Origin: Eubacteriales bacterium
Lineage (GTDB): Bacteria > Bacillota > Clostridia > Oscillospirales > CAG-272
DNA length: 64,000 nucleotides
Direction: 5' to 3'
NCBI GenBank assembly: GCA_045646945.1
Contig: JAZRLS010000045.1
Span: forward strand, 3,128-67,127
The notes below the pieces were generated by a model. That model ran no database searches, was not told where the DNA came from, and saw nothing but the letters and a program-made list of their open reading frames with translations. Of this stretch, positions 1 to 64,000 are shown piece by piece. Made by a program: the position numbers and the translations under genes. Each line of letters begins with the position of its first letter. Position 1 is the stretch's first letter.

Positions 1-2
1 CC

Positions 3-341
3 ATGAATGTCTTTGTCGGACGGTGTCGGGTAGTTTCCACCCCCGAAGACATACTTTGCTTTGAGAACGAGCGGTTTCTGTTGCGCGGGGAAAGGGAAAT
101 TCCCCCATCGTTTGCCGCGGTGCTTTGCCAAAGAAAGATCAAGCTTCTTGGTGTGGAAGGGCAAAGCGTTGGGAACGTTACGGTTCATCAAATGCTTTTG
201 GGGCAAGAAATCGTTTTGCTGGAGGGAATTCGTTTAGACACCGTTCCCGATGGAGAATATTTTTTGTTTGCCGCTCCGCTCAAGCTTGGCGGCTGTGACG
301 GCGCACCCTGCCGTGCGATTTTACTCGATGACGTCAATTGA
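3..341 (+). CDS. Cyclase family (kynurenine formamidase-like) metal-dependent hydrolase, 5'-truncated by window edge
   Basis: C-terminal motifs GVEGQSV, VHQMLLG..IVLLEG and APLKLGGCDGAPCRAIL are typical of the cyclase family. Confidence 0.8.
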   Translation: MNVFVGRCRVVSTPEDILCFENERFLLRGEREIPPSFAAVLCQRKIKLLGVEGQSVGNVTVHQMLLGQEIVLLEGIRLDTVPDGEYFLFAAPLKLGGCDGAPCRAILLDDVN

Positions 342-351
342 CGTCATCGAG
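324..351. repeat. Perfect 28-bp palindrome CTCGATGACGTCAATTGACGTCATCGAG, probable terminator at a convergent gene overlap
   Basis: Read directly from the sequence; followed by a T-run at 353-359. Confidence 0.85.
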
Positions 352-1113
352 ATTTTTTTGCTTTTTGAGCTTTGCAAAAATTACATGGAAGATTAAGATA
401 CAGAAAATATAGAATACAGCTCCGAAGATAAGGTCGGAAAGATAATAGACAACCATCCATAAGAAATCCTTCCAATCGTTTGGTGCACCGGCACCAAGAT
501 CAAACAAAAGACGAGAAAGGATTTTTGATAGTGAGAAGAATACGGAAATTTTCAAAAGGCAGACCTGCAAGGGATTTTTTTTGTCGAAAATTTTTTGGAA
601 AGGATAGAAATCCTCAGTGGAAATCTCTGTTTTTATCTCATTCCCAAACAAGGTTTTTGCCTTGTTTTGTGCTGAACGCTGACGGTAGTATTTTTTTGAG
701 GTGGAGGAAATAAGGACAGAAGAAATCAATAAAATCAACAGGTCAATGATAAAATAAATTATATTGAAGAAGATATCGTAGTACAGCGAAATAGACTGAT
801 ATACGATAAGAACAACCGAAATATCAAACACGCGTCGCAGGAGCAAAAGACCGCAAAGGAGAAGCGACAGTCGGAGGACGGTGCTTTTTGCAGTACGGAA
901 GAAAATTGCGTATGCCAAAAGTGAGAGCGCGATTGCCCACGCAAAAACTTCAGTCAGATTGCGAAGCACATTAAGAATTTCGGGTAGTATCGATTGATAA
1001 AGAATAATGTTGTTATCACAAGAAAGATACGCTATTGTCAGTCCAAAGGAGAGGAGGACAAACAGTCCGCCCACACCGACAAGCATCATAAGGGTAAGCC
1101 ATTTCGTTTTCAT
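334..1113 (-). CDS. Hypothetical multi-pass membrane protein
   Basis: 259-aa ORF with about 6 hydrophobic segments; GGGAGA SD upstream. Confidence 0.75.
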   Translation of the reverse strand: MKTKWLTLMMLVGVGGLFVLLSFGLTIAYLSCDNNIILYQSILPEILNVLRNLTEVFAWAIALSLLAYAIFFRTAKSTVLRLSLLLCGLLLLRRVFDISVVLIVYQSISLYYDIFFNIIYFIIDLLILLISSVLISSTSKKYYRQRSAQNKAKTLFGNEIKTEISTEDFYPFQKIFDKKNPLQVCLLKISVFFSLSKILSRLLFDLGAGAPNDWKDFLWMVVYYLSDLIFGAVFYIFCILIFHVIFAKLKKQKNLDDVN

Positions 1114-1229
1114 AGGATGATCTCCCGATAAATTTCAATATATTCTTTTATATTATATCATAGCTTGAAGAAAAATGGTGATTGATTTGTAAATATTTTT
1201 AGTTTTTTGAGTTTTTAGAGAAAAATAGG

Positions 1230-1262
1230 AAAAAGGATATGCGAAAATCGCATATCCTTTTT
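1230..1262 (-). terminator. Intrinsic terminator after corC-like gene
   Basis: AAAAAGGATATGCG-AAAAT-CGCATATCCTTTTT hairpin with A/T tails. Confidence 0.8.
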
Positions 1263-1264
1263 GA

Positions 1265-2599
1265 TTAGGCTTCTATTGGCTCGCTTTTTGCGGCTTTTTC
1301 GTTTTCCTCTTCGTTATCTTCATCCGCAATTACCTTGCGTGTAACAATCGCACGTTCTACCTTATGATCTTGAACGTCGAGAATTTGAATATTCAAAAGC
1401 TCGGTTGAAAGCTCAAAGGTGGATCCATCCTCGGGAATCGAGCCGTAAAGTCCCATTACGAATCCGCTGAAGGTATCCGAGTCGGCGTCGGTGAGTTCAA
1501 TGTCAAGAGTATCCTCAACGTCGGCAATGGAAACCGAACCATTAATCTGCCAACGGTTGTCTTCCAACGCGACAATCGGTTCTAACGTATCTTCTTCTTC
1601 TTCTTCAATTTCGGAAAATTCACCTACCAGACATTCAACGAGGTCAGTGAAGGTAATGATACCGTGGACTCCACCGTATTCGTCGAGAACGATGGCAAGC
1701 GATTCTTTCTTTTCTTTCATATTGCGGAAAAGAACGTCTGCCTTAACGTTTTCGGGAACGAAATACGCGGGCTTGACGGCAAGCTCAAAAATGGCTTCCT
1801 TGGTCTTTTCTTCCAAACGGAAATACTCGCGTGCGTCGAGAATACCGACAATATCGTCAAGGTTCTCTCCGTAGATGGGGTAACGAGAGAAACGGCTGTT
1901 ATAAATGATTGCTTCCCATTCTTCGATCGAAGCGTCTTTGGCAAGCATCGACATTTCGGTACGGTGCGTTGCAATGGCAGCGGCGGAAATATCGTCAAAA
2001 TCAAAAATGTTTTCGATCATTTCCTTGTCATATTCGTCGATGCTTCCGTCCTCGTGCGCTTCGTCTACCAGTGTGAGAAGCTCACCCTCGGTGACAGCTT
2101 CTTCCTCGGCAGGTTTGAAGATCTTCGAGAGAAGTTTTTTCCAAAGCATAAAAATCCAGTTGATCGGCGTCAGCAGTCCCGTGATAAAGCAGAGAATTCG
2201 TGCTACTGCCATCGCAAAGCGTTCAGGCTTTTCCTTGGCAAGGCTTTTCGGAGAGATTTCACCGAAGAGCAGAACAACGATGGTTGTTACAATGGTAGCA
2301 ATCGCAGAATAATATCCTGCTACCGGACCGTTTGCCAAAAGCTGCATAAACCAAATGGTAGCAACCGAGGACAACAGAATATTAACGATGTTGTTTCCCA
2401 CAAGAATCGTGGAAAGCAGTTTGTCGTAGTTTTCCGACATTTTCAAGACGAGCACAGCACGTTTATTTCCTTCGGAGGCAAGATTTTTCATCTTGGTATG
2501 GTTAAACGAGGTGAATGCGGTTTCACTGGCAGAAAAGAAGGCGGAAAACACAAGGCATACGAACATTAAAACAATTTTGAGTAGACTCCCGTCAGGCAT
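1265..2599 (-). CDS. HlyC/CorC (CNNM/DUF21-CBS-CorC) family transporter, probable Mg2+/Co2+ efflux
   Basis: SAFFSASETA, LSTILVGNN and GEISPKSLA (DUF21), tandem CBS domains (FSRYPIY, IVLDEYGG) and a C-terminal CorC domain. Confidence 0.93.
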   Translation of the reverse strand: MPDGSLLKIVLMFVCLVFSAFFSASETAFTSFNHTKMKNLASEGNKRAVLVLKMSENYDKLLSTILVGNNIVNILLSSVATIWFMQLLANGPVAGYYSAIATIVTTIVVLLFGEISPKSLAKEKPERFAMAVARILCFITGLLTPINWIFMLWKKLLSKIFKPAEEEAVTEGELLTLVDEAHEDGSIDEYDKEMIENIFDFDDISAAAIATHRTEMSMLAKDASIEEWEAIIYNSRFSRYPIYGENLDDIVGILDAREYFRLEEKTKEAIFELAVKPAYFVPENVKADVLFRNMKEKKESLAIVLDEYGGVHGIITFTDLVECLVGEFSEIEEEEEDTLEPIVALEDNRWQINGSVSIADVEDTLDIELTDADSDTFSGFVMGLYGSIPEDGSTFELSTELLNIQILDVQDHKVERAIVTRKVIADEDNEEENEKAAKSEPIEA

Positions 2600-2683
2600 A
2601 TAATCTCCTTAAAAATCATCTGTCCGAGGACTTTGTCGGTACAGGGAATGGGTGTGGCAAAAATCAGAAATCAAAATAAGCGC

Positions 2684-2726
2684 AAAAAAGCATAGCCTGA
2701 GCCCATTTCAAGGACGCAGGTTATGC
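2684..2726 (-). terminator. Leader (attenuator) terminator upstream of corC-like gene
   Basis: mRNA GCAUAACCUG-CGUCC-UUGAAAU-GGGCU-CAGGCUAUGC followed by UUUUUU, about 85 nt before the corC start. Confidence 0.75.
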
Positions 2727-2797
2727 GTATTCAGAAACATATTTAAATTGAAAAAATATGTACTTCGACAGTTACCGTCGGTATTGCCGTTGTCCAC
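2708..2797 (-). CDS. Putative 29-aa leader peptide MDNGNTDGNCRSTYFFNLNMFLNTHNLRP (GTG start)
   Basis: AAGGAG SD 10 nt before GTG; the stop TGA falls inside the leader terminator loop. Confidence 0.55.
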   Translation of the reverse strand: MDNGNTDGNCRSTYFFNLNMFLNTHNLRP

Positions 2798-2907
2798 TTC
2801 TGATTTTCTCCTTACGAATTCGGAACGTGTACGTCCGTTAATTTTGTTGCAGGGAAGACAGGTACTTTTCTTGCACGCCGTGTCCCATTTCACAACATAT
2901 CGTTAAT

Positions 2908-2935
2908 ATTATAGCATAAAAAATTTTTTTGTCAA
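2908..2935 (-). promoter_or_regulatory. Sigma-A promoter for corC leader
   Basis: TTGACA-N16-TATAAT with extended -10 TGn on the minus strand. Confidence 0.8.
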
Positions 2936-2970
2936 TAGATTTTATAAATATTTTAAGAGGAAGAAAAATG

Positions 2971-3011
2971 AAAATCGGAGAATTGCGTATTTCACAATTC
3001 TCCGATTTTTT
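2971..3011 (-). terminator. Intrinsic terminator ending the nadE operon
   Basis: AAAATCGGAGAATTG...CAATTCTCCGATTTT inverted repeat. Confidence 0.8.
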
Positions 3012-3264
3012 ATGCTTTTTGTTTGAGTTCGGTTAATGCTTTTGCCAACTGATCGGGGCAAGAAGTGGCTTTAAAGCCGCAACGGATGCCCGAAAGTCGT
3101 TCAATTGCTTCATCGATCGTCATTCCTACGACCAGTGCCGAAACACCCTGCGTGTTTCCGGAGCATCCGCCGATAAATTTGACGGATACGATACGATCAC
3201 CTTCGGTTTCAATATCGATTTGGCGGGAGCATACGCCCTTGGTGCGGTAAGAAATTTGTTTCAT
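3010..3264 (-). CDS. TIGR03905 family TSCPD-domain protein
   Basis: GVCSRQI, GGCSGNTQG and GIRCGFKATSCPDQLA motifs. Confidence 0.9.
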   Translation of the reverse strand: MKQISYRTKGVCSRQIDIETEGDRIVSVKFIGGCSGNTQGVSALVVGMTIDEAIERLSGIRCGFKATSCPDQLAKALTELKQKA

Positions 3265-3285
3265 AAGTTCTCCTGGATGATTTTG

Positions 3286-4167
3286 TTAATGATTCAAAAT
3301 GGGATAAAGACCAATGGCGGTATAGCGAGGATGCTCTGTGAGCAAATAGAGATCGAACGCGTACGCCATTATGCGTGGAAGCTGGAAGGTAAAATAGATG
3401 CGATGTGCACCGTCGTCGTAGAGAATCGGTAGGGAATCTATTTTGATCGGAGTTGCTTCAAAGATCGGAGCCACTCGAAAAATGTCATAGGGAAATTGAT
3501 ACGCTTCCGAAGAGACAAAGCATTCCAGATTCCATTCGGTATTTTTTGGAATTCGGCGGGGCAGATGTTTTCCAACCAAAGCATAACGAACGGTATTGGG
3601 AGAATCCTCTTGTTCGACGGTACAAGTGGCACAAATTTTCAGTTCATAGCGGTCGATCATCGAGTAAAATCCAAAGAGCCTGCCGCTTTCTGTGTTTTCA
3701 ATGGGAAGAATACAAAATTCGCAAAGGTTGTCAAAGACCTCCTCGCACGCATCAGAAAATGAGGAAAGAAATTCAGCTTTTGCCCCCTGAACAAAGGGTT
3801 CAAAGATGGAAAACGCTTCTTCGTTATAGCGATTTCTTACCAAGGCAATTCTTCCGTGGGCACCCGACTGTGTACTTTCGTCATCGTGAAAGCTCGTTTC
3901 GGTGATTAATTCTTTTTGATGGGGGACGGAATTTGACAAACGCGCAAAAAAGCTTGCCCGATCCTCGGCGGATAATTCGTTTTTTGAAAAATCAGCGCAA
4001 AAACGAGTATAAAGCTCAAGCGGAGATGCGTCTTTCTCGGCAAGCAGTGCGCGAATGCAAAGGCCGAGAGAAAGCTCCCGCTGTTGTGTGGAAATTGCGC
4101 TTCGCTCGGAAAATATGCGAACGTTTTCCTTGAAAATCAGCAGTTCCTTTTTTTGATCCATAAGCAT
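3286..4167 (-). CDS. Prephenate dehydratase-like / ACT-like hypothetical protein
   Basis: CILPIENTESGRL resembles PDT GVVPIENSxxG; NTVRYALVGK resembles NxTRFLV; start placed just after the nadE stop. Confidence 0.55.
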   Translation of the reverse strand: MLMDQKKELLIFKENVRIFSERSAISTQQRELSLGLCIRALLAEKDASPLELYTRFCADFSKNELSAEDRASFFARLSNSVPHQKELITETSFHDDESTQSGAHGRIALVRNRYNEEAFSIFEPFVQGAKAEFLSSFSDACEEVFDNLCEFCILPIENTESGRLFGFYSMIDRYELKICATCTVEQEDSPNTVRYALVGKHLPRRIPKNTEWNLECFVSSEAYQFPYDIFRVAPIFEATPIKIDSLPILYDDGAHRIYFTFQLPRIMAYAFDLYLLTEHPRYTAIGLYPILNH

Positions 4168-4172
4168 GCGAA

Positions 4173-6104
4173 TTATTTTAATTCTTCCACGATTTTCATC
4201 CAAGCGGTTGCCATTGCATCACTCGGCATCTGCCAGTCTCCGCGAGGAGAAAAACCGATCGAACCGATCTTCGGTGCATCGGGCAGACAAGAACGCTTGA
4301 ACTGTTGTGCAAAGAAACGGCGGACGAAGTTTTTGAGCCATTTGAGAAGTACCTCGTCGCTGTATTTTCCGTCAAACGCGATCTTCGCCAAGCGGTAAAG
4401 CTTATCGGGAGAATCGCCCCAACGGAGCATATGATAAAGATAAAAGTCGTGAATTTCGTAAGGACCGACGAGATCCTCGGTTTTTTGCGCAATGTTGCCG
4501 TGCTCGTCCGAGGGAAGAAGTTCTGGGCTGACGGGCGTGTCGAGAATATCGCGAAGCACCTCAGCAAGACGCGAAGCACCGTTTTGTTCTGCGTTGTCCG
4601 CGCAGTACGCGATTACGTGGCGAATGAGTGTCTTCGGTACGTCGGCGTTGACACCATACATCGACATGTGGTCGCCGTTATACGTTGCCCAACCGAGTGC
4701 CAGCTCGGAAAGGTCGCCCGTACCGACCACCAAGCCGTTTTCACGGTTGGCAATATCCATCAGAAGCTGTGTGCGCTCTCTGGCCTGTGCATTTTCATAA
4801 ACGACACTGTGATCGTCTTCTTTATGTCCAAGATCGGCAAAGTGCTGACGGACAGACGCGCTGATGTCAATACATTCCAATCCGGTGCCGAGCTCTACGC
4901 AGAGAATTTCCGCATTGGAACGAGTTCTTTTGGTAGTACCGAAGCATGGCATCGTAACACCGAGTACGTCGGAATGAGGACGTCCAAGCAGATCCATTGC
5001 TTTGGTAGCAACGAGGATGGCAAGCGTGGAATCGAGTCCACCTGAAATTCCGATAACACATTTTTTCGAGTAAGAGCGGACAACGCGTTGTGCCAATCCC
5101 TTGGCTTGAATAGTCAGAATGGTTTCGGCACGATGGGCAAGCTCCTTTTGATTACTTGGAATAAAGGGCGCGGAATCGATTTTTCGGGTAAGCTTGGTTT
5201 CTTCGTAGTCGACCGAGAAAAGATTGTTCTTGATGTTTGCGGAGAGGGAAGAGTTAAAGGTGTTGATTCGCTTGCGTTCTCCCTCAATATGAGCAAGGTC
5301 AAGCTCGGTGACGAGAAGCTCTGCATCCTCGGAGAATGCGGTACGCTCCGCAACGATGTTTCCGAGCTGAGCGATCATCGAATGTCCGCCGAACACGAGG
5401 TCGGTGGTCGATTCGCCGTCACCGCAATCGGCGTAGAGATAGGCACAGAGCGAACGTGCCGATTGCGATTCTACGAGCATACGGCGACGAGCTTCCTTTC
5501 CAATGATTTCGGGAGAAGCAGAAAGATTGGCAATGATCAACGCGCCAGCTTCGGCAAGATGGGTCGATGGGGGCGTTGCTGTCCATAGATCCTCACAGAT
5601 TTCAACACCGAATCGAAATGCCGTAAAGTTTTGACAGGAGAAGATTTGCTTTGCGCCAAAGGGCACCGATTGACCGCAGATTTCAACATTCACGGTATCA
5701 CCCGTATCAACCGAAAAATATCTTCCCTCCGAAAATTCACTGTAATTCGGCAAATTTGTCTTGGGAACAATTCCTAAAATTTGTCCATTTTGACAAATTG
5801 CGGCGGAATTATAAAGTTTATCATTGACAACGAGGGGAAAACCGATTATACTTATAGTAGAAGAGTTGTTGGTTCTTGCCAAAAAGTCTTCCAAGGCGGA
5901 CTTTGCCGCGTCAAGAAGGACGCTCGAAAAGAAAAGATCCGAGCAGGTATAGCCTGTCAGGCAGAGCTCGGGAAAAACAAGCAGCTTGACACCGAGTTCC
6001 TCTGCTTCTTTGTGCAGACGCAAAATTTCTTCGAGATTGGCGGACGGATCGGCAAGCGTGACCTTTGGCGTTGCCGTACCGACTTTGATAAAACCGTGTT
6101 TCAT
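4173..6104 (-). CDS. nadE: Glutamine-dependent NAD+ synthetase
   Basis: N-terminal nitrilase domain (FPEL, PK..LPNY.EF.E.R, EICEDLW) plus GISGGLDST, ENAQARER and GTGDLSE. Confidence 0.97.
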   Translation of the reverse strand: MKHGFIKVGTATPKVTLADPSANLEEILRLHKEAEELGVKLLVFPELCLTGYTCSDLFFSSVLLDAAKSALEDFLARTNNSSTISIIGFPLVVNDKLYNSAAICQNGQILGIVPKTNLPNYSEFSEGRYFSVDTGDTVNVEICGQSVPFGAKQIFSCQNFTAFRFGVEICEDLWTATPPSTHLAEAGALIIANLSASPEIIGKEARRRMLVESQSARSLCAYLYADCGDGESTTDLVFGGHSMIAQLGNIVAERTAFSEDAELLVTELDLAHIEGERKRINTFNSSLSANIKNNLFSVDYEETKLTRKIDSAPFIPSNQKELAHRAETILTIQAKGLAQRVVRSYSKKCVIGISGGLDSTLAILVATKAMDLLGRPHSDVLGVTMPCFGTTKRTRSNAEILCVELGTGLECIDISASVRQHFADLGHKEDDHSVVYENAQARERTQLLMDIANRENGLVVGTGDLSELALGWATYNGDHMSMYGVNADVPKTLIRHVIAYCADNAEQNGASRLAEVLRDILDTPVSPELLPSDEHGNIAQKTEDLVGPYEIHDFYLYHMLRWGDSPDKLYRLAKIAFDGKYSDEVLLKWLKNFVRRFFAQQFKRSCLPDAPKIGSIGFSPRGDWQMPSDAMATAWMKIVEELK

Positions 6105-6250
6105 ATGGGAAATTCCTTTCTAAAAAATGTCACCAAAACGGTAATTTCTATCTGATTTCTACCATTTATTATACAGTTTTCTTCAAAAAAATACAATACT
6201 AAATCAAAAACTTTTTCAAAAAAAGCAAAAAAGCATAGGAGAAACAAAAA

Positions 6251-7705
6251 ATGAACAAACTGAACCGCAATTTAACGATGCTGTGCGACTTTTATGAGCT
6301 GACGATGTCCAACGGATATCTCACCGCGGGAATGAAAGATAAGGTCGTTTACTTTGACGTATTTTTCCGCAACAATCCCGATGGCGGCGGATATGCAATT
6401 TCCGCAGGGTTGGAACAGATTGTCGAATATATTAAGGATCTTCATTTTGACGAAGAGGACGTTGCCTTCCTTCGCACCAAGGGATGCTTCTCGGAGGAAT
6501 TTCTGGAATTTCTTCGCACTTTCCGCTTTACGGGTGATATCTGGGCAATTCCTGAGGGAACGGTTGTCTTCCCCGGAGAACCTTTGATGACGGTTCGCGC
6601 CAAGGTGATTGAGGCACAGTTTATCGAGACCTACATTCTGATGATGATCAACCATCAATCACTGATTGCAACGAAAGCCTCGAGAATTGCCCGTTCCGCC
6701 AAGGGACGAGCTGTGAGCGAGTTCGGTTCTCGCCGCGCACAGGGAGCGGATGCCGCGATTCTCGGCGCAAGAGCCGCATTTATCGGAGGATGTAATTCCA
6801 CCGCTTGTACGATTGCAGACGAAGCTTACGGTGTTCCCGCAGGCGGAACGATGGCACATTCTTGGGTACAGATGTTTGATACCGAGTATGAGGCATTCCG
6901 CACGTACTGCGAGATCTACCCCAAGAACGCGACGCTTCTGATTGATACGTATAACGTGATGGAAAGCGGTCTTCCCAACGCGATTCGCGCGTTTAAGGAA
7001 GTGCTTTTCCCCAAGGGCATTACCAAATGCGCAGTCAGAATTGACTCGGGCGACGTGACCTATCTGACCAAAAAGATCCGCAAAAAGCTGGACGAGGAAG
7101 GTCTTACCGATTGTAAAATCGTCGTTTCCAATTCGCTCGACGAGTATATTATCCGAGAACTGATCCGTCAGGGCGCGGAGATCGATGCGTTTGGTGTCGG
7201 TGAAAGACTGATCACGTCAAAGAGTGACCCCGTATTTGGCGGTGTCTACAAGCTTTGTGCGATCGAAAAGGAAGACGGAACTATTCAGCCGAAGATTAAA
7301 ATCAGTGAAAACGTCGGAAAGATCACCACTCCCCACTTTAAGAAGATCTACCGCTTGCGCGGAAGAGAAACGGGAAAGGCAGAGGCAGACCTGATTTGCG
7401 TGCATAATGAGACGATTGATGACAGCAAACCGATCGAGCTCTTTGACCCCGATCATACTTGGAAACGAAAGGTGCTCGAGGACTTTACGGCGACTGAGCT
7501 TCAAAAGCCGATCTTCTTGAATGGAGAGTTGGTCTACGATCTTCCTACACTTGCCGAGATTCGCCGGCACTGCGCTGAGGAGATCGAAGGAATGTGGGAT
7601 GAGGTGCGCCGTTTCACTAACCCGCACAACTATTACGTTGACCTTTCCGAAAAGCTTTGGCAGATCAAGCACGATATGATTGCGGAGCACCGTAAGGCAA
7701 AGTGA
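6251..7705 (+). CDS. pncB: Nicotinate phosphoribosyltransferase
   Basis: DFYELTM, EFGSRRAQG, GTMAHSW, LIDTY, RIDSGD and GGVYKL motifs. Confidence 0.96.
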   Translation: MNKLNRNLTMLCDFYELTMSNGYLTAGMKDKVVYFDVFFRNNPDGGGYAISAGLEQIVEYIKDLHFDEEDVAFLRTKGCFSEEFLEFLRTFRFTGDIWAIPEGTVVFPGEPLMTVRAKVIEAQFIETYILMMINHQSLIATKASRIARSAKGRAVSEFGSRRAQGADAAILGARAAFIGGCNSTACTIADEAYGVPAGGTMAHSWVQMFDTEYEAFRTYCEIYPKNATLLIDTYNVMESGLPNAIRAFKEVLFPKGITKCAVRIDSGDVTYLTKKIRKKLDEEGLTDCKIVVSNSLDEYIIRELIRQGAEIDAFGVGERLITSKSDPVFGGVYKLCAIEKEDGTIQPKIKISENVGKITTPHFKKIYRLRGRETGKAEADLICVHNETIDDSKPIELFDPDHTWKRKVLEDFTATELQKPIFLNGELVYDLPTLAEIRRHCAEEIEGMWDEVRRFTNPHNYYVDLSEKLWQIKHDMIAEHRKAK

Positions 7706-7711
7706 CCTGCG

Positions 7712-8122
7712 ATGAAGCTGATCGTTTGTTTAGATGAGCGTCGAGGAATGACCTTTCACCGTCGAAGACAGAGTCGGGATCGCATCTTGATCGAGAATCT
7801 TTTAGAAATGGTGGGGGAAGATCGCCTTTGGATTGCACCCTATTCCAAACTTTTGTTTGAGGGAAAGGAGAAAGAGCTTTCCGTTTCCGAGGATTTTCTG
7901 AGCGAAGCAGGGGAGGGAGATTGGTGTTTTGTCGAGAACAAAACCTGCGCTCCGTTTCTTTCTAACATCGAAGAGATTACAGTGTATTGGTGGAATCGCC
8001 ACTATCCGTCGGATGTTTGCTTCGATATTGATCTTTCCAAGGAAGGTTTTTCCTCGCAGTCGCGCGAGGATTTCGTGGGGTCTTCTCACGAGATGATCAC
8101 CAAGGAGGTTTTTAGACGATGA
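7712..8122 (+). CDS. Conserved hypothetical protein with DHFR-like sequence pattern
   Basis: N-terminal MKLIVCLDE..GM.F and C-terminal YWWNRHYPSDVCF recall DHFR strand A and the T.I....EGDTxF region; overlaps the next gene (ATGA). Confidence 0.6.
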   Translation: MKLIVCLDERRGMTFHRRRQSRDRILIENLLEMVGEDRLWIAPYSKLLFEGKEKELSVSEDFLSEAGEGDWCFVENKTCAPFLSNIEEITVYWWNRHYPSDVCFDIDLSKEGFSSQSREDFVGSSHEMITKEVFRR

Positions 8123-9087
8123 AACAAAGAATTTTATCGTTTTTATTGCTACTTTCCATCCTTTGCTTGTTCGTTACCGGCTGTGACTTTGCCAATTATG
8201 GCGTTGAAGGAGACGATGGAAAGCAAAATCAAGAATCGGTCACCGAGCAAAAAGGTGAAGGTGTTGTCGGTTTTGCCTCGGTTGAGGGGATTCCTGATTA
8301 TTCGGGTTCTCCTTACGTAGAGCTTAACGGAAATATTCCCGAATTTACCGACGAGGAAAAATCGACTACAAAATCCTATGAGACCTACAGTCCGCTCGAT
8401 ACGCTTGGACGTTGCGGTGTTACGCACGCCTGCATCGGAAAGGATCTGATGCCGACGGAGGAGAGAGAAAGCATCAGCAGTGTCAAACCCTCGGGATGGC
8501 TCAATAAAAAATATGACACTGCGCTTGTTGATGGCGGATATCTCTATAACAGGGCGCACCTGATTGGATTTCAGCTCACGGGTGAGAATGCCAATGATAG
8601 AAATCTCATTACGGGAACGCGCTATATGAACGTCGAGGGAATGTTGCCCTTTGAGAATATGGTCGCCGACTATGTCAAGGAAACGGGAAATCACGTGATG
8701 TATCGCGTCACTCCGATCTTTGTGGATCGCAATTTGGTCGCCAGCGGAGTGCAAATGGAAGCGTATTCGGTGGAGGACGACGGCGACGGCATCTGCTTTA
8801 ACGTATTCGTTTACAACGTGCAACCGGGAATCCAGATCAATTACTTAACGGGAGATAGTTGCCTTAGCGGAGAAGAGATCAAACCGCAGGAAACACCGCC
8901 TGCGAATGATTCCTCGGATTCCGATGAGGAAAAAACGTATATCTTGAATACCAACAATAAACGGTATCATCTGCCGACCTGCTCCTCGGTGTCCAAGATC
9001 AGTAATGCAAATAAAAGCGTCTTTACGGGTACCAAGCAGTCCTTGAATAATCAAGGATATCAGCCTTGCGGTACGTGCAAGCCGTAA
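8119..9087 (+). CDS. Lipoprotein DNA/RNA non-specific endonuclease (EndA-like) with C-terminal Ada-like metal-binding domain
   Basis: Lipobox FVTGC; LDTLGRCG and YNRAHLIG..L.GENA..RNLITGTRYMN; C-terminal YILNTN..RYH...C...GYQPCGTCKP. Confidence 0.9.
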   Translation: MKQRILSFLLLLSILCLFVTGCDFANYGVEGDDGKQNQESVTEQKGEGVVGFASVEGIPDYSGSPYVELNGNIPEFTDEEKSTTKSYETYSPLDTLGRCGVTHACIGKDLMPTEERESISSVKPSGWLNKKYDTALVDGGYLYNRAHLIGFQLTGENANDRNLITGTRYMNVEGMLPFENMVADYVKETGNHVMYRVTPIFVDRNLVASGVQMEAYSVEDDGDGICFNVFVYNVQPGIQINYLTGDSCLSGEEIKPQETPPANDSSDSDEEKTYILNTNNKRYHLPTCSSVSKISNANKSVFTGTKQSLNNQGYQPCGTCKP

Positions 9088-9093
9088 TAATTG

Positions 9094-9126
9094 AAAAACC
9101 GACGATCAAACGATCGTCGGTTTTTT
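9094..9126. terminator. Bidirectional intrinsic terminator
   Basis: AAAAACCGACGATC-AAAC-GATCGTCGGTTTTTT between convergent genes. Confidence 0.85.
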
Positions 9127-9141
9127 GATAGGATTTAACCT

Positions 9142-10230
9142 TTAAATCGAATTTCGTCTTGCGCGGCGCAGACGGTTGATATGCCGCTCGAAGTCGCCGC
9201 TTTCGATCAGCTCTGTCAGAACGTATTGATCAAACACGGGGACAGTACAGGAATAGAAGCCGAGAATTTCTTCAAATTTTGGGAGTAGGCACTCGGGCAG
9301 AACCATATATCCGATTCGGATGGAGGGGGCGATCGTTTTGGAAAAGGTATTGAGATAGATTACCGAGCCACCTCGTGACATCGAAAAAATGGTATCCTCG
9401 TTTTTGCGGGAAACGGTCAGTTCGGAGTCGAAATTGTCTTCGATGAGGTATCCGTCACGCTGTTCTGCCCAACGAAGATATTCGTTTCTCTTGGAAACGT
9501 CGGCGGTGATTCCCGTGGGGTAGCTGTGAAAGGGCGTTACGTGGAGTACCGTCGCGTTCGTTTTGTCGAGTTCCGAGGATTTGATTCCGTCTTCCCCCAT
9601 TCGCAAGAGCTCGCAGACGATACCGTTACTTTCATAGACCTTTCGTATTTTATCGTATGAGGGATTCTCCAATGCGAAGATTCGACCCTTTCCCAAAAGC
9701 TGTGCAATCATACTGTAAAGATACTCTGCGCCCGAGCCGATAATGATTTGCTCCGCACGCACTCTCATTCCATTGCTTCTGGCAAGATATTCGGCAATCG
9801 TCTGGCGAAGCTCGGAACAGCCGTGGTTGGGCGATTTGATCAGAATCCGCTCTTCGTATTTGGTAAGCACACGGCGCATTGTTTTGGAGAGCAGAGAAAA
9901 GGGGAAGTCCGCATTTGCCGTGATATGTGTGTGCGATGATACTTTTTTTGAACTTTTCGGTTGTTCGGTTTGCGCGGAAAGAAAGTCACTCGATTGATAA
10001 ATAACGAAGTATCCGCTTCTCTGACGGGATTCAATATAGCCTTCGTCACAAAGAATTGAATAGGCGTGCTCTACGGTAATAACACTACACCCCGCCTCTT
10101 CCGACAACAGCCGCTTGGAAGGAAGCTTTGTTCCTATAGGATACACCTGAGAGATGATGTCCTTTCGCAATTGGTAATAAAGTTGAAGATAGGCGGGGGA
10201 AGGATTTTCTTTTTGAATTCGGTATTTCAT
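9142..10230 (-). CDS. MocR/GabR (GntR wHTH + PLP aminotransferase-like) transcriptional regulator, PdxR-like
   Basis: YLQLYYQLR..I....KLPSKR...TVEHAY..L..EGYIE; TPFHSYPTG, IEDNFDSE and TFSKTIAPSIRIGY. Confidence 0.92.
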   Translation of the reverse strand: MKYRIQKENPSPAYLQLYYQLRKDIISQVYPIGTKLPSKRLLSEEAGCSVITVEHAYSILCDEGYIESRQRSGYFVIYQSSDFLSAQTEQPKSSKKVSSHTHITANADFPFSLLSKTMRRVLTKYEERILIKSPNHGCSELRQTIAEYLARSNGMRVRAEQIIIGSGAEYLYSMIAQLLGKGRIFALENPSYDKIRKVYESNGIVCELLRMGEDGIKSSELDKTNATVLHVTPFHSYPTGITADVSKRNEYLRWAEQRDGYLIEDNFDSELTVSRKNEDTIFSMSRGGSVIYLNTFSKTIAPSIRIGYMVLPECLLPKFEEILGFYSCTVPVFDQYVLTELIESGDFERHINRLRRARRNSI

Positions 10231-10233
10231 AGG

Positions 10234-11571
10234 TTATGCACTCTTTTTTATCCCGTTTCTGTTTTGAAAACGGGGAAGAAGTTCTTTGCGAATGACCGAA
10301 ATCTCTTCGATGGTGAGCATTGCAATGACAATGATTGCGTGCGGGACAAAGCATTGGGTCAAAAGGAAGATACATGCATATAAGAATAGGAAAAGCATGG
10401 TATAAATAGTTCTTTTGCGAGCCGAGAACTCGTCCGCACTCTTGATAAACTCCATCAAGGGAAGGAAAGTAAATACCAAAACGTAGAAATAGGAAACGGT
10501 GGGAATCAAAATGATGATTCCTGCCGCGATCATCGAGCGGGAGAAATCGGATATTGTAAAGGTTGCCGTGATGACCGCCAGAACAAAGGTGATAATCATT
10601 AAGCAAAGTGTAAAAACTCCGAAGAAAGTGCTGTTCGCCAGCACAGGGGAAAGAAGATAAAAAGCTTTATAAAGCAAAGAGGAGAGGGAAAGGTTTCGCA
10701 GAGAGAGCAGGCGCTCTCCATTGAACATAAATCCTCCCAGATTGTCGAGAAAAGGATCCATTCCATCAATGCCCGTACGGAAGAGTTGGAAGGAGAGGAA
10801 GAAAATTACGAAGAAATATACGGCGACTCTCGCAGCGGCGAAAAACTTTTTCTGTTTGAGCAAAAAGACGCCTAAGAAGAGAGGGTAGAGCTTAATACAT
10901 CCCGCCAATACAAGGCAGAGATAACCGACCTCGCGTACCCAAGCCTTCGGATGATCGTAAAGCAAAAGGAATAGCAACGAGAAGATCAGGGCAAAATAGA
11001 TGGTATTTCCTCTCATAATGGCGTAAACGCAAGGTGCAGAAAACATCAGAAGCGCGCCTGCTTTGAGTGAGGAAACGAGAGCCAAACGGTATTTTTTCGT
11101 AACGATCAACCAAAGAGTACCGATCGAAAGAACAAAAAACAAAACGATGGCAATCCAAAATTCGGGGTGTAGAATGACACGTGCGGTAAGCTCATCCAAT
11201 GTCAGTTCCATTCCGGAGTGTGCGGAAAATATACCTCGGCAGATCCACGCAAAGGGATAAAGAACGACCACAGCGATCGGTGGATAGGAGGTGCCGTTCG
11301 TCAGGTACGGACTTTGTTTGAGAGAAGCATTCATAATTTCCACAAAATCCGAGAAAATGCTCAGTAGCCAATCGAAGCGGTGACTGCCCATCGAGAGGGC
11401 GGCAAAGGCATAGATATAATACAAAATGATACCAAGCATCGAGGCGACGGTAATTGCCACTACAGTATAGCAGAGAAAGTTTAATAATCTATTTTGTTTC
11501 GAGGACAGAGGCATCGCATCGACAAAAAGAAAATTCTTTTTTTGCGACTTGCCGTTTACATCCAAGGTCAT
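10234..11571 (-). CDS. GT87/DUF2029-like GT-C membrane glycosyltransferase
   Basis: SPY....SYPP, RGN and IKLYP motifs; many TM helices; start chosen by AAAGGA SD. Confidence 0.75.
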   Translation of the reverse strand: MTLDVNGKSQKKNFLFVDAMPLSSKQNRLLNFLCYTVVAITVASMLGIILYYIYAFAALSMGSHRFDWLLSIFSDFVEIMNASLKQSPYLTNGTSYPPIAVVVLYPFAWICRGIFSAHSGMELTLDELTARVILHPEFWIAIVLFFVLSIGTLWLIVTKKYRLALVSSLKAGALLMFSAPCVYAIMRGNTIYFALIFSLLFLLLYDHPKAWVREVGYLCLVLAGCIKLYPLFLGVFLLKQKKFFAAARVAVYFFVIFFLSFQLFRTGIDGMDPFLDNLGGFMFNGERLLSLRNLSLSSLLYKAFYLLSPVLANSTFFGVFTLCLMIITFVLAVITATFTISDFSRSMIAAGIIILIPTVSYFYVLVFTFLPLMEFIKSADEFSARKRTIYTMLFLFLYACIFLLTQCFVPHAIIVIAMLTIEEISVIRKELLPRFQNRNGIKKSA

Positions 11572-11625
11572 GATGAAGTCCTTTCTGAATTTTTTATTAT
11601 TTACCATAAATACATTTTTATAATA

Positions 11626-11654
11626 ATTATACCATAGATGAGGATTTTTGTCAA
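11626..11654 (-). promoter_or_regulatory. Sigma-A promoter of GT87-mocR unit
   Basis: TTGACA-N17-TATAAT on the minus strand. Confidence 0.8.
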
Positions 11655-11686
11655 CGGTACAAAAATGAAAAAAAGAGAAAAAGGAC

Positions 11687-11715
11687 TTGCATTATACGAC
11701 AAAAAATGTTATAAT
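11687..11715 (+). promoter_or_regulatory. Sigma-A promoter of rsmE
   Basis: TTGCAT-N17-TATAAT with TGn extension. Confidence 0.7.
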
Positions 11716-11758
11716 AAATTCATAAATTTTGAGAAATCACAAAATTCGGGAGCTCGTT

Positions 11759-12517
11759 ATGCCAAGATTTTTTATACAGCGGGAGCAGGTGATTGAGAAT
11801 ACCGTTCATCTTTATGGGGAGGATGCACACCATATTGCACGTTCCTTGCGAATGGCGGTGGGAGATGCGCTGACCGTTTGCGATATGCAGGGAGTGGAAT
11901 ACGAGGGACGAATCGAATCCTTTGCGGAAGATCGCGAAGTGATTATTCGTGTCGAGCGAACACAGCAATCTGAACGTGAGCCGCGCTGTCGAATTACGGT
12001 TTTTCAGGCACTTCCCAAGGGGGACAAGCTGGATACTGTGATTCAAAAGGCGGTAGAATGCGGTGCAAGCGAGATTGTTCCGTTTGAGAGTGAGCGGTGT
12101 GTCGTTCGTATGAAGCAGGAAGCAGAACCTAGAAAAACCGAGCGAAGACAAAGAATTGCGACAGAGGCGGCGAAACAGAGCGGACGAAGCGTGATTCCGC
12201 AGGTGTTGCCGACAGTATCTTTGGAAGAAATGCTGGCACTTGCATCAAAATGTGATCTAAAACTTTTTTGCTATGAGGGAGACGGCACCGAACCGCTCGG
12301 AAGAGTTTTGCGCGAGGAGCGGGAAACGCTGATGAAAACCTCGGCAACGGTGGCAATTGTCGTTGGGAGCGAAGGCGGATTCTCCTCGGATGAGGTGGAA
12401 AGAGCAAAAGCCAACGGATTGCGGGCAATTGGACTCGGAAAGCGAATTTTGAGGACCGAAACGGCATCGGGGTTTGTTCTTTCCTGTCTTGTTTACGTTA
12501 CCGAACTGGATGGTTGA
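11759..12517 (+). CDS. rsmE: 16S rRNA m3U1498 methyltransferase
   Basis: MPRFF, HHIARSLR, QKAVECG, EAAKQSGR, GSEGGFS and LGKRILRTETA. Confidence 0.96.
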   Translation: MPRFFIQREQVIENTVHLYGEDAHHIARSLRMAVGDALTVCDMQGVEYEGRIESFAEDREVIIRVERTQQSEREPRCRITVFQALPKGDKLDTVIQKAVECGASEIVPFESERCVVRMKQEAEPRKTERRQRIATEAAKQSGRSVIPQVLPTVSLEEMLALASKCDLKLFCYEGDGTEPLGRVLREERETLMKTSATVAIVVGSEGGFSSDEVERAKANGLRAIGLGKRILRTETASGFVLSCLVYVTELDG

Positions 12518-12687
12518 GTAAAATCACGAAAGATTTTTTTGACTTCTTGGATAATTTCGGTAAAAAAAATTGTTAAAAATTATTAAAAATTATTAAAAAC
12601 CTATTGAAAAATCACAAAAAATAGTGTAAAATATAGGATAGTATATACAATTTCTTTGAAAAAAGTTTTTTGCGAGGTTTGTGAACT

Positions 12688-13773
12688 ATGTCTAACAGAT
12701 TGTTTCAGGGCGTAATTTATCAGATGAAGGATGCTTTTGACCGCGTGATTGGTGTGATCGACGAAAACGGCGTCGTGATCTCCTGCTCGGACTTGGGAAA
12801 AATGGGCGACGTTCGTCAAGGTGTTCGTGAGGAGCTTTCTTTTTCCACCGAATTTATGTCGGTAGACGGATATACCTATCGCTATATGGGTGTCGGTCAA
12901 AAGAGTGAATATATCGTTTTCGTCGAAGGTGAAGACAAAATGGCAGAGAAGATGTCCAAGCTCTTGGCAATTTCTCTTGGCAATATTAAGAGCCTTTATG
13001 ATGAAAAATACGATAAGGGTTCCTTTATTAAGAACATTATTCTTGATAATATTCTTCCTAGTGATATTTACATTAAATCAAAGGAATTGCATTTTAATAC
13101 CGAGGAACTTCGTGTTGTCTTCCTGATCAAATTCTTTGGAAAGACCGATATGATGCCCTTTGAGATGCTTCAGAATATGTTCCCCGATAAGTCCAAGGAC
13201 TATGTTATCAGCGTCGGTGAGCACGATATCGTTCTCGTCAAGGAGCTGAAGCCGGGAACTGAAATGAAGGAAATTGAAAAGCTTGCGATCAATATTGCAG
13301 ATACGCTTTCGACTGAATTCTACACGAAGGTTGTCATCGGTATTTCTACGATCGTTGACAACATCAAAGATCTTGCCAAGGCATATCAGGAAGCTCAGGT
13401 TGCGCTTGAAGTCGGTAAGGTGTTTGAAACCGAAAAGAATATCATTAGTTACGAAAATCTCGGCATCGGCAGATTGATTTATCAGCTTCCTACGACACTT
13501 TGCGAGATGTTCTTGCAGGAGGTCTTTAAGAAGGGAAGTCTTGAAACGCTTGATAGAGAAACTTTGATGACGATTCAGTGCTTCTTTGAAAATAATCTGA
13601 ACGTATCCGAAACCTCGAGAAAGTTGTTCGTACATAGAAACACCCTCGTATACCGCTTGGAGAAGATTCGCAAACTGACGGGATTGGATCTGCGTGAATT
13701 CGAGCACGCGATTACCTTTAAGGTTGCGCTGATGGTCAGAAAATATCTGGACTCCAAGCCTGTGAAGTTTTAA
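12688..13773 (+). CDS. CdaR/PucR family transcriptional regulator
   Basis: C-terminal HTH FFENNLNVSETSRKLFVHRNTLVYRLEKI..LTGLD. Confidence 0.92.
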   Translation: MSNRLFQGVIYQMKDAFDRVIGVIDENGVVISCSDLGKMGDVRQGVREELSFSTEFMSVDGYTYRYMGVGQKSEYIVFVEGEDKMAEKMSKLLAISLGNIKSLYDEKYDKGSFIKNIILDNILPSDIYIKSKELHFNTEELRVVFLIKFFGKTDMMPFEMLQNMFPDKSKDYVISVGEHDIVLVKELKPGTEMKEIEKLAINIADTLSTEFYTKVVIGISTIVDNIKDLAKAYQEAQVALEVGKVFETEKNIISYENLGIGRLIYQLPTTLCEMFLQEVFKKGSLETLDRETLMTIQCFFENNLNVSETSRKLFVHRNTLVYRLEKIRKLTGLDLREFEHAITFKVALMVRKYLDSKPVKF

Positions 13774-13785
13774 ATAGAATCAATT

Positions 13786-13821
13786 GCGGAATACTCCGCC
13801 GTGGCGGAGTATTTCGCTTTT
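13786..13821 (+). terminator. Intrinsic terminator
   Basis: GCGGAATACTCCGCC-GT-GGCGGAGTATTTCGC followed by TTTT. Confidence 0.75.
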
Positions 13822-13895
13822 CGATGCCCGAGTGTGCTCGGGGGTGACTTTGGATTTTTTCTAAACGAAGAAAAAACAAAGGGGAATTTTTTGTA

Positions 13896-15320
13896 GTGTC
13901 AGAAGAATTTAAAAACGAAAACGAGGAGCTGTCGGAAGCGGCTTCTCAAGAAAATGCGCCCTGTGGCGCGCTCTTTGAAAATCAAGACTCGTCGCTTCCC
14001 CAAAAGGAGCGAAAGATTTCGCTTCATACGGCGATTTTTGCGGGAATTGCGCTCGTTTTGGCAGCGGTGATGCTGACTTATACCTGTCTTAGCGGCGTGT
14101 ATTATCAGCGATTGGCGCAATTGCAAAGTTCAAGCTACGAAACGGGCGACGATAAATATTATCCTTTTGAGTTGATCGATCAGATCTTTGCGCAACTTGG
14201 TCTTGCTGAACTCGATGAGGACGCAATGATCGAGAATGCCCTCAAGGCATACGTTGCGGCAACGGGAGATATCCATGCCGCATACTATACCGACGAGGAA
14301 TATGCCGCGTTGCAGGCAGACTCTGAGGGAAAACGGCAGGGAATTGGAATCAACATTGCTTATAATACAATAGAGTATCATGGAGAAACGATCGAGGTCA
14401 TACAGATTACGCACGTTTCCAAGAATTCTCCTGCCGAGAAAGCGGGGCTTTTGGCGGGTGACGTGATCTATGCGGTTGGTGAAAACGGAACAAGCGGTAC
14501 GGTGGATTCGCTTGGGTATGCTACCTCGATTCAACTGATTCATGGCGAAGTTGGAACGAAGGCGGAGTTTACGATTTTGCGTCAAACGGACGGTGCTTGG
14601 AGTGAGCCGATTGCTCAAAGCATTCTTCGAGAAGCATTTATTTCGGATTCCGCATACGGTATGATTTCATCTTCGGGAAAGGTTGGTATCATTCGAATTC
14701 TTGGGTTTGATATGACGACCCCAAGACAGTTTTCTTCGGAGATGGATCGTTTGATCAAAGCCGGATGCGAAAGCTTTGTATTCGACGTTCGCAATAATTT
14801 AGGTGGAAGTTTACAATCGATCGAGGCGATTCTGAGTTATTTCCTTTCCGAAGGAGATCCCTTGATTCGTACGGTTGATAAAGCAGGAAATGAGGAAGTG
14901 TCTACGGTCAAGACGGTGGAATACTCCGGAAAAATGAAGGATTGCAGCGTTTCCGAAGCGGATATCGGCAAGTACAAGGATTTGAAATCGGTGGTGCTTT
15001 GTGACGGTGCTACTGCGAGTGCGGCAGAATTGTTTACAGCGACCTTCCGTGATTATGAGCTTGGCGAGATCGTTGGGACCAAAACTTTCGGCAAGGGAAC
15101 CATGCAACACATGATTTCGTTGGCGAAATATGGTTATTCGGGTGCGCTGAAAATTACCATAGCAAAGTATTATTCCGCAAAGGATACAGAAGGATACGAC
15201 GGCGTTGGAATTTCTCCCGACCATACCGTAGTGCTTGAGGGAGAGAAAAGCATTTATGTCCGTGAAGAATCCGAGGATCATCAGCTGCTTTTCGCACTCG
15301 GACTTCTTGAAAATGATTAA
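13896..15320 (+). CDS. S41 family carboxyl-terminal protease (CtpA-like) with PDZ
   Basis: TM anchor, GIGI PDZ, SPAEKAGL, DVRNNLGG, TASAAE and GTKTFGKG. Confidence 0.9.
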   Translation: MSEEFKNENEELSEAASQENAPCGALFENQDSSLPQKERKISLHTAIFAGIALVLAAVMLTYTCLSGVYYQRLAQLQSSSYETGDDKYYPFELIDQIFAQLGLAELDEDAMIENALKAYVAATGDIHAAYYTDEEYAALQADSEGKRQGIGINIAYNTIEYHGETIEVIQITHVSKNSPAEKAGLLAGDVIYAVGENGTSGTVDSLGYATSIQLIHGEVGTKAEFTILRQTDGAWSEPIAQSILREAFISDSAYGMISSSGKVGIIRILGFDMTTPRQFSSEMDRLIKAGCESFVFDVRNNLGGSLQSIEAILSYFLSEGDPLIRTVDKAGNEEVSTVKTVEYSGKMKDCSVSEADIGKYKDLKSVVLCDGATASAAELFTATFRDYELGEIVGTKTFGKGTMQHMISLAKYGYSGALKITIAKYYSAKDTEGYDGVGISPDHTVVLEGEKSIYVREESEDHQLLFALGLLEND

Positions 15321-15351
15321 ATTATAATTTTATATATGAAGGAGAAATACT

Positions 15352-15822
15352 ATGGCTACGATTTTGAAATATACGCAGGAAGGTTTTGAAAAGCTGAAGG
15401 CGGAATACGAATTCAGAACCAAAGAGGAAAGAGAGCGCATTAAGGTAGCGATTGCCGAAGCGAGATCTTTTGGTGACCTTTCCGAGAACGCAGAGTATGA
15501 CGAAGCAAGAAACGAGCAGGCAAAGAACGAGGCAAGAATCAAAGAATTGGATGATATGATTCAGCACGCAGTTGTCATTGACGATTCTCAGATGGATGCT
15601 GAGATTGTCGGACTCGGTTCGAGCGTAAAGGTGGAGCGCAATGGGGTCGAAGTGGAATATAAGATTGTCGGTTCAAACGAGGCAGATCCGTTTGATAACA
15701 AAATCTCGGATATGTCGCCCGTTGGCAGAGCCTTGATTGGTGCAAAAAAAGGAGATGTCGTTTCTCTTGAGGTTCCTTCGGGAAGCGTCAATCTGAAAGT
15801 ATTGGACGTTTATAAGGCATAA
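15352..15822 (+). CDS. greA: Transcription elongation factor GreA
   Basis: EARSFGDLSENAEY and ISDMSPVGRALIG. Confidence 0.97.
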   Translation: MATILKYTQEGFEKLKAEYEFRTKEERERIKVAIAEARSFGDLSENAEYDEARNEQAKNEARIKELDDMIQHAVVIDDSQMDAEIVGLGSSVKVERNGVEVEYKIVGSNEADPFDNKISDMSPVGRALIGAKKGDVVSLEVPSGSVNLKVLDVYKA

Positions 15823-15902
15823 GACCTACTGAAGCAGTATTTTGGGATTGTCGCAGAAGCTTTGCGGCAATCCCTATCTTTGAATCAAGGAGTCTTTCTT
15901 TT

Positions 15903-16631
15903 ATGAATGAAGAAAAAAGATCCGAATGCGACATTGTCGTACAAGGAAAATTTGCGAAATGGTTTGATAATTTTTGGTATCATTATAAATGGGCAACGAT
16001 CGGTATTGCGGCGGCGATGATGATTCTTGTAATTTGTATCGCTCAGTCTTGCTCCAAAGAAGACAGAGATATTATGATCGTTTATGCAGGTCCGAATACG
16101 CTTTCTGTTGCAGAGGAAGAACAGCTTGGAAAGCTGATGAGCACTCTTTTGCCAAGAGATTTGGATGGCAACGGAGAAGCTGTCGCACATTTGAATACAT
16201 ACCAGATTTATTCTGCGGAGCAGATTCTTGCAATAGAAGCCCAGACAGATTCGGACGGCAAGCCGCTTTCGGTGGATCGCAGCCGCAACAGTAGCAATTA
16301 TAAGGCATATTCCGACTATTTTCAAACGGGTGAGAGCTCGGTTTGCTTTTTGGATCCGTGGTTATACGAACAAATGGCAGAGGCGGAATCCTTGCGTCCT
16401 CTGTCGGACGTCCTTTCGGAGGTGCCTCAAGGTGCGCTGGATGAATACGGTGTTCGTTTGGGGGATACCGAGCTGTATCAAGAGTATGATATACTGAAAT
16501 TATTGCCCGAGGACACGGTGATTTGCTTGGTTCGTCCGTATTTTATCGGGCGAAGCAGTGATGAGAAGCTGTATCAGTTTGAGGTAGATACGTTTTGTTC
16601 GATCGTAACGTATACGAAAGAGGGAGAATGA
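15903..16631 (+). CDS. Conserved hypothetical membrane-anchored protein (NFWYHYKW N-terminus)
   Basis: 242-aa ORF with AAGGAG SD and a single TM segment. Confidence 0.75.
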   Translation: MNEEKRSECDIVVQGKFAKWFDNFWYHYKWATIGIAAAMMILVICIAQSCSKEDRDIMIVYAGPNTLSVAEEEQLGKLMSTLLPRDLDGNGEAVAHLNTYQIYSAEQILAIEAQTDSDGKPLSVDRSRNSSNYKAYSDYFQTGESSVCFLDPWLYEQMAEAESLRPLSDVLSEVPQGALDEYGVRLGDTELYQEYDILKLLPEDTVICLVRPYFIGRSSDEKLYQFEVDTFCSIVTYTKEGE

Positions 16632-17527
16632 AAAAGACGAATCTTTGGACCAATGGATTACTCTTGTTGACAGCAATGATTTGGGGCTTTGCGTTTGTGG
16701 CACAGGTGGACGGCATCAATTACGTGGGCCCTTTGACACTGAACGGCGTTCGCTTTTCGGTAGGCGTTCTTTCTTTGCTTCCCGTCGTTTTGATTTTTGA
16801 AAAAGGACGCAGTGGAAGTGCTGAACGAAAAAAGACGTTGATCTCATCTCTGCTGGCGGGAACGGTGTTGTTTTGCGCATCAACCTTACAGCAGATTGGT
16901 ATTGTTTACACAAGAAGCGCAGGTGTTGCCGGTTTTATTACTGGACTTTATATTGTTTTGATTCCAATTGCTTGCTTTCTTTTGTTTCGTCACAAAACGG
17001 GTGCGCAGATCTGGGTTGGCGCATTGCTTGCGTTAATTGGTCTGTTTTTGCTTTGTTATAAGGTTGGCGAGGGATTTTCCTTTGGCCTTGGCGAGTTGCT
17101 TTTATTGCTTGGCTCCTTCTTTTGGACGGCGCATATGATTTTGGTTGATCGCCTTGGTAAAGAGCTTCGCTCCTTGCATTTTGCTTGGGGACAGTTTTTG
17201 GTGTGTGCGTTGCTTGGAATTCTGGCAATGCTTCTGTTTGAAGAGCCGACTGTATCCGGTATTTTGAACGCGAAGTGGTCGATCCTTTACTGCGGAGTTC
17301 TTTCTGTCGGTGTAGCGTATACGCTTCAGGTGATTGCGCAGAAGAGAGCAGACCCGACCTTTGCCGCAATTTTGCTTTCGATGGAATCGGTGTTCAGCGC
17401 ACTCGGCGGTGCGGTGGTTGGAATGGATCATATTTCGAGTCTTGGCTATCTTGGCTGCGGCTTGATTTTTGCAGGTGTTGTGATCTCTCAGCTTCCTTTT
17501 TCAAGGAAAAAGCTCCCAAAGGAATGA
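16628..17527 (+). CDS. DMT (EamA) family transporter
   Basis: IWGFAFVAQ, GFITGLY and AYTLQVIAQ...AAILLSMESVF; 10 TM segments. Confidence 0.92.
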   Translation: MKKTNLWTNGLLLLTAMIWGFAFVAQVDGINYVGPLTLNGVRFSVGVLSLLPVVLIFEKGRSGSAERKKTLISSLLAGTVLFCASTLQQIGIVYTRSAGVAGFITGLYIVLIPIACFLLFRHKTGAQIWVGALLALIGLFLLCYKVGEGFSFGLGELLLLLGSFFWTAHMILVDRLGKELRSLHFAWGQFLVCALLGILAMLLFEEPTVSGILNAKWSILYCGVLSVGVAYTLQVIAQKRADPTFAAILLSMESVFSALGGAVVGMDHISSLGYLGCGLIFAGVVISQLPFSRKKLPKE

Positions 17528-17568
17528 AGAGATAGACTTTGGCGGATAATACCCGTGGAGGTGTTATT

Positions 17569-17685
17569 ATGCGCGTAACAGAAGAAAAACAGAGAAGAAA
17601 CGATGCCTTCAAAGAAGGCTTTTTGGCAGGACTTGCCGTGATTGGCGGAATTGCTACTGTGCTACTTTTGATTTTTTGGCTATAA
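17569..17685 (+). CDS. Small (38 aa) single-pass membrane protein, not in ORF track
   Basis: GGAGGTG SD at 17557-17563; MRVTEEKQRRNDAFKEGFLAGLAVIGGIATVLLLIFWL. Confidence 0.65.
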   Translation: MRVTEEKQRRNDAFKEGFLAGLAVIGGIATVLLLIFWL

Positions 17686-17705
17686 GAGACAGAGAGGAGA
17701 AGACA

Positions 17706-18425
17706 ATGAAAACAATGCGATTGGATAAATTTCTTGGCATTACGGGAATGTCTTCTCGTTCGGAGGCAAAAAAAATGATTCGTGCGGGAAGTGTCACTGT
17801 AAATGGACGGGTGGCATCCTCAGCGGAGGAGAAGATCGATCCCGAACAGGATGAGATTACGTTTTGCGGTAAACGTGTCATTTACCGCAAATATACTTAT
17901 ATTTTAATGAACAAGCCAGAAGGGGTGGTGAGCGCTACCGAGGACGGGCGTGATCGTACGGTGTTGGATCTTCTTCCTTCCGATATGCGGAAGACCGATC
18001 TTTTTCCGTGCGGACGTCTGGATAAAAATACGCTTGGTTTGATGTTGATTACCGATCACGGAGCACTGGCACATCGATTGCTGGCACCGAAAACGCACGT
18101 GGAAAAGGTATATTATTTCAAATCGAAATTTCCGATTTCCGAGGCGGACGCCAAGCGTTTTGAAAGCGGACTTACGTTGGAAGATGGATACGAAACGAAG
18201 CCCGCAAAAATCTCTTTGGAGCCTTCGGGGGATGCGGGAACGATTACTTTGATTGAAGGAAAATATCATCAAATCAAGCGGATGCTGGAAGCACTTGACA
18301 ACAAGATTATCTATTTGGAACGAATTCGCTTTGGGAATTTAACCTTAGATCAAACGCTTGCCCGCGGCGAATGGAGATATTTGACACAGGAAGAAATTTC
18401 CGTACTGGAACAGCACGGAAAATAA
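17706..18425 (+). CDS. RsuA family rRNA pseudouridine synthase
   Basis: S4 domain RLDKFL, NKPEG, GRLD catalytic motif and EGKYHQIKRM. Confidence 0.93.
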   Translation: MKTMRLDKFLGITGMSSRSEAKKMIRAGSVTVNGRVASSAEEKIDPEQDEITFCGKRVIYRKYTYILMNKPEGVVSATEDGRDRTVLDLLPSDMRKTDLFPCGRLDKNTLGLMLITDHGALAHRLLAPKTHVEKVYYFKSKFPISEADAKRFESGLTLEDGYETKPAKISLEPSGDAGTITLIEGKYHQIKRMLEALDNKIIYLERIRFGNLTLDQTLARGEWRYLTQEEISVLEQHGK

Positions 18426-18453
18426 AAAATAAATTTGATTTACGGAGTGGATC

Positions 18454-20613
18454 ATGGATATCATTCAAAAACTGACAGAAGAATTTCACTTAAAAAGAGA
18501 GCAGGTTGAAAAGACTGTGGCATTGATCGATGAAGGAAATACCATCCCTTTTATTGCTCGATACAGAAAAGAGGAAACGGGAAGCCTTGACGATACGGTG
18601 CTTCGTGATCTTGATGACCGTCTTACTTATTTGAGAAATATTGAAAAGCGCAAGGAAGAGGTGCGCGGACTGATTACCGAAATGGGTAAGATGACCGACG
18701 AGATTTCGCAGGCAATCGACAATGCGGTAACGATTACCGAGGTGGATGATATTTACCGTCCGTTCCGTCCTCATCGTAAAACTCGTGCATCGGTGGCAAA
18801 AGAAAAAGGTCTTGAGCCTTTGGCGGAGCTCATCTTGGCACAGGAAAACTCCTATGAGCCTTCGCTTGAGGAGCAGGCGGAAGCATACGTAGACGAAGAA
18901 AAGCAGGTGGCAAGTGCACAGGATGCACTCGCAGGTGCTTGTGATATTATCGCAGAGGTGGTGTCCGACAATGCCGATTACCGCAAGACGGTGCGCCGCG
19001 CAACCTTTGAAACGGGAATTCTCAGTACCAAGAATATTAAAGATGAGGATTCGGTATATTCTCAGTATTACGAGTATTCCGAAAGCACCAAGAAGATCCC
19101 GTCTCACCGTATTCTTGCAATTAACCGCGGAGAAAAGGAAGAGTTTTTGCGCGTTAGTTTGAGCGTAGAAAAGGGAATGATCCTTAACTATCTTTGCTCG
19201 GAAATGATCACCAATCCCAAGAGCCCTGCGGTGAAATACATCGAAGCGGCAATTGTTGATGGCTATGATCGTTTGATCGCGCCCTCGATTGAGCGCGAAA
19301 TCAGAAACGATATGTTCGATATGGCAAGTGAGGGAGCAATTAAGCTTTTTGCCGATAATTTGAAGCATCTTCTGATGCAAGCTCCTTTGAAAGGAAAAAC
19401 GGTTCTCGGCTTTGACCCTGGGTATATTAACGGTTGTAAAACGGCAGTGGTGGATAAGACGGGTAAGGTGCTTGACACGGCAGTGGTTTATCCTACGACC
19501 AAATCCAAATTTAAGACCGAAGAAGCTGCGAAGATCATCAAGAGAATGGTCGAGAGACATCACGTGGACGTCATCGCGATCGGTAACGGTACGGCGTCGA
19601 AAGAGAGCGAAATCTTTATTGCTGACGTGCTGAAAACCACCTCGTATCCTTGTAAGTATATCGTTGTCAACGAAGCCGGTGCATCGGTTTACTCGGCATC
19701 AAAACTTGCAGCAGAGGAATTTCCGGATTTTGACGTAATGCAGAGATCGGCCGTTTCCATTGCGCGCCGCTTGCAGGATCCGCTTGCTGAGCTTGTGAAA
19801 ATCGATCCCAAATCGATCGGTGTCGGTCAGTATCAGCACGATATGAAGCCCGCAAGACTGGACGGAGCATTGCAGGGCGTCGTTGAGGATTGCGTCAATG
19901 CCGTTGGTGTGGATATCAACACGGCATCGCACTCGTTGCTTTCCTATATTTCGGGTATTAACGCGACGAGCGCAAAGAATATTGTAAAATACCGTGAGGA
20001 GAACGGAGAGTTTACCTCCCGTGCTTCGATTATGAAGGTGCCGCGTGTTGGTGCAAAGGCATTTGAGCAGTGTGCTGGATTTTTGCGTGTTCCTCAGTCG
20101 AAGGAGATTTTGGATCATACGGGTGTTCACCCTGAGTCCTATCGCGCGGCGCACGCGCTGTTGGATCTCTTCGGCTATACCGAGGCGGACGTGGCAAAGG
20201 GAAGACTGACAGAGCTTGACAAGCAGGTCAGAGAAAAGGGACTTTCTAAGGTGAGCGAGGCGTGTGGCGTTGGTGAACCGACGCTTTTGGATATCGTTGC
20301 CGAGCTGATGAAGCCGGGACGTGACGTCCGAGACAGTCTGCCCTTGCCTGAGCTTCGCGATGACGTGCTGAGCATGGAAGACCTGAAACCCGATATGATC
20401 CTCAATGGAGTCGTTCGCAATGTCATTGATTTTGGTGCCTTCGTGGATATTGGCGTTCATCAGGACGGACTTGTGCATATCTCGGAGCTTTCCGACCGAT
20501 TTGTCAAGCATCCATCCGAGGTCGTTTCGCTTGGTGATGCCGTCAAGGTTCGCGTTCTTGCGGTCGATCTTAAGAAAAAGAGAATCTCGCTTTCGATGAA
20601 AAATATAAAGTGA
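18454..20613 (+). CDS. tex: Tex family RNA-binding transcription accessory protein
   Basis: GNTIPFIARYRKE, AIGNGTAS, SIARRLQDPLAELVKIDPKSIGVGQYQHD and a C-terminal S1 domain. Confidence 0.95.
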   Translation: MDIIQKLTEEFHLKREQVEKTVALIDEGNTIPFIARYRKEETGSLDDTVLRDLDDRLTYLRNIEKRKEEVRGLITEMGKMTDEISQAIDNAVTITEVDDIYRPFRPHRKTRASVAKEKGLEPLAELILAQENSYEPSLEEQAEAYVDEEKQVASAQDALAGACDIIAEVVSDNADYRKTVRRATFETGILSTKNIKDEDSVYSQYYEYSESTKKIPSHRILAINRGEKEEFLRVSLSVEKGMILNYLCSEMITNPKSPAVKYIEAAIVDGYDRLIAPSIEREIRNDMFDMASEGAIKLFADNLKHLLMQAPLKGKTVLGFDPGYINGCKTAVVDKTGKVLDTAVVYPTTKSKFKTEEAAKIIKRMVERHHVDVIAIGNGTASKESEIFIADVLKTTSYPCKYIVVNEAGASVYSASKLAAEEFPDFDVMQRSAVSIARRLQDPLAELVKIDPKSIGVGQYQHDMKPARLDGALQGVVEDCVNAVGVDINTASHSLLSYISGINATSAKNIVKYREENGEFTSRASIMKVPRVGAKAFEQCAGFLRVPQSKEILDHTGVHPESYRAAHALLDLFGYTEADVAKGRLTELDKQVREKGLSKVSEACGVGEPTLLDIVAELMKPGRDVRDSLPLPELRDDVLSMEDLKPDMILNGVVRNVIDFGAFVDIGVHQDGLVHISELSDRFVKHPSEVVSLGDAVKVRVLAVDLKKKRISLSMKNIK

Positions 20614-20817
20614 TATTAATTTATTAATAATAAAAGGTGTCGCTTTTTGCTGAATGACATGTAAAAAAACAAGTTTTGTGCAAAATAAACAAATAAAACG
20701 ATAAAATTTTGGGGATTTCCCCTCTTCCATTTTTCTTGTTTTTTTGGTACAATATTAGAGTACAGAACTGTGTATAATTTTAATTTCTGATATAATTTAT
20801 AGGAGGATTATTCCAAG

Positions 20818-21933
20818 ATGGCAAGCTTATCTCTCAGACACATCTACAAGAAGTATCCCGGCGGCGTTACTGCTGTATCGGACTTTAACCTTGAGGTCAA
20901 GGACAAAGAGTTCCTCGTTCTCGTTGGACCTTCCGGATGTGGAAAAACCACCACGCTCCGTATGATTGCAGGACTCGAGGAGATTTCCGAGGGTGAACTC
21001 TTTATCGGAGACCGTCTCGTTAACGACGTAGCACCGAAGGACAGAAAGATCGCGATGGTGTTCCAGAACTACGCTCTGTATCCTCATATGTCCGTATTTG
21101 AAAATATGGCATTCGGTCTGAAGCTGAATAAGACTCCGAAGGAAGAAATCAAGCGCCGCGTAGAAGAGGCTGCAAGAGTTCTTGATATTACCCACCTGCT
21201 CGACAGAAAGCCGAAGGCTCTGTCTGGTGGTCAGAAGCAGCGTGTAGCACTCGGTCGTGCTATCGTTCGTAACCCCGCAGTATTCTTGCTTGACGAGCCG
21301 CTTTCCAACTTGGACGCAAAGCTTCGTGCAGCGATGAGAACTGAGCTGACCAAGCTCCATCACCGTGTTGAAACCACCTTCGTATACGTTACCCACGACC
21401 AGGTCGAGGCTATGACGATGGCTACGAGAATCGTAGTTATGAAGGACGGTCTGATTCAGCAGGTTGATACTCCTCAGAACCTTTACGATTCGCCTTGCAA
21501 CATCTTCGTTGCAGGATTTATTGGAACTCCTCAGATGAACTTTATCAACGGTACTCTGGTAAAGAAGGGTGAAGACGTTTACTTCAACTTCGACGGTGTT
21601 TCCGTGAAGTTCCCCAAGGAGAAGGCAGAAGCTCCTGAGCTTGCTGAGTACATCGGTAAGGAAGTTGTTGTTGGACTTCGTCCTGAGGCTATTTCGGATA
21701 CGGAAGCAGCTGTTGCAGCTTCTGACGAAGCAGCATTCGGCGTTGAAGTTGACGTTACCGAGCTTATGGGTGCAGAGATTTATCTCTATCTCAAGGCTGG
21801 TGAAGAGACTAACCTGATCGCACGTGTATCTTCTCGTTCAACCTCCAGAGCAGGCGACAAGATCAAGGTTGCTTTCGATATGTCCAGACTCCACGTATTC
21901 GACAAGGATACCGAGCGCTGCGTCATTCACTAA
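20818..21933 (+). CDS. Orphan sugar ABC transporter ATP-binding protein (MsmK/MsmX/UgpC type)
   Basis: GPSGCGKTT, VFQNYALYPH, LSGGQ and DEPLSNLDAKLR; no permease genes adjacent. Confidence 0.95.
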   Translation: MASLSLRHIYKKYPGGVTAVSDFNLEVKDKEFLVLVGPSGCGKTTTLRMIAGLEEISEGELFIGDRLVNDVAPKDRKIAMVFQNYALYPHMSVFENMAFGLKLNKTPKEEIKRRVEEAARVLDITHLLDRKPKALSGGQKQRVALGRAIVRNPAVFLLDEPLSNLDAKLRAAMRTELTKLHHRVETTFVYVTHDQVEAMTMATRIVVMKDGLIQQVDTPQNLYDSPCNIFVAGFIGTPQMNFINGTLVKKGEDVYFNFDGVSVKFPKEKAEAPELAEYIGKEVVVGLRPEAISDTEAAVAASDEAAFGVEVDVTELMGAEIYLYLKAGEETNLIARVSSRSTSRAGDKIKVAFDMSRLHVFDKDTERCVIH

Positions 21934-21942
21934 TTGAAATTG

Positions 21943-21975
21943 AAAAGCTCGCTTGCATTGCAAGCGAGCTTTTTT
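21943..21975. terminator. Bidirectional intrinsic terminator
   Basis: AAAAGCTCGCTTGCA-T-TGCAAGCGAGCTTTT. Confidence 0.85.
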
Positions 21976-22993
21976 AGTTGTTGTTTTCTTTTCCAAGTCC
22001 TTCTTGATTGGCAAGCGGATTTTGTGCCATTGCTTCTTCCATGCTGCGATTGCTGACGTGCGTATAGATCTGTGTGGTGTTAAGCTGTTCGTGACCGAGA
22101 ATATCCTTGAGCACTCGGACGTCGACGTTTCCGCTTTGATACATCAGCGTTGCGGCGGTGTGTCGAAGTTTGTGTACGGAGTAGTGTTTTGACTCAAGAC
22201 CAGCCATATCGAGATATTTGTAAACGAGCCACTGTACTGTTTTTACACTAATACGTTGTTCGCGGTTACTTAAAAAGAGGGCAGGGGTGTCGGCTTTGAT
22301 ATGGAGCTCGCTGAGCCGTTCATCCAGATAGTCGCCAAGGGCATCCTTGCAGGCTTCGTTGAGATAAACAATGCGTTGCTTGTTACCTTTACCCGTAACG
22401 GTGAGCGATCGGAGCTGGCGGTCGACGTCGTTGAGATTGATGCCGACAAGCTCGGAAAGACGCATACCGCAGTTGAGAAATAGCGTAATAATGGCAAAAT
22501 CTCGCACCCTGCTTTTGGAATCAACGTCGTTTTTGACGCAGTTGAGTAGAGCAAGGCTTTCTTGCAAGGAAAGATATTTGGGGAGTGCTTGTTGTCTTTT
22601 CGGAGTTTCGATGTTTGCCGCAGGATTTTCCTCCAACATCATACGCTTGACGGTGAGATATTTGAAAAATCCTTTGATGGCAGAGAGCTTTCTTGACTTT
22701 GCCGCCGCCATATTTCCTCGTGTATGGTCTGCATACATCAAAAACTCATAAATATCTTCCATTGTAATATTTTTGATGTACTCCAGATCGATATTACTGA
22801 TATCAATGGCTTCAAATTCCTCAGATTCTGTGGGAATATGCAGATCTCTAGCCCGCAAAAATCGGAAGAAGGTCCGAAGATCAAGGAGATATTCCGAAAC
22901 CGTCTTTTCCGAAGCATTTTGTATGACGGACTTGTACGAGGCAAATTCCCGCACCAACGAGGGAAGAGTATTCAGAGGAACGCTTGTGACCAT
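21974..22993 (-). CDS. xerC: Tyrosine recombinase, chromosomal XerC-like
   Basis: GMRLSEL, GKGNKQR, HKLRHTAAT and LGH..LNTTQIY catalytic residues; SAM-like N-terminus. Confidence 0.85.
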   Translation of the reverse strand: MVTSVPLNTLPSLVREFASYKSVIQNASEKTVSEYLLDLRTFFRFLRARDLHIPTESEEFEAIDISNIDLEYIKNITMEDIYEFLMYADHTRGNMAAAKSRKLSAIKGFFKYLTVKRMMLEENPAANIETPKRQQALPKYLSLQESLALLNCVKNDVDSKSRVRDFAIITLFLNCGMRLSELVGINLNDVDRQLRSLTVTGKGNKQRIVYLNEACKDALGDYLDERLSELHIKADTPALFLSNREQRISVKTVQWLVYKYLDMAGLESKHYSVHKLRHTAATLMYQSGNVDVRVLKDILGHEQLNTTQIYTHVSNRSMEEAMAQNPLANQEGLGKENNN

Positions 22994-23150
22994 TTTGACC
23001 TCCCAAATGCTTTACTTACTTATTATTATATAACATTTGGTGATAATTTAGTGGATAAAATGTAAACTTTTCTGCGAATATCTTGAAAAAAAGAGAAAAA
23101 TTTAATATAATATCATAAAGAAGCTCAAAGAAAACTTCAGGGAGAATTTT

Positions 23151-23732
23151 ATGAAAGCTTTTTTTCACGATTACTTATATAGTTCTGTAAAGATGCTTGT
23201 CAATCAGCTCGCGATTTCGATTTTTGGTGTTGTATTGGCAATGGCGGCAATGGCGGCAAAAAGTGATACGCTTACAGTCGTTGTCAGTATCTTTTCAATA
23301 ATTTTTTATCTTTTTCTCATCTATACGATGACGTGGGAAATCGGTGCGAAGGATCGCGTTTCGGTGGATATCGGAAAGAAGCCTTACCGTCCGCATACGG
23401 GTGTTTTGATTGCCCTTGTTGCAAATATTCCCAATTTTGTGATTGCTTTTTTGTATGCCCTCGGGTATTCTGCGATGGGAGAAAAGGTATGGGCAGGATC
23501 GATGAATGCGGTTTTAACGGCAATTTCCGCTCTGACGATGGGAATGTACCGTGGATTTCTATCCGTTTGGACGATCGGTGAATTTTCGGCGTTCCGTTAT
23601 TGGTGGAGCTATTTCCTGATCATTCTTCCGTGCCTTATCACAGCGTGGGTTGCATATTTTGCAGGTTTTAAGAACTTCAGAATGGTGGCATCGTACTTCA
23701 ATAAAAAGCCCGATCAGGGAAAAAAGAAATAA
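23151..23732 (+). CDS. Hypothetical membrane protein
   Basis: 193 aa, about 5 TM segments, GGGAGA SD. Confidence 0.75.
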   Translation: MKAFFHDYLYSSVKMLVNQLAISIFGVVLAMAAMAAKSDTLTVVVSIFSIIFYLFLIYTMTWEIGAKDRVSVDIGKKPYRPHTGVLIALVANIPNFVIAFLYALGYSAMGEKVWAGSMNAVLTAISALTMGMYRGFLSVWTIGEFSAFRYWWSYFLIILPCLITAWVAYFAGFKNFRMVASYFNKKPDQGKKK

Positions 23733-23736
23733 AACG

Positions 23737-23765
23737 AACGGTAGGATTTTATCCTACCGTTTTTT
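23737..23765 (+). terminator. Intrinsic terminator
   Basis: AACGGTAGGAT-TTT-ATCCTACCGTT followed by a T-run. Confidence 0.85.
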
Positions 23766-23929
23766 CTATCCGGATTTGACTTTTTCTCTTCCTTGTGATA
23801 AACTAATACTATAAAAAAATGAAGTATTCATTGAATTGCATTCGTAAAATACCTGGTGTGAAAATCCCCAAAAACAGTGTATAATGAGAGTACAAAAGCG
23901 CTTTTGAATGATGACAAAGGAGAAAGAAA

Positions 23930-24979
23930 ATGTCTGTTGGAACTACGATTAAAAAACTTCGCCGTGAACGAAATATGACACAGGAGCAGCTTGCCGAACT
24001 GTTGGGAGTCTCTACAAATGCCGTTTCTCAATGGGAGTGTGATAAGACCGCGCCAGACATTTCGCATTTGCCGATTTTAGCAAATATTTTTGAGGTCAGT
24101 GCCGATATTTTACTGGAAATTGATTTTTCCAAAAGCAAAAAGCAGGCGGAGATCGAAGCATTTAAGGCAAAGCATCAAGAGCTTCACAGCCAAGGAAAAA
24201 CTGCGGAACGGTTAATTCTTTGCCGTGAGATGCAAAAGAAATATCCGAATGATGAAACCGTGCAGTATTACTTGATGCGAGTGTTGCAAAACGGATACAT
24301 CGATGAAAATTTTGATGAGATTCTGACACTTGGTGAACAGCTTTTGAACTCTACGGAATATCGCACGTGTGCCATTCGCGGTCTGTGCTTTACCTATTTG
24401 CATAAGGGCGATAGAGTGAAGGCTTTACAGTATGCGGAAATGATGCCATTTTCTGAAGATTTGCATTTGCACGTTTTGGAAGGAGATGCATTGGTAGAGC
24501 ATTGCCAAAACTATTTTTATAAGGTTTGCGATAAAATGTATCTTTATATGAAATATCTTTGTGATTGCAAGGAAGCAGGATATACGCATGAAGAGAAACA
24601 TTCACTGTGGGAGACGCTGTATGATAACTTCAATATGATTTTCAAAAATAAGGATTTTGGATTTTATCATGAGCGATTGGCAAGAATCAGTTTTTCTATG
24701 GCAATGGAAAGTGGAAGAGTAGAAAACTTTAACCGTGCCTTGGAAGAGATGGAAACAATGATTACACATCTTGAAAATTTTCAAGAATTTTCGGAAATTT
24801 CCCATACATCTTTACTTGTTAACAAGGTGAAAATCAATATTAAGGATACCACAAGAAGCAAGGAAGAAACACTCGGACATTCGTTTTTGAGATATCTTGA
24901 ACGCTATGATACCGTATTTGCTTCTATGAAAAACGAGCCACGTTTTGAAAATATCAAACAACGGCTTGCTACGCTATAA
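23930..24979 (+). CDS. XRE-family HTH transcriptional regulator with helical (TPR-like) C-terminus
   Basis: IKKLRRERNMTQEQLAELLGVSTNAVSQWE...PDI. Confidence 0.88.
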   Translation: MSVGTTIKKLRRERNMTQEQLAELLGVSTNAVSQWECDKTAPDISHLPILANIFEVSADILLEIDFSKSKKQAEIEAFKAKHQELHSQGKTAERLILCREMQKKYPNDETVQYYLMRVLQNGYIDENFDEILTLGEQLLNSTEYRTCAIRGLCFTYLHKGDRVKALQYAEMMPFSEDLHLHVLEGDALVEHCQNYFYKVCDKMYLYMKYLCDCKEAGYTHEEKHSLWETLYDNFNMIFKNKDFGFYHERLARISFSMAMESGRVENFNRALEEMETMITHLENFQEFSEISHTSLLVNKVKINIKDTTRSKEETLGHSFLRYLERYDTVFASMKNEPRFENIKQRLATL

Positions 24980-24983
24980 CTTT

Positions 24984-25042
24984 AGCCCCGTCTTGTGCGG
25001 GGCTTTTGATCGAAAGAGCCATCACGAGATCGTGATGGCTCA
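24984..25042. terminator. Two tandem hairpins between convergent genes
   Basis: AGCCCCG..CGGGGCT followed by TTT, and GAGCCATCACGA..TCGTGATGGCTC. Confidence 0.7.
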
Positions 25043-25054
25043 AATATTTGTTCT

Positions 25055-25411
25055 TTATTTCTCCAAGCTTTTGAGATAGTTTTTGATGATTTCCACGAGA
25101 AGCTCGTCACGGTTGACGCGCGCCATGAGTCCGCGTGCGTTTTTCCAGTTGGTAATGTAGACGGGATCCTCTGAAAGAATATATCCCGCAATCTGTCTTG
25201 CGGGGTCGTAGCCCTTTTCGCAAAGCGCGGTGTAGATCTCTTTGATCGTACCTTTGAGTTCGTCTTCCTTCGATGGCTTTTGAGGGGTTGGTTCTTCTAT
25301 CATTTGTTCGATCATTTCAAGATCGGTAATAGACATTTGAATGACGTCTTCGACACGCTTCGGCTTTTCCGCGCGTGGTGTCTGATGCTCAAGATCGGTA
25401 TGGGAGCTCAT
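25055..25411 (-). CDS. IreB/ReoM family regulatory phosphoprotein (N-terminally extended)
   Basis: YTALCEKGYDPARQIAGYILSEDPVYIT...ARGLM...RDELL. Confidence 0.85.
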   Translation of the reverse strand: MSSHTDLEHQTPRAEKPKRVEDVIQMSITDLEMIEQMIEEPTPQKPSKEDELKGTIKEIYTALCEKGYDPARQIAGYILSEDPVYITNWKNARGLMARVNRDELLVEIIKNYLKSLEK

Positions 25412-25533
25412 TGTTTTCCTCCGTTCAAAGTGCTATTATTAGTATAGCATATTTTTTCTCCGATGTCTACACCCATTTGTGAATTTTTCCAAGACTATTT
25501 TCTTACGATACCGTTTTTTATTGAGAATACCGA

Positions 25534-25562
25534 TTGACAAAAAAAGTGATTTGTACTATAAT
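25534..25562 (+). promoter_or_regulatory. Consensus sigma-A promoter
   Basis: TTGACA-N17-TATAAT. Confidence 0.85.
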
Positions 25563-25595
25563 AATCTTAGCAAAAAATAGGAGGTTTTTGGACAG

Positions 25596-27392
25596 ATGGG
25601 AACGTTTCAAGCAAAAGAACATTTTTGCGATTTTTGCGTTGTCGGCGGAGGTCTTGCGGGTACGGTTGCCGCGCTTGCTGCCGCACGAAAGGGACTTCGT
25701 GTCGTCCTGATTCAGGACCGTCCCGTGCTTGGCGGAAATTCTTCTTCCGAGATCCGCGTATGGGTTCGCGGCGCAAAGGGAATTTATAACAAAGAAACGG
25801 GAATTCTTGGGGAATTTGAGGAAGAAAATATTTACCGCAACCCGACGCTTGCCCCTACGCTTTGGGACAGTGTTCTTTACGGAAAAATCAAGGAAAATCC
25901 AAATATTACGCTTCTTTTGAATTCGTCTTGTATGCAGGCAGAATGCGACAACGGACGTATTCTGAGTGTGACGGCGTGGCAGTTGACCACCTACACGTGG
26001 CAGAAGGTTACCGCAAGATATTTTGCGGATTGCTCGGGTGACTCGGTGTTAGCTCCCTTGACGGGGGCAGCGCACCGCATCGGTCGTGAAGCGCAGTCGG
26101 AGTACGGTGAGAGCATTGCTCAGCCGGTTGCCGACGAAAAGGGAATGGGAATGTGTTGTTTCTTCTCGGCAAGGGAAACCGACCATCCCGTGAAGTTTAC
26201 GCCTCCCTCATGGGCAAACGTCTACGAAACCGATGAGGATTTTGCCGTTGTTTCTTATAAAGTCAACAATCTCTCCACCTTCCGTGATCACGCCGTGGCG
26301 ACGAGCGGAACGAATTTCTGGTGGATGGAGCTTGGCGGTGACGGAGAGGCAATCGTCAATACCGAAGAAACGCGCGATGAGCTTGTGAAGATCGTATTCG
26401 GTATCTGGGATCACATCAAAAACAAGGGCGATCACGGCTATGAAAATTGGGAGCTCGATTGGGTCGGATTCCTTCCCGGAAAGCGTGAGTCGGTTCGCTA
26501 TATCGGAGAGCACGTTCTCAAGCAGAGCGATATTGAAGGCGGCGGTGTATTTGATGACGTCGTAGCCTACGGCGGTTGGCCGATGGATTCACTCAATCCT
26601 TTGGGAATGAAGGCGAACTCTTTTGATGAGCTTCCGTCGCAGATGCATCCTGCACCCTCGCCCTACGGTATTCCTTACCGCTGTCTGTATTCTGCGAATA
26701 TTGATAATCTCTTCTTCGCAGGTCGAAATATCAGTGCAACACACGTTGGTATGAGTTCGATTCGCGTAATGGGGACTTGTGCTTTGATGGGACAAGCCAT
26801 TGGTACGGCGGCGGCACTCTGTGAGAAAAACGGATTTCTTCCTCGCGAACTGCGCGGAACCGATCTGAAAAAATTGCAGACCCAGTTGCAAGAGGACGGT
26901 GTTTTTTTGCCGGGGCTTCCCAGAAAAATTCCTGCGCTGTCGCTTTCCGCGAAACTGAATTTGAGTGACGAGCAAAGAGAAACTCTCTTTAACGGAATTG
27001 AGCGTCCGAGAAGCGAGACGGAGCGTAACGAGATTGTGCTTGACAAGGGAGAATCCATCGTATTCTCTTGGGAAGAGAAACAGAAGCTGTCTGAGCTCAG
27101 AATTCAATTTGATCGCGATTGGGAGAGAACTTCGGTGACGCCGAACTTCAAAATGCAGGTATTTCCGATGAAGCTGAACGAGGGCAAAGATTTTGTACCC
27201 GTCAAGGTTGCGGATACCATTGTTCGTTCGTTTGCTGTATTTGCGGACGGAGAGAAGATTTATGAGTGTGACAACAATTATCACGCGCTTGTCAAGGTTC
27301 CGCTTTCGGCAGAAGCAAAGACGCTCGAAGTGAAAATGATTGATACTTGGGGAAATGATCGCGTCCATCTGTTTGCTTGTGACGTGAAATAA
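25596..27392 (+). CDS. FAD-dependent oxidoreductase (FAD_oxidored-type)
   Basis: VVGGGLAG..AA..AAR.G, LGGNSSSE, DCSGD, PGKRES, PYRCL and RVMGTC..MGQA.G. Confidence 0.88.
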   Translation: MGTFQAKEHFCDFCVVGGGLAGTVAALAAARKGLRVVLIQDRPVLGGNSSSEIRVWVRGAKGIYNKETGILGEFEEENIYRNPTLAPTLWDSVLYGKIKENPNITLLLNSSCMQAECDNGRILSVTAWQLTTYTWQKVTARYFADCSGDSVLAPLTGAAHRIGREAQSEYGESIAQPVADEKGMGMCCFFSARETDHPVKFTPPSWANVYETDEDFAVVSYKVNNLSTFRDHAVATSGTNFWWMELGGDGEAIVNTEETRDELVKIVFGIWDHIKNKGDHGYENWELDWVGFLPGKRESVRYIGEHVLKQSDIEGGGVFDDVVAYGGWPMDSLNPLGMKANSFDELPSQMHPAPSPYGIPYRCLYSANIDNLFFAGRNISATHVGMSSIRVMGTCALMGQAIGTAAALCEKNGFLPRELRGTDLKKLQTQLQEDGVFLPGLPRKIPALSLSAKLNLSDEQRETLFNGIERPRSETERNEIVLDKGESIVFSWEEKQKLSELRIQFDRDWERTSVTPNFKMQVFPMKLNEGKDFVPVKVADTIVRSFAVFADGEKIYECDNNYHALVKVPLSAEAKTLEVKMIDTWGNDRVHLFACDVK

Positions 27393-27499
27393 ATTTTGCA
27401 AATTTTTGGAAAAAAGCAAAAATATTTTGCGCATGTACTTGATTTTTGATATGGAATCGTGTATAATATTTTAGGAATAAATTTAAAGGAGTTCGTATT

Positions 27500-28363
27500 A
27501 TGTTAGTTTCCGCAAAAGAAATGTTAACCAAAGCAAAAGCAGGCAAATATGCTGTAGGTCAGTTCAACATCAACAACCTTGAGTGGACGAAGGCAATCCT
27601 TCTGACTGCACAGGAGTTGAACTCTCCCGTCATCCTCGGTGTTTCTGAGGGCGCAGGTAAGTATATGGCAGGTTACAAGACCATCGTTGGTATGGTCAAC
27701 GGTATGCTCGAGGAGCTCAAGATCACCGTTCCCGTAGCGTTGCACCTTGACCACGGTTCTTACGAGGGATGCTATAAGTGCATCGAAGCAGGATTTTCGT
27801 CGGTCATGTTCGACGGTTCGCACTATCCGATCGAGGAGAACGTTGCAAAGACGACTGAGCTGATTAACGTATGTAATGAGAAGGGTCTTTCTCTCGAGGC
27901 AGAGGTTGGCTCGATCGGCGGTGAGGAAGACGGCGTTGTCGGTATGGGCGAGTGCGCTGATCCCGACGAGTGCAAGATGATCGCAGATCTCGGCGTTACG
28001 ATGCTTGCCGCAGGTATCGGTAATATTCACGGAAAGTACCCCGCAAACTGGCAGGGACTCTCTTTCGAAACGCTCGATGCGATTCAGCAGAAGACAGGCG
28101 AGATGCCTCTCGTTCTCCACGGCGGTACGGGCATTCCCGCTGATATGATCAAGAAGGCAATTTCTCTCGGCGTTGCAAAGATCAACGTCAATACCGAGTG
28201 CCAGCTCTCGTTTGCTGCGGCTACCCGTAAGTATATCGAGGAAGGCAAGGATCTTCAGGGCAAGGGCTTTGACCCCAGAAAGGTTCTCGCTCCCGGTTTT
28301 GAGGCAATCAAGGCAACCGTAAAGGAAAAGATGGAGCTCTTTGGTTCCGTTGGAAAAGCCTAA
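27500..28363 (+). CDS. fba: Class II fructose-1,6-bisphosphate aldolase
   Basis: FNINNLE, HLDHG, GNIHG, LVLHGGTG and KINVNTE. Confidence 0.96.
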   Translation: MLVSAKEMLTKAKAGKYAVGQFNINNLEWTKAILLTAQELNSPVILGVSEGAGKYMAGYKTIVGMVNGMLEELKITVPVALHLDHGSYEGCYKCIEAGFSSVMFDGSHYPIEENVAKTTELINVCNEKGLSLEAEVGSIGGEEDGVVGMGECADPDECKMIADLGVTMLAAGIGNIHGKYPANWQGLSFETLDAIQQKTGEMPLVLHGGTGIPADMIKKAISLGVAKINVNTECQLSFAAATRKYIEEGKDLQGKGFDPRKVLAPGFEAIKATVKEKMELFGSVGKA

Positions 28364-28378
28364 GCTTTGAATATGGAC

Positions 28379-28414
28379 AAACAGAGGTTGGGCAGGCTCT
28401 CAACCTCTGTTTTT
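28379..28414 (+). terminator. Intrinsic terminator after fba
   Basis: AAACAGAGGTTG...CAACCTCTGTTTTT. Confidence 0.8.
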
Positions 28415-28446
28415 ATCGTAAATGCTAACGAAGAAGGAAACTTATT

Positions 28447-29616
28447 ATGACGAGAATTGAAATTATTTCCGGCTTTTTGGGAGCGGGAAAGACTACGCTG
28501 ATCAATCGATTGATCCACGAAGCCTATGAGGGCGAAAAGCTTGTTTTGATCGAAAACGAATTTGGTGATATCGGCATTGACAGCGGATTTTTGCAGGATT
28601 CGGGCATTCAGATCGCTGAAATGAATTCGGGTTGTATCTGTTGCTCGTTGGTGGGAGATTTCTCCAAGGCACTTTCTGAGGTGGTTGCCACCTATCATCC
28701 CGATCGCATTCTGATCGAGCCGTCGGGCGTCGGAAAACTGAGCGACGTAACCAAGGCGGTGCTGTCTGCCGAGCTTGAGGGTGCGGTGCTTGGAAGCGCA
28801 ACGGTTGTGGTTGACGTGAACAAGTGCAAGATGTATATGAAGAATTTCGGCGAATTCTTCAACGATCAAATTGCTCACGCGGGTTGTATCGTATTTAGCC
28901 ATACCGATCATACCACGGAGCAGAAGCTTAGTGAAGCACTGACGCTGGTTCGTGCTGTGAATGGGAAAGCAACCGTTGTAACCACTCCTGCCGATCAGTT
29001 GGATATTCATACGCTGATCGAAGCAATGGAAAATAAGCACACGATGGAAGAACAGCTCAAGGAGTTGATAGAAGAAGAGGCATGTCCTGTTTGCGGACAC
29101 CACCATCACCATGATCACGATGAGCACTGCGAGCATGAGCATCATCACCACCACGATCACGATGAGCACTGCGAGCACGAGCATCATCACCATCACGATC
29201 ATGATGAGCACTGCGAGCACGAGCATCACCATCATCACGATCACGATGAGCACTGTGAGCACGAGCATCATCACCATCACGACCACGATGAGCACTGCGA
29301 GTGCGGCTGTCATGACCACGATCACGGACATCACCATCATCATGCCGATGAGGTCTTTACGAGCTGGGGCAAGGAGACGCTGAAAAAGTACTCGAAGGAC
29401 GAGTTGCTTTCGATCTTGAAGGCACTGGAAAACGAAGAAAAGTACGGAATGATCCTTCGCGCCAAGGGAATTGTTGCATCGACCGATGGCGAGTGGCTTC
29501 ACTTTGATTACGTGCCCGGCGAGCCCGACGTTCGGGTGGGCAGTGCCGCTCCGATCGGAAAATTCTGCGTCATCGGTTCGCATATTTCCGAGCACGAGCT
29601 GTCTGAACTTTTTTAA
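28447..29616 (+). CDS. COG0523/CobW family G3E GTPase metallochaperone with His-rich insert
   Basis: GFLGAGKTT, ENEFG, GCICC, IEPSG and CobW_C LRAKG. Confidence 0.93.
   Translation: MTRIEIISGFLGAGKTTLINRLIHEAYEGEKLVLIENEFGDIGIDSGFLQDSGIQIAEMNSGCICCSLVGDFSKALSEVVATYHPDRILIEPSGVGKLSDVTKAVLSAELEGAVLGSATVVVDVNKCKMYMKNFGEFFNDQIAHAGCIVFSHTDHTTEQKLSEALTLVRAVNGKATVVTTPADQLDIHTLIEAMENKHTMEEQLKELIEEEACPVCGHHHHHDHDEHCEHEHHHHHDHDEHCEHEHHHHHDHDEHCEHEHHHHHDHDEHCEHEHHHHHDHDEHCECGCHDHDHGHHHHHADEVFTSWGKETLKKYSKDELLSILKALENEEKYGMILRAKGIVASTDGEWLHFDYVPGEPDVRVGSAAPIGKFCVIGSHISEHELSELF
29098..29301 (+). repeat. Coding tandem repeat, 42-bp unit (HHHHHDHDEHCEHE), 4 full copies plus 1 near-complete
   Basis: Units start at 29098, 29140, 29182, 29224 and 29266. 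Confidence 0.92.
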
Positions 29617-29626
29617 CAGGTGAACT

Positions 29627-30568
29627 ATGAAATATCCGATTTATTTGTTTACGGGATTTCTTGAGGGCGGTAAAACGCATATTATTCAGGAGTCACTCAA
29701 CGACCAGAATTTTAATAGCGGTGAAAAGACGCTGGTTCTGATGTGCGAAGAGGGAATTGACGAGCTTGATCCCACCCAATTCTGGGGACAGAACGTCAGC
29801 ATTCAATACGTCGAAGATGAGTCGTGGCTGACGCGCGAAAATCTCGAAGCACTCACGAGGGGCAAGAAGATTGACCGTATTATTATCGAGTATAACGGTA
29901 TGTGGCAGCTCTCTACGCTCTATCAGAGTATGCCGCCGACGTGGGATCTCTATCAGAATATGATGTTTGCTGATGCGAACACCTTCCTTTTGTACAATCA
30001 GAATATGCGCCAGCTGACAGTAGATAAGCTGATCGATTGCGAAATGATCGTACTCAACCGTGCCTCCGAAAAGACCGACAAGGAAGAAATTCACAAGATC
30101 GTGCGCGGAATTACGCGCCGCGCCGCCATTGTGTACGATTATCCCGACGGACACGTGGAATACGACGAGATCGAGGATCCGTTGCCCTTTGATAAAGAGG
30201 CGGACGTGATTGAAATTGCCGATGAGGATTATGCGGTATGGTACCGCGACCTTTCGGAAGAAATGCCGTCGTATGAGGGGAAAACGATTAAGGTGAAGGG
30301 AATTGTTGCGACCGATCCGAGATTGCCGCAAAATTCGGTGATCATCGGACGTCACGTGATGACCTGTTGCGTGGACGATATTCAATATAGCGGATTTGTT
30401 TGCGTATTCAAGGACACGCCCAAGCTGAAAATGCGTGACTGGATTACGGTCAAGGGCAAGATCAAACTTGAAAAGACCAAGCTTTACCGTCAGGCAGGTC
30501 CTGTGCTTTACGTGGAATCGACTGAATTTGCCGTTCCGCCCAAGCAAGAGGTTGCGACCTTTTATTAA
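29627..30568 (+). CDS. CobW-associated GTPase-like / TIGR03943-like (CC motif) protein
   Basis: GFLEGGKT, CEEG, IEYNGMW; C-terminal GRHVMTCCVDD. Confidence 0.8.
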   Translation: MKYPIYLFTGFLEGGKTHIIQESLNDQNFNSGEKTLVLMCEEGIDELDPTQFWGQNVSIQYVEDESWLTRENLEALTRGKKIDRIIIEYNGMWQLSTLYQSMPPTWDLYQNMMFADANTFLLYNQNMRQLTVDKLIDCEMIVLNRASEKTDKEEIHKIVRGITRRAAIVYDYPDGHVEYDEIEDPLPFDKEADVIEIADEDYAVWYRDLSEEMPSYEGKTIKVKGIVATDPRLPQNSVIIGRHVMTCCVDDIQYSGFVCVFKDTPKLKMRDWITVKGKIKLEKTKLYRQAGPVLYVESTEFAVPPKQEVATFY

Positions 30569-30574
30569 AAAAGA

Positions 30575-30610
30575 AACCGCTGAGAGAATCATAAGATTCT
30601 CTCAGCGGTC
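30575..30610. terminator. Bidirectional terminator
   Basis: ACCGCTGAGAGAATC-ATAA-GATTCTCTCAGCGGT. Confidence 0.8.
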
Positions 30611-30617
30611 ATTTTGT

Positions 30618-32246
30618 TTATTTGGGGAGACGATCGCAGAACATCAGAAGATTGGAGGTTACTTTTTCCTCTTCGGTCAGCGGTCGGAACGTCCCGTTTT
30701 CATAGAGAATATCCATTACCATCAGCGCGACTTCTTTGTGGATCAGCTTACCAACACTGGTTGCTACAACCAGATCTCGCATTTGCAGCGGATAATCCTT
30801 TGCCACCAACATCGCTTCTTCAAGCGCATCGTCTGCGAATATTTTTTTGATCTTTTCATCCAAGACGGGCAGGGTTGAGAAAAATTTGTCCGCTTCGCCG
30901 TGCACTATCATAATATTAACCTTATTGTCTTTGGTTAAATATCCTCGTCCTCTCAAACGCTCAAACTTTTCCTTGTTAGCATAGGAGTCTTCGATATCTC
31001 CGCTCATAAATTCATACAGATATTCATAATCCGAAACAAGATTGTTTTTCCAAGCTTCCTTGACTTTGTGGCGAGAGCAATAGCGTGAATCAATAGACCA
31101 AGAATATACCGAAGGATATTTTTCCGACCAACGGTACATATCTCCGCAACTCCAATAGGATGGGTATGTTGTGGGCGAGGTATAATCGGGATCGCTTTGT
31201 GTGGCAGGAATCGTAACGTAAGCAATAAAATCACCGCCATCCAAGGTCTTGATACGGTAGGGGGAGAGATCTTTGTTTAGAGAAATGGGGCATTTGTTGC
31301 AGATTGCGTAAAAGATGCAAGCGGCTTCAAACAGCTCTCGGTTGCCGCCGGGAATATAGATATCCTTGACCTCTGCAATCGCTGCCCGTACCTGAGGTAC
31401 GTATTCGTGAACCAAAATCTCGGCAATCTCCAGCTGCTTTTGCAAGCGTTTATCTTTTTGTTCGAGTGAATAAGTTTCTGGATTGAAATTGACGTACGTT
31501 GTATAGCGGTTTCCTTGCTGTTTTACCAAAAAACCATTCGCTTCCAGTTCTTTTACGGTATCCTCAATATAAACGGGTGTCACCCCAAGTTCCTCTGCGA
31601 TCTCGGTCATTGTTTTCGGGGTGTGGTAAACACTATATACGATATTGAGATTTAACTTGTTTCCCAAATAATATTCGGGACCGCCGTTTTTGCCGGGATT
31701 TCCTCCATGCCCAAAACTTTTTGCTTCGATTGGCTTCATGCCAAGCTTTCCAATGTTTCTTTCCATCATAAAACCTTCCTTTAAATCATTTTTGGCTTTG
31801 TTCAGATGCCATTTGACTGTTCCCTCGGGAATTCCCATTTCTTTGGTGATCATAGAAATGGGTTTATTTTCATAATAAAATGAATAAACAATCCGGCGGC
31901 GGGTTTGGGTTAAAAAGGCGATCTCACGCCGTAATAACTCAATCTCCGATTTGGAATCGTCATCCCAGATCGGCAGTTCGTCGGGAAACTCCAAGCAGTT
32001 GATCGAAATACCTTCGCGTTTTTTCTTGGAAGATACGAATTTTGAATAAACGTGCTCGGAGATTCGCCAAACATATCCGTCGATATTTAAGATTTCCTTG
32101 GATGAGAGAAACGATAAATAAACCTCCGTAATAATATCGGAGCTTAATTCCTCTGCTTCTTCATAAGAAAAAGCTTTTTTCATGGCAAAGCCGTAAATTT
32201 TCGGCAGATATTTCACGATCAATTCGTCTGCTTGCTGTTTGTTCAT
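30618..32246 (-). CDS. ECF sigma-70 factor with long C-terminal extension (wHTH-containing)
   Basis: Sigma2 (IYGFAMKK...EAEEL..DI, YVWRI) and sigma4 (YYENK.I..I...MGIPEGTVKWHL); GAGGTG SD. Confidence 0.85.
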   Translation of the reverse strand: MNKQQADELIVKYLPKIYGFAMKKAFSYEEAEELSSDIITEVYLSFLSSKEILNIDGYVWRISEHVYSKFVSSKKKREGISINCLEFPDELPIWDDDSKSEIELLRREIAFLTQTRRRIVYSFYYENKPISMITKEMGIPEGTVKWHLNKAKNDLKEGFMMERNIGKLGMKPIEAKSFGHGGNPGKNGGPEYYLGNKLNLNIVYSVYHTPKTMTEIAEELGVTPVYIEDTVKELEANGFLVKQQGNRYTTYVNFNPETYSLEQKDKRLQKQLEIAEILVHEYVPQVRAAIAEVKDIYIPGGNRELFEAACIFYAICNKCPISLNKDLSPYRIKTLDGGDFIAYVTIPATQSDPDYTSPTTYPSYWSCGDMYRWSEKYPSVYSWSIDSRYCSRHKVKEAWKNNLVSDYEYLYEFMSGDIEDSYANKEKFERLRGRGYLTKDNKVNIMIVHGEADKFFSTLPVLDEKIKKIFADDALEEAMLVAKDYPLQMRDLVVATSVGKLIHKEVALMVMDILYENGTFRPLTEEEKVTSNLLMFCDRLPK

Positions 32247-32375
32247 TTGATCACCTCGGTACCGTTTGCCCATATAGTGGAAAGAAACACAAAAAGGTTG
32301 GCACTTTTTGAAATAATTATATCATAAATTTTTTATTTTGTCTATGTTGGCATTGTTCTAACGTTTTTTTAAGGA

Positions 32376-32410
32376 AAAAGACTGCTGTGAATTTCACAGC
32401 AGTCTTTTTT
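32376..32410 (-). terminator. Intrinsic terminator after DUF11 gene
   Basis: AAAAAGACTGCTGTGAA-T-TTCACAGCAGTCTTTTT. Confidence 0.85.
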
Positions 32411-32411
32411 G

Positions 32412-33275
32412 TCAGATGGTACCCGTGATGATATACTCGACGAGTCCGGGAGTGACCGTAACCTCTCCCGTTTCGGGATTTCTCATATAGGTTGCGGCGG
32501 GAACGGTATCGGGATTTGCCGTGTCGGCGGGGACGGTGAGCACACCGTTTTCATAGGTGTAGTCGGTGGCGGGGACGGGGACGCCGTTTCTGGTGACGGT
32601 AATGTTTTCGGGGGCGGGATTAAATACGTCGGTAATCTGCACGTTTTCTGCCGCCGCATTTCCGTAGTTGAAGATCTGAATGGAGTAGGTCAGCGTATCT
32701 CCGCAGACGACGGGGTTCGGGGACATCTGCTTGAGCACCGAAATATCCGCGCCGCCTTGGACCGTAACGGTAGCTGATGCCGTTCCGTCCACGCACTCTG
32801 CGTCTGCCGAAATCGTTGCCGTGTTGACAATGGTAGAACCAAGGTCCAGCGGTGCAAACTCGTTGATTCTTGCGTTGTAAACAATATTTGCCGTCGCGCC
32901 CGCGGGGAGCGAAGCGATCGTAAACACCAACTCGCTTGGCGAGGTGGTGTCGACCCCCAGCTGAGCGGTTGCGTTTTGACCGTCAATCAGCAGAATTGCG
33001 TTGCCCGCGTAGGTGAGCGGAGTCAGCTCGGTTGCGTTAAACGGAAACGTACCAAGGTCGTCCTCGACTCTCAAATTCGTCAAGGCAGTGCCCGAGGTGT
33101 TTTGAACGCTCAGGATATACGTGAGAGTATCCTCTTCATCGTACACGGGGCTCAGCGGTGTTTTGGTCAGAAGTGCCGAAGATTCCAGCGCGATTTCGGC
33201 GATATTGGAAACGCGGGTTGCTTCCACACCGCCCGACGTGTAGCGAACGGTTGCAAAATTTTCTATGGTTGCCAT
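32412..33275 (-). CDS. DUF11-repeat (Ig-like) protein, likely spore-associated
   Basis: Two LTK/LKQ....GDTLTY.I.I.N.G...A.NV.I.D repeats; no signal peptide. Confidence 0.75.
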   Translation of the reverse strand: MATIENFATVRYTSGGVEATRVSNIAEIALESSALLTKTPLSPVYDEEDTLTYILSVQNTSGTALTNLRVEDDLGTFPFNATELTPLTYAGNAILLIDGQNATAQLGVDTTSPSELVFTIASLPAGATANIVYNARINEFAPLDLGSTIVNTATISADAECVDGTASATVTVQGGADISVLKQMSPNPVVCGDTLTYSIQIFNYGNAAAENVQITDVFNPAPENITVTRNGVPVPATDYTYENGVLTVPADTANPDTVPAATYMRNPETGEVTVTPGLVEYIITGTI

Positions 33276-33321
33276 AAATTCTCCTATCTTGTGATAATGT
33301 GGGAGAAGCTTCTCCCTTAGA

Positions 33322-33350
33322 TAGGATATGAATAGGCAAGAGAAAATGTC
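33322..33350 (-). promoter_or_regulatory. Sigma-K-like sporulation promoter
   Basis: Minus strand gACA-N16-CATAtccTA. Confidence 0.55.
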
Positions 33351-36300
33351 AAAGCGTGTCGAGAAGATCGTCCGAGAGTTTTAGGGGAATCGGTGTGATA
33401 TCAAAGAGTTTTCCCGCGTGAGTGGAATAAATGCAGACCTTTTTACACGGGCAACCAAAGAGCTCTTCGATTGCGTGCGCATAATAGGAGAGCTGAAGCC
33501 CGTGACGCTTTTGCAAGGAGTTTTGTGCAAGGCTGGGATTGTTCCTTTCTTCTTTCGTCAATCGGTCGGTTTTGTAGTCGAAGAGCGAAACGTCCCCATT
33601 TTGATCAATCAGAACGAGGTCGATGACACCTTGTACTGCCAAGCGCTCTTCTTTGAGCTTCGAACGGAATTGATCATCCTGCGTAAAGTGCTCGGGGGAG
33701 AGAAGTAAATTAAAGCGTTGTTCTCTGATGATTCGCTCCGACGCTTGGATTTCGCGGAACAGATCACTTTGCAGAAAAGATTCCAGCTCTTCCAAATAGA
33801 GGATTTCCGCATGGTTTTGGGAAAGGAATTGCTTTTCTACGAGACGATCGAGCTCGGCTTTCGCACCGTGTCGCTCGGCATACCCAAAGTCGCAGAACTG
33901 CAAAAAGAGGTGAGTTGCCGTGCCTCGCTCAGCGGCACTGACTGAAGAAAGCTTGCCTGAAAGGAAAAAGTCGGGAATAGCCGTTTTCTTTTCGGTAAAG
34001 AGATCGATGGCATCATCATTTTCATCCAGAACCGAGGGGGATAGACGGGAAACCGAAAGCTTTGCGGGAATCCGTTGCAGGTCACGGTTTGGGTACTTAA
34101 AGGCAAAGCTTTCCGTCAGCTTTGCTAAAAGCTCGGCATTGGGCTCACATTTTTCTTCAATTGTTTGTGTGTCTTCCTGCTCCGCAGTTTTTGTTTCGAT
34201 TTCCATCGGGGAGATAAAGGAGAGACGTGCACAGGTTGTATTGGCGTTGGGGTCGGCAAAGGGAAGTAGAATCCACTCTAAATACGAATTGGAACGGAGA
34301 ATGGTATAACGGTCACAGAACGCGACTTGTGCTTGCGCCCTCTTTTGGAGTTTTTCCTTGGTAGAAGCAGTGGAAGCCGTGATATAGAGACGTTCTCTGG
34401 CACGAGTCAGTGCAACGTACAGCACGCGCATTTCTTCCTCAGTTTGACGAATCTCATTTCCAACCCCCAGTGCTTCCCGCATCGGGGTGTTGATTCTGGC
34501 AAATCCTGTGGTATCTGCAATTTTCATTGCAACGCCCGTAGGATACTCAAACAAAAAGCTTTCTTTTTGATCCTTTCGGTTGAAACGGCTTGCCGTACCG
34601 CAGACGAAGCATACGGGGAATTCGAGACCCTTGGACTGATGGATGGTCATCAGATTGACACGGTCGGGAGAGCTTCCCTTGGGGGGGATCTTCATCGTTT
34701 TTTCTTCTTCGATGAGTGTGTTGATGAATTCAATAAAATTGTAAAGACCTTTAAAGGAACCTGCCTCAAAGCTTCTTGCATAATCGTACAGACGAAGCAG
34801 GTTGCCACCTTCATTGCCACCCGAAATATCACTTAGGAGTCCCGAGGCAATCATTCGATCCGACTCAAAAAGCGTTCTCAAAAAACGGTCGACCGGCATC
34901 GATCTTGCATCACGTCGAAGTGCTTGTAAATCCGCATCAAAGCCGCGGCATTTTTCCGCCAGCGCATCGTTTTTCTTGGCACGCTCGAGAAGCGCGTCAT
35001 ACAGAGAATAGGTGGCGTCGGCGGAGTCTCGAATTTCGATCATCTCATTCATATCAAAGCCGAAGAGAGGAGAACGCAGGGTTCCCGCGAAAAAGATATC
35101 GCGGTGGGGATTGTCTACCGTATTCAGGAGACAAAGAATCATCAATACTTCTGGATTTTCAAAATATCGTCCGCTGTCGCTTTCCGAGCAAAGAATGCCA
35201 CGCTGTTGCAGAGCATTGGCAACGTAAGGGCTTATCGTTCTGGAACGGAAAAGAACGGCAATGTCTCCTGGAAGAATCGGGGTACCGTTACCTTTCTTTT
35301 CTTCTCGGATCAGGCGGTCGATTTCCTCTGCAATATATGCCGCCTCGAGCTCTTTGGCAACGGGGGAGTCCTCTTGCGAGAAATCCGCGTCGCCTTGCTC
35401 TTCTGATTCTATTTTGGTAGAAATGACAGCAACTTCCACGACGGGAGCGGTTTCTCTTGGATCAAAGCTCCCCTTGGAATAGACCAAATCATCTTTTGAC
35501 TGATAATCAATGCTTTGTGCACAAGCGGAAAAAATCCGTCCGCAGATCAGATTGGTGAAGCGAATAATCGGTTCGTCGCATCGGAAATTTTCTGACATAA
35601 AGATGGTGGCAACGTCCGAATGCTTTGCGATGACGTCCTCGTAATCGGGAAAGGTTGCACGGTAGTTCGCAAATACTCTGGGCTCAGCTCCGCGGAATCC
35701 GTAAATGCTTTGTTTGATATCTCCAACCATAAATCGGTTGGTCGGAGTGGCAAGTGATGCGAAAATTTGATCCTGAACGAGGTCAACGTCCTGGTATTCA
35801 TCAATGTAAATATCGGAAAATTCTTTGGCATATTGTTGTGCGATCGCACTGGGATTCCCGTGTTCATCCAGCAGTAATCGAAAAGTATAGCGTCGGATGT
35901 CGTTGAAATCCAAGATTTTACGCAGTCGTTTTTGCTCGGTGAGTCTTTCTTGATAGGTGAAAAGTACACGGTAAAGCAGATCGGTATAATCTGCCGTATC
36001 TTTCATCGCACGAAGCAGAGTATCCTTCGATTTGGAAAAGAATTTTTTGGAGAGTGCGCGAAGCTCATCCTTCATTGCTGTTCGTAAGGATTTGAATTGC
36101 TCGGTTTCTTCGGTGACGTACTCTTTTTTGAGACGCTTGAGAGAAAGTGGTTCATAGTTTTGCAATTTGCACCGCGAAAGCTCATATCCTTCGTCCGAAT
36201 CTTGAAGGGTACCGAGTAATGATTCGCAGAAGGTTCTGTCGTAATCGTACGCCGCAAAGAGAGAATCGGCTGTTTCGGGATGCTGTTCGATATAGTCACA

Positions 36301-37005
36301 GGCGGCAGAAAAAATCGAACGTGCGTGTGTGACGGTGTTGATTGCGTGCTGGCGAAGAATGTTTCCGAAAGAGGTGGCAAAAAAGTCAATTCCTTTTTCT
36401 GCATCGGCTTTCGTTTGCTCTGCATTTCTACGGAAAAATTCAATTCCTTCTGGAATCGAATTGGATTGTTGCTCCAGATGGATCAAAAGCGAAGCCAATC
36501 GGTCAGTGCTTCTTGTTCCCGTACAGCATTCTGCAAAGGCAGGGAAGAGGGGATCATTTTCATAGAACAATTCAATGGTTTCTTCCATCGCAGAGAGAGA
36601 AAGGAGTTCAAGCTCTGCTTCATCCGCAATTCGAAAGCTGGCAGGCAGTCCTAAGACAGAAAAATTAGAACGCAAGAGATTGAGGCAAAAAGAGTCGATC
36701 GTACAGATATTGGCACTTCCCAATTTAATCAGTTGATTGGTTAAATGACGGTTGGTCGGATTTTTTGCCAAGGCGTCGCTCAGCGCAGTAAAAATACGGG
36801 ATTTCAGTTCTTCTGCGGCGGCACGGGTAAAGGTGACGATCAGCATGTTTGAAATATCGGAAGGATGCTCCGAATCGGTAATGCTTCGAATGATTCGTTC
36901 GGTCAGCGTTGCTGTTTTTCCCGATCCTGCCGCGGCACTGACCAAAAGGGTTTTATGATGAATGTTGATGGCGGCGCTTTGCGCTTCGGTCCATATTCTT
37001 TCCAT
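33349..37005 (-). CDS. addA: ATP-dependent helicase/nuclease subunit A
   Basis: SAAAGSGKT, DEYQD, VGDIKQSIYGFRGA, TIHQSKGLEF, LYVALTRA; C-terminal QGVID...DYKTD. Confidence 0.95.
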   Translation of the reverse strand: MERIWTEAQSAAINIHHKTLLVSAAAGSGKTATLTERIIRSITDSEHPSDISNMLIVTFTRAAAEELKSRIFTALSDALAKNPTNRHLTNQLIKLGSANICTIDSFCLNLLRSNFSVLGLPASFRIADEAELELLSLSAMEETIELFYENDPLFPAFAECCTGTRSTDRLASLLIHLEQQSNSIPEGIEFFRRNAEQTKADAEKGIDFFATSFGNILRQHAINTVTHARSIFSAACDYIEQHPETADSLFAAYDYDRTFCESLLGTLQDSDEGYELSRCKLQNYEPLSLKRLKKEYVTEETEQFKSLRTAMKDELRALSKKFFSKSKDTLLRAMKDTADYTDLLYRVLFTYQERLTEQKRLRKILDFNDIRRYTFRLLLDEHGNPSAIAQQYAKEFSDIYIDEYQDVDLVQDQIFASLATPTNRFMVGDIKQSIYGFRGAEPRVFANYRATFPDYEDVIAKHSDVATIFMSENFRCDEPIIRFTNLICGRIFSACAQSIDYQSKDDLVYSKGSFDPRETAPVVEVAVISTKIESEEQGDADFSQEDSPVAKELEAAYIAEEIDRLIREEKKGNGTPILPGDIAVLFRSRTISPYVANALQQRGILCSESDSGRYFENPEVLMILCLLNTVDNPHRDIFFAGTLRSPLFGFDMNEMIEIRDSADATYSLYDALLERAKKNDALAEKCRGFDADLQALRRDARSMPVDRFLRTLFESDRMIASGLLSDISGGNEGGNLLRLYDYARSFEAGSFKGLYNFIEFINTLIEEEKTMKIPPKGSSPDRVNLMTIHQSKGLEFPVCFVCGTASRFNRKDQKESFLFEYPTGVAMKIADTTGFARINTPMREALGVGNEIRQTEEEMRVLYVALTRARERLYITASTASTKEKLQKRAQAQVAFCDRYTILRSNSYLEWILLPFADPNANTTCARLSFISPMEIETKTAEQEDTQTIEEKCEPNAELLAKLTESFAFKYPNRDLQRIPAKLSVSRLSPSVLDENDDAIDLFTEKKTAIPDFFLSGKLSSVSAAERGTATHLFLQFCDFGYAERHGAKAELDRLVEKQFLSQNHAEILYLEELESFLQSDLFREIQASERIIREQRFNLLLSPEHFTQDDQFRSKLKEERLAVQGVIDLVLIDQNGDVSLFDYKTDRLTKEERNNPSLAQNSLQKRHGLQLSYYAHAIEELFGCPCKKVCIYSTHAGKLFDITPIPLKLSDDLLDTL

Positions 37006-37014
37006 ACTTCCTCC

Positions 37015-40000
37015 TTATCGGTCTGATCTGCGGCAGATCGGTTTCATTTGACAATAGGCGCAAGGATCCTGTCCGGGACATTCGGTGGGCTTTGGCTCAG
37101 CGTTACCGCCAAGAAGCTCCTTGGCAATGTTCTCTACCGTTGTTTCGATTTGCTGATAGAGATCCTCGAATGCTTTCTCCGAGAAGAGTGCTTTTCCAAC
37201 CAGATCTCCTTCTTTGTTTTTTTTGATGCTTGCCAAAAATTTGGAAGAGAGCTCATGATTCATTGCCAGTAAAATATCTTCGTCCTCTAAGAGCAGACCG
37301 CTTCGCTTGAAGGCATCGGTTGCTTTTTGAAGGACCGTTTCTTCGGTATCGTATTCTTCCGCCTCTATCACGGGGAGATTGGCAGAGAGATAAACGATCC
37401 CCGCAGGCTTGGGAGATTGTTCTTCTGAAAGACCAAGGTCACGGGAAAAGTCGGAGTTTGCGCTATGACAAAGCGCAAAAAGATACAGCAACATTTGAAG
37501 ATTGATTCCGTAGGGAATCTCATCCAGAGAAAAGAGCTTGCTTCCCGTTTTGTAATCGACAATACGGAGATAGATTTCTCCGTTTCTTTTTAGAAGATCC
37601 ACACGGTCAACAATTCCGGAAAAGCTAACGCGAAAGCCGTCGGACAACACAAATTCCATCGGGGGCGGATTTCCGTCTTTTCCGTCAATGGGAAGTTCAA
37701 AGAATGCGGGGGTGAAATCGCTGTTCGAAAATTCTTCCAGAATATTTTCAAGCATCAGCACCGCAAGGCGTTTGAGTCGAATGTAAAGATGGCGCAAGCG
37801 CGGGGATTTCATTTCGTTGTCGGGGGTGATTTTGGTAATATATTCTTCTACGATGGCTTCGGTTTGTTGTAACAGAAGTTCCTTTGGGGGAAAGACTCCG
37901 TTCTCGGAATGTTCTACTGCAAAGCGAAGCAAATGTTCCAAAATATAGTGGATAAAGCTTCCCATCACTGAGGTTCGGAAGCGTGCTTGCTTTTGCTCGC
38001 GAAGAGCCAAAACATAAGTGCAGTAATAGTTAAAGGGACATTTTACGTAAGATTCGAAACGGCTGGAAGAAAGTCGAAGTTCTTTCGTGTGAGCGAGCGG
38101 AAGATGATCTTGATCCACCCTACACTTCGTATTCGTTACAGGAGAATCAGCAAGTGTTGCCACGTCTGACAGATACGGAATCAGTGCTTGCTTGAGTGCT
38201 TCGGTATCCTCTTTGTTGGCAAGGGTACGAAGATGCGTTGCCGCAATGCGCGGTGCTCCCGTGAGATAGCGAAGATTCTCGGAAGAATATCGGTGGGGCT
38301 CAAGATTTTGAAAGAGAGTCTGAACACGGCGGAAAGGAAGCGACGGTGTGCGAGGTTGTCCGTTCAATTCTGCCACAGAGGTAGAAAGAAAGAGTCCGTG
38401 GGAGGGAGCAGAAAAAGCACGGTGTACGTACATCAGTTCTTCGGAAGAACGGGTGTCGGCATCCGAAGATAGCTCAATGCCCAACGAGGAAAGCGTGCTT
38501 CGTTCGGCGGAGGAAAACAAGCCGTGATCATTGATGGCGGCAGGAAATTCTCCTTCGCAAAGTCCAAGCACAAAAACGTATTTGGGGTTAGAAACACGAA
38601 GTGTTGCCGCCGAACCGATCATTACCTCGTCAACCGAAGTAGGGATGGTTCCAATATCCATCTGAGAGAAGACGATTTGCAGGATCGTTGCAAATTCTTC
38701 TGTGGAAACCTCTTCTTCAGGCATTGCGGCGGCAATATCGGCAAGAGTATTTAAAATCACACCGTAAAGAGAGAGGAGTTCTTTGGATTCTTTTCGATGA
38801 CCGCGAGAAAGTTCTTCCTTGGCAAGAAACTGTAATTTTTCTTCCAATCCAATCTCTTGGAGATATTGGTAGACACACCGACACTGCTCGGGAATATTTT
38901 TGGAAGCATCCAAAAGAATAAAAAAGCGTTCAAGAATTTCAGTTAATTTTCTTCGAATATCATTTGCTTCCCGCAAAATTTCCTCTCCACGCGGCGAAAT
39001 TCGATCGGTAAATCCGTCGGGATTCATCGTCCAATCTCCTTCGGTGAAGCGATTCTTGGAAAGGTTCCACGTGCTTACATATTCTTCAAAGAGATCGATC
39101 GAACGGTCAGAAAAATGATACAGTCCTGTTTTAATATGAGAAAGGACATCGATTTTTTGCCAATGATATTGTTTGATTCGAAGTGCCGAAAGCAGAAGCT
39201 TTATCGGGGCAAGAGAACAAAAATCGGTTTTTTCAGAAAAGAAATAGGGAATTTCGCTTTTTGAAAAAGCAGTGTCAATGATTCCTCGATATTTTTCGGG
39301 ATCTCTCATCAATACCGCGATATCGTGACAACGTTCTCCCGAACGCAGTAATTCCCAAACGTGTGAGGCTACGGCATCCACCTCGGAATAAGGCGTGTCG
39401 CAAATTTCCACACGAATACTTCCGTCTGAATATGCTGCTTGTTCCGACGCATCCATACGCCATAAATTTTCGGACAAATAGGTCAAGGAAGGAGACGTGG
39501 TACGGAGATTGGTTCGCAAAAAGATCTCGTGATGCCCCCCGTGTAATTCTGCCGAACGCTTCAGATGAGAGAGCGAGTGGCGAACACTTTCGGTGCCAAG
39601 CTCGTTGGTGTCGGGATGTGATAAAGGAACGGTAACGGTGACGTTTTCTGCTTGCGCGAAAATGCGCTCAATGATGCGATGCTCCATCGCGGTAAAGGAG
39701 GTGAATCCATCAATATAAACGGTTGCTCCTTCAAAAAAATTATGTTCTTTGAGTAAGTCGTAAAGACGAGCCAAATCATCGGAAGAATCACTGTAGTTTT
39801 GGGATACCAATCTGTCAAAGGCGGAAAAAATCAGAGAAAGGTCGAGCAATCTTTGACGTAAAGGATCCTCTGGGGAGAGTTTGTTTGCAGTGATCTCAAG
39901 CTCTTCCGCCGTGATTCCGTTGGCTTTGCATTCTCCCAACGTTGCTAGCATCATATCACATAGAGAAGAGGGATCGTTTTTGGCAAGCGCACCGTATTCC

Positions 40001-40311
40001 GTCAAAAGCGGTGCAAGCTCGCGGAGATTTTGCCACATTAACAAATGTCGAATTGGCTTGGTGATATAGCGGTAACTAAGTCCACCGTATTCACGGCAAA
40101 CGCAATTATAAAGACGGGAAAAATTTAAAACCTCAAGTGTTAGCTGAGAAGACGCAGGGAGGAGATCCAGCGTACGTCGTTCGGATTGCACGGCATCTTG
40201 TTCGGGGACGATCAAGAAGGTATGAATCCCTGCGGAGGTATCCTTTCTGATCGATGAAATGACCGATGACGTTTTTCCGCACCCGTATGATCCGTAGAGC
40301 AACGTAATCAT
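37015..40311 (-). CDS. addB: ATP-dependent helicase/nuclease subunit B
   Basis: G..G.GKT, IVPEQ, DGFTSFT, KCPF, GIVDRVD, IVDYKTG, LQM..Y and C-terminal CxxC...C Fe-S ligands. Confidence 0.93.
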   Translation of the reverse strand: MITLLYGSYGCGKTSSVISSIRKDTSAGIHTFLIVPEQDAVQSERRTLDLLPASSQLTLEVLNFSRLYNCVCREYGGLSYRYITKPIRHLLMWQNLRELAPLLTEYGALAKNDPSSLCDMMLATLGECKANGITAEELEITANKLSPEDPLRQRLLDLSLIFSAFDRLVSQNYSDSSDDLARLYDLLKEHNFFEGATVYIDGFTSFTAMEHRIIERIFAQAENVTVTVPLSHPDTNELGTESVRHSLSHLKRSAELHGGHHEIFLRTNLRTTSPSLTYLSENLWRMDASEQAAYSDGSIRVEICDTPYSEVDAVASHVWELLRSGERCHDIAVLMRDPEKYRGIIDTAFSKSEIPYFFSEKTDFCSLAPIKLLLSALRIKQYHWQKIDVLSHIKTGLYHFSDRSIDLFEEYVSTWNLSKNRFTEGDWTMNPDGFTDRISPRGEEILREANDIRRKLTEILERFFILLDASKNIPEQCRCVYQYLQEIGLEEKLQFLAKEELSRGHRKESKELLSLYGVILNTLADIAAAMPEEEVSTEEFATILQIVFSQMDIGTIPTSVDEVMIGSAATLRVSNPKYVFVLGLCEGEFPAAINDHGLFSSAERSTLSSLGIELSSDADTRSSEELMYVHRAFSAPSHGLFLSTSVAELNGQPRTPSLPFRRVQTLFQNLEPHRYSSENLRYLTGAPRIAATHLRTLANKEDTEALKQALIPYLSDVATLADSPVTNTKCRVDQDHLPLAHTKELRLSSSRFESYVKCPFNYYCTYVLALREQKQARFRTSVMGSFIHYILEHLLRFAVEHSENGVFPPKELLLQQTEAIVEEYITKITPDNEMKSPRLRHLYIRLKRLAVLMLENILEEFSNSDFTPAFFELPIDGKDGNPPPMEFVLSDGFRVSFSGIVDRVDLLKRNGEIYLRIVDYKTGSKLFSLDEIPYGINLQMLLYLFALCHSANSDFSRDLGLSEEQSPKPAGIVYLSANLPVIEAEEYDTEETVLQKATDAFKRSGLLLEDEDILLAMNHELSSKFLASIKKNKEGDLVGKALFSEKAFEDLYQQIETTVENIAKELLGGNAEPKPTECPGQDPCAYCQMKPICRRSDR

Positions 40312-40438
40312 ATAAAATCTCCTTTCTTCTTCCTGATAAGAATTTCATCATAACATACCATTATTATAACAAAAAAATGTCTAAAAAACAAATAAAATTT
40401 ACTTTTATTTGAAATTTTTTTGCGGAAATTCAACAAGA

Positions 40439-40482
40439 GTTACATAATTCTTCAAAAAACGGTCACAATTAAGTCTTATAAT
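40439..40482 (+). promoter_or_regulatory. htrA promoter with OmpR-type direct repeats
   Basis: GTTACA (40439), CTTCAA (40450) and GTCACA (40462) at about 11-bp spacing; TATAAT at 40477-40482. Confidence 0.5.
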
Positions 40483-40518
40483 GTAAATGAGTAAAAATAT
40501 CTTTTGGGGGGCGATTTT

Positions 40519-41868
40519 ATGATGAATGAACAAAACGAAAACAAAAATACCGAACTTGACCCCATTCAGGAAGAGAAAAAGGAGTTTGGCGATGTTGTGG
40601 AAAACGTTCAAGAGAGCAAAGAAGAAAACGATTGGCTCATGGAAGATAAAAACCAAGGAGATGGCAAAGAAACGGAAAATTCTTCGCAAGAAGGGGAAAC
40701 TCCTGCAAGCGAAGCAGAAACAACTCAAGAAGATACTGTAGAAGTCGATCCGTGGGAATCTTTCGACGATTCTACGGAGGTACGCGAATGTTCGTGCCAA
40801 TATGAGCCGCCGTATGGGGAGCCTGTTTCTTCCGATTCTGCGACAGAAAAGAAATCGAAAAAAGCGTCCAAAGGATCTAAGGGTTTCGTGGCATTGATCA
40901 TTTCGATTGTCATTGTTCTTTCGTTTGTTGCAGGCGCGGTAGCGGGACGCTTGATTTCGGATGATGAGAATCGCTTCCCAACGCTTGCGGGAAGTAACGG
41001 TTCCGGATCGCAAACGCACTCGACATTCGCTGCGGTGGTGGAAGAAGTTGCAGCTTCTGTCGTTGAGATTGAAGGCTCTGGCAGTGGTGTAATTATTGAT
41101 CAGCGCGGATATATTCTTACCAATGAACACGTAGTCAGTGATTTTGTTGCCAATGATCTCAAAATCACCGTGGTTTTGCACGATGGAAAAACACAATGTG
41201 TTGCGGAATATGTGGGAGGCGATGCCAAGTATGATGTTGCCGTTTTGAAGATAGAAACGTCGGCGTCGCTTTCGGTGGCAAAGATTGGAAAAAGCTCGGA
41301 TCTGAAGGTCGGCGACGAAGTGCTTGCCATCGGAAATCCTTTGGCAACGCTGGGCGGTACGGTAACCAACGGAATTATCAGTGCCAAGGATCGCCAAATT
41401 CGTGTAGAGAATTCTTTGATGACACTTTTGCAGACAAACGCGGAGATCAATCCCGGAAATTCGGGCGGCGGTCTTTTCAATATGTCGGGCGAACTCATCG
41501 GTATTGTCAACGCTAAGCAGTTTGCTACCGGAATCGAAGGCCTTGGTTTTGCCATTCCGATTGATCTTGCGTGGGGCTATGCTCAAGATATTATGGAGTA
41601 CGGTTATGTCACGGGAAAGCCGTATATCGGAATTTCTTTTGTTGAAAATAGCAAGGGCGGTGTTTATATTACCTCTAGTACGAATAAGCTTTTGAAAGAA
41701 GGCGATCAGATTTTAGTGATGGACGGAAATCCCATCAATAAAATCAGTGATATGTATCCTGTCATTGACAGTATGAAGGTGGGCGACGTGATTGAAATGA
41801 CCGTTTTACGCGGCGGTGAGCGACTGACCCTTGATATTGAAGTGGTGGAATATAAGCCTGCGGAATAA
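40519..41868 (+). CDS. htrA: HtrA/DegP family serine protease with PDZ
   Basis: GSGVII, TNEHVV, DVAVLK and INPGNSGG; acidic cytoplasmic N-terminus plus TM. Confidence 0.92.
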   Translation: MMNEQNENKNTELDPIQEEKKEFGDVVENVQESKEENDWLMEDKNQGDGKETENSSQEGETPASEAETTQEDTVEVDPWESFDDSTEVRECSCQYEPPYGEPVSSDSATEKKSKKASKGSKGFVALIISIVIVLSFVAGAVAGRLISDDENRFPTLAGSNGSGSQTHSTFAAVVEEVAASVVEIEGSGSGVIIDQRGYILTNEHVVSDFVANDLKITVVLHDGKTQCVAEYVGGDAKYDVAVLKIETSASLSVAKIGKSSDLKVGDEVLAIGNPLATLGGTVTNGIISAKDRQIRVENSLMTLLQTNAEINPGNSGGGLFNMSGELIGIVNAKQFATGIEGLGFAIPIDLAWGYAQDIMEYGYVTGKPYIGISFVENSKGGVYITSSTNKLLKEGDQILVMDGNPINKISDMYPVIDSMKVGDVIEMTVLRGGERLTLDIEVVEYKPAE

Positions 41869-41890
41869 AACCATAGAAAAGGAAACGGAA

Positions 41891-42580
41891 ATGTATCATA
41901 TTTTAGTGGTAGATGATGAGTCCAGAATTCGCTCCATCATAAAAAAATATGCGGAATTTGAAGGGCATACCGTGACCGAAGCGGCAGATGGAATGGAAGC
42001 AATTCGCCTGTGCCGTTTGCAGACGTTCGATTTAATCGTGATGGATATTATGATGCCGGAGTTGGACGGATTTTCTGCTTGTCGGGAAATCCGAAAGAAC
42101 TCGCAAGTTCCGATTATCGTACTTTCTGCCCGAGGGGAGGAATACGATAAGATCAATGGATTTGAAGTTGGGATTGACGATTACGTTGTTAAGCCGTTTT
42201 CTCCGAAGGAACTGATGCTTCGTATTGAAGCGGTGATGAAGCGCATAAGACGAACTCCCTCCGAAGAAACCAAAAAAGAAAATTTGGTCATCACGTTAGA
42301 TAACGGCGGACTTCGTGCCGACGTTACGGCGAGACTTGTCTTTATTGACGGAGAACGGATCGAAATGTCTCCCAAGGAATACGATCTTTTCTTCTATATG
42401 TTGGAAAATCGAAACATTGCACTTTCCCGTGAAAAACTGATTAGCGACGTTTGGGGATATGACTTTTTCGGAGACGTCAGAACCTTGGATACTCACATTA
42501 AACTGTTGAGAAAAAGCCTTGGACGTTATGCGAAAATGATTGTGACGCTCAGGGGCGTCGGATATCGATTCGAAGGATAG
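41891..42580 (+). CDS. OmpR-family response regulator
   Basis: ILVVDDE, DIMMP, DDYVVKPF, RTLDTHIK.LR and RGVGYRF. Confidence 0.95.
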   Translation: MYHILVVDDESRIRSIIKKYAEFEGHTVTEAADGMEAIRLCRLQTFDLIVMDIMMPELDGFSACREIRKNSQVPIIVLSARGEEYDKINGFEVGIDDYVVKPFSPKELMLRIEAVMKRIRRTPSEETKKENLVITLDNGGLRADVTARLVFIDGERIEMSPKEYDLFFYMLENRNIALSREKLISDVWGYDFFGDVRTLDTHIKLLRKSLGRYAKMIVTLRGVGYRFEG

Positions 42581-42584
42581 GAAA

Positions 42585-44147
42585 ATGATGGGTCAATCGA
42601 AAAGAAATCACATCGGTATTCAATGGAAAATGTACGCGATCCTGATTGTTTTTGTCGGATTGATCATTGGCGTTATCTGGTTTTTTCAGGTGCAGATGAT
42701 GAACTATTTTTATCAGGCAACGCGCTTTAATGAATTGGAACTCTCCGCAACTAAAATTTCAGCGGATTTGGGACATCCGAATCGATTGGAAAGTGTGACA
42801 GCCGAGTGTGCTTCGGAGTATTATGCCGATATTTGGATTTATCAGGTAAATTCCGATCAATCTGCAATATTGCTGCATACCGAAAAGGGGAGCGGAGAAT
42901 GGAAGGTTCCTGTGATGACACAGAATTTTTCTGAGCTCTATGAAAAAGCAAGCAACAACGGCGGGCGTTATGTGGCAATGCTTTCCTCGGATGATTTTTA
43001 CGGAAAAGAGGAATGGGTTATTCTTCAGGACAATGAAGGTTCTCCGTCCTCGGATCCTATTTTCTTGAATAATTCCGTGAGAAGTACGGCAATTTACGTG
43101 GAGATTGATCGTGTTGGCAGCTCGGAATATTTGATTGTTCAGATGACGCATTTGACGCCGCTTCGAGCAATGGTCAAGACCTTGCAAAACCAAGCCCTAA
43201 TTATCGGGTTTGTTTTGGCGGTATTGGCACTTTTGATGGCTTGGATCATTTCTCGATTGATTACGAAGCCGTTTTTGAAAATGAACTCCGCTGCAAAACA
43301 ATTGGCGCAAGGATACTATGACGTCAACTTTGAGGGAAAGGGGTATCGTGAGATCAACGAGCTTGCGGATACGCTCAATTATGCGGCGCACGAATTGGCA
43401 ACGACCGACCGATTGCAAAAAGAATTGATTTCGAATGTTTCTCACGATCTTCGCACTCCGCTGACAATGATCAAAGGTTATGCTGAGGTTATGAGAGATA
43501 TTCCCGGGGAAAATACTCCCGAAAACGTTCAGATTATTATTGACGAAACAGCGCGACTTTCAGAGCTTGTGAACGATATGTTGGATCTTTCTCGGCTTCG
43601 TTCCGGTGTAAGAAAGCCTGAACAGCAGACCTTCAGCTTGACGAAAACGGTTCGAGATACGCTATTGCGCTATGAACGCTTGATCAAGCAGGATGGGTAT
43701 CGCATTGAGTTCTTTGCAGATGAAGATGCGATCATTTTTGCCGACCGAAATATGATTCTTCAAGTGGTTTATAATTTGATCAATAACGCGATTAACTATA
43801 CGGGGGAGGACCGTCGAGTCGTCGTTCGCCAGGAGATCATAGAGAATCGTGTGCGTATTAGCATTATTGATACGGGAGAAGGTATTTCCGAGGATCATCT
43901 TTCGATGATATGGGAGCGATATTATAAAGTGGACAAGGTTCACAAAAGAGCCACCGTTGGAACGGGATTGGGGCTTTCGATTGTCAAAGGGATTTTGGAA
44001 CTTCATCATGCCAGCTACGGCGTGAAAAGCACGCTTGGTAAGGGGTCTGTGTTCTGGTTTGAATTGTCTTGCCGCAATGCTTCCGATTCTTCTTTGGGCT
44101 ATTCCGACTATATTGAAGCAGATTATGAAAGACTAGAGAAATCATGA
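42585..44147 (+). CDS. HAMP-domain sensor histidine kinase
   Basis: Two TM segments, SHDLRTPL, NLINNA, DTGEGI and GTGLGLSI. Confidence 0.95.
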   Translation: MMGQSKRNHIGIQWKMYAILIVFVGLIIGVIWFFQVQMMNYFYQATRFNELELSATKISADLGHPNRLESVTAECASEYYADIWIYQVNSDQSAILLHTEKGSGEWKVPVMTQNFSELYEKASNNGGRYVAMLSSDDFYGKEEWVILQDNEGSPSSDPIFLNNSVRSTAIYVEIDRVGSSEYLIVQMTHLTPLRAMVKTLQNQALIIGFVLAVLALLMAWIISRLITKPFLKMNSAAKQLAQGYYDVNFEGKGYREINELADTLNYAAHELATTDRLQKELISNVSHDLRTPLTMIKGYAEVMRDIPGENTPENVQIIIDETARLSELVNDMLDLSRLRSGVRKPEQQTFSLTKTVRDTLLRYERLIKQDGYRIEFFADEDAIIFADRNMILQVVYNLINNAINYTGEDRRVVVRQEIIENRVRISIIDTGEGISEDHLSMIWERYYKVDKVHKRATVGTGLGLSIVKGILELHHASYGVKSTLGKGSVFWFELSCRNASDSSLGYSDYIEADYERLEKS

Positions 44148-45016
44148 AAAGAATAATACCCAATACTACCATATTGAATATTTTGCGCTGTCCTATTTGC
44201 CAAGGAAGCTTTTCTCTTCGCGGGGCGGAGCTTGAGCGGGGAAGTGTTAGCCTGATTTGCGATGGTGTGCGAAAGCACTGTTATGACCTTTCTGCCAGCG
44301 GATACGTGAATTTTATGCCGCCGGGGCATACTGACGGAGGAGATTCCAAAGCGGCGGTACGGGCGCGCACCGATTTTTTGAATACCGAGCTTTACCGTCC
44401 CGCAGCGGACGCATTGGCAGAGCTGCTCAAAAAACATCTTTTGCCGAGCGACGGAGTCGTTTTGGATGCGGGCTGTGGCGAGGGATATTACACCGAAATT
44501 TTGGCAAGAAAAGGATTTTCCTGTCTTGGCTTTGATCTTTCCCGCGCGGCGGTCGATGCCGCGAGTAAGCGTATGGCGCGCGGAGAACACGATACGGTTT
44601 TTTTTGGTGTGGGTAGTGTGTTTGAATTGCCCGTAGCGGACAACTCGTGTGCGGCAATCGTGAATATTTTTGCCCCTTGTGCAGAAAAGGAATTCTTACG
44701 CGCACTTCGTTTGGGCGGTATTTTACTTGTTGCCTATGCGGGGCCTGAGCATTTGATGGGTTTAAAGCAGGCAATTTATGATAGCACCAAGGAAAACGAT
44801 ACCAGAGCAGACCTTCCCAAACAAATGAAGAAGATTGATGAACTTCGAATTCGATACTCAATCTGCGTGACGAGCGAAACGCAAATTCAAAATTTATTTG
44901 CGATGACACCGTATTATTGGCGGACATCTCCTTCCGATGCGGAAAAGCTTCGTGGATTGAATGACCTACCAACCGAAGTAGATATGATCTTTTCGGTGTA
45001 TCGGAAGGACGAATAA
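44144..45016 (+). CDS. RlmA-like 23S rRNA m1G methyltransferase
   Basis: CPIC..C..H Zn finger, GYVN, LDAGCGEGYY and MTPY. Confidence 0.85.
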   Translation: MKRIIPNTTILNILRCPICQGSFSLRGAELERGSVSLICDGVRKHCYDLSASGYVNFMPPGHTDGGDSKAAVRARTDFLNTELYRPAADALAELLKKHLLPSDGVVLDAGCGEGYYTEILARKGFSCLGFDLSRAAVDAASKRMARGEHDTVFFGVGSVFELPVADNSCAAIVNIFAPCAEKEFLRALRLGGILLVAYAGPEHLMGLKQAIYDSTKENDTRADLPKQMKKIDELRIRYSICVTSETQIQNLFAMTPYYWRTSPSDAEKLRGLNDLPTEVDMIFSVYRKDE

Positions 45017-45024
45017 GGAGAAGT

Positions 45025-45750
45025 ATGCAGATTTCGATAATTATTCCTATGTATAATGAGAGTCGTGTCATTGAAAAGACTGCTCGAACGCTGTCATCTT
45101 ATATGAGTGAGCACTTTTCTTCGTATGAGATTTTGTTTTCCGACGACGGTTCTACGGACGGCAGCGGAGATCTTGTTCGTTCCTTACATCTTCCGTGTGT
45201 ACGAGTGATGGGAGATTCTGAAAATCATGGAAAAGGGTTTGCTGTTCGTAATGCAATGCTTACAGCGGAGGGAGAACTTGTTCTTTTTACCGATGCCGAT
45301 CTTGCATACGGCACGGAGGTGATTGGTCGTATTTATGATTTTTATACCGCGCACTCGGAAACCGTACATCTGATTTTAGGTTCACGAAACTTAGACAAAG
45401 ACGGATATGATGGCTACCGCCCCATACGAAAGCTGATGTCAAAGCTGTATCTTCGCGTGCTTGGATTTATGGGTGGATTTCGACTTTCTGATTCTCAGTG
45501 CGGATGTAAAGCATTTTCTCGGGAGGCGGCAAGAGATATCTTTTCTCGATGTGAGGTGAACGGATACGCATTTGACTTTGAGGCAATTCTTTGGGCAGAG
45601 CAATTGGAATGGAACATTTCCGAATTCCCTGTCAAAGTCATTTGTCATGATGAGTCGAAAGTTCATATTTTTCGGGATTCTTTTCGAATGCTTCGCGACC
45701 TTCTTAAAATCCGAAAACGAATTTATGCAACAGTGAAAAACCAAGAATGA
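45025..45750 (+). CDS. GT2 polyprenol-phosphate glycosyltransferase (ALG5/DPG-synthase-like)
   Basis: IIPMYNE, DDGSTD, NHGKG.AV, DAD and DSQCGCK. Confidence 0.88.
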   Translation: MQISIIIPMYNESRVIEKTARTLSSYMSEHFSSYEILFSDDGSTDGSGDLVRSLHLPCVRVMGDSENHGKGFAVRNAMLTAEGELVLFTDADLAYGTEVIGRIYDFYTAHSETVHLILGSRNLDKDGYDGYRPIRKLMSKLYLRVLGFMGGFRLSDSQCGCKAFSREAARDIFSRCEVNGYAFDFEAILWAEQLEWNISEFPVKVICHDESKVHIFRDSFRMLRDLLKIRKRIYATVKNQE

Positions 45751-45757
45751 ACGATGC

Positions 45758-45790
45758 GGTCGGTAGCGGTTCTCGCTCCGACCGTTTTTT
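45758..45790 (+). terminator. Intrinsic terminator
   Basis: CGGTCGG...CCGACCG followed by TTTTTT. Confidence 0.75.
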
Positions 45791-45895
45791 GTAAAAAAAT
45801 TTCAAGAAAAAAGCAAAAATCTGAAATTAACTGTTTACAAATAACCAAAAATGTAGTAAAATATATATAGTATGTTTAGGAAAGGCAGTTTTACG

Positions 45896-46615
45896 ATGAT
45901 GCAGACTTCAACACCTAAGTATCGCCGAGTGCTTCTCAAACTTTCGGGAGAGGCTCTTTCGGCGAAAGAAAAAGGAATTTTGGACTTTGATTTTATTGCT
46001 TCGATTGCAGATGTTTTAAAAAAATGCGTGGAGCAGAAGGTTCAGATTGGAATTATCGTTGGTGCAGGAAATATCTGGCGCGGCAGAGCCGGGGGACAGA
46101 TGAACCGTGTTCGCGCGGACAGTATGGGAATGCTCGCAACGACCATCAATGCGATCGCCCTGCAGGATTCTTTTCTTGCGGAAGGTCTTCCCACAAGACT
46201 GATGACAGCAGTCGAGATGCAACCCTTCGGAGAGCGGTTTGCTGCGAAAAATGCAGTGGAGGCAATGGAGAACGGAGAGATCGTGATCTTTGGCGGCGGT
46301 CTTGGTTCCCCCTATTTTTCAACCGATACGGCAGCGGCACTCCGTGCGGCGGAGATTGAAGCCGACGTAATTTTGATGGCAAAAAATATTGACGGAGTAT
46401 ATTCCGCCGATCCTCGCAAAGATCCTACGGCAGTACGTTATGACGAGTTGACCTATAAGGAGATTCTTGAAAAGGAATTGAAGGCACTCGATCTTACGGC
46501 GACGACGTTTTGTATGGAAAACGATATTCGTGCATATGCGTTTGAACTCAAAGACCCGATGAATATTTACCGTGTTGTGATGGGTGAGCGCATTGGAACC
46601 GAAATTCATCGCTGA
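45896..46615 (+). CDS. pyrH: UMP kinase
   Basis: RVLLKLSGEAL, GAGNIWRG, PYFSTDTAAALRA and DGVY..DP. Confidence 0.97.
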   Translation: MMQTSTPKYRRVLLKLSGEALSAKEKGILDFDFIASIADVLKKCVEQKVQIGIIVGAGNIWRGRAGGQMNRVRADSMGMLATTINAIALQDSFLAEGLPTRLMTAVEMQPFGERFAAKNAVEAMENGEIVIFGGGLGSPYFSTDTAAALRAAEIEADVILMAKNIDGVYSADPRKDPTAVRYDELTYKEILEKELKALDLTATTFCMENDIRAYAFELKDPMNIYRVVMGERIGTEIHR

Positions 46616-46657
46616 TGCGATTAATAATTTTTGAATGATTTACATACGGAGGATATT

Positions 46658-47212
46658 ATGAAACTCAATACCAAAGATTTTGAAGAAAAAATGAAAAAAG
46701 CTCTCTCGGTTTACGAGGAGAATCTTGGCAGTATTCGTGCAGGACAGGCAAATGCGGCTGTCGTTTCCAAGGTGAATTTTGAATACTGGGGTGCCCCTAC
46801 TCCTTTGACATCGATGGCAGATGTTCGCGTAGCAGATGCCAAGACCTTGACGATTACTCCCTATGATGCAAGTACCCTCAAGGAAATGGAAAAGGCAATT
46901 TTGGCATCTGACGTTGGAATTACTCCTACCAATGACGGTAAGGTGATTCGCCTTGTGTTCCCGCAGCCGACCGAGGAAAGACGCCGTGAACTTGTCAAGC
47001 AGGTTCAGAAGATGGGTGAGGATGCGAAGGTCGCGATTCGAAACGTTCGCCGTGATGCCAACGATCTTTGCAAGAAAATGAAGAAAGACGGCGAGATGAC
47101 CGAGGATGAGCAGAAAGCTTCCGAAAAGTCGGTACAGGATCTGACCGATAAGTACATTAAAGAACTTGACGGTATTACTGCGAAAAAAGAAAAGGAAATT
47201 ATGCAGATCTAA
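46658..47212 (+). CDS. frr: Ribosome recycling factor
   Basis: IRAGQAN, P.NDG..IR, TEERR..LVK and KVAIRNVRRDA. Confidence 0.97.
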   Translation: MKLNTKDFEEKMKKALSVYEENLGSIRAGQANAAVVSKVNFEYWGAPTPLTSMADVRVADAKTLTITPYDASTLKEMEKAILASDVGITPTNDGKVIRLVFPQPTEERRRELVKQVQKMGEDAKVAIRNVRRDANDLCKKMKKDGEMTEDEQKASEKSVQDLTDKYIKELDGITAKKEKEIMQI

Positions 47213-47288
47213 CCTCAAAATCGTTGTATTTTTGATGAAGGGGCGGGTTTTTTGCCCGTCCCGATTTTTATGAAATGGAGTGACCTCA

Positions 47289-48005
47289 ATGGCGAAAAAA
47301 ATCAATAAAACAGAGACTGTGGCAGAGGAATGTCCCATCCAACATATTGCTTTTATTATGGACGGAAACGGACGCTGGGCAAAAAAGAGAGCAATGCCTC
47401 GCGAATTTGGGCACAAGTTCGGTGCGGATGTGTATCGCACGGTAATGAAGCGTTGCTTTGAGCTTGGCATTCGTGCGACAACGTTTTACGTATTTTCCAC
47501 CGAAAATTGGAAGCGTCCAGAAAAGGAAGTCAATGCAATTCTGACACTTTTGGATGAGTATCTTGACCGTTGTGAAAAGGAATTGACTGAGAATGATGTT
47601 CGTTTCATTTTTGTTGGGGATAAATCTCCTTTTTCCGATTCACTGAGAGAAAAAATGCTTCGCATTGAAAGAAATTCGATCAACAATCATTATATTTGCA
47701 ACCTTGCCTTGAATTACGGTGGACGAAGCGAATTGGTGTATGCTGTCAACCAACTCCTTGAGGAGGGCAAAGAAACGGTGGTTGAAGACGATATTTCGGC
47801 AAGACTCTATACGAAAGAATCGCCCGAACTCGATTTGATTGTTCGTACGGGGGGAGATCTTCGCATTTCCAACTTTCTGCTTTGGCAGGCGGCGTACGCA
47901 GAATTCTATTTTACCGATAAACTTTGGCCGGATATGTCTGCCAAGGACGTGGATGCAATCGTAGAAAACTTCAAGCAAAGAAACCGTCGTTTCGGCGGAG
48001 TATAA
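47289..48005 (+). CDS. uppS: Undecaprenyl diphosphate synthase
   Basis: IMDGNGRWA, FSTENWKRP, NYGGR and RISNFLLWQ. Confidence 0.97.
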   Translation: MAKKINKTETVAEECPIQHIAFIMDGNGRWAKKRAMPREFGHKFGADVYRTVMKRCFELGIRATTFYVFSTENWKRPEKEVNAILTLLDEYLDRCEKELTENDVRFIFVGDKSPFSDSLREKMLRIERNSINNHYICNLALNYGGRSELVYAVNQLLEEGKETVVEDDISARLYTKESPELDLIVRTGGDLRISNFLLWQAAYAEFYFTDKLWPDMSAKDVDAIVENFKQRNRRFGGV

Positions 48006-48018
48006 ACGGAGGAGTTTT

Positions 48019-48858
48019 ATGTTAAAACGAGTAATTACGGGTGTGGTCGCTATTTTGATTTTGTTACCCGTACTGATCTTTTCGGATACCGTTTTATTTC
48101 CAATTGCGATTTCTTTGATTTCGATCGTATCACTCTATGAGCTGTTTCAGTGTACGAAGATGGGGAAACGCTTTGCGGTGATTCTTCCTTTGTATGCTTT
48201 TGCCTTTGTTGCCCCTTTTTTGATGCGATATCTTGCGGATGGTGAAAGCTTTGCGTTGATTGCTTTTATTTCGGCTGCCGCATACTTAATTTATTTATTT
48301 GCGCTCGTTGTATGGTCGCACGGAAAGTTACCTTTCTCGGATGCTGCGACTACGTTTTCGATGGCACTGTACGTGATTGTTGCAATGTCAGCAATTACTT
48401 ATATTCGGGATTTTCCCTTTGGCGGAGAATACTTATATCTTTTGATCTTCCTTGGCGCATGGGTGACCGATACCTTTGCGTATTTTACGGGATTTTTCCT
48501 TGGGAAGCACAAATTGATTCCTGATGTCAGTCCGAAAAAAACGGTGGAGGGAAGCATTGGCGGTACGGTTTTTTGCGCGCTTTCTTTCGTTGCGTTCGGT
48601 TTGATTGTGGATCATTTCTTTGCGCAAGACGCCAATCTTTGTTTTTTGCTTGTCAGTGGCATTCTTATTGCGTTAATTTCGCAGATTGGAGATTTGATTA
48701 TGTCGGTGATTAAGCGTCATTACGGAATCAAGGACTTTGGAAATATTTTCCCCGGACACGGAGGAATGCTCGATCGATTTGATTCCATTCTTGCCGTTTC
48801 CTTGGGACTTTGTGCCATCTGTATGTTTGCCACATTGAGTGGAATTTCGTTGATTTAG
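48019..48858 (+). CDS. cdsA: Phosphatidate cytidylyltransferase
   Basis: DTFAYF.G, SPKKTVEG and KD.G.IFPGHGGMLDRFDS. Confidence 0.96.
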   Translation: MLKRVITGVVAILILLPVLIFSDTVLFPIAISLISIVSLYELFQCTKMGKRFAVILPLYAFAFVAPFLMRYLADGESFALIAFISAAAYLIYLFALVVWSHGKLPFSDAATTFSMALYVIVAMSAITYIRDFPFGGEYLYLLIFLGAWVTDTFAYFTGFFLGKHKLIPDVSPKKTVEGSIGGTVFCALSFVAFGLIVDHFFAQDANLCFLLVSGILIALISQIGDLIMSVIKRHYGIKDFGNIFPGHGGMLDRFDSILAVSLGLCAICMFATLSGISLI

Positions 48859-48867
48859 GAGTAAAGT

Positions 48868-50040
48868 ATGTCGATAGAAATCCAAAAAAACATTGCCGTT
48901 CTCGGTTCTACGGGTTCGGTCGGCGAGCAGGCGCTGGACGTTGCTGATCGACTTTCGATGAACGTCACCTCGATCAGTGCGCATCGTAATTACGGTCGCG
49001 TAGAGGAGCAGGCAAGAAAATTCGGTGTTCGCTCGGTGGCAATGGCGGATGAGAGTGCTGCAAAAGAGCTGAAGCTTCGCTTGGCAGATACCTCTACCCG
49101 TGTCTATGCGGGTGCCGAGGGAATCTGTGAAATGATCGCCGAGGAAAAACGCGATGTTGTCCTCAATTCCATCATTGGGGAAGCGGGACTTTTGCCGACG
49201 CTTGCGGTCATTGATTCGGGAGCGCGTTTGGCACTTGCCAACAAGGAATCTTTGGTCGTCGCGGGCGAGATTGTGATGGCAAAAGCAAAGGAAAAGCACG
49301 TGGAGATTCTTCCCGTGGACAGTGAGCATTGCGCGATTTATCAATGTATGAAATCGGGCGCGCAGAAAGAAGTCAAGAAAATTTGGTTGACCGCATCGGG
49401 TGGACCGTTTTTCGGATATACCAAGGAACAGTTGAAAAGCATTGGTGTTGCCGACGCGCTTGCTCATCCGACCTGGTCGATGGGCGCGAAGATTACCATT
49501 GATTCGGCAACCTTGATGAACAAAGGCTTTGAGGTAATCGAAGCAGTACATCTTTTTGGTGTATCGGCAGAGCAGATTCAGGTTGTAGTTCATCGCGAGA
49601 GTATAATACATTCCATGGTGGAATATATTGATAACAGTGTGATCGCGCAGATGTCTGTACCCGATATGAGACTTTGCGCGCAATACGCGATGACCTATCC
49701 CGATCGAACCGATGCAGTGATTTCGGAACTTGATTTGTTTGAGGTTGCGAAGTTGAGCTTTGCCAAACCGGATATGAAAACATTTTCGCTCTTGCAAAGC
49801 GCGATTGATTGTGTCGGAAAGGGAGGTGCGTTACCTGCGGTACTGAATGCGGCAAATGAAGTTGCCGTGGCAGAATTCCTTCGCGGCAATATTCCGTTTT
49901 ATGCCATTACCGAGACGGTAAGCTCTGTGGTTTCCGATTTGGAAACGGTGGCGGTATCGGTACACGATCTGGAGGGAATCCTTTCTCTTGATCGCAAAGC
50001 CAGAGAGCTTGCGAGAGGAATTTTGTGCCCCCAAAGATAA
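48868..50040 (+). CDS. dxr: 1-deoxy-D-xylulose-5-phosphate reductoisomerase
   Basis: LGSTGSVG, LANKESLV, PVDSEH, TASGGPF and HPTWSMGAKITIDSA. Confidence 0.97.
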   Translation: MSIEIQKNIAVLGSTGSVGEQALDVADRLSMNVTSISAHRNYGRVEEQARKFGVRSVAMADESAAKELKLRLADTSTRVYAGAEGICEMIAEEKRDVVLNSIIGEAGLLPTLAVIDSGARLALANKESLVVAGEIVMAKAKEKHVEILPVDSEHCAIYQCMKSGAQKEVKKIWLTASGGPFFGYTKEQLKSIGVADALAHPTWSMGAKITIDSATLMNKGFEVIEAVHLFGVSAEQIQVVVHRESIIHSMVEYIDNSVIAQMSVPDMRLCAQYAMTYPDRTDAVISELDLFEVAKLSFAKPDMKTFSLLQSAIDCVGKGGALPAVLNAANEVAVAEFLRGNIPFYAITETVSSVVSDLETVAVSVHDLEGILSLDRKARELARGILCPQR

Positions 50041-50084
50041 GAAACGTTCTTAGAAAACGTAGATAACAAGGAGAACGGTTTTTG

Positions 50085-51107
50085 ATGTTTTACCTACTCA
50101 TGATGTTGTTAGTGTTCGGCGTTTTGGTGTTCATTCACGAATTCGGACACTTTATTACGGCAAGGCTCTGCGGTGTTACCGTCAAGGAATTTGCCATTGG
50201 AATGGGTCCCACACTCTTTTCGTGGCATTCTAAAAAACACGAAACAAAATATGGATTGCGGCTCTTGCCCATCGGTGGTTTTGTAAGTATGGTTGGCGAA
50301 GATGAGGATTCCTCCGAGGAAGGAGCGTTCTGCAATCAAAGTGTTTGGAAGCGGATGATGATCGTTCTCGCGGGTCCCATGATGAACCTCTTGCTTGGTT
50401 TCCTTCTGATGACCGTCCTCGTATTTTCCCAAGGGACGCTTGCCTCTACGACGATTGCAAAATTTGATGAGCAAGCGGTTTCTCAGCAGAAGCTGGAGGT
50501 TGGAGACGAGGTGCTCAAGGTTGGTGGCGTTCGTGTGCATACGGGCGATGAAATGGTGTATGAGATTATGAACCAAGGCTATGAGCCGATCGATATTCTC
50601 GTTCTTCGTAACGGAGAAAAACTACTTGTGGAGGACGTGGAATTTCCGAGTATGGCAGATTCTGGTGTAGTATTTGGCGATTATGATTTTATTCCTTATG
50701 CTGAGCAGAGAACTGTGCCGAATTTAATCAAGCATGCTTTTTTCCGTTCGGTCTCTAATGTCAAGATGGTGTACGACTCCTTGGCGGGACTTGTGACAGG
50801 GCGCTTTGGCATGGATACGGTGTCGGGACCTGTCGGAGTTGCTGAGGTGGTTGGTGATGCGGCGAAAAACGGATTGCAATCGCTTTTGTTTATCGTTACC
50901 GTGTTATCGGTTAATCTCGGTGTCTTCAATTTGATTCCGTTTCCCGCGCTTGACGGAGGACGTTTCTTGTTTCTGATTATTGAAGGCATCCGAAAAAAGC
51001 CGATTGATCGCAACGTAGAGGCTGCCATCAATTTTATAGGAATTATGATTCTTTTTGCCTTTATGATATTGATTACAGTCAAGGACATTTTTAAATTATT
51101 TGGTTAG
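50085..51107 (+). CDS. rseP: RIP metalloprotease RseP
   Basis: HEFGH, LPIGGFV, AGPMMN and NLIPFPALDGG. Confidence 0.95.
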   Translation: MFYLLMMLLVFGVLVFIHEFGHFITARLCGVTVKEFAIGMGPTLFSWHSKKHETKYGLRLLPIGGFVSMVGEDEDSSEEGAFCNQSVWKRMMIVLAGPMMNLLLGFLLMTVLVFSQGTLASTTIAKFDEQAVSQQKLEVGDEVLKVGGVRVHTGDEMVYEIMNQGYEPIDILVLRNGEKLLVEDVEFPSMADSGVVFGDYDFIPYAEQRTVPNLIKHAFFRSVSNVKMVYDSLAGLVTGRFGMDTVSGPVGVAEVVGDAAKNGLQSLLFIVTVLSVNLGVFNLIPFPALDGGRFLFLIIEGIRKKPIDRNVEAAINFIGIMILFAFMILITVKDIFKLFG

Positions 51108-51118
51108 GATAAATTTTT

Positions 51119-52201
51119 ATGAATTATAATCTGATCAGACGAAACACAAAAGAAATTAAGATTGGACGGACGGCAATCGGCGGAGAAAACCAGATTGCCA
51201 TTCAGTCTATGACGAATACCGACACGCACGACAAGGAAGCAACACTTCGGCAGATCCTTGCCTTAGAACAGGCGGGATGCGATATTGTTCGCATTACCGT
51301 TCCCGATCTTGCGGCGGCGGAAACTATCCCGTTTTTGAAAGAGGCAGGCGTGAGCATCCCGATCGTTGCCGATATTCATTTTGATTATCGGGTTGCGTTG
51401 CGCTGTGCCGAGGTTGGTGTGGACAAGATCCGTATCAATCCCGGAAATATCGGAAATGCGGAGCGTGTTCGTGCGGTTTGCAAAATCTGCCGTGAAAAGC
51501 AGATACCGATTCGCATTGGTGTCAATAGCGGATCGCTTGAAAAGCATATTTTGGAAAAGTACGGTGCGCCGACGGCAGAGGCACTCTGCGAGAGTGCGAT
51601 GTATCATATTTCACTCTTGGAGCAGGCGGATTTTGAGGATATTGTTATCTCGATGAAGGCATCCTCTCCGACGCAGATGATTGCGGCAAATCGCTTGTTG
51701 GCAGAGCAATGCTCCTATCCGTTACATCTTGGCGTGACGGAGGCGGGAAGTAAAGAAATGGGTTCAATGAAGAGTGCTGTGGGCATTGGCTCGCTCTTGG
51801 TCGACGGTATCGGAGATACGATTCGCGTATCTTTAACCGATGATCCCGTCGAGGAGATCGATGCGGCAAGAAAAATTTTGTGCGCGGTAGGAATTGACGG
51901 ACAGAGTGGACTTGATATTGTCAGCTGCCCCACCTGCGGCCGTACAAAAATAGATCTCATTTCTTTGGTTTCGGAATTTGAAACCAGAGCTAAGCAAGAA
52001 AATTTAATGTCGATTCCGATTAAGGTTGCGATTATGGGATGCGTGGTTAATGGTCCCGGGGAAGCGAGAGAGGCGGACGTCGGCATTGCGGGGGGCAAGG
52101 GAGAAGCGGTTCTCATCAAAAAGGGAGAGATCGTTGGGAAATTGCCCGAAGATAAGATTGTTGAAACCTTAATTGAAGAAGTAAAAAAATTCAAAACATA
52201 A
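51119..52201 (+). CDS. ispG: (E)-4-hydroxy-3-methylbut-2-enyl-diphosphate synthase
   Basis: QSMT, ADIHF, RINPGN, HLGVTEAG, SCPTCGR and MGCVVNGPGEA. Confidence 0.97.
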   Translation: MNYNLIRRNTKEIKIGRTAIGGENQIAIQSMTNTDTHDKEATLRQILALEQAGCDIVRITVPDLAAAETIPFLKEAGVSIPIVADIHFDYRVALRCAEVGVDKIRINPGNIGNAERVRAVCKICREKQIPIRIGVNSGSLEKHILEKYGAPTAEALCESAMYHISLLEQADFEDIVISMKASSPTQMIAANRLLAEQCSYPLHLGVTEAGSKEMGSMKSAVGIGSLLVDGIGDTIRVSLTDDPVEEIDAARKILCAVGIDGQSGLDIVSCPTCGRTKIDLISLVSEFETRAKQENLMSIPIKVAIMGCVVNGPGEAREADVGIAGGKGEAVLIKKGEIVGKLPEDKIVETLIEEVKKFKT

Positions 52202-52229
52202 AAAGATAAAAAGGAAGAAGGGAATAGGG

Positions 52230-55200
52230 ATGAAGACATTATTGGAATTGCTCTCAAAATATACTCCGTCGGAGTCCTATGCCCAAATTTTAGAAGATGG
52301 ATTGGTTGAAAAAACCAGGCTGGACAAGGAAAAGCGCTTCTTGGAGGTCTATGCGAGCTTCCCGTATCTTTTGGATAAGGAAGATCTCTATGAGATTGAG
52401 GCACAGGTGGCGGAGCACTATCAGCTTTCGATGTTCAAGATCTTTCCGCAATATCCTTCGGTGCTTTTTTCGGACAGTTATATTCCTCAAATTTTAAAAG
52501 AAACCGAACGGATCGGTGTTGTTGCTCGTGGATTTTTTTCGGACTACGACTATACGCTGACCGATCAGACGCTGACCGTCCGCATTCCTTTTGCGGTGGA
52601 AGGTGTTGATCTTTTGAACGACGCTATGACGCCGAGAGTGATTGAAAACATCATCTGGAGCGAGTTTTCGGTTCGGCGCAACGTAATTCTTGAAACCGAT
52701 CCGTATCAGAAAATGAGTTATTCCTCCTCCTACCGTGACCGTCTTGCGAAGGTGGATCGGCAGATCCAAGCGGCAGACAAGCAGTATCAGAGTATGATGG
52801 AGCGCGGTGTCGAATCCGCGCCTGCAGCGGAAAGCGACGAGGTCAAGCTTCCTCGTCTTGGTTCGGTGTTTGGCGACTCTTCGGTAGAAAAGGCAACCGA
52901 CGGCATCATTACCATCGGCTCGTCGCGTTTTGACGTTTCCGCACCGCAGTATGTGATTGGTGTTCCGTTTGAGATTACGCCCGTCTTGATCGCATCGATG
53001 ACACGATCGACGCGAAACGTGGTTTTTGTGGGAGAAGTGTTTTCCTTTACCAAGGAAGCCAACCGTACGGGCGATAAATTCAACGTTTCCTTTGGACTTT
53101 TCGACGGAAATGCATCGATCTACGTCAAAAACTATGGAATGCTTCCCGAAGAAGCCAATGAACTCGCAGGCACGGTCAAAAACGGAATGTCGATTGCCGT
53201 GCACGGATACCTCAAAAATGAGCGCAACGACGATGAGCTCTATATGAGCTATACCGATATCGCAATCATTTCCAAAAAGTCGAGAACCGATAACGCCGAA
53301 AAGAAGCGTGTCGAGCTTCATTTACATACGAATATGTCCGCGATGGATGCCTTGATTCCCCCCGACGTTGCGGTGAAAACCGCGCAAAAATGGGGACATG
53401 CCGCTGTCGCGATTACCGACCACGGCAACGTGCAGGGATTCCCTGAGGCGATGCTTGCCTCTGACAAGTGCGGAATGAAAGTCATTTACGGAATGGAAGC
53501 CTATTTCGTCAATGCTAGCGCGAGTGCAGTATTCGGTACGTACGAGGGAAGCTTTGATGATGAATTTATTGTCTTTGACCTGGAAACGACGGGCCTTGAT
53601 GCTTCGACCTGTAAGATTACGGAGATTGGCGCGGTCAAAATCCGCAGCGGAGAGGTTTTGGAGAGATATAATACCTTCGTTAATCCCGAATGTCCGATCC
53701 CCGAAGAGATTACTAAACTGACCTCCATTACCGATGAAATGGTTGCCGACGCAAGAACGATTGACAAGGTCCTTCCTGAATTTTTTTCGTTTATCGGAGA
53801 CCGTTTGCTGATTGCACATAATGCCGATTTCGATACGGGATTTTTGCGTGTAGCGGCAAAGAGTCTGAATTTGCCTTTTGAAAATCCGTATCTCGATACG
53901 TTAGCACTTTCGCGCTATCTGAACCCTGAGCTGAAATCGCACCGCTTGAACCGTTTGGCAGAGCACTATGAGTTGGGAGAATTTCACCATCACCGCGCGT
54001 GCGACGATGCTGAGATGCTTGGTATGGTTTTTGTGGCGATGACCGAGCAGATGGCAAAGCTCGATATCAAGGATTTTGATTCGTTGCAAAACGACATGCG
54101 AGAGCAGGCAGACCCCCTTAATTTGCCGATGTATCACCAGATCCTTTTGGTCAAAAACCAAACGGGGATGAAAAATCTCTATCGGCTGATTTCGGCAAGC
54201 TATTTGCAATATTACAAAAAGAAACCCCGTATTCCCAAGGTGGAATTGGAAAAGCACAGAGAAGGCTTGATTGTCGGCTCTGCTTGTGAGGCGGGAGAGT
54301 TATTCCACGCACTCCTTGAGAAAAAGAGTGAAAAGGAAATTGAAGAAATCGTTAATTTCTACGATTACCTCGAAATTCAGCCTATTTGCAACAACCGTTT
54401 CTTGATTTCCGAGGGAAAGGTCAGCGACGACGAAGAACTGCGTGATCTCAACCGACGCATCGTTGCACTTGGCGAACGATACGGAAAGCCTGTTGTAGCT
54501 ACCTGTGACGCGCATTTCCTCAACGATGAGGATTCTCTTTACCGAAAGATTCTTTTGTCGGGAATGAAGTTTGCGGATGCCGACAACGAATGTCATCTGT
54601 ATTTCCGCACGACCGAAGAAATGCTTGCGGAATTTTCCTATCTCGGAGAAGAGAAGGCGTACGAGGTGGTTGTAGAAAACACCAATAAGATTGAGCAGAT
54701 GGTGGAGGAAGAAATTCGTCCGATCCCGAAGGGAAGCTTTACACCGAAGATGGACGGCGCGGAAGAGGAATTGCAGGAAAAGTGTTGGACACGCGCCAAG
54801 AAAATGTACGGTGATCCGTTACCCGAGCTTGTGCATGCTCGTCTCGATAAGGAGCTGACCTCAATCATCAAAAACGGCTTTGCCGTGCTGTATATGATCG
54901 CACAGCGCCTTGTATGGTACAGCGAAAGTCAAGGCTATCTTGTCGGCTCCCGTGGCTCGGTTGGTTCGTCCTTCGTTGCGACGATGGCGGGAATTTCCGA
55001 GGTAAACCCTTTGCCGCCGCACTATTATTGCCCGAAGTGTCAGTATTCGCAGTTCTTTACCGATGGCAGTGTCGGTTCGGGCTTTGACCTTCCCGATGCA
55101 AACTGTCCTCATTGCGGTACGAAAATGAATGCCGACGGACACGATATTCCGTTCGAAACCTTCCTTGGCTTCTATGGAGATAAATCGCCCGATATTGACC

Positions 55201-56609
55201 TGAACTTCTCGGGTGACGTGCAGGGACGCGTTCATAAATACACCGAGGAGCTCTTCGGTGCGGAAAACGTGTTCCGTGCAGGAACCCTCGGTACGCTTGC
55301 CGATAAAACGGCGTTTGGCTTTATTGCTAAGTATTTTGAGGGCAAGGGCGTATGCCTTGGCCGTGCCGAAATGGAGCGTGTGATTCAGAACTGTGTCGGT
55401 GTCAAGCGAACGACGGGACAGCACCCGGGCGGTATTATCGTTGTGCCGAGAGAAAAAGACGTCTACGATTTTACCCCCGTACAACATCCCGCCGACGACC
55501 CGCATTCGGACATCGTTACAACGCACTTCGCGTTTTCGTATCTGCACGATACCATTCTGAAGCTCGATGAGCTCGGACACGATATTCCGACCAAGTATAA
55601 GTGGCTCGAGAAATTCTCGGATACGAGCGTGATGGACGTTCCGATGAACGATCCCGAGGTGTATGAGCTTTTCCTTTCCACAAGACCTCTTGGGATTTCT
55701 CCCGAGGATATTGACGCGCAGATCGGTACGTTTGGCTTGCCCGAGTTCGGTACGCGCTTCTTACAGCAAGTTCTGATCGATGCAAAGCCGAAGAACTTTG
55801 CCGACCTGTTGCAGATTTCGGGTTTAACTCACGGTACCGACGTATGGCTCGGCAACGCAGAGGAACTGATCAAAAAGGGAATTTGCGATATTTCCAAGGT
55901 GATCGGATGTCGAGATAACATTATGAACGACTTGATTCGTTACGGCGTGGAAAACGCAATGTCCTTTAAGATTATGGAAAGCGTTCGAAAGGGAAAGGGG
56001 CTGACTCCCGAATGGGAAGCTGCAATGAAAGAGCACGACGTGCCCGATTGGTACATTTGGTCGTGTAAAAAGATCAAATACATGTTCCCGAAGGCACACG
56101 CGGCAGCGTACGTTATGTCGGCAATTCGTCTTGGTTGGTACAAGGTACATATTCCGATCGCATTCTATTGCGCGATGTTTACCGTAGCTCCCGGTGGCTT
56201 TGATGCCGAGATCGTGATGCGCGGACGCTCTGGTGTCATGGCGACCATCAAGGATATCGAAAAGCGGGGAAAGGAAGCATCTCCCAAGGAGCAGGCATCG
56301 ATTCCGTCCTTGCAGCTTGCCAACGAGTGTATGGCGAGAAAGATCCGCTTCTTGCCGATCGATATTGAAAAGTCGCACGCGTATGCGTTCTTGCCTGAAA
56401 ACGGAGCGATTCGTATGCCGTTCTCGGCACTGTCGGGACTTGGCGAAAACGCGGCGCAGAAGATCATCAAGGCAAGAGAAGAAGAGCCGTTCTTCTCGGT
56501 CGAGGATCTTCAGACGAGAGCGGGACTGACGAAGAGTGTTATTGAAATTCTTCGAAAGAACCAAGTGCTTGACAATCTGAATGAAACCGATCAGTTGAGC
56601 TTTTTCTAA
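52230..56609 (+). CDS. polC: DNA polymerase III PolC-type alpha subunit
   Basis: ELHLHT..S.MD, AITDHG, exonuclease DLETTG/AHNA.FD, SRGSVGSS, PDIDLNFSG and YMFPKAHAAAY. Confidence 0.97.
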   Translation: MKTLLELLSKYTPSESYAQILEDGLVEKTRLDKEKRFLEVYASFPYLLDKEDLYEIEAQVAEHYQLSMFKIFPQYPSVLFSDSYIPQILKETERIGVVARGFFSDYDYTLTDQTLTVRIPFAVEGVDLLNDAMTPRVIENIIWSEFSVRRNVILETDPYQKMSYSSSYRDRLAKVDRQIQAADKQYQSMMERGVESAPAAESDEVKLPRLGSVFGDSSVEKATDGIITIGSSRFDVSAPQYVIGVPFEITPVLIASMTRSTRNVVFVGEVFSFTKEANRTGDKFNVSFGLFDGNASIYVKNYGMLPEEANELAGTVKNGMSIAVHGYLKNERNDDELYMSYTDIAIISKKSRTDNAEKKRVELHLHTNMSAMDALIPPDVAVKTAQKWGHAAVAITDHGNVQGFPEAMLASDKCGMKVIYGMEAYFVNASASAVFGTYEGSFDDEFIVFDLETTGLDASTCKITEIGAVKIRSGEVLERYNTFVNPECPIPEEITKLTSITDEMVADARTIDKVLPEFFSFIGDRLLIAHNADFDTGFLRVAAKSLNLPFENPYLDTLALSRYLNPELKSHRLNRLAEHYELGEFHHHRACDDAEMLGMVFVAMTEQMAKLDIKDFDSLQNDMREQADPLNLPMYHQILLVKNQTGMKNLYRLISASYLQYYKKKPRIPKVELEKHREGLIVGSACEAGELFHALLEKKSEKEIEEIVNFYDYLEIQPICNNRFLISEGKVSDDEELRDLNRRIVALGERYGKPVVATCDAHFLNDEDSLYRKILLSGMKFADADNECHLYFRTTEEMLAEFSYLGEEKAYEVVVENTNKIEQMVEEEIRPIPKGSFTPKMDGAEEELQEKCWTRAKKMYGDPLPELVHARLDKELTSIIKNGFAVLYMIAQRLVWYSESQGYLVGSRGSVGSSFVATMAGISEVNPLPPHYYCPKCQYSQFFTDGSVGSGFDLPDANCPHCGTKMNADGHDIPFETFLGFYGDKSPDIDLNFSGDVQGRVHKYTEELFGAENVFRAGTLGTLADKTAFGFIAKYFEGKGVCLGRAEMERVIQNCVGVKRTTGQHPGGIIVVPREKDVYDFTPVQHPADDPHSDIVTTHFAFSYLHDTILKLDELGHDIPTKYKWLEKFSDTSVMDVPMNDPEVYELFLSTRPLGISPEDIDAQIGTFGLPEFGTRFLQQVLIDAKPKNFADLLQISGLTHGTDVWLGNAEELIKKGICDISKVIGCRDNIMNDLIRYGVENAMSFKIMESVRKGKGLTPEWEAAMKEHDVPDWYIWSCKKIKYMFPKAHAAAYVMSAIRLGWYKVHIPIAFYCAMFTVAPGGFDAEIVMRGRSGVMATIKDIEKRGKEASPKEQASIPSLQLANECMARKIRFLPIDIEKSHAYAFLPENGAIRMPFSALSGLGENAAQKIIKAREEEPFFSVEDLQTRAGLTKSVIEILRKNQVLDNLNETDQLSFF

Positions 56610-56615
56610 AAATTT

Positions 56616-56646
56616 AAGAGGCTGTTGCATTCGCAACAGCCTCTTT
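56616..56646 (+). terminator. Terminator after polC
   Basis: AAGAGGCTGTTGC-ATTC-GCAACAGCCTCTTT. Confidence 0.8.
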
Positions 56647-56685
56647 CTTATAAAATAAAAATCAAGAGATAGTTGAGTGATTGTA

Positions 56686-56823
56686 AAAGCCTCCCTCTGG
56701 GAGGGAGGGGGACCACGAAGTGGTGGAAGGAGCACGCGCAAAGATAGGGGATACAAGCCTCATTCTGCCCGCAGGCTCCTTCAGTCGCCTAACGGCGCCA
56801 GCTTCCTCTCGGAGGAAGCCTTT
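56686..56823. repeat. REP/MITE-like palindromic element (~138 bp)
   Basis: Imperfect terminal IRs AAAGCCTCCCTC / GAGGAAGCCTTT, each end a hairpin; internal IR GAAGGAGC (56726-33) / GCTCCTTC (56775-82). Confidence 0.7.
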
Positions 56824-56980
56824 GCAGAATCCATTTACGGATAGCTATTGACAGTTGCAATAAAAATAATTAACTATTAGTTAAATCCATATTTCCTACG
56901 CTTCGCTTGTAAATGTTCAGATTTATGATATAATATAATCAGAAACGGGCCCTTTTACTTTACTTACAAGGAGAATCATA

Positions 56981-58048
56981 ATGGAACTGAACATTGGAAT
57001 GAATATTAAACGTTTGCGCCTTGCTAAAGGATTGACGCAGGAGCAACTTGCGGAGCTTTTGACGATCTCTACGGCGGCAGTAAGTAAATGGGAAGCGAAA
57101 AATACCTATCCCGATATTACGATGCTATTTCCGCTTGCAGAAATTTTTGGCGTTACCGTTGACGAACTTTTAGGATATGATGAAGCAAAAGCCAAGGCAG
57201 ATGTGGATAAAATACTCGCAGAATATCAGCGGATGTATGTAGAAGGAAGATTTGCTGAAGGCAAGGAGTTGATTGTTAATGCACGAAAGAAATATCCCCA
57301 CGATTATCGCATTATGAATAAGTATATGTGGGATGTAGCGGGCGGAAGTGCAGGAAATGATTCTAAAACTTTGCTGAAAAACAAGGACGAATTGACACAG
57401 TTATGCGATTGTATTTTGGAAGGATGCACTCAAGATGATCTTCGCGCGGAAGCAATCAATATGAAAGCAAAGCTTCTTCATGCCGCAGGCGATACCGAAG
57501 CAGCTCTTGAAATTCTTTCAAAGCTTCCCGCATGGCATGCGCCAATCATGAAGGAACAGCTTTTTGGCAAAGATACCGCAGAATATCGCTATTGGAACAA
57601 AAAGAATTGTTATGGTTTGATGGATGTGATGTCTATCAAACTCGCACGGATTATTCGCTTTGATCCCGCGCTTTCTGTTACAGAAAAGATTGAGCGTCTT
57701 GAACCCATGGCAGAAGCGTTTGCAGAAATGAGCAAACGGAAAGACCTTGAATGTTTTTGTATTGGGGAGGAATCCATCTATGCAATTTTAGCGGGCATGC
57801 TTACAGCAGATAACGCTCCTATCGATGATGTGATCCGCATCAGAGAAAAGCAATTTGCTTCAATGGAAAGAATAATGAAGCTTGCCGAAACCGATGATGT
57901 TCTCAAAGAGCAAATTCAATCCACATATAAATCTGATGATATGATTGCATGGCAATTGAAGCGTCTTTTGAACTCACCTCATCCTCAATTTGCAAAACTT
58001 AGAGAAAATAAAAAATACCTTGAAATGCTTAATAAGTGGGCAAGATAA
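56981..58048 (+). CDS. XRE-family HTH transcriptional regulator with helical (TPR-like) C-terminus
   Basis: IKRLRLAKGLTQEQLAELLTISTAAVSKWE...YPDI..L..LA..FGVTVDELLG. Confidence 0.9.
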   Translation: MELNIGMNIKRLRLAKGLTQEQLAELLTISTAAVSKWEAKNTYPDITMLFPLAEIFGVTVDELLGYDEAKAKADVDKILAEYQRMYVEGRFAEGKELIVNARKKYPHDYRIMNKYMWDVAGGSAGNDSKTLLKNKDELTQLCDCILEGCTQDDLRAEAINMKAKLLHAAGDTEAALEILSKLPAWHAPIMKEQLFGKDTAEYRYWNKKNCYGLMDVMSIKLARIIRFDPALSVTEKIERLEPMAEAFAEMSKRKDLECFCIGEESIYAILAGMLTADNAPIDDVIRIREKQFASMERIMKLAETDDVLKEQIQSTYKSDDMIAWQLKRLLNSPHPQFAKLRENKKYLEMLNKWAR

Positions 58049-58053
58049 TACAA

Positions 58054-58086
58054 GCCTCCGATAGGGAAAAATCCGTGTCGGAGGCT
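58054..58086. terminator. Hairpin between convergent genes
   Basis: GCCTCCGAT...GTCGGAGGC. Confidence 0.65.
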
Positions 58087-58093
58087 GATCCTT

Positions 58094-59167
<1,074 letters not shown>

Positions 59168-59181
59168 TGCTTACGTCCTCC

Positions 59182-59802
59182 TTATTTCATAATTTTTTTG
59201 AGTGCCAAACGAATGATCTCGTCAAGCTCAAGTGCATCTACGTCGATGGTTTTCAAAACTGCGGTAGCTTCGTTTCTCGAATAGCCGAGCGCCATCAGTG
59301 CTTCGATGGCATCCGAACGCTTGCTCGACGGAGAAGCAGAGATTGCCATATCGTTGAAAGCAATACCGCTGTCGTCGGGTGTGAATCCGACCTTTTGTAG
59401 CTTGTCTTTCAGTTCCAAAATAATTCTTGCCGCGGTTTTCGGACCGATTCCGTTAGCTGCCGCAATCGCCTTTTTATCATCGGCGCAAATCGCGGCGACA
59501 AGGCGACTCGGGGTGAGTTGAGAGAGAATCGAGATTGCCGCCTTCGGACCAACGCCCGAAACGGTAATCAAAAGCTGGAAGGATTCGAGTTCGTCCTCAC
59601 TGCCGAAGCCGTAAAGCTCAATTCCATCTTCTCTTACAGACAAATGGGTATAGAGCTTCACCGGTGTTTTTTCTGCGTTTTGATGCGGAAGAGAGGAGTA
59701 AGTGTTTTGAGAAATTGTCATTTTGTAGCCGACACCGCCCGCATCTACCACGGCGGTATTCAGCTCCAAATGTGCCAGCGTTCCGCTGATATAATAAAAC
59801 AT
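59182..59802 (-). CDS. ruvA: Holliday junction branch migration protein RuvA
   Basis: GGVGY, VRED...LYGF, VSGVGPK.A, GIGPKTA.RIILELK and AL.ALGY. Confidence 0.97.
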   Translation of the reverse strand: MFYYISGTLAHLELNTAVVDAGGVGYKMTISQNTYSSLPHQNAEKTPVKLYTHLSVREDGIELYGFGSEDELESFQLLITVSGVGPKAAISILSQLTPSRLVAAICADDKKAIAAANGIGPKTAARIILELKDKLQKVGFTPDDSGIAFNDMAISASPSSKRSDAIEALMALGYSRNEATAVLKTIDVDALELDEIIRLALKKIMK

Positions 59803-62720
59803 TATTCATTTCCTTTCGTTTCGTCGAATTCATCGTTTTTCTTTGGTTCGATTTCTTTTTTGAAGCGCAGAGCCTTGAAAATTTCTTTGAGGCTGTTTTT
59901 CTTTTCTTCTTCGGAGAGCGTGGAAAAACGTTCGTGATCTCCGTCAAAGTCTTCCAAAAGCCATACATCCGAGAAAGGCTCACGGCGATGCTTTCTGAAA
60001 CATACCCAATCGATCAGACACAGTATCAAAAAGATCATAAGACCCGAAAGAGAAATCATCATTCCCAAACGGTAGGCGTTCGGGCGGTATTTCATTTCCA
60101 AGGTGTGTTCGCCGACCTCGTCAATATCAAAGGAAATCAAAGCTTCCATCGTTTTCTTATACGGAATTTCCTCTCCGTCAAGGTAGATTTTCCAGCCTTC
60201 ATCATAGGGAATACTGGTAAAGATCATTTGGTTTTCTTTGTCGGTGGTAATGTGTCCCGACAAATGATCATCGGTGTGATTCTCGATGATAAATTGAGGA
60301 TTTTGCTTTAGGATCTCGAAGCTGGTTTCAAAATTCTGCTCGTCCAAATAATAAAAATAGTGATAAGAATGATATAGGGAAACGGAAGTTGTTTCGCCCG
60401 AGAGCATCAAAGTTACTTCTACGGGTTCCCCCTCCTCGAAATAGCCAAGCGGTACGGCATAGGTGCTGTCTCTGCCAAGATATTTGCCACGCGATTCTTC
60501 ACCGACCGAAAGTGTTACCTCAGAATAACGAGGAGACGGCGTGTAAAAATAATAATGTGCGCTTTGGGATGCTGTGAAACGGAAGGTGACCGATGCTTCT
60601 TCGGCAGAATCTTGTTTTTTGTAGGTCGTCTGGTATCCTTCGTAGTGAGAAGTACAGCTATTGGAAAGCGTTTCTTCATATTTCATAATTGGGTGGAAAA
60701 TTTCGGAATGCTGTTGGTCTCCTGTCATCGCACCTACCATTCGATTCAGCCTGGTAAAGATCGGATGATGGTCCAAGGGATCAAATTCACGGAAGGATGT
60801 GTCCACACCGTATGCCAAAGAGAGCGCATACGGGTTTTGGTATGCAGTATAGTTTTCATCGGAGTAGACGGTGTCGTATTGATGACTCAAAAGATCGGAT
60901 TCATTTTTGTCGATCAGATATTTGACGCCGAGCAGGGAATCGTTGATGGGATTTCCTCCTCGATATTGCGACAAATGCGAGCGAGAAACGTAGCCCATCG
61001 TTCGCAAAAAGTCAATGGTTTCGGAATTGAGGGTCGAGGTCGAACCCGAAAGACCGCGGATACCTAGTGCCATGTTGTCATTGAATTTTCGGTAGGAAAG
61101 CTTTTCCATCCGATAAAATCCGTCGTCATATTTTTTCACCTCATTGACAATGGGGCGAATATCACCAATGAATTTCTGGTAACTGCTATGCGTCGAATAG
61201 GCAACGTCATCGTCAAACTGAACGACGCAGGTAAGACTACTGCAAAAGAGCTCAATGCAAACGACAGCCAAAAGGATTGCCGAAATACTTTCACGATGTT
61301 TCGGGTGCTCGTGACGGAGAAACAGACATAGGAGTGCTAAAAGCACGATGGTTGCTAAAATGGTCAGCCAAACCGTTTCCAAGGGAAGCAGAGCTTCGTC
61401 GGTTACCACGTAGGATTCAAAGGTCAGCTTGTTGCAAACAGCAACAAAGAGAAGAATCAGCGAGGCAACACAGAATAAAAATTTATTTCCTACTCGTTTT
61501 AAGTTTCCGATTCCTCGGTATGCCATGGTCAACAGCAAAAAGCTGAGTATAAAGCTATATCGGTAATTGAGCCAGTTCGGCGATTGGAATCCGTGCCAAA
61601 TCAAGTCCAGCGGACTTGCGATAAAGCTGAGAACAAAGACCGCGATGATCAGTGCAGAAGCAATCTTTTCGCGACTGCGAATGGCTCTCGACATAAAGTA
61701 GACAGGGAGCATAAGAAGGGTCAAAAGTCCGCAATAAACGAAAGGAAGTCCTTCGGGGCGAACAGTATCGTAGGTTCCCGGCAAGAATTTTGTGAAAAGA
61801 TCTAAGAATTTGAATTTTTCTTGCAGTGACCAATCGGGACTGGAAAAGGTGTTTTTTCCAAAGCTGAGCGAATAATATGCGCCAAGAATAATGAACGCGG
61901 AAATAGCAATGGCGAGAAGAGAAAATACAATAACTCTTGCGATGGCACGAAGAAGATGCAGTCGCTCACGGCGGGGATTGATCTCTTCGGGAGCTTTTGA
62001 AAAATAGTAGTAGCAAGAATAGAGAACTACGTAAATACAGACCATATAGCCGATATAGTAGTTGCTCATAACGGTTATTGCCAAAGAGATGACAAAAAGT
62101 CGGTAGCGTCGGTTGAGAATCAACTGCTCGATGCCATAGGTTAATATCGGCAGCCAAAACAGTGCGTCGATCCACATCAGATTACTCTGATAAACCACGG
62201 CATAGGCGCAGAGTGCATACATCACCGAGAATGCAACAACCATAAAGCGGTTGGGTGCTTTCGAATGTTTATGCAGATAGAAGCCGAAGTTCAGCCCGCA
62301 AAGACCTACTTTGATCAAAATAATACAAAGAAGAGCTTCCTGGATTGCTCCTTGCGGGAAGAGTGCTACAAGATAAGAGAGCGGACTTGCCAAATAGTAG
62401 GCGTAGATTCCGACAAATTCTCCACCCAGTCCGCGCAAAAAGCTGTAAAGTAGGCTGTTTTCTCCGTAAATAAAGCCACGAAGAGCCTCATGAAAATAGA
62501 CGTACTGAGCATTGAGATCGAGCACGAGTACCGTGCCGTTTCCGAGCGGATACAGTTCCATAGCAAGGTAGACGAGAAGCATCAAAACGAGCGGTACGAG
62601 AAAACAGTACGCAAGGTAAGAGGATTGCGAGGTGGCGATCTTTGTTTGCTTTTGCTTCAAAAAAGAAGAAATGCGCTGAATTTTGCGGAAGGCTGGTATG
62701 GTTTGTTCGTTTTCGTTCAT
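59802..62720 (-). CDS. YfhO family GT-C membrane protein
   Basis: DLNAQY, YYLASP, NYYIGYM, W.GFQ.PNW..YRY and SIPYDEGW; many TM segments. Confidence 0.9.
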   Translation of the reverse strand: MNENEQTIPAFRKIQRISSFLKQKQTKIATSQSSYLAYCFLVPLVLMLLVYLAMELYPLGNGTVLVLDLNAQYVYFHEALRGFIYGENSLLYSFLRGLGGEFVGIYAYYLASPLSYLVALFPQGAIQEALLCIILIKVGLCGLNFGFYLHKHSKAPNRFMVVAFSVMYALCAYAVVYQSNLMWIDALFWLPILTYGIEQLILNRRYRLFVISLAITVMSNYYIGYMVCIYVVLYSCYYYFSKAPEEINPRRERLHLLRAIARVIVFSLLAIAISAFIILGAYYSLSFGKNTFSSPDWSLQEKFKFLDLFTKFLPGTYDTVRPEGLPFVYCGLLTLLMLPVYFMSRAIRSREKIASALIIAVFVLSFIASPLDLIWHGFQSPNWLNYRYSFILSFLLLTMAYRGIGNLKRVGNKFLFCVASLILLFVAVCNKLTFESYVVTDEALLPLETVWLTILATIVLLALLCLFLRHEHPKHRESISAILLAVVCIELFCSSLTCVVQFDDDVAYSTHSSYQKFIGDIRPIVNEVKKYDDGFYRMEKLSYRKFNDNMALGIRGLSGSTSTLNSETIDFLRTMGYVSRSHLSQYRGGNPINDSLLGVKYLIDKNESDLLSHQYDTVYSDENYTAYQNPYALSLAYGVDTSFREFDPLDHHPIFTRLNRMVGAMTGDQQHSEIFHPIMKYEETLSNSCTSHYEGYQTTYKKQDSAEEASVTFRFTASQSAHYYFYTPSPRYSEVTLSVGEESRGKYLGRDSTYAVPLGYFEEGEPVEVTLMLSGETTSVSLYHSYHYFYYLDEQNFETSFEILKQNPQFIIENHTDDHLSGHITTDKENQMIFTSIPYDEGWKIYLDGEEIPYKKTMEALISFDIDEVGEHTLEMKYRPNAYRLGMMISLSGLMIFLILCLIDWVCFRKHRREPFSDVWLLEDFDGDHERFSTLSEEEKKNSLKEIFKALRFKKEIEPKKNDEFDETKGNE

Positions 62721-62926
62721 TGCTCGCCGCCCTCGTCTTCCGAGAAAAGAACCTTTTTGGTTGCTTTTTCCAATTTAATTCGATCGAGAACCATATCCCG
62801 TCCACATCCTTGGCAAACAATACGAACGTCGCTTCCGACACGTAGAATTTTAAATTGCTTAGAACCGCATGGATGCGGTTTTTTTAGTTCCAGAATATCG
62901 TTTCGTTTGAATTTTATGATTTCCAT
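62717..62926 (-). CDS. DUF951 family protein
   Basis: LKKPHPCGS..F.ILRVGSD.RI.C.GC. Confidence 0.9.
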   Translation of the reverse strand: MEIIKFKRNDILELKKPHPCGSKQFKILRVGSDVRIVCQGCGRDMVLDRIKLEKATKKVLFSEDEGGEQ

Positions 62927-63022
62927 AAAGACCACCCATCATTTCTTTCTTTTTATATTTTACCACACGATCAATATTTTGTAAATAAGTATTGAAAATT
63001 TTAACAATTTTATAAATTTTGT

Positions 63023-63051
63023 TTGACTTAGAGTTTGTATTGTGATATAAT
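63023..63051 (+). promoter_or_regulatory. Sigma-A promoter of ruvC
   Basis: TTGACT-N17-TATAAT with TGn. Confidence 0.75.
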
Positions 63052-63080
63052 GTAATTTGAGATATTTTGGGGAGGACGAG

Positions 63081-63581
63081 ATGATCATACTTGGAATTGA
63101 CCCCGGGATTGCCATTGTTGGTTGGGGTGTCGTTGAATATCAGGGTTCTCGCTTTCGCACGTTGGGCTACGGTGCTATTGAAACACCCGCGGGAATGGCG
63201 ACAGAGGAGCGACTTGCGCTAATTTACGAAGGAATCGGAAGATTGATTGAAACCTATCATCCCGAGCATATGGCGGTAGAAGAATTGTTCTTTAATACTA
63301 ACCAAACGACGGGTATTCGTGTTGCCGAGGCGCGCGGAGTGATTATTATGCGAGCCTATCAGCTTGGCGTTAAGGTCTTTGAATATACTCCCTTGCAGGT
63401 GAAGCAGGCGGTAGTTGGCTACGGACGTGCGGAAAAAAAGCAGGTCATTACGATGGTTACAATGCTCTTAGGACTGCCCAAGCCTCCGAAACCCGATGAT
63501 ACGGCGGACGCTTTGGCTATCGCAATGTGTCACGCGCATACGGGCGGATCTCGTTTAGCGAGCTATTACAACCAAAAATAA
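63081..63581 (+). CDS. ruvC: Crossover junction endodeoxyribonuclease RuvC
   Basis: ILGIDPG, EELFF, EARGV, EYTP.QVK.AV.GYG.A.K.QV and PDDTADALA. Confidence 0.97.
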   Translation: MIILGIDPGIAIVGWGVVEYQGSRFRTLGYGAIETPAGMATEERLALIYEGIGRLIETYHPEHMAVEELFFNTNQTTGIRVAEARGVIIMRAYQLGVKVFEYTPLQVKQAVVGYGRAEKKQVITMVTMLLGLPKPPKPDDTADALAIAMCHAHTGGSRLASYYNQK

Positions 63582-63619
63582 CAGAAATATAGAAAATACA
63601 GAAAAGAGGACAGATCCGA

Positions 63620-64000
63620 ATGTGGATTGCAGATGGATGGAAAGATTATGAGCTGTTGGATGCTTCCGAAGGGGAGCGACTCGAGCGTTGGGGAAGTTAT
63701 ATTCTTCGACGTCCCGACCCGCAGATCATTTGGAAAAGCGGACAGAAGACAAATTCTTGGAATGCCGCAGACGCGATTTATAAACGATCCTCCAAGGGGG
63801 GCGGCGGTTGGACGAAAAACGAGCTTCCCGCACAATGGAATATTACTTACGGTAATCTGAAATTCGTTTTAAAACCGATGGGCTTTAAGCATACGGGACT
63901 TTTTCCCGAGCAGGCCGCTAACTGGGATTGGTTTTCAAAACTCATTCGCGAATCGGGACGAAGCATTAAGGTGCTGAATCTCTTTGCCTATACCGGCGGT
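63620..64000 (+). CDS. Class I SAM-dependent methyltransferase (RlmI/RlmK-like), 3'-truncated; not in ORF track
   Basis: MWIADGWKDYELLDASEGERLERWG..ILRRPDPQ...FKHTGLFPEQA.NW...VLNLFAYTGG; open to the window end. Confidence 0.88.
   Translation, partial: MWIADGWKDYELLDASEGERLERWGSYILRRPDPQIIWKSGQKTNSWNAADAIYKRSSKGGGGWTKNELPAQWNITYGNLKFVLKPMGFKHTGLFPEQAANWDWFSKLIRESGRSIKVLNLFAYTGG

Follow-up and report, generated by a model that had tools for sequence, protein, structure and literature searches.

The CNNM/CorC-family gene considered here is preceded by a leader that, judged from its sequence and that of its relatives, is on balance probably a ribosome-based attenuator, through which transcription of a probable Mg2+ exporter would depend on there being enough Mg2+. 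A short upstream open reading frame (uORF) in this leader is almost certainly regulatory; if so, it is very likely that full translation of the uORF turns the exporter on, and, given both of these, an action of Mg2+ through ribosome stability is only slightly less likely. In the proposed mechanism a terminator would form by default. At low Mg2+ ribosomes would split or stall on the Asp and small-residue codons 2-10, perhaps being lost during a wait on a CGA codon, and so the terminator stem would never be reached. At high Mg2+ a ribosome would reach the 5' arm of the stem while RNA polymerase pauses at or before the U-tract, and the hairpin would be blocked for the exporter to be transcribed.

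The leader and its probable exporter gene

Coordinates are positions in the window, by which is meant the whole 64,000-nt stretch of JAZRLS010000045.1 that was analysed, and all parts of the leader lie on its minus strand. Transcription is predicted to start near 2901 from a sigma-A-type promoter (2935-2908; TTGACA and TATAAT with a 16-nt spacer and an extended −10 TG, 12/12 consensus positions), and 59 of the 66 related CNNM leaders described below have a promoter-like site with at least 10/12 consensus positions no more than 170 nt upstream of the uORF. The 5' segment of the leader (2814-2901) folds into two weak hairpins, is not conserved and is probably dispensable, its first 90 nt having no match beyond the closest genomes in a DNA search of 61 genomes; the −10 lies 31 to 122 nt (median 47) from the uORF start in relatives. 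The Shine-Dalgarno sequence (SD) AAGGAG (2813-2808) stands 10 nt before the GTG at 2797 which starts the uORF of 29 codons (2797-2708, stop TGA at 2710-2708). Asp at positions 2 and 7 are the sole acidic residues of the peptide, and it has no Pro. Codons 2-10 (2768-2794), made up of Asp and the small residues Asn, Gly, Thr and Cys, are the predicted ribosome-destabilising stretch, and the CGA AGT of Arg11-Ser12 (2762-2767) is kept at the nucleotide level.

The predicted intrinsic terminator (2684-2726), assigned from fold and conservation, consists of a stem at 2726-2690 and a run of six U at 2689-2684. Its hairpin, which contains bulges, folds with −19 kcal/mol (z −3.9 relative to 200 shuffled sequences); a strict terminator scan does not list it. 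Codons 24-29 of the uORF overlap the 5' arm and the stop codon is within the 7-nt loop. The earlier note had read the promoter, SD, GTG-started uORF, terminator and CNNM/CorC gene from this DNA, with the last uORF codons in the 5' arm, and all of these are present. Further down a second small hairpin (2644-2620; z −1.3, not significant) lies between terminator and gene, and a related hairpin word is present in 19/61 leaders. A scan for a second promoter after the terminator gave none at the focal locus and one in 3/61 leaders, and Rfam gave no family at gathering score within 2000-4000.

The gene itself (2599-1265, minus strand, with a conserved SD at 2605-2610) encodes 444 aa with CNNM (PF01595), CBS and CorC_HlyC domains by Pfam, and the uORF is an ORF separate from it that ends 108 nt upstream. 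The closest solved relative of the protein in the PDB is 7m1t (E 1e-54). The direction of Mg2+ transport is taken from data on the CNNM/CorC family, and the site of Ser-x3-Ser, Asn and Gly-Glu given in the available text of the same source (PMC7875539) appears to be retained, going by motif spacing in the 7m1t alignment. The gene is thus likely to be a Mg2+ exporter.

Around the locus, a TSCPD-domain gene (3010-3264) lies just upstream of the CNNM promoter and recurs as a neighbour in several relatives, its own terminator (3009-2971) beginning right at the stop codon. Beyond it are a 305-aa ORF (3286-4203) with only a sub-threshold match to prephenate dehydratase and, within 4173-7705, a Gln-dependent NAD synthetase gene (minus strand) divergent from a nicotinate phosphoribosyltransferase gene (plus strand). 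Just downstream of the CNNM gene is a 259-aa membrane-like ORF (334-1113) with no Pfam match. Two further CNNM genes stand in tandem elsewhere in the same genome (G000:C2:7363-9980), of which the first is without a uORF and its protein begins Met-Gly-Ser-Asp-Ser.

A leader peptide family before two kinds of transporter gene

In 63 of 72 genomes of the genus a search found CNNM genes, and these gave 77 non-redundant 5' regions. A uORF filter returned a candidate in 70 of these; five were dropped as non-leaders or in the wrong frame and one was re-added in the right frame, and so the uORF is present in 66/77 CNNM leaders of the genus, each with an SD-like word before its start, as required by the filter. 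The leaders are mostly kin and so are not independent samples in the counts given here. By the DNA search of 61 genomes the conserved block of the leader runs from the SD through the terminator, and among 14 aligned leaders the base of the terminator stem and the U-tract are invariant.

Asp accounts for 28% of codons 2-10 over the 66 leaders, the rest being mostly Asn, Gly, Ser and Cys. Two to four acidic residues with small residues around them occur within codons 2-8 in 61/66, and Pro occurs in 6/66. The mean residue volume over codons 2-10 is 101, compared with 142 ± 12 for the genome, and N-terminal residues as small as those of the focal uORF are found in 2 of the 1242 SD-led ORFs of its own genome. 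Downstream of this stretch the hexamer CGA-AGT is in frame in all 48 CNNM leaders having it, at six offsets, and in 71/71 leaders at eight different offsets when 23 leaders of mgtE genes are included. The first Arg is encoded by CGA in 57/60 CNNM and 33/42 mgtE leaders, while CGA usage in the genome is 14.6%. The whole uORF spans 13-42 codons in relatives and the peptide after CGA-AGT varies freely. By these comparisons of sequence the uORF is under frame selection, and, because the distance from stop to stem keeps to a limit while the tail and the stop geometry vary, selection acts on the N-terminus and on the reach of the ribosome and not on the tail. The conservation of the uORF across CNNM upstream regions, which the earlier note had put forward as a check, is therefore borne out in the 66 of 77 leaders, with their Asp and small-residue start and in-frame CGA-AGT. 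L101 and L018 each have one more SD-led ORF, a very short one, in the stretch from the terminator to the CNNM start.

The same kind of peptide precedes genes for MgtE importers. mgtE genes were gathered by a protein search blind to leaders, except for three loci from an earlier pattern scan, and 45 of 63 have a leader ORF by the filter, about three of these being doubtful. A further 42 mgtE loci yielded 21 leaders, 19 of them with the CGA. Start codons differ, GTG beginning 56/66 CNNM uORFs versus ATG in 38/45 mgtE leaders. By sequence, the uORF peptide family is common to CNNM and MgtE leaders, which are wired differently, and since like uORFs precede exporter and importer genes in different folds it is likely that the ribosome serves as a Mg2+ gauge, with export on and import off. 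Neither this importer counterpart nor the near-invariant CGA codon was among the observations of the earlier note. The mgtE gene of the focal genome (L255, G000:C16) has neither a leader nor an M-box, and directly follows another gene, which from its motif we take to be like lactate dehydrogenase.

The association with these two gene families was also seen when starting from the leader. A pattern scan of named genomes gave at least 120 loci, mostly chance matches within an ABC-ATPase gene of Collinsella that are not leaders; among the 80 flanked matches listed, all 28 SD-led short ORFs precede CNNM (25) or MgtE (3), and among the matches listed the three before MgtE come from Lachnospiraceae-type records and near-identical leaders from Clostridia or Eubacteriales bacterium records. 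A looser pattern applied across the class, with 42 loci examined (30 as given and 12 chosen as leader-like), found six leaders before CNNM or MgtE and two CNNM N-termini, and the remaining matches were mostly chance or antisense tRNA. The uORF is present in 18/70 class-wide CNNM genes and in 2/30 from the phylum outside the class. At 31 related loci no Rfam family reaches its gathering score in the leader, and elsewhere only tRNAs do.

In some genes the acidic start is part of the transporter. Of the 52 class-wide CNNM proteins whose genes are without a uORF, 31 start with Met-Asp, versus 42 of 1242 genes of the focal genome, and in four loci (L097, L100, L315 and L316) the leader-type start is the CNNM protein's own N-terminus, with CGA-AGT in L315 and L316. 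A Pro-containing variant of the leader, near in sequence to the beginning of E. coli MgtL and with no clear terminator, occurs in a distant CNNM clade (L098, L099, L102, L104, L320 and L321), and in L098, L102, L320 and L321 it looks like a short MgtL. A shared origin of uORF and in-frame forms is hinted at, the SD spacer of the first of the tandem CNNM genes noted above resembling that of these four Pro-type uORFs.

Quite what the ribosome responds to on such a peptide bears on the best surviving alternative, that the wiring is as proposed and the signal is another one, elongation health or the decoding of CGA, with Mg2+ one input or none; charging or editing of tRNA-Arg(ICG), polyamines, K+ and growth rate would be candidates. 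CGA is the most invariant feature of the leaders, a tRNA-Arg(UCG) was not found in the focal genome, which is 96% complete, and ribosome destabilisation is not specific to Mg2+ (bioRxiv 2021.02.02.429294, in its available text). Against this the motif precedes two unrelated families of Mg2+ transporter in opposite layouts, and there is a single Arg and no run of them. CGA need not be slow either, because a tandem run of four CGA codons caused no slowing of a B. subtilis reporter (PMC10454642, available part). Another signal therefore seems unlikely, though less so than the other alternatives below. The CGA was considered as well as the site of an elemental polymerase pause, the consensus for such pauses having G at −10; this fits 39/48 CNNM but 5/23 mgtE leaders and is not convincing.

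Ribosome reach and the wiring of the terminator

A hairpin with a U-tract follows the uORF in 61/66 CNNM leaders, and in all 61 of these the stop codon is either at most 13 nt short of the stem or beyond that point (one leader, L009, entered this count with a wrong hairpin and has a value of −6 with the right one). In the other two frames the same holds for 28/61 and 42/61, and 35 would be expected with shuffled spacers. Counted from the uORF start, the terminator falls in each of the three frames. The stop-in-loop geometry on which the earlier note had built holds at the focal locus and in 9/61 leaders in all, the stop being before the stem in 31/61, and so it is the limit of 13 nt, and not the loop, that is the conserved feature.

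The mgtE leaders are different in this respect. Their stop is within 13 nt of a stem in 7/25, or in 2/18 once five hairpins not forming in naked RNA and two lying more than 100 nt away are excluded, and a terminator is absent from 20/45. Among the further 21 mgtE leaders nine have a hairpin and U-tract, of which four form, with 0/4 within 13 nt. When leaders are grouped by clusters of their proteins, the CNNM side taking in 10 class-wide leaders, the 13-nt limit holds in 13/13 CNNM versus 2/14 mgtE clusters at 70% identity, in 7/7 versus 2/10 at 60% and in 2/2 versus 0/3 at 50%.

These counts bear directly on whether attenuation is conditional at all. RNA polymerase might outrun the ribosome, as the uncoupled transcription reported in Bacillota would allow, and then the terminator would be a fixed and leaky damper, with the uORF acting post-transcriptionally on leader stability or setting a basal level. 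Ordinary terminators are as near to stops, 44% of the 271 predicted in the focal genome lying within 13 nt of one, that after the neighbouring TSCPD-domain gene among them, and so closeness by itself is no proof of blocking and a pause of the polymerase is required, for which the leaders gave no convincing site; moreover in 14/61 leaders the stop-to-stem distance is 9-13 nt, at the edge of the ribosome footprint, where the footprint model leaves the hairpin intact. However the ceiling in 61/61 is far above the frame and shuffle controls, and together with the mgtE contrast it requires selection on the reach from ribosome to stem, which makes a fixed damper improbable, somewhat more so than another signal.

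In the footprint model a ribosome at the stop abolishes the terminator in 43/61 leaders and keeps it with P>0.5 in 18/61, an outcome that follows from the imposed mask. With naked RNA, and equally with a ribosome placed at codon 6, the terminator forms in 59/61 leaders. The latter speaks against a ligand-induced arrest of the TnaC or CruR kind, in which the Asp/Cys peptide would capture a cation inside the exit tunnel, so that the held ribosome would cover the stem, as in 59/61 models the terminator still forms when the ribosome is stopped at codons 4-8. Such an arrest would settle the timing problem, and Cys is found within the first 13 codons of 54/66 CNNM leaders, but it interchanges with Ser and Gly and neither the tail nor the stop context is conserved; this alternative we regard as quite unlikely.

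Less likely still is that a riboswitch or a protein-bound RNA motif is at work and the ORF is incidental. CGA-AGT and the terminator base are kept as nucleotides, and a small hairpin is possible over codons 6-11 of the focal uORF. Yet a conserved hairpin over the uORF core was rejected, the hairpin being more stable than synonymous shuffles in 0/34 CNNM and 0/21 mgtE cores and absent in some; Rfam has no match, every length change preserves the frame, and no pairing links the uORF core to the terminator in the CNNM leaders. The Asn-starvation attenuator, which the earlier note had kept as an alternative on account of the seven Asn codons (Asn makes up 16% of codons 2-10 across the CNNM leaders), has a negligible chance of being right and is abandoned, as the CNNM peptides have 0-8 Asn with tandem Asn in 6/66, 15/45 mgtE peptides have none, and four of the seven focal Asn fall in the unconserved A+T-rich tail.

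For the preferred reading, ribosome-based attenuation read out at the terminator, the absence of an alternative RNA stem in the CNNM leaders matters, 0/59 having significant pairing (p<0.05) to the 5' arm of the terminator. The MgtE leaders have other devices. A start-hiding helix, in which the uORF SD and start pair with the uORF tail, beats shuffles in 33/44 mgtE versus 2/65 CNNM leaders and is not present in the focal one; in sets gathered later the figures are 11/21 mgtE versus 4/22 class-wide CNNM leaders. In 7/18 mgtE leaders the uORF shows antiterminator pairing to the 5' arm of the terminator that is stronger than in shuffles (p<0.05), and three of them (L225, L231 and L237) have matched changes across all three strands of the pairing. 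With the sensor peptide inside a start-hiding helix and with antiterminator pairing the opposite output is predicted. An equilibrium test of mgtE SD accessibility gave no direction of control, with no signal from the terminator-less leaders, and a post hoc variant was weak (6 up and 2 down of 36 mgtE leaders). Because the uORF stop lies 7-26 nt before mgtE in L270, L272 and L443, a positive coupling is suspected in these.

The different wiring of the MgtE sister leaders lends support to a Mg2+-linked signal and strengthens the polarity, inverse to that of mgtL, which the earlier note had proposed and which the comparison favours. Of its attenuator reading, the comparison supports an acidic uORF selected for frame, a terminator within ribosome reach and the lack of an antiterminator; that Mg2+ is the signal and drop-off of the ribosome the sensing step is what we infer from these. 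A wider reading, about as likely to be right as wrong when its parts are taken jointly, is that in Clostridia a single family of leader peptides that destabilise the ribosome (Met-Asp-small residues-Arg(CGA)-Ser) is a modular Mg2+ gauge used in three forms. It would turn CNNM exporters on through a bare overlap with the terminator, turn MgtE importers off through a start-hiding helix and antiterminator, and in the third form be fused to the exporter's own N-terminus, with the CGA as a working part of the sensor that is shared with MgtL.

Relation to known magnesium leaders

In its available text PMC12421838 describes the mechanisms that control mgpA and corC as unclear, and the M-box accounts for importer control in just 20/100 Clostridia sampled. 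Against this background the 130-nt leader is a predicted high-Mg2+ on-switch built on the sensing principle of MgtL; it pairs with a predicted importer off-switch in the same class, and the leaders highlight an overlooked CGA codon found in mgtL too. The attenuation model also requires coupling of ribosome and polymerase in a phylum where coupling is doubted, and, if the modular gauge is true, the leader of the exporter would offer a natural case in which to test that coupling in Bacillota.

Leader peptides of clostridial CNNM or mgtE genes were not found described in the literature outside the supplements of PMC11109978, PMC5737381 and bioRxiv 2021.02.02.429294, which may bear on novelty. The main texts of four surveys of non-coding RNA motifs (PMC11109978, PMC5737381, PMC8632094 and PMC6429828) are without such a leader and the supplements of PMC8632094 and PMC6429828 contain no CorC or MgtE terms; the mgtE motif in the main text of PMC11109978 is confined to Thioalkalivibrio and was set aside.

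The M-box (ykoK, RF00380) controls mgtE in B. subtilis through a Mg2+-responsive terminator (PMC8844918, available part). There the RNA itself binds Mg2+, and its covariance model has no match at the focal locus or in the focal genome. Attenuators of the trp and his type have a run of regulatory codons and an antiterminator, and the CNNM leaders show neither. The TnaC and CruR arrest leaders keep residues at a fixed spacing from the stop, in contrast to the CNNM tails, which are unconserved and end in any frame.

Two systems with CorC-type genes come closer. In E. coli, N-termini of Asp and small residues reportedly abort translation (bioRxiv 2021.02.02.429294), and for YbeX (CorC), with a destabilising stretch likewise of Asp and small residues, it is proposed that efflux is raised when Mg2+ stabilises ribosomes (available texts of bioRxiv 2021.02.02.429294 and PMC12421838). 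In YbeX the stretch begins the protein itself, whereas the focal leader has it in an ORF of its own, which would be coupled to a predicted terminator. YoaL, the leader of mgpA/yoaE in Salmonella and E. coli, is likewise a uORF; the CorC-domain gene after it is induced by high Mg2+, and expression falls when the YoaL start is lost (PMC12421838, available text). It has 52 aa, overlaps the gene start and is basic at its N-terminus, whereas the focal uORF is acidic and non-overlapping, and the CNNM leaders have a predicted terminator where the available text of PMC12421838 describes none for YoaL.

The closest likeness is to MgtL (mgtA) and CorL (corA) of E. coli and Salmonella, likewise short uORFs in the leaders of Mg2+ transporter genes, in which translation efficiency is the readout of Mg2+ (PMC11552253, available part). 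Their N-termini are marked by acidic residues and Pro, a cluster which the CNNM peptides may share in its acidic part. In E. coli mgtL the first Arg is CGA, at codon 10, as in the clostridial leaders, and the uORF-SD-hiding helix shared by the clostridial mgtE leaders is similar to the stem A which the available part of PMC11552253 gives for the leaders of mgtA and corA. By sequence the CNNM leader would be MgtL-like in its working, but of two features that define MgtL the enclosing helix is absent and Rho-dependent repression on full translation is not predicted. Here the gene is likely to be that of an exporter, Pro is mostly absent from the peptide, there is no alternative stem, a predicted intrinsic terminator would take the place of Rho, and, with its hairpin and U-tract in the reach of the ribosome, full translation is predicted to turn the gene on and not to repress it.
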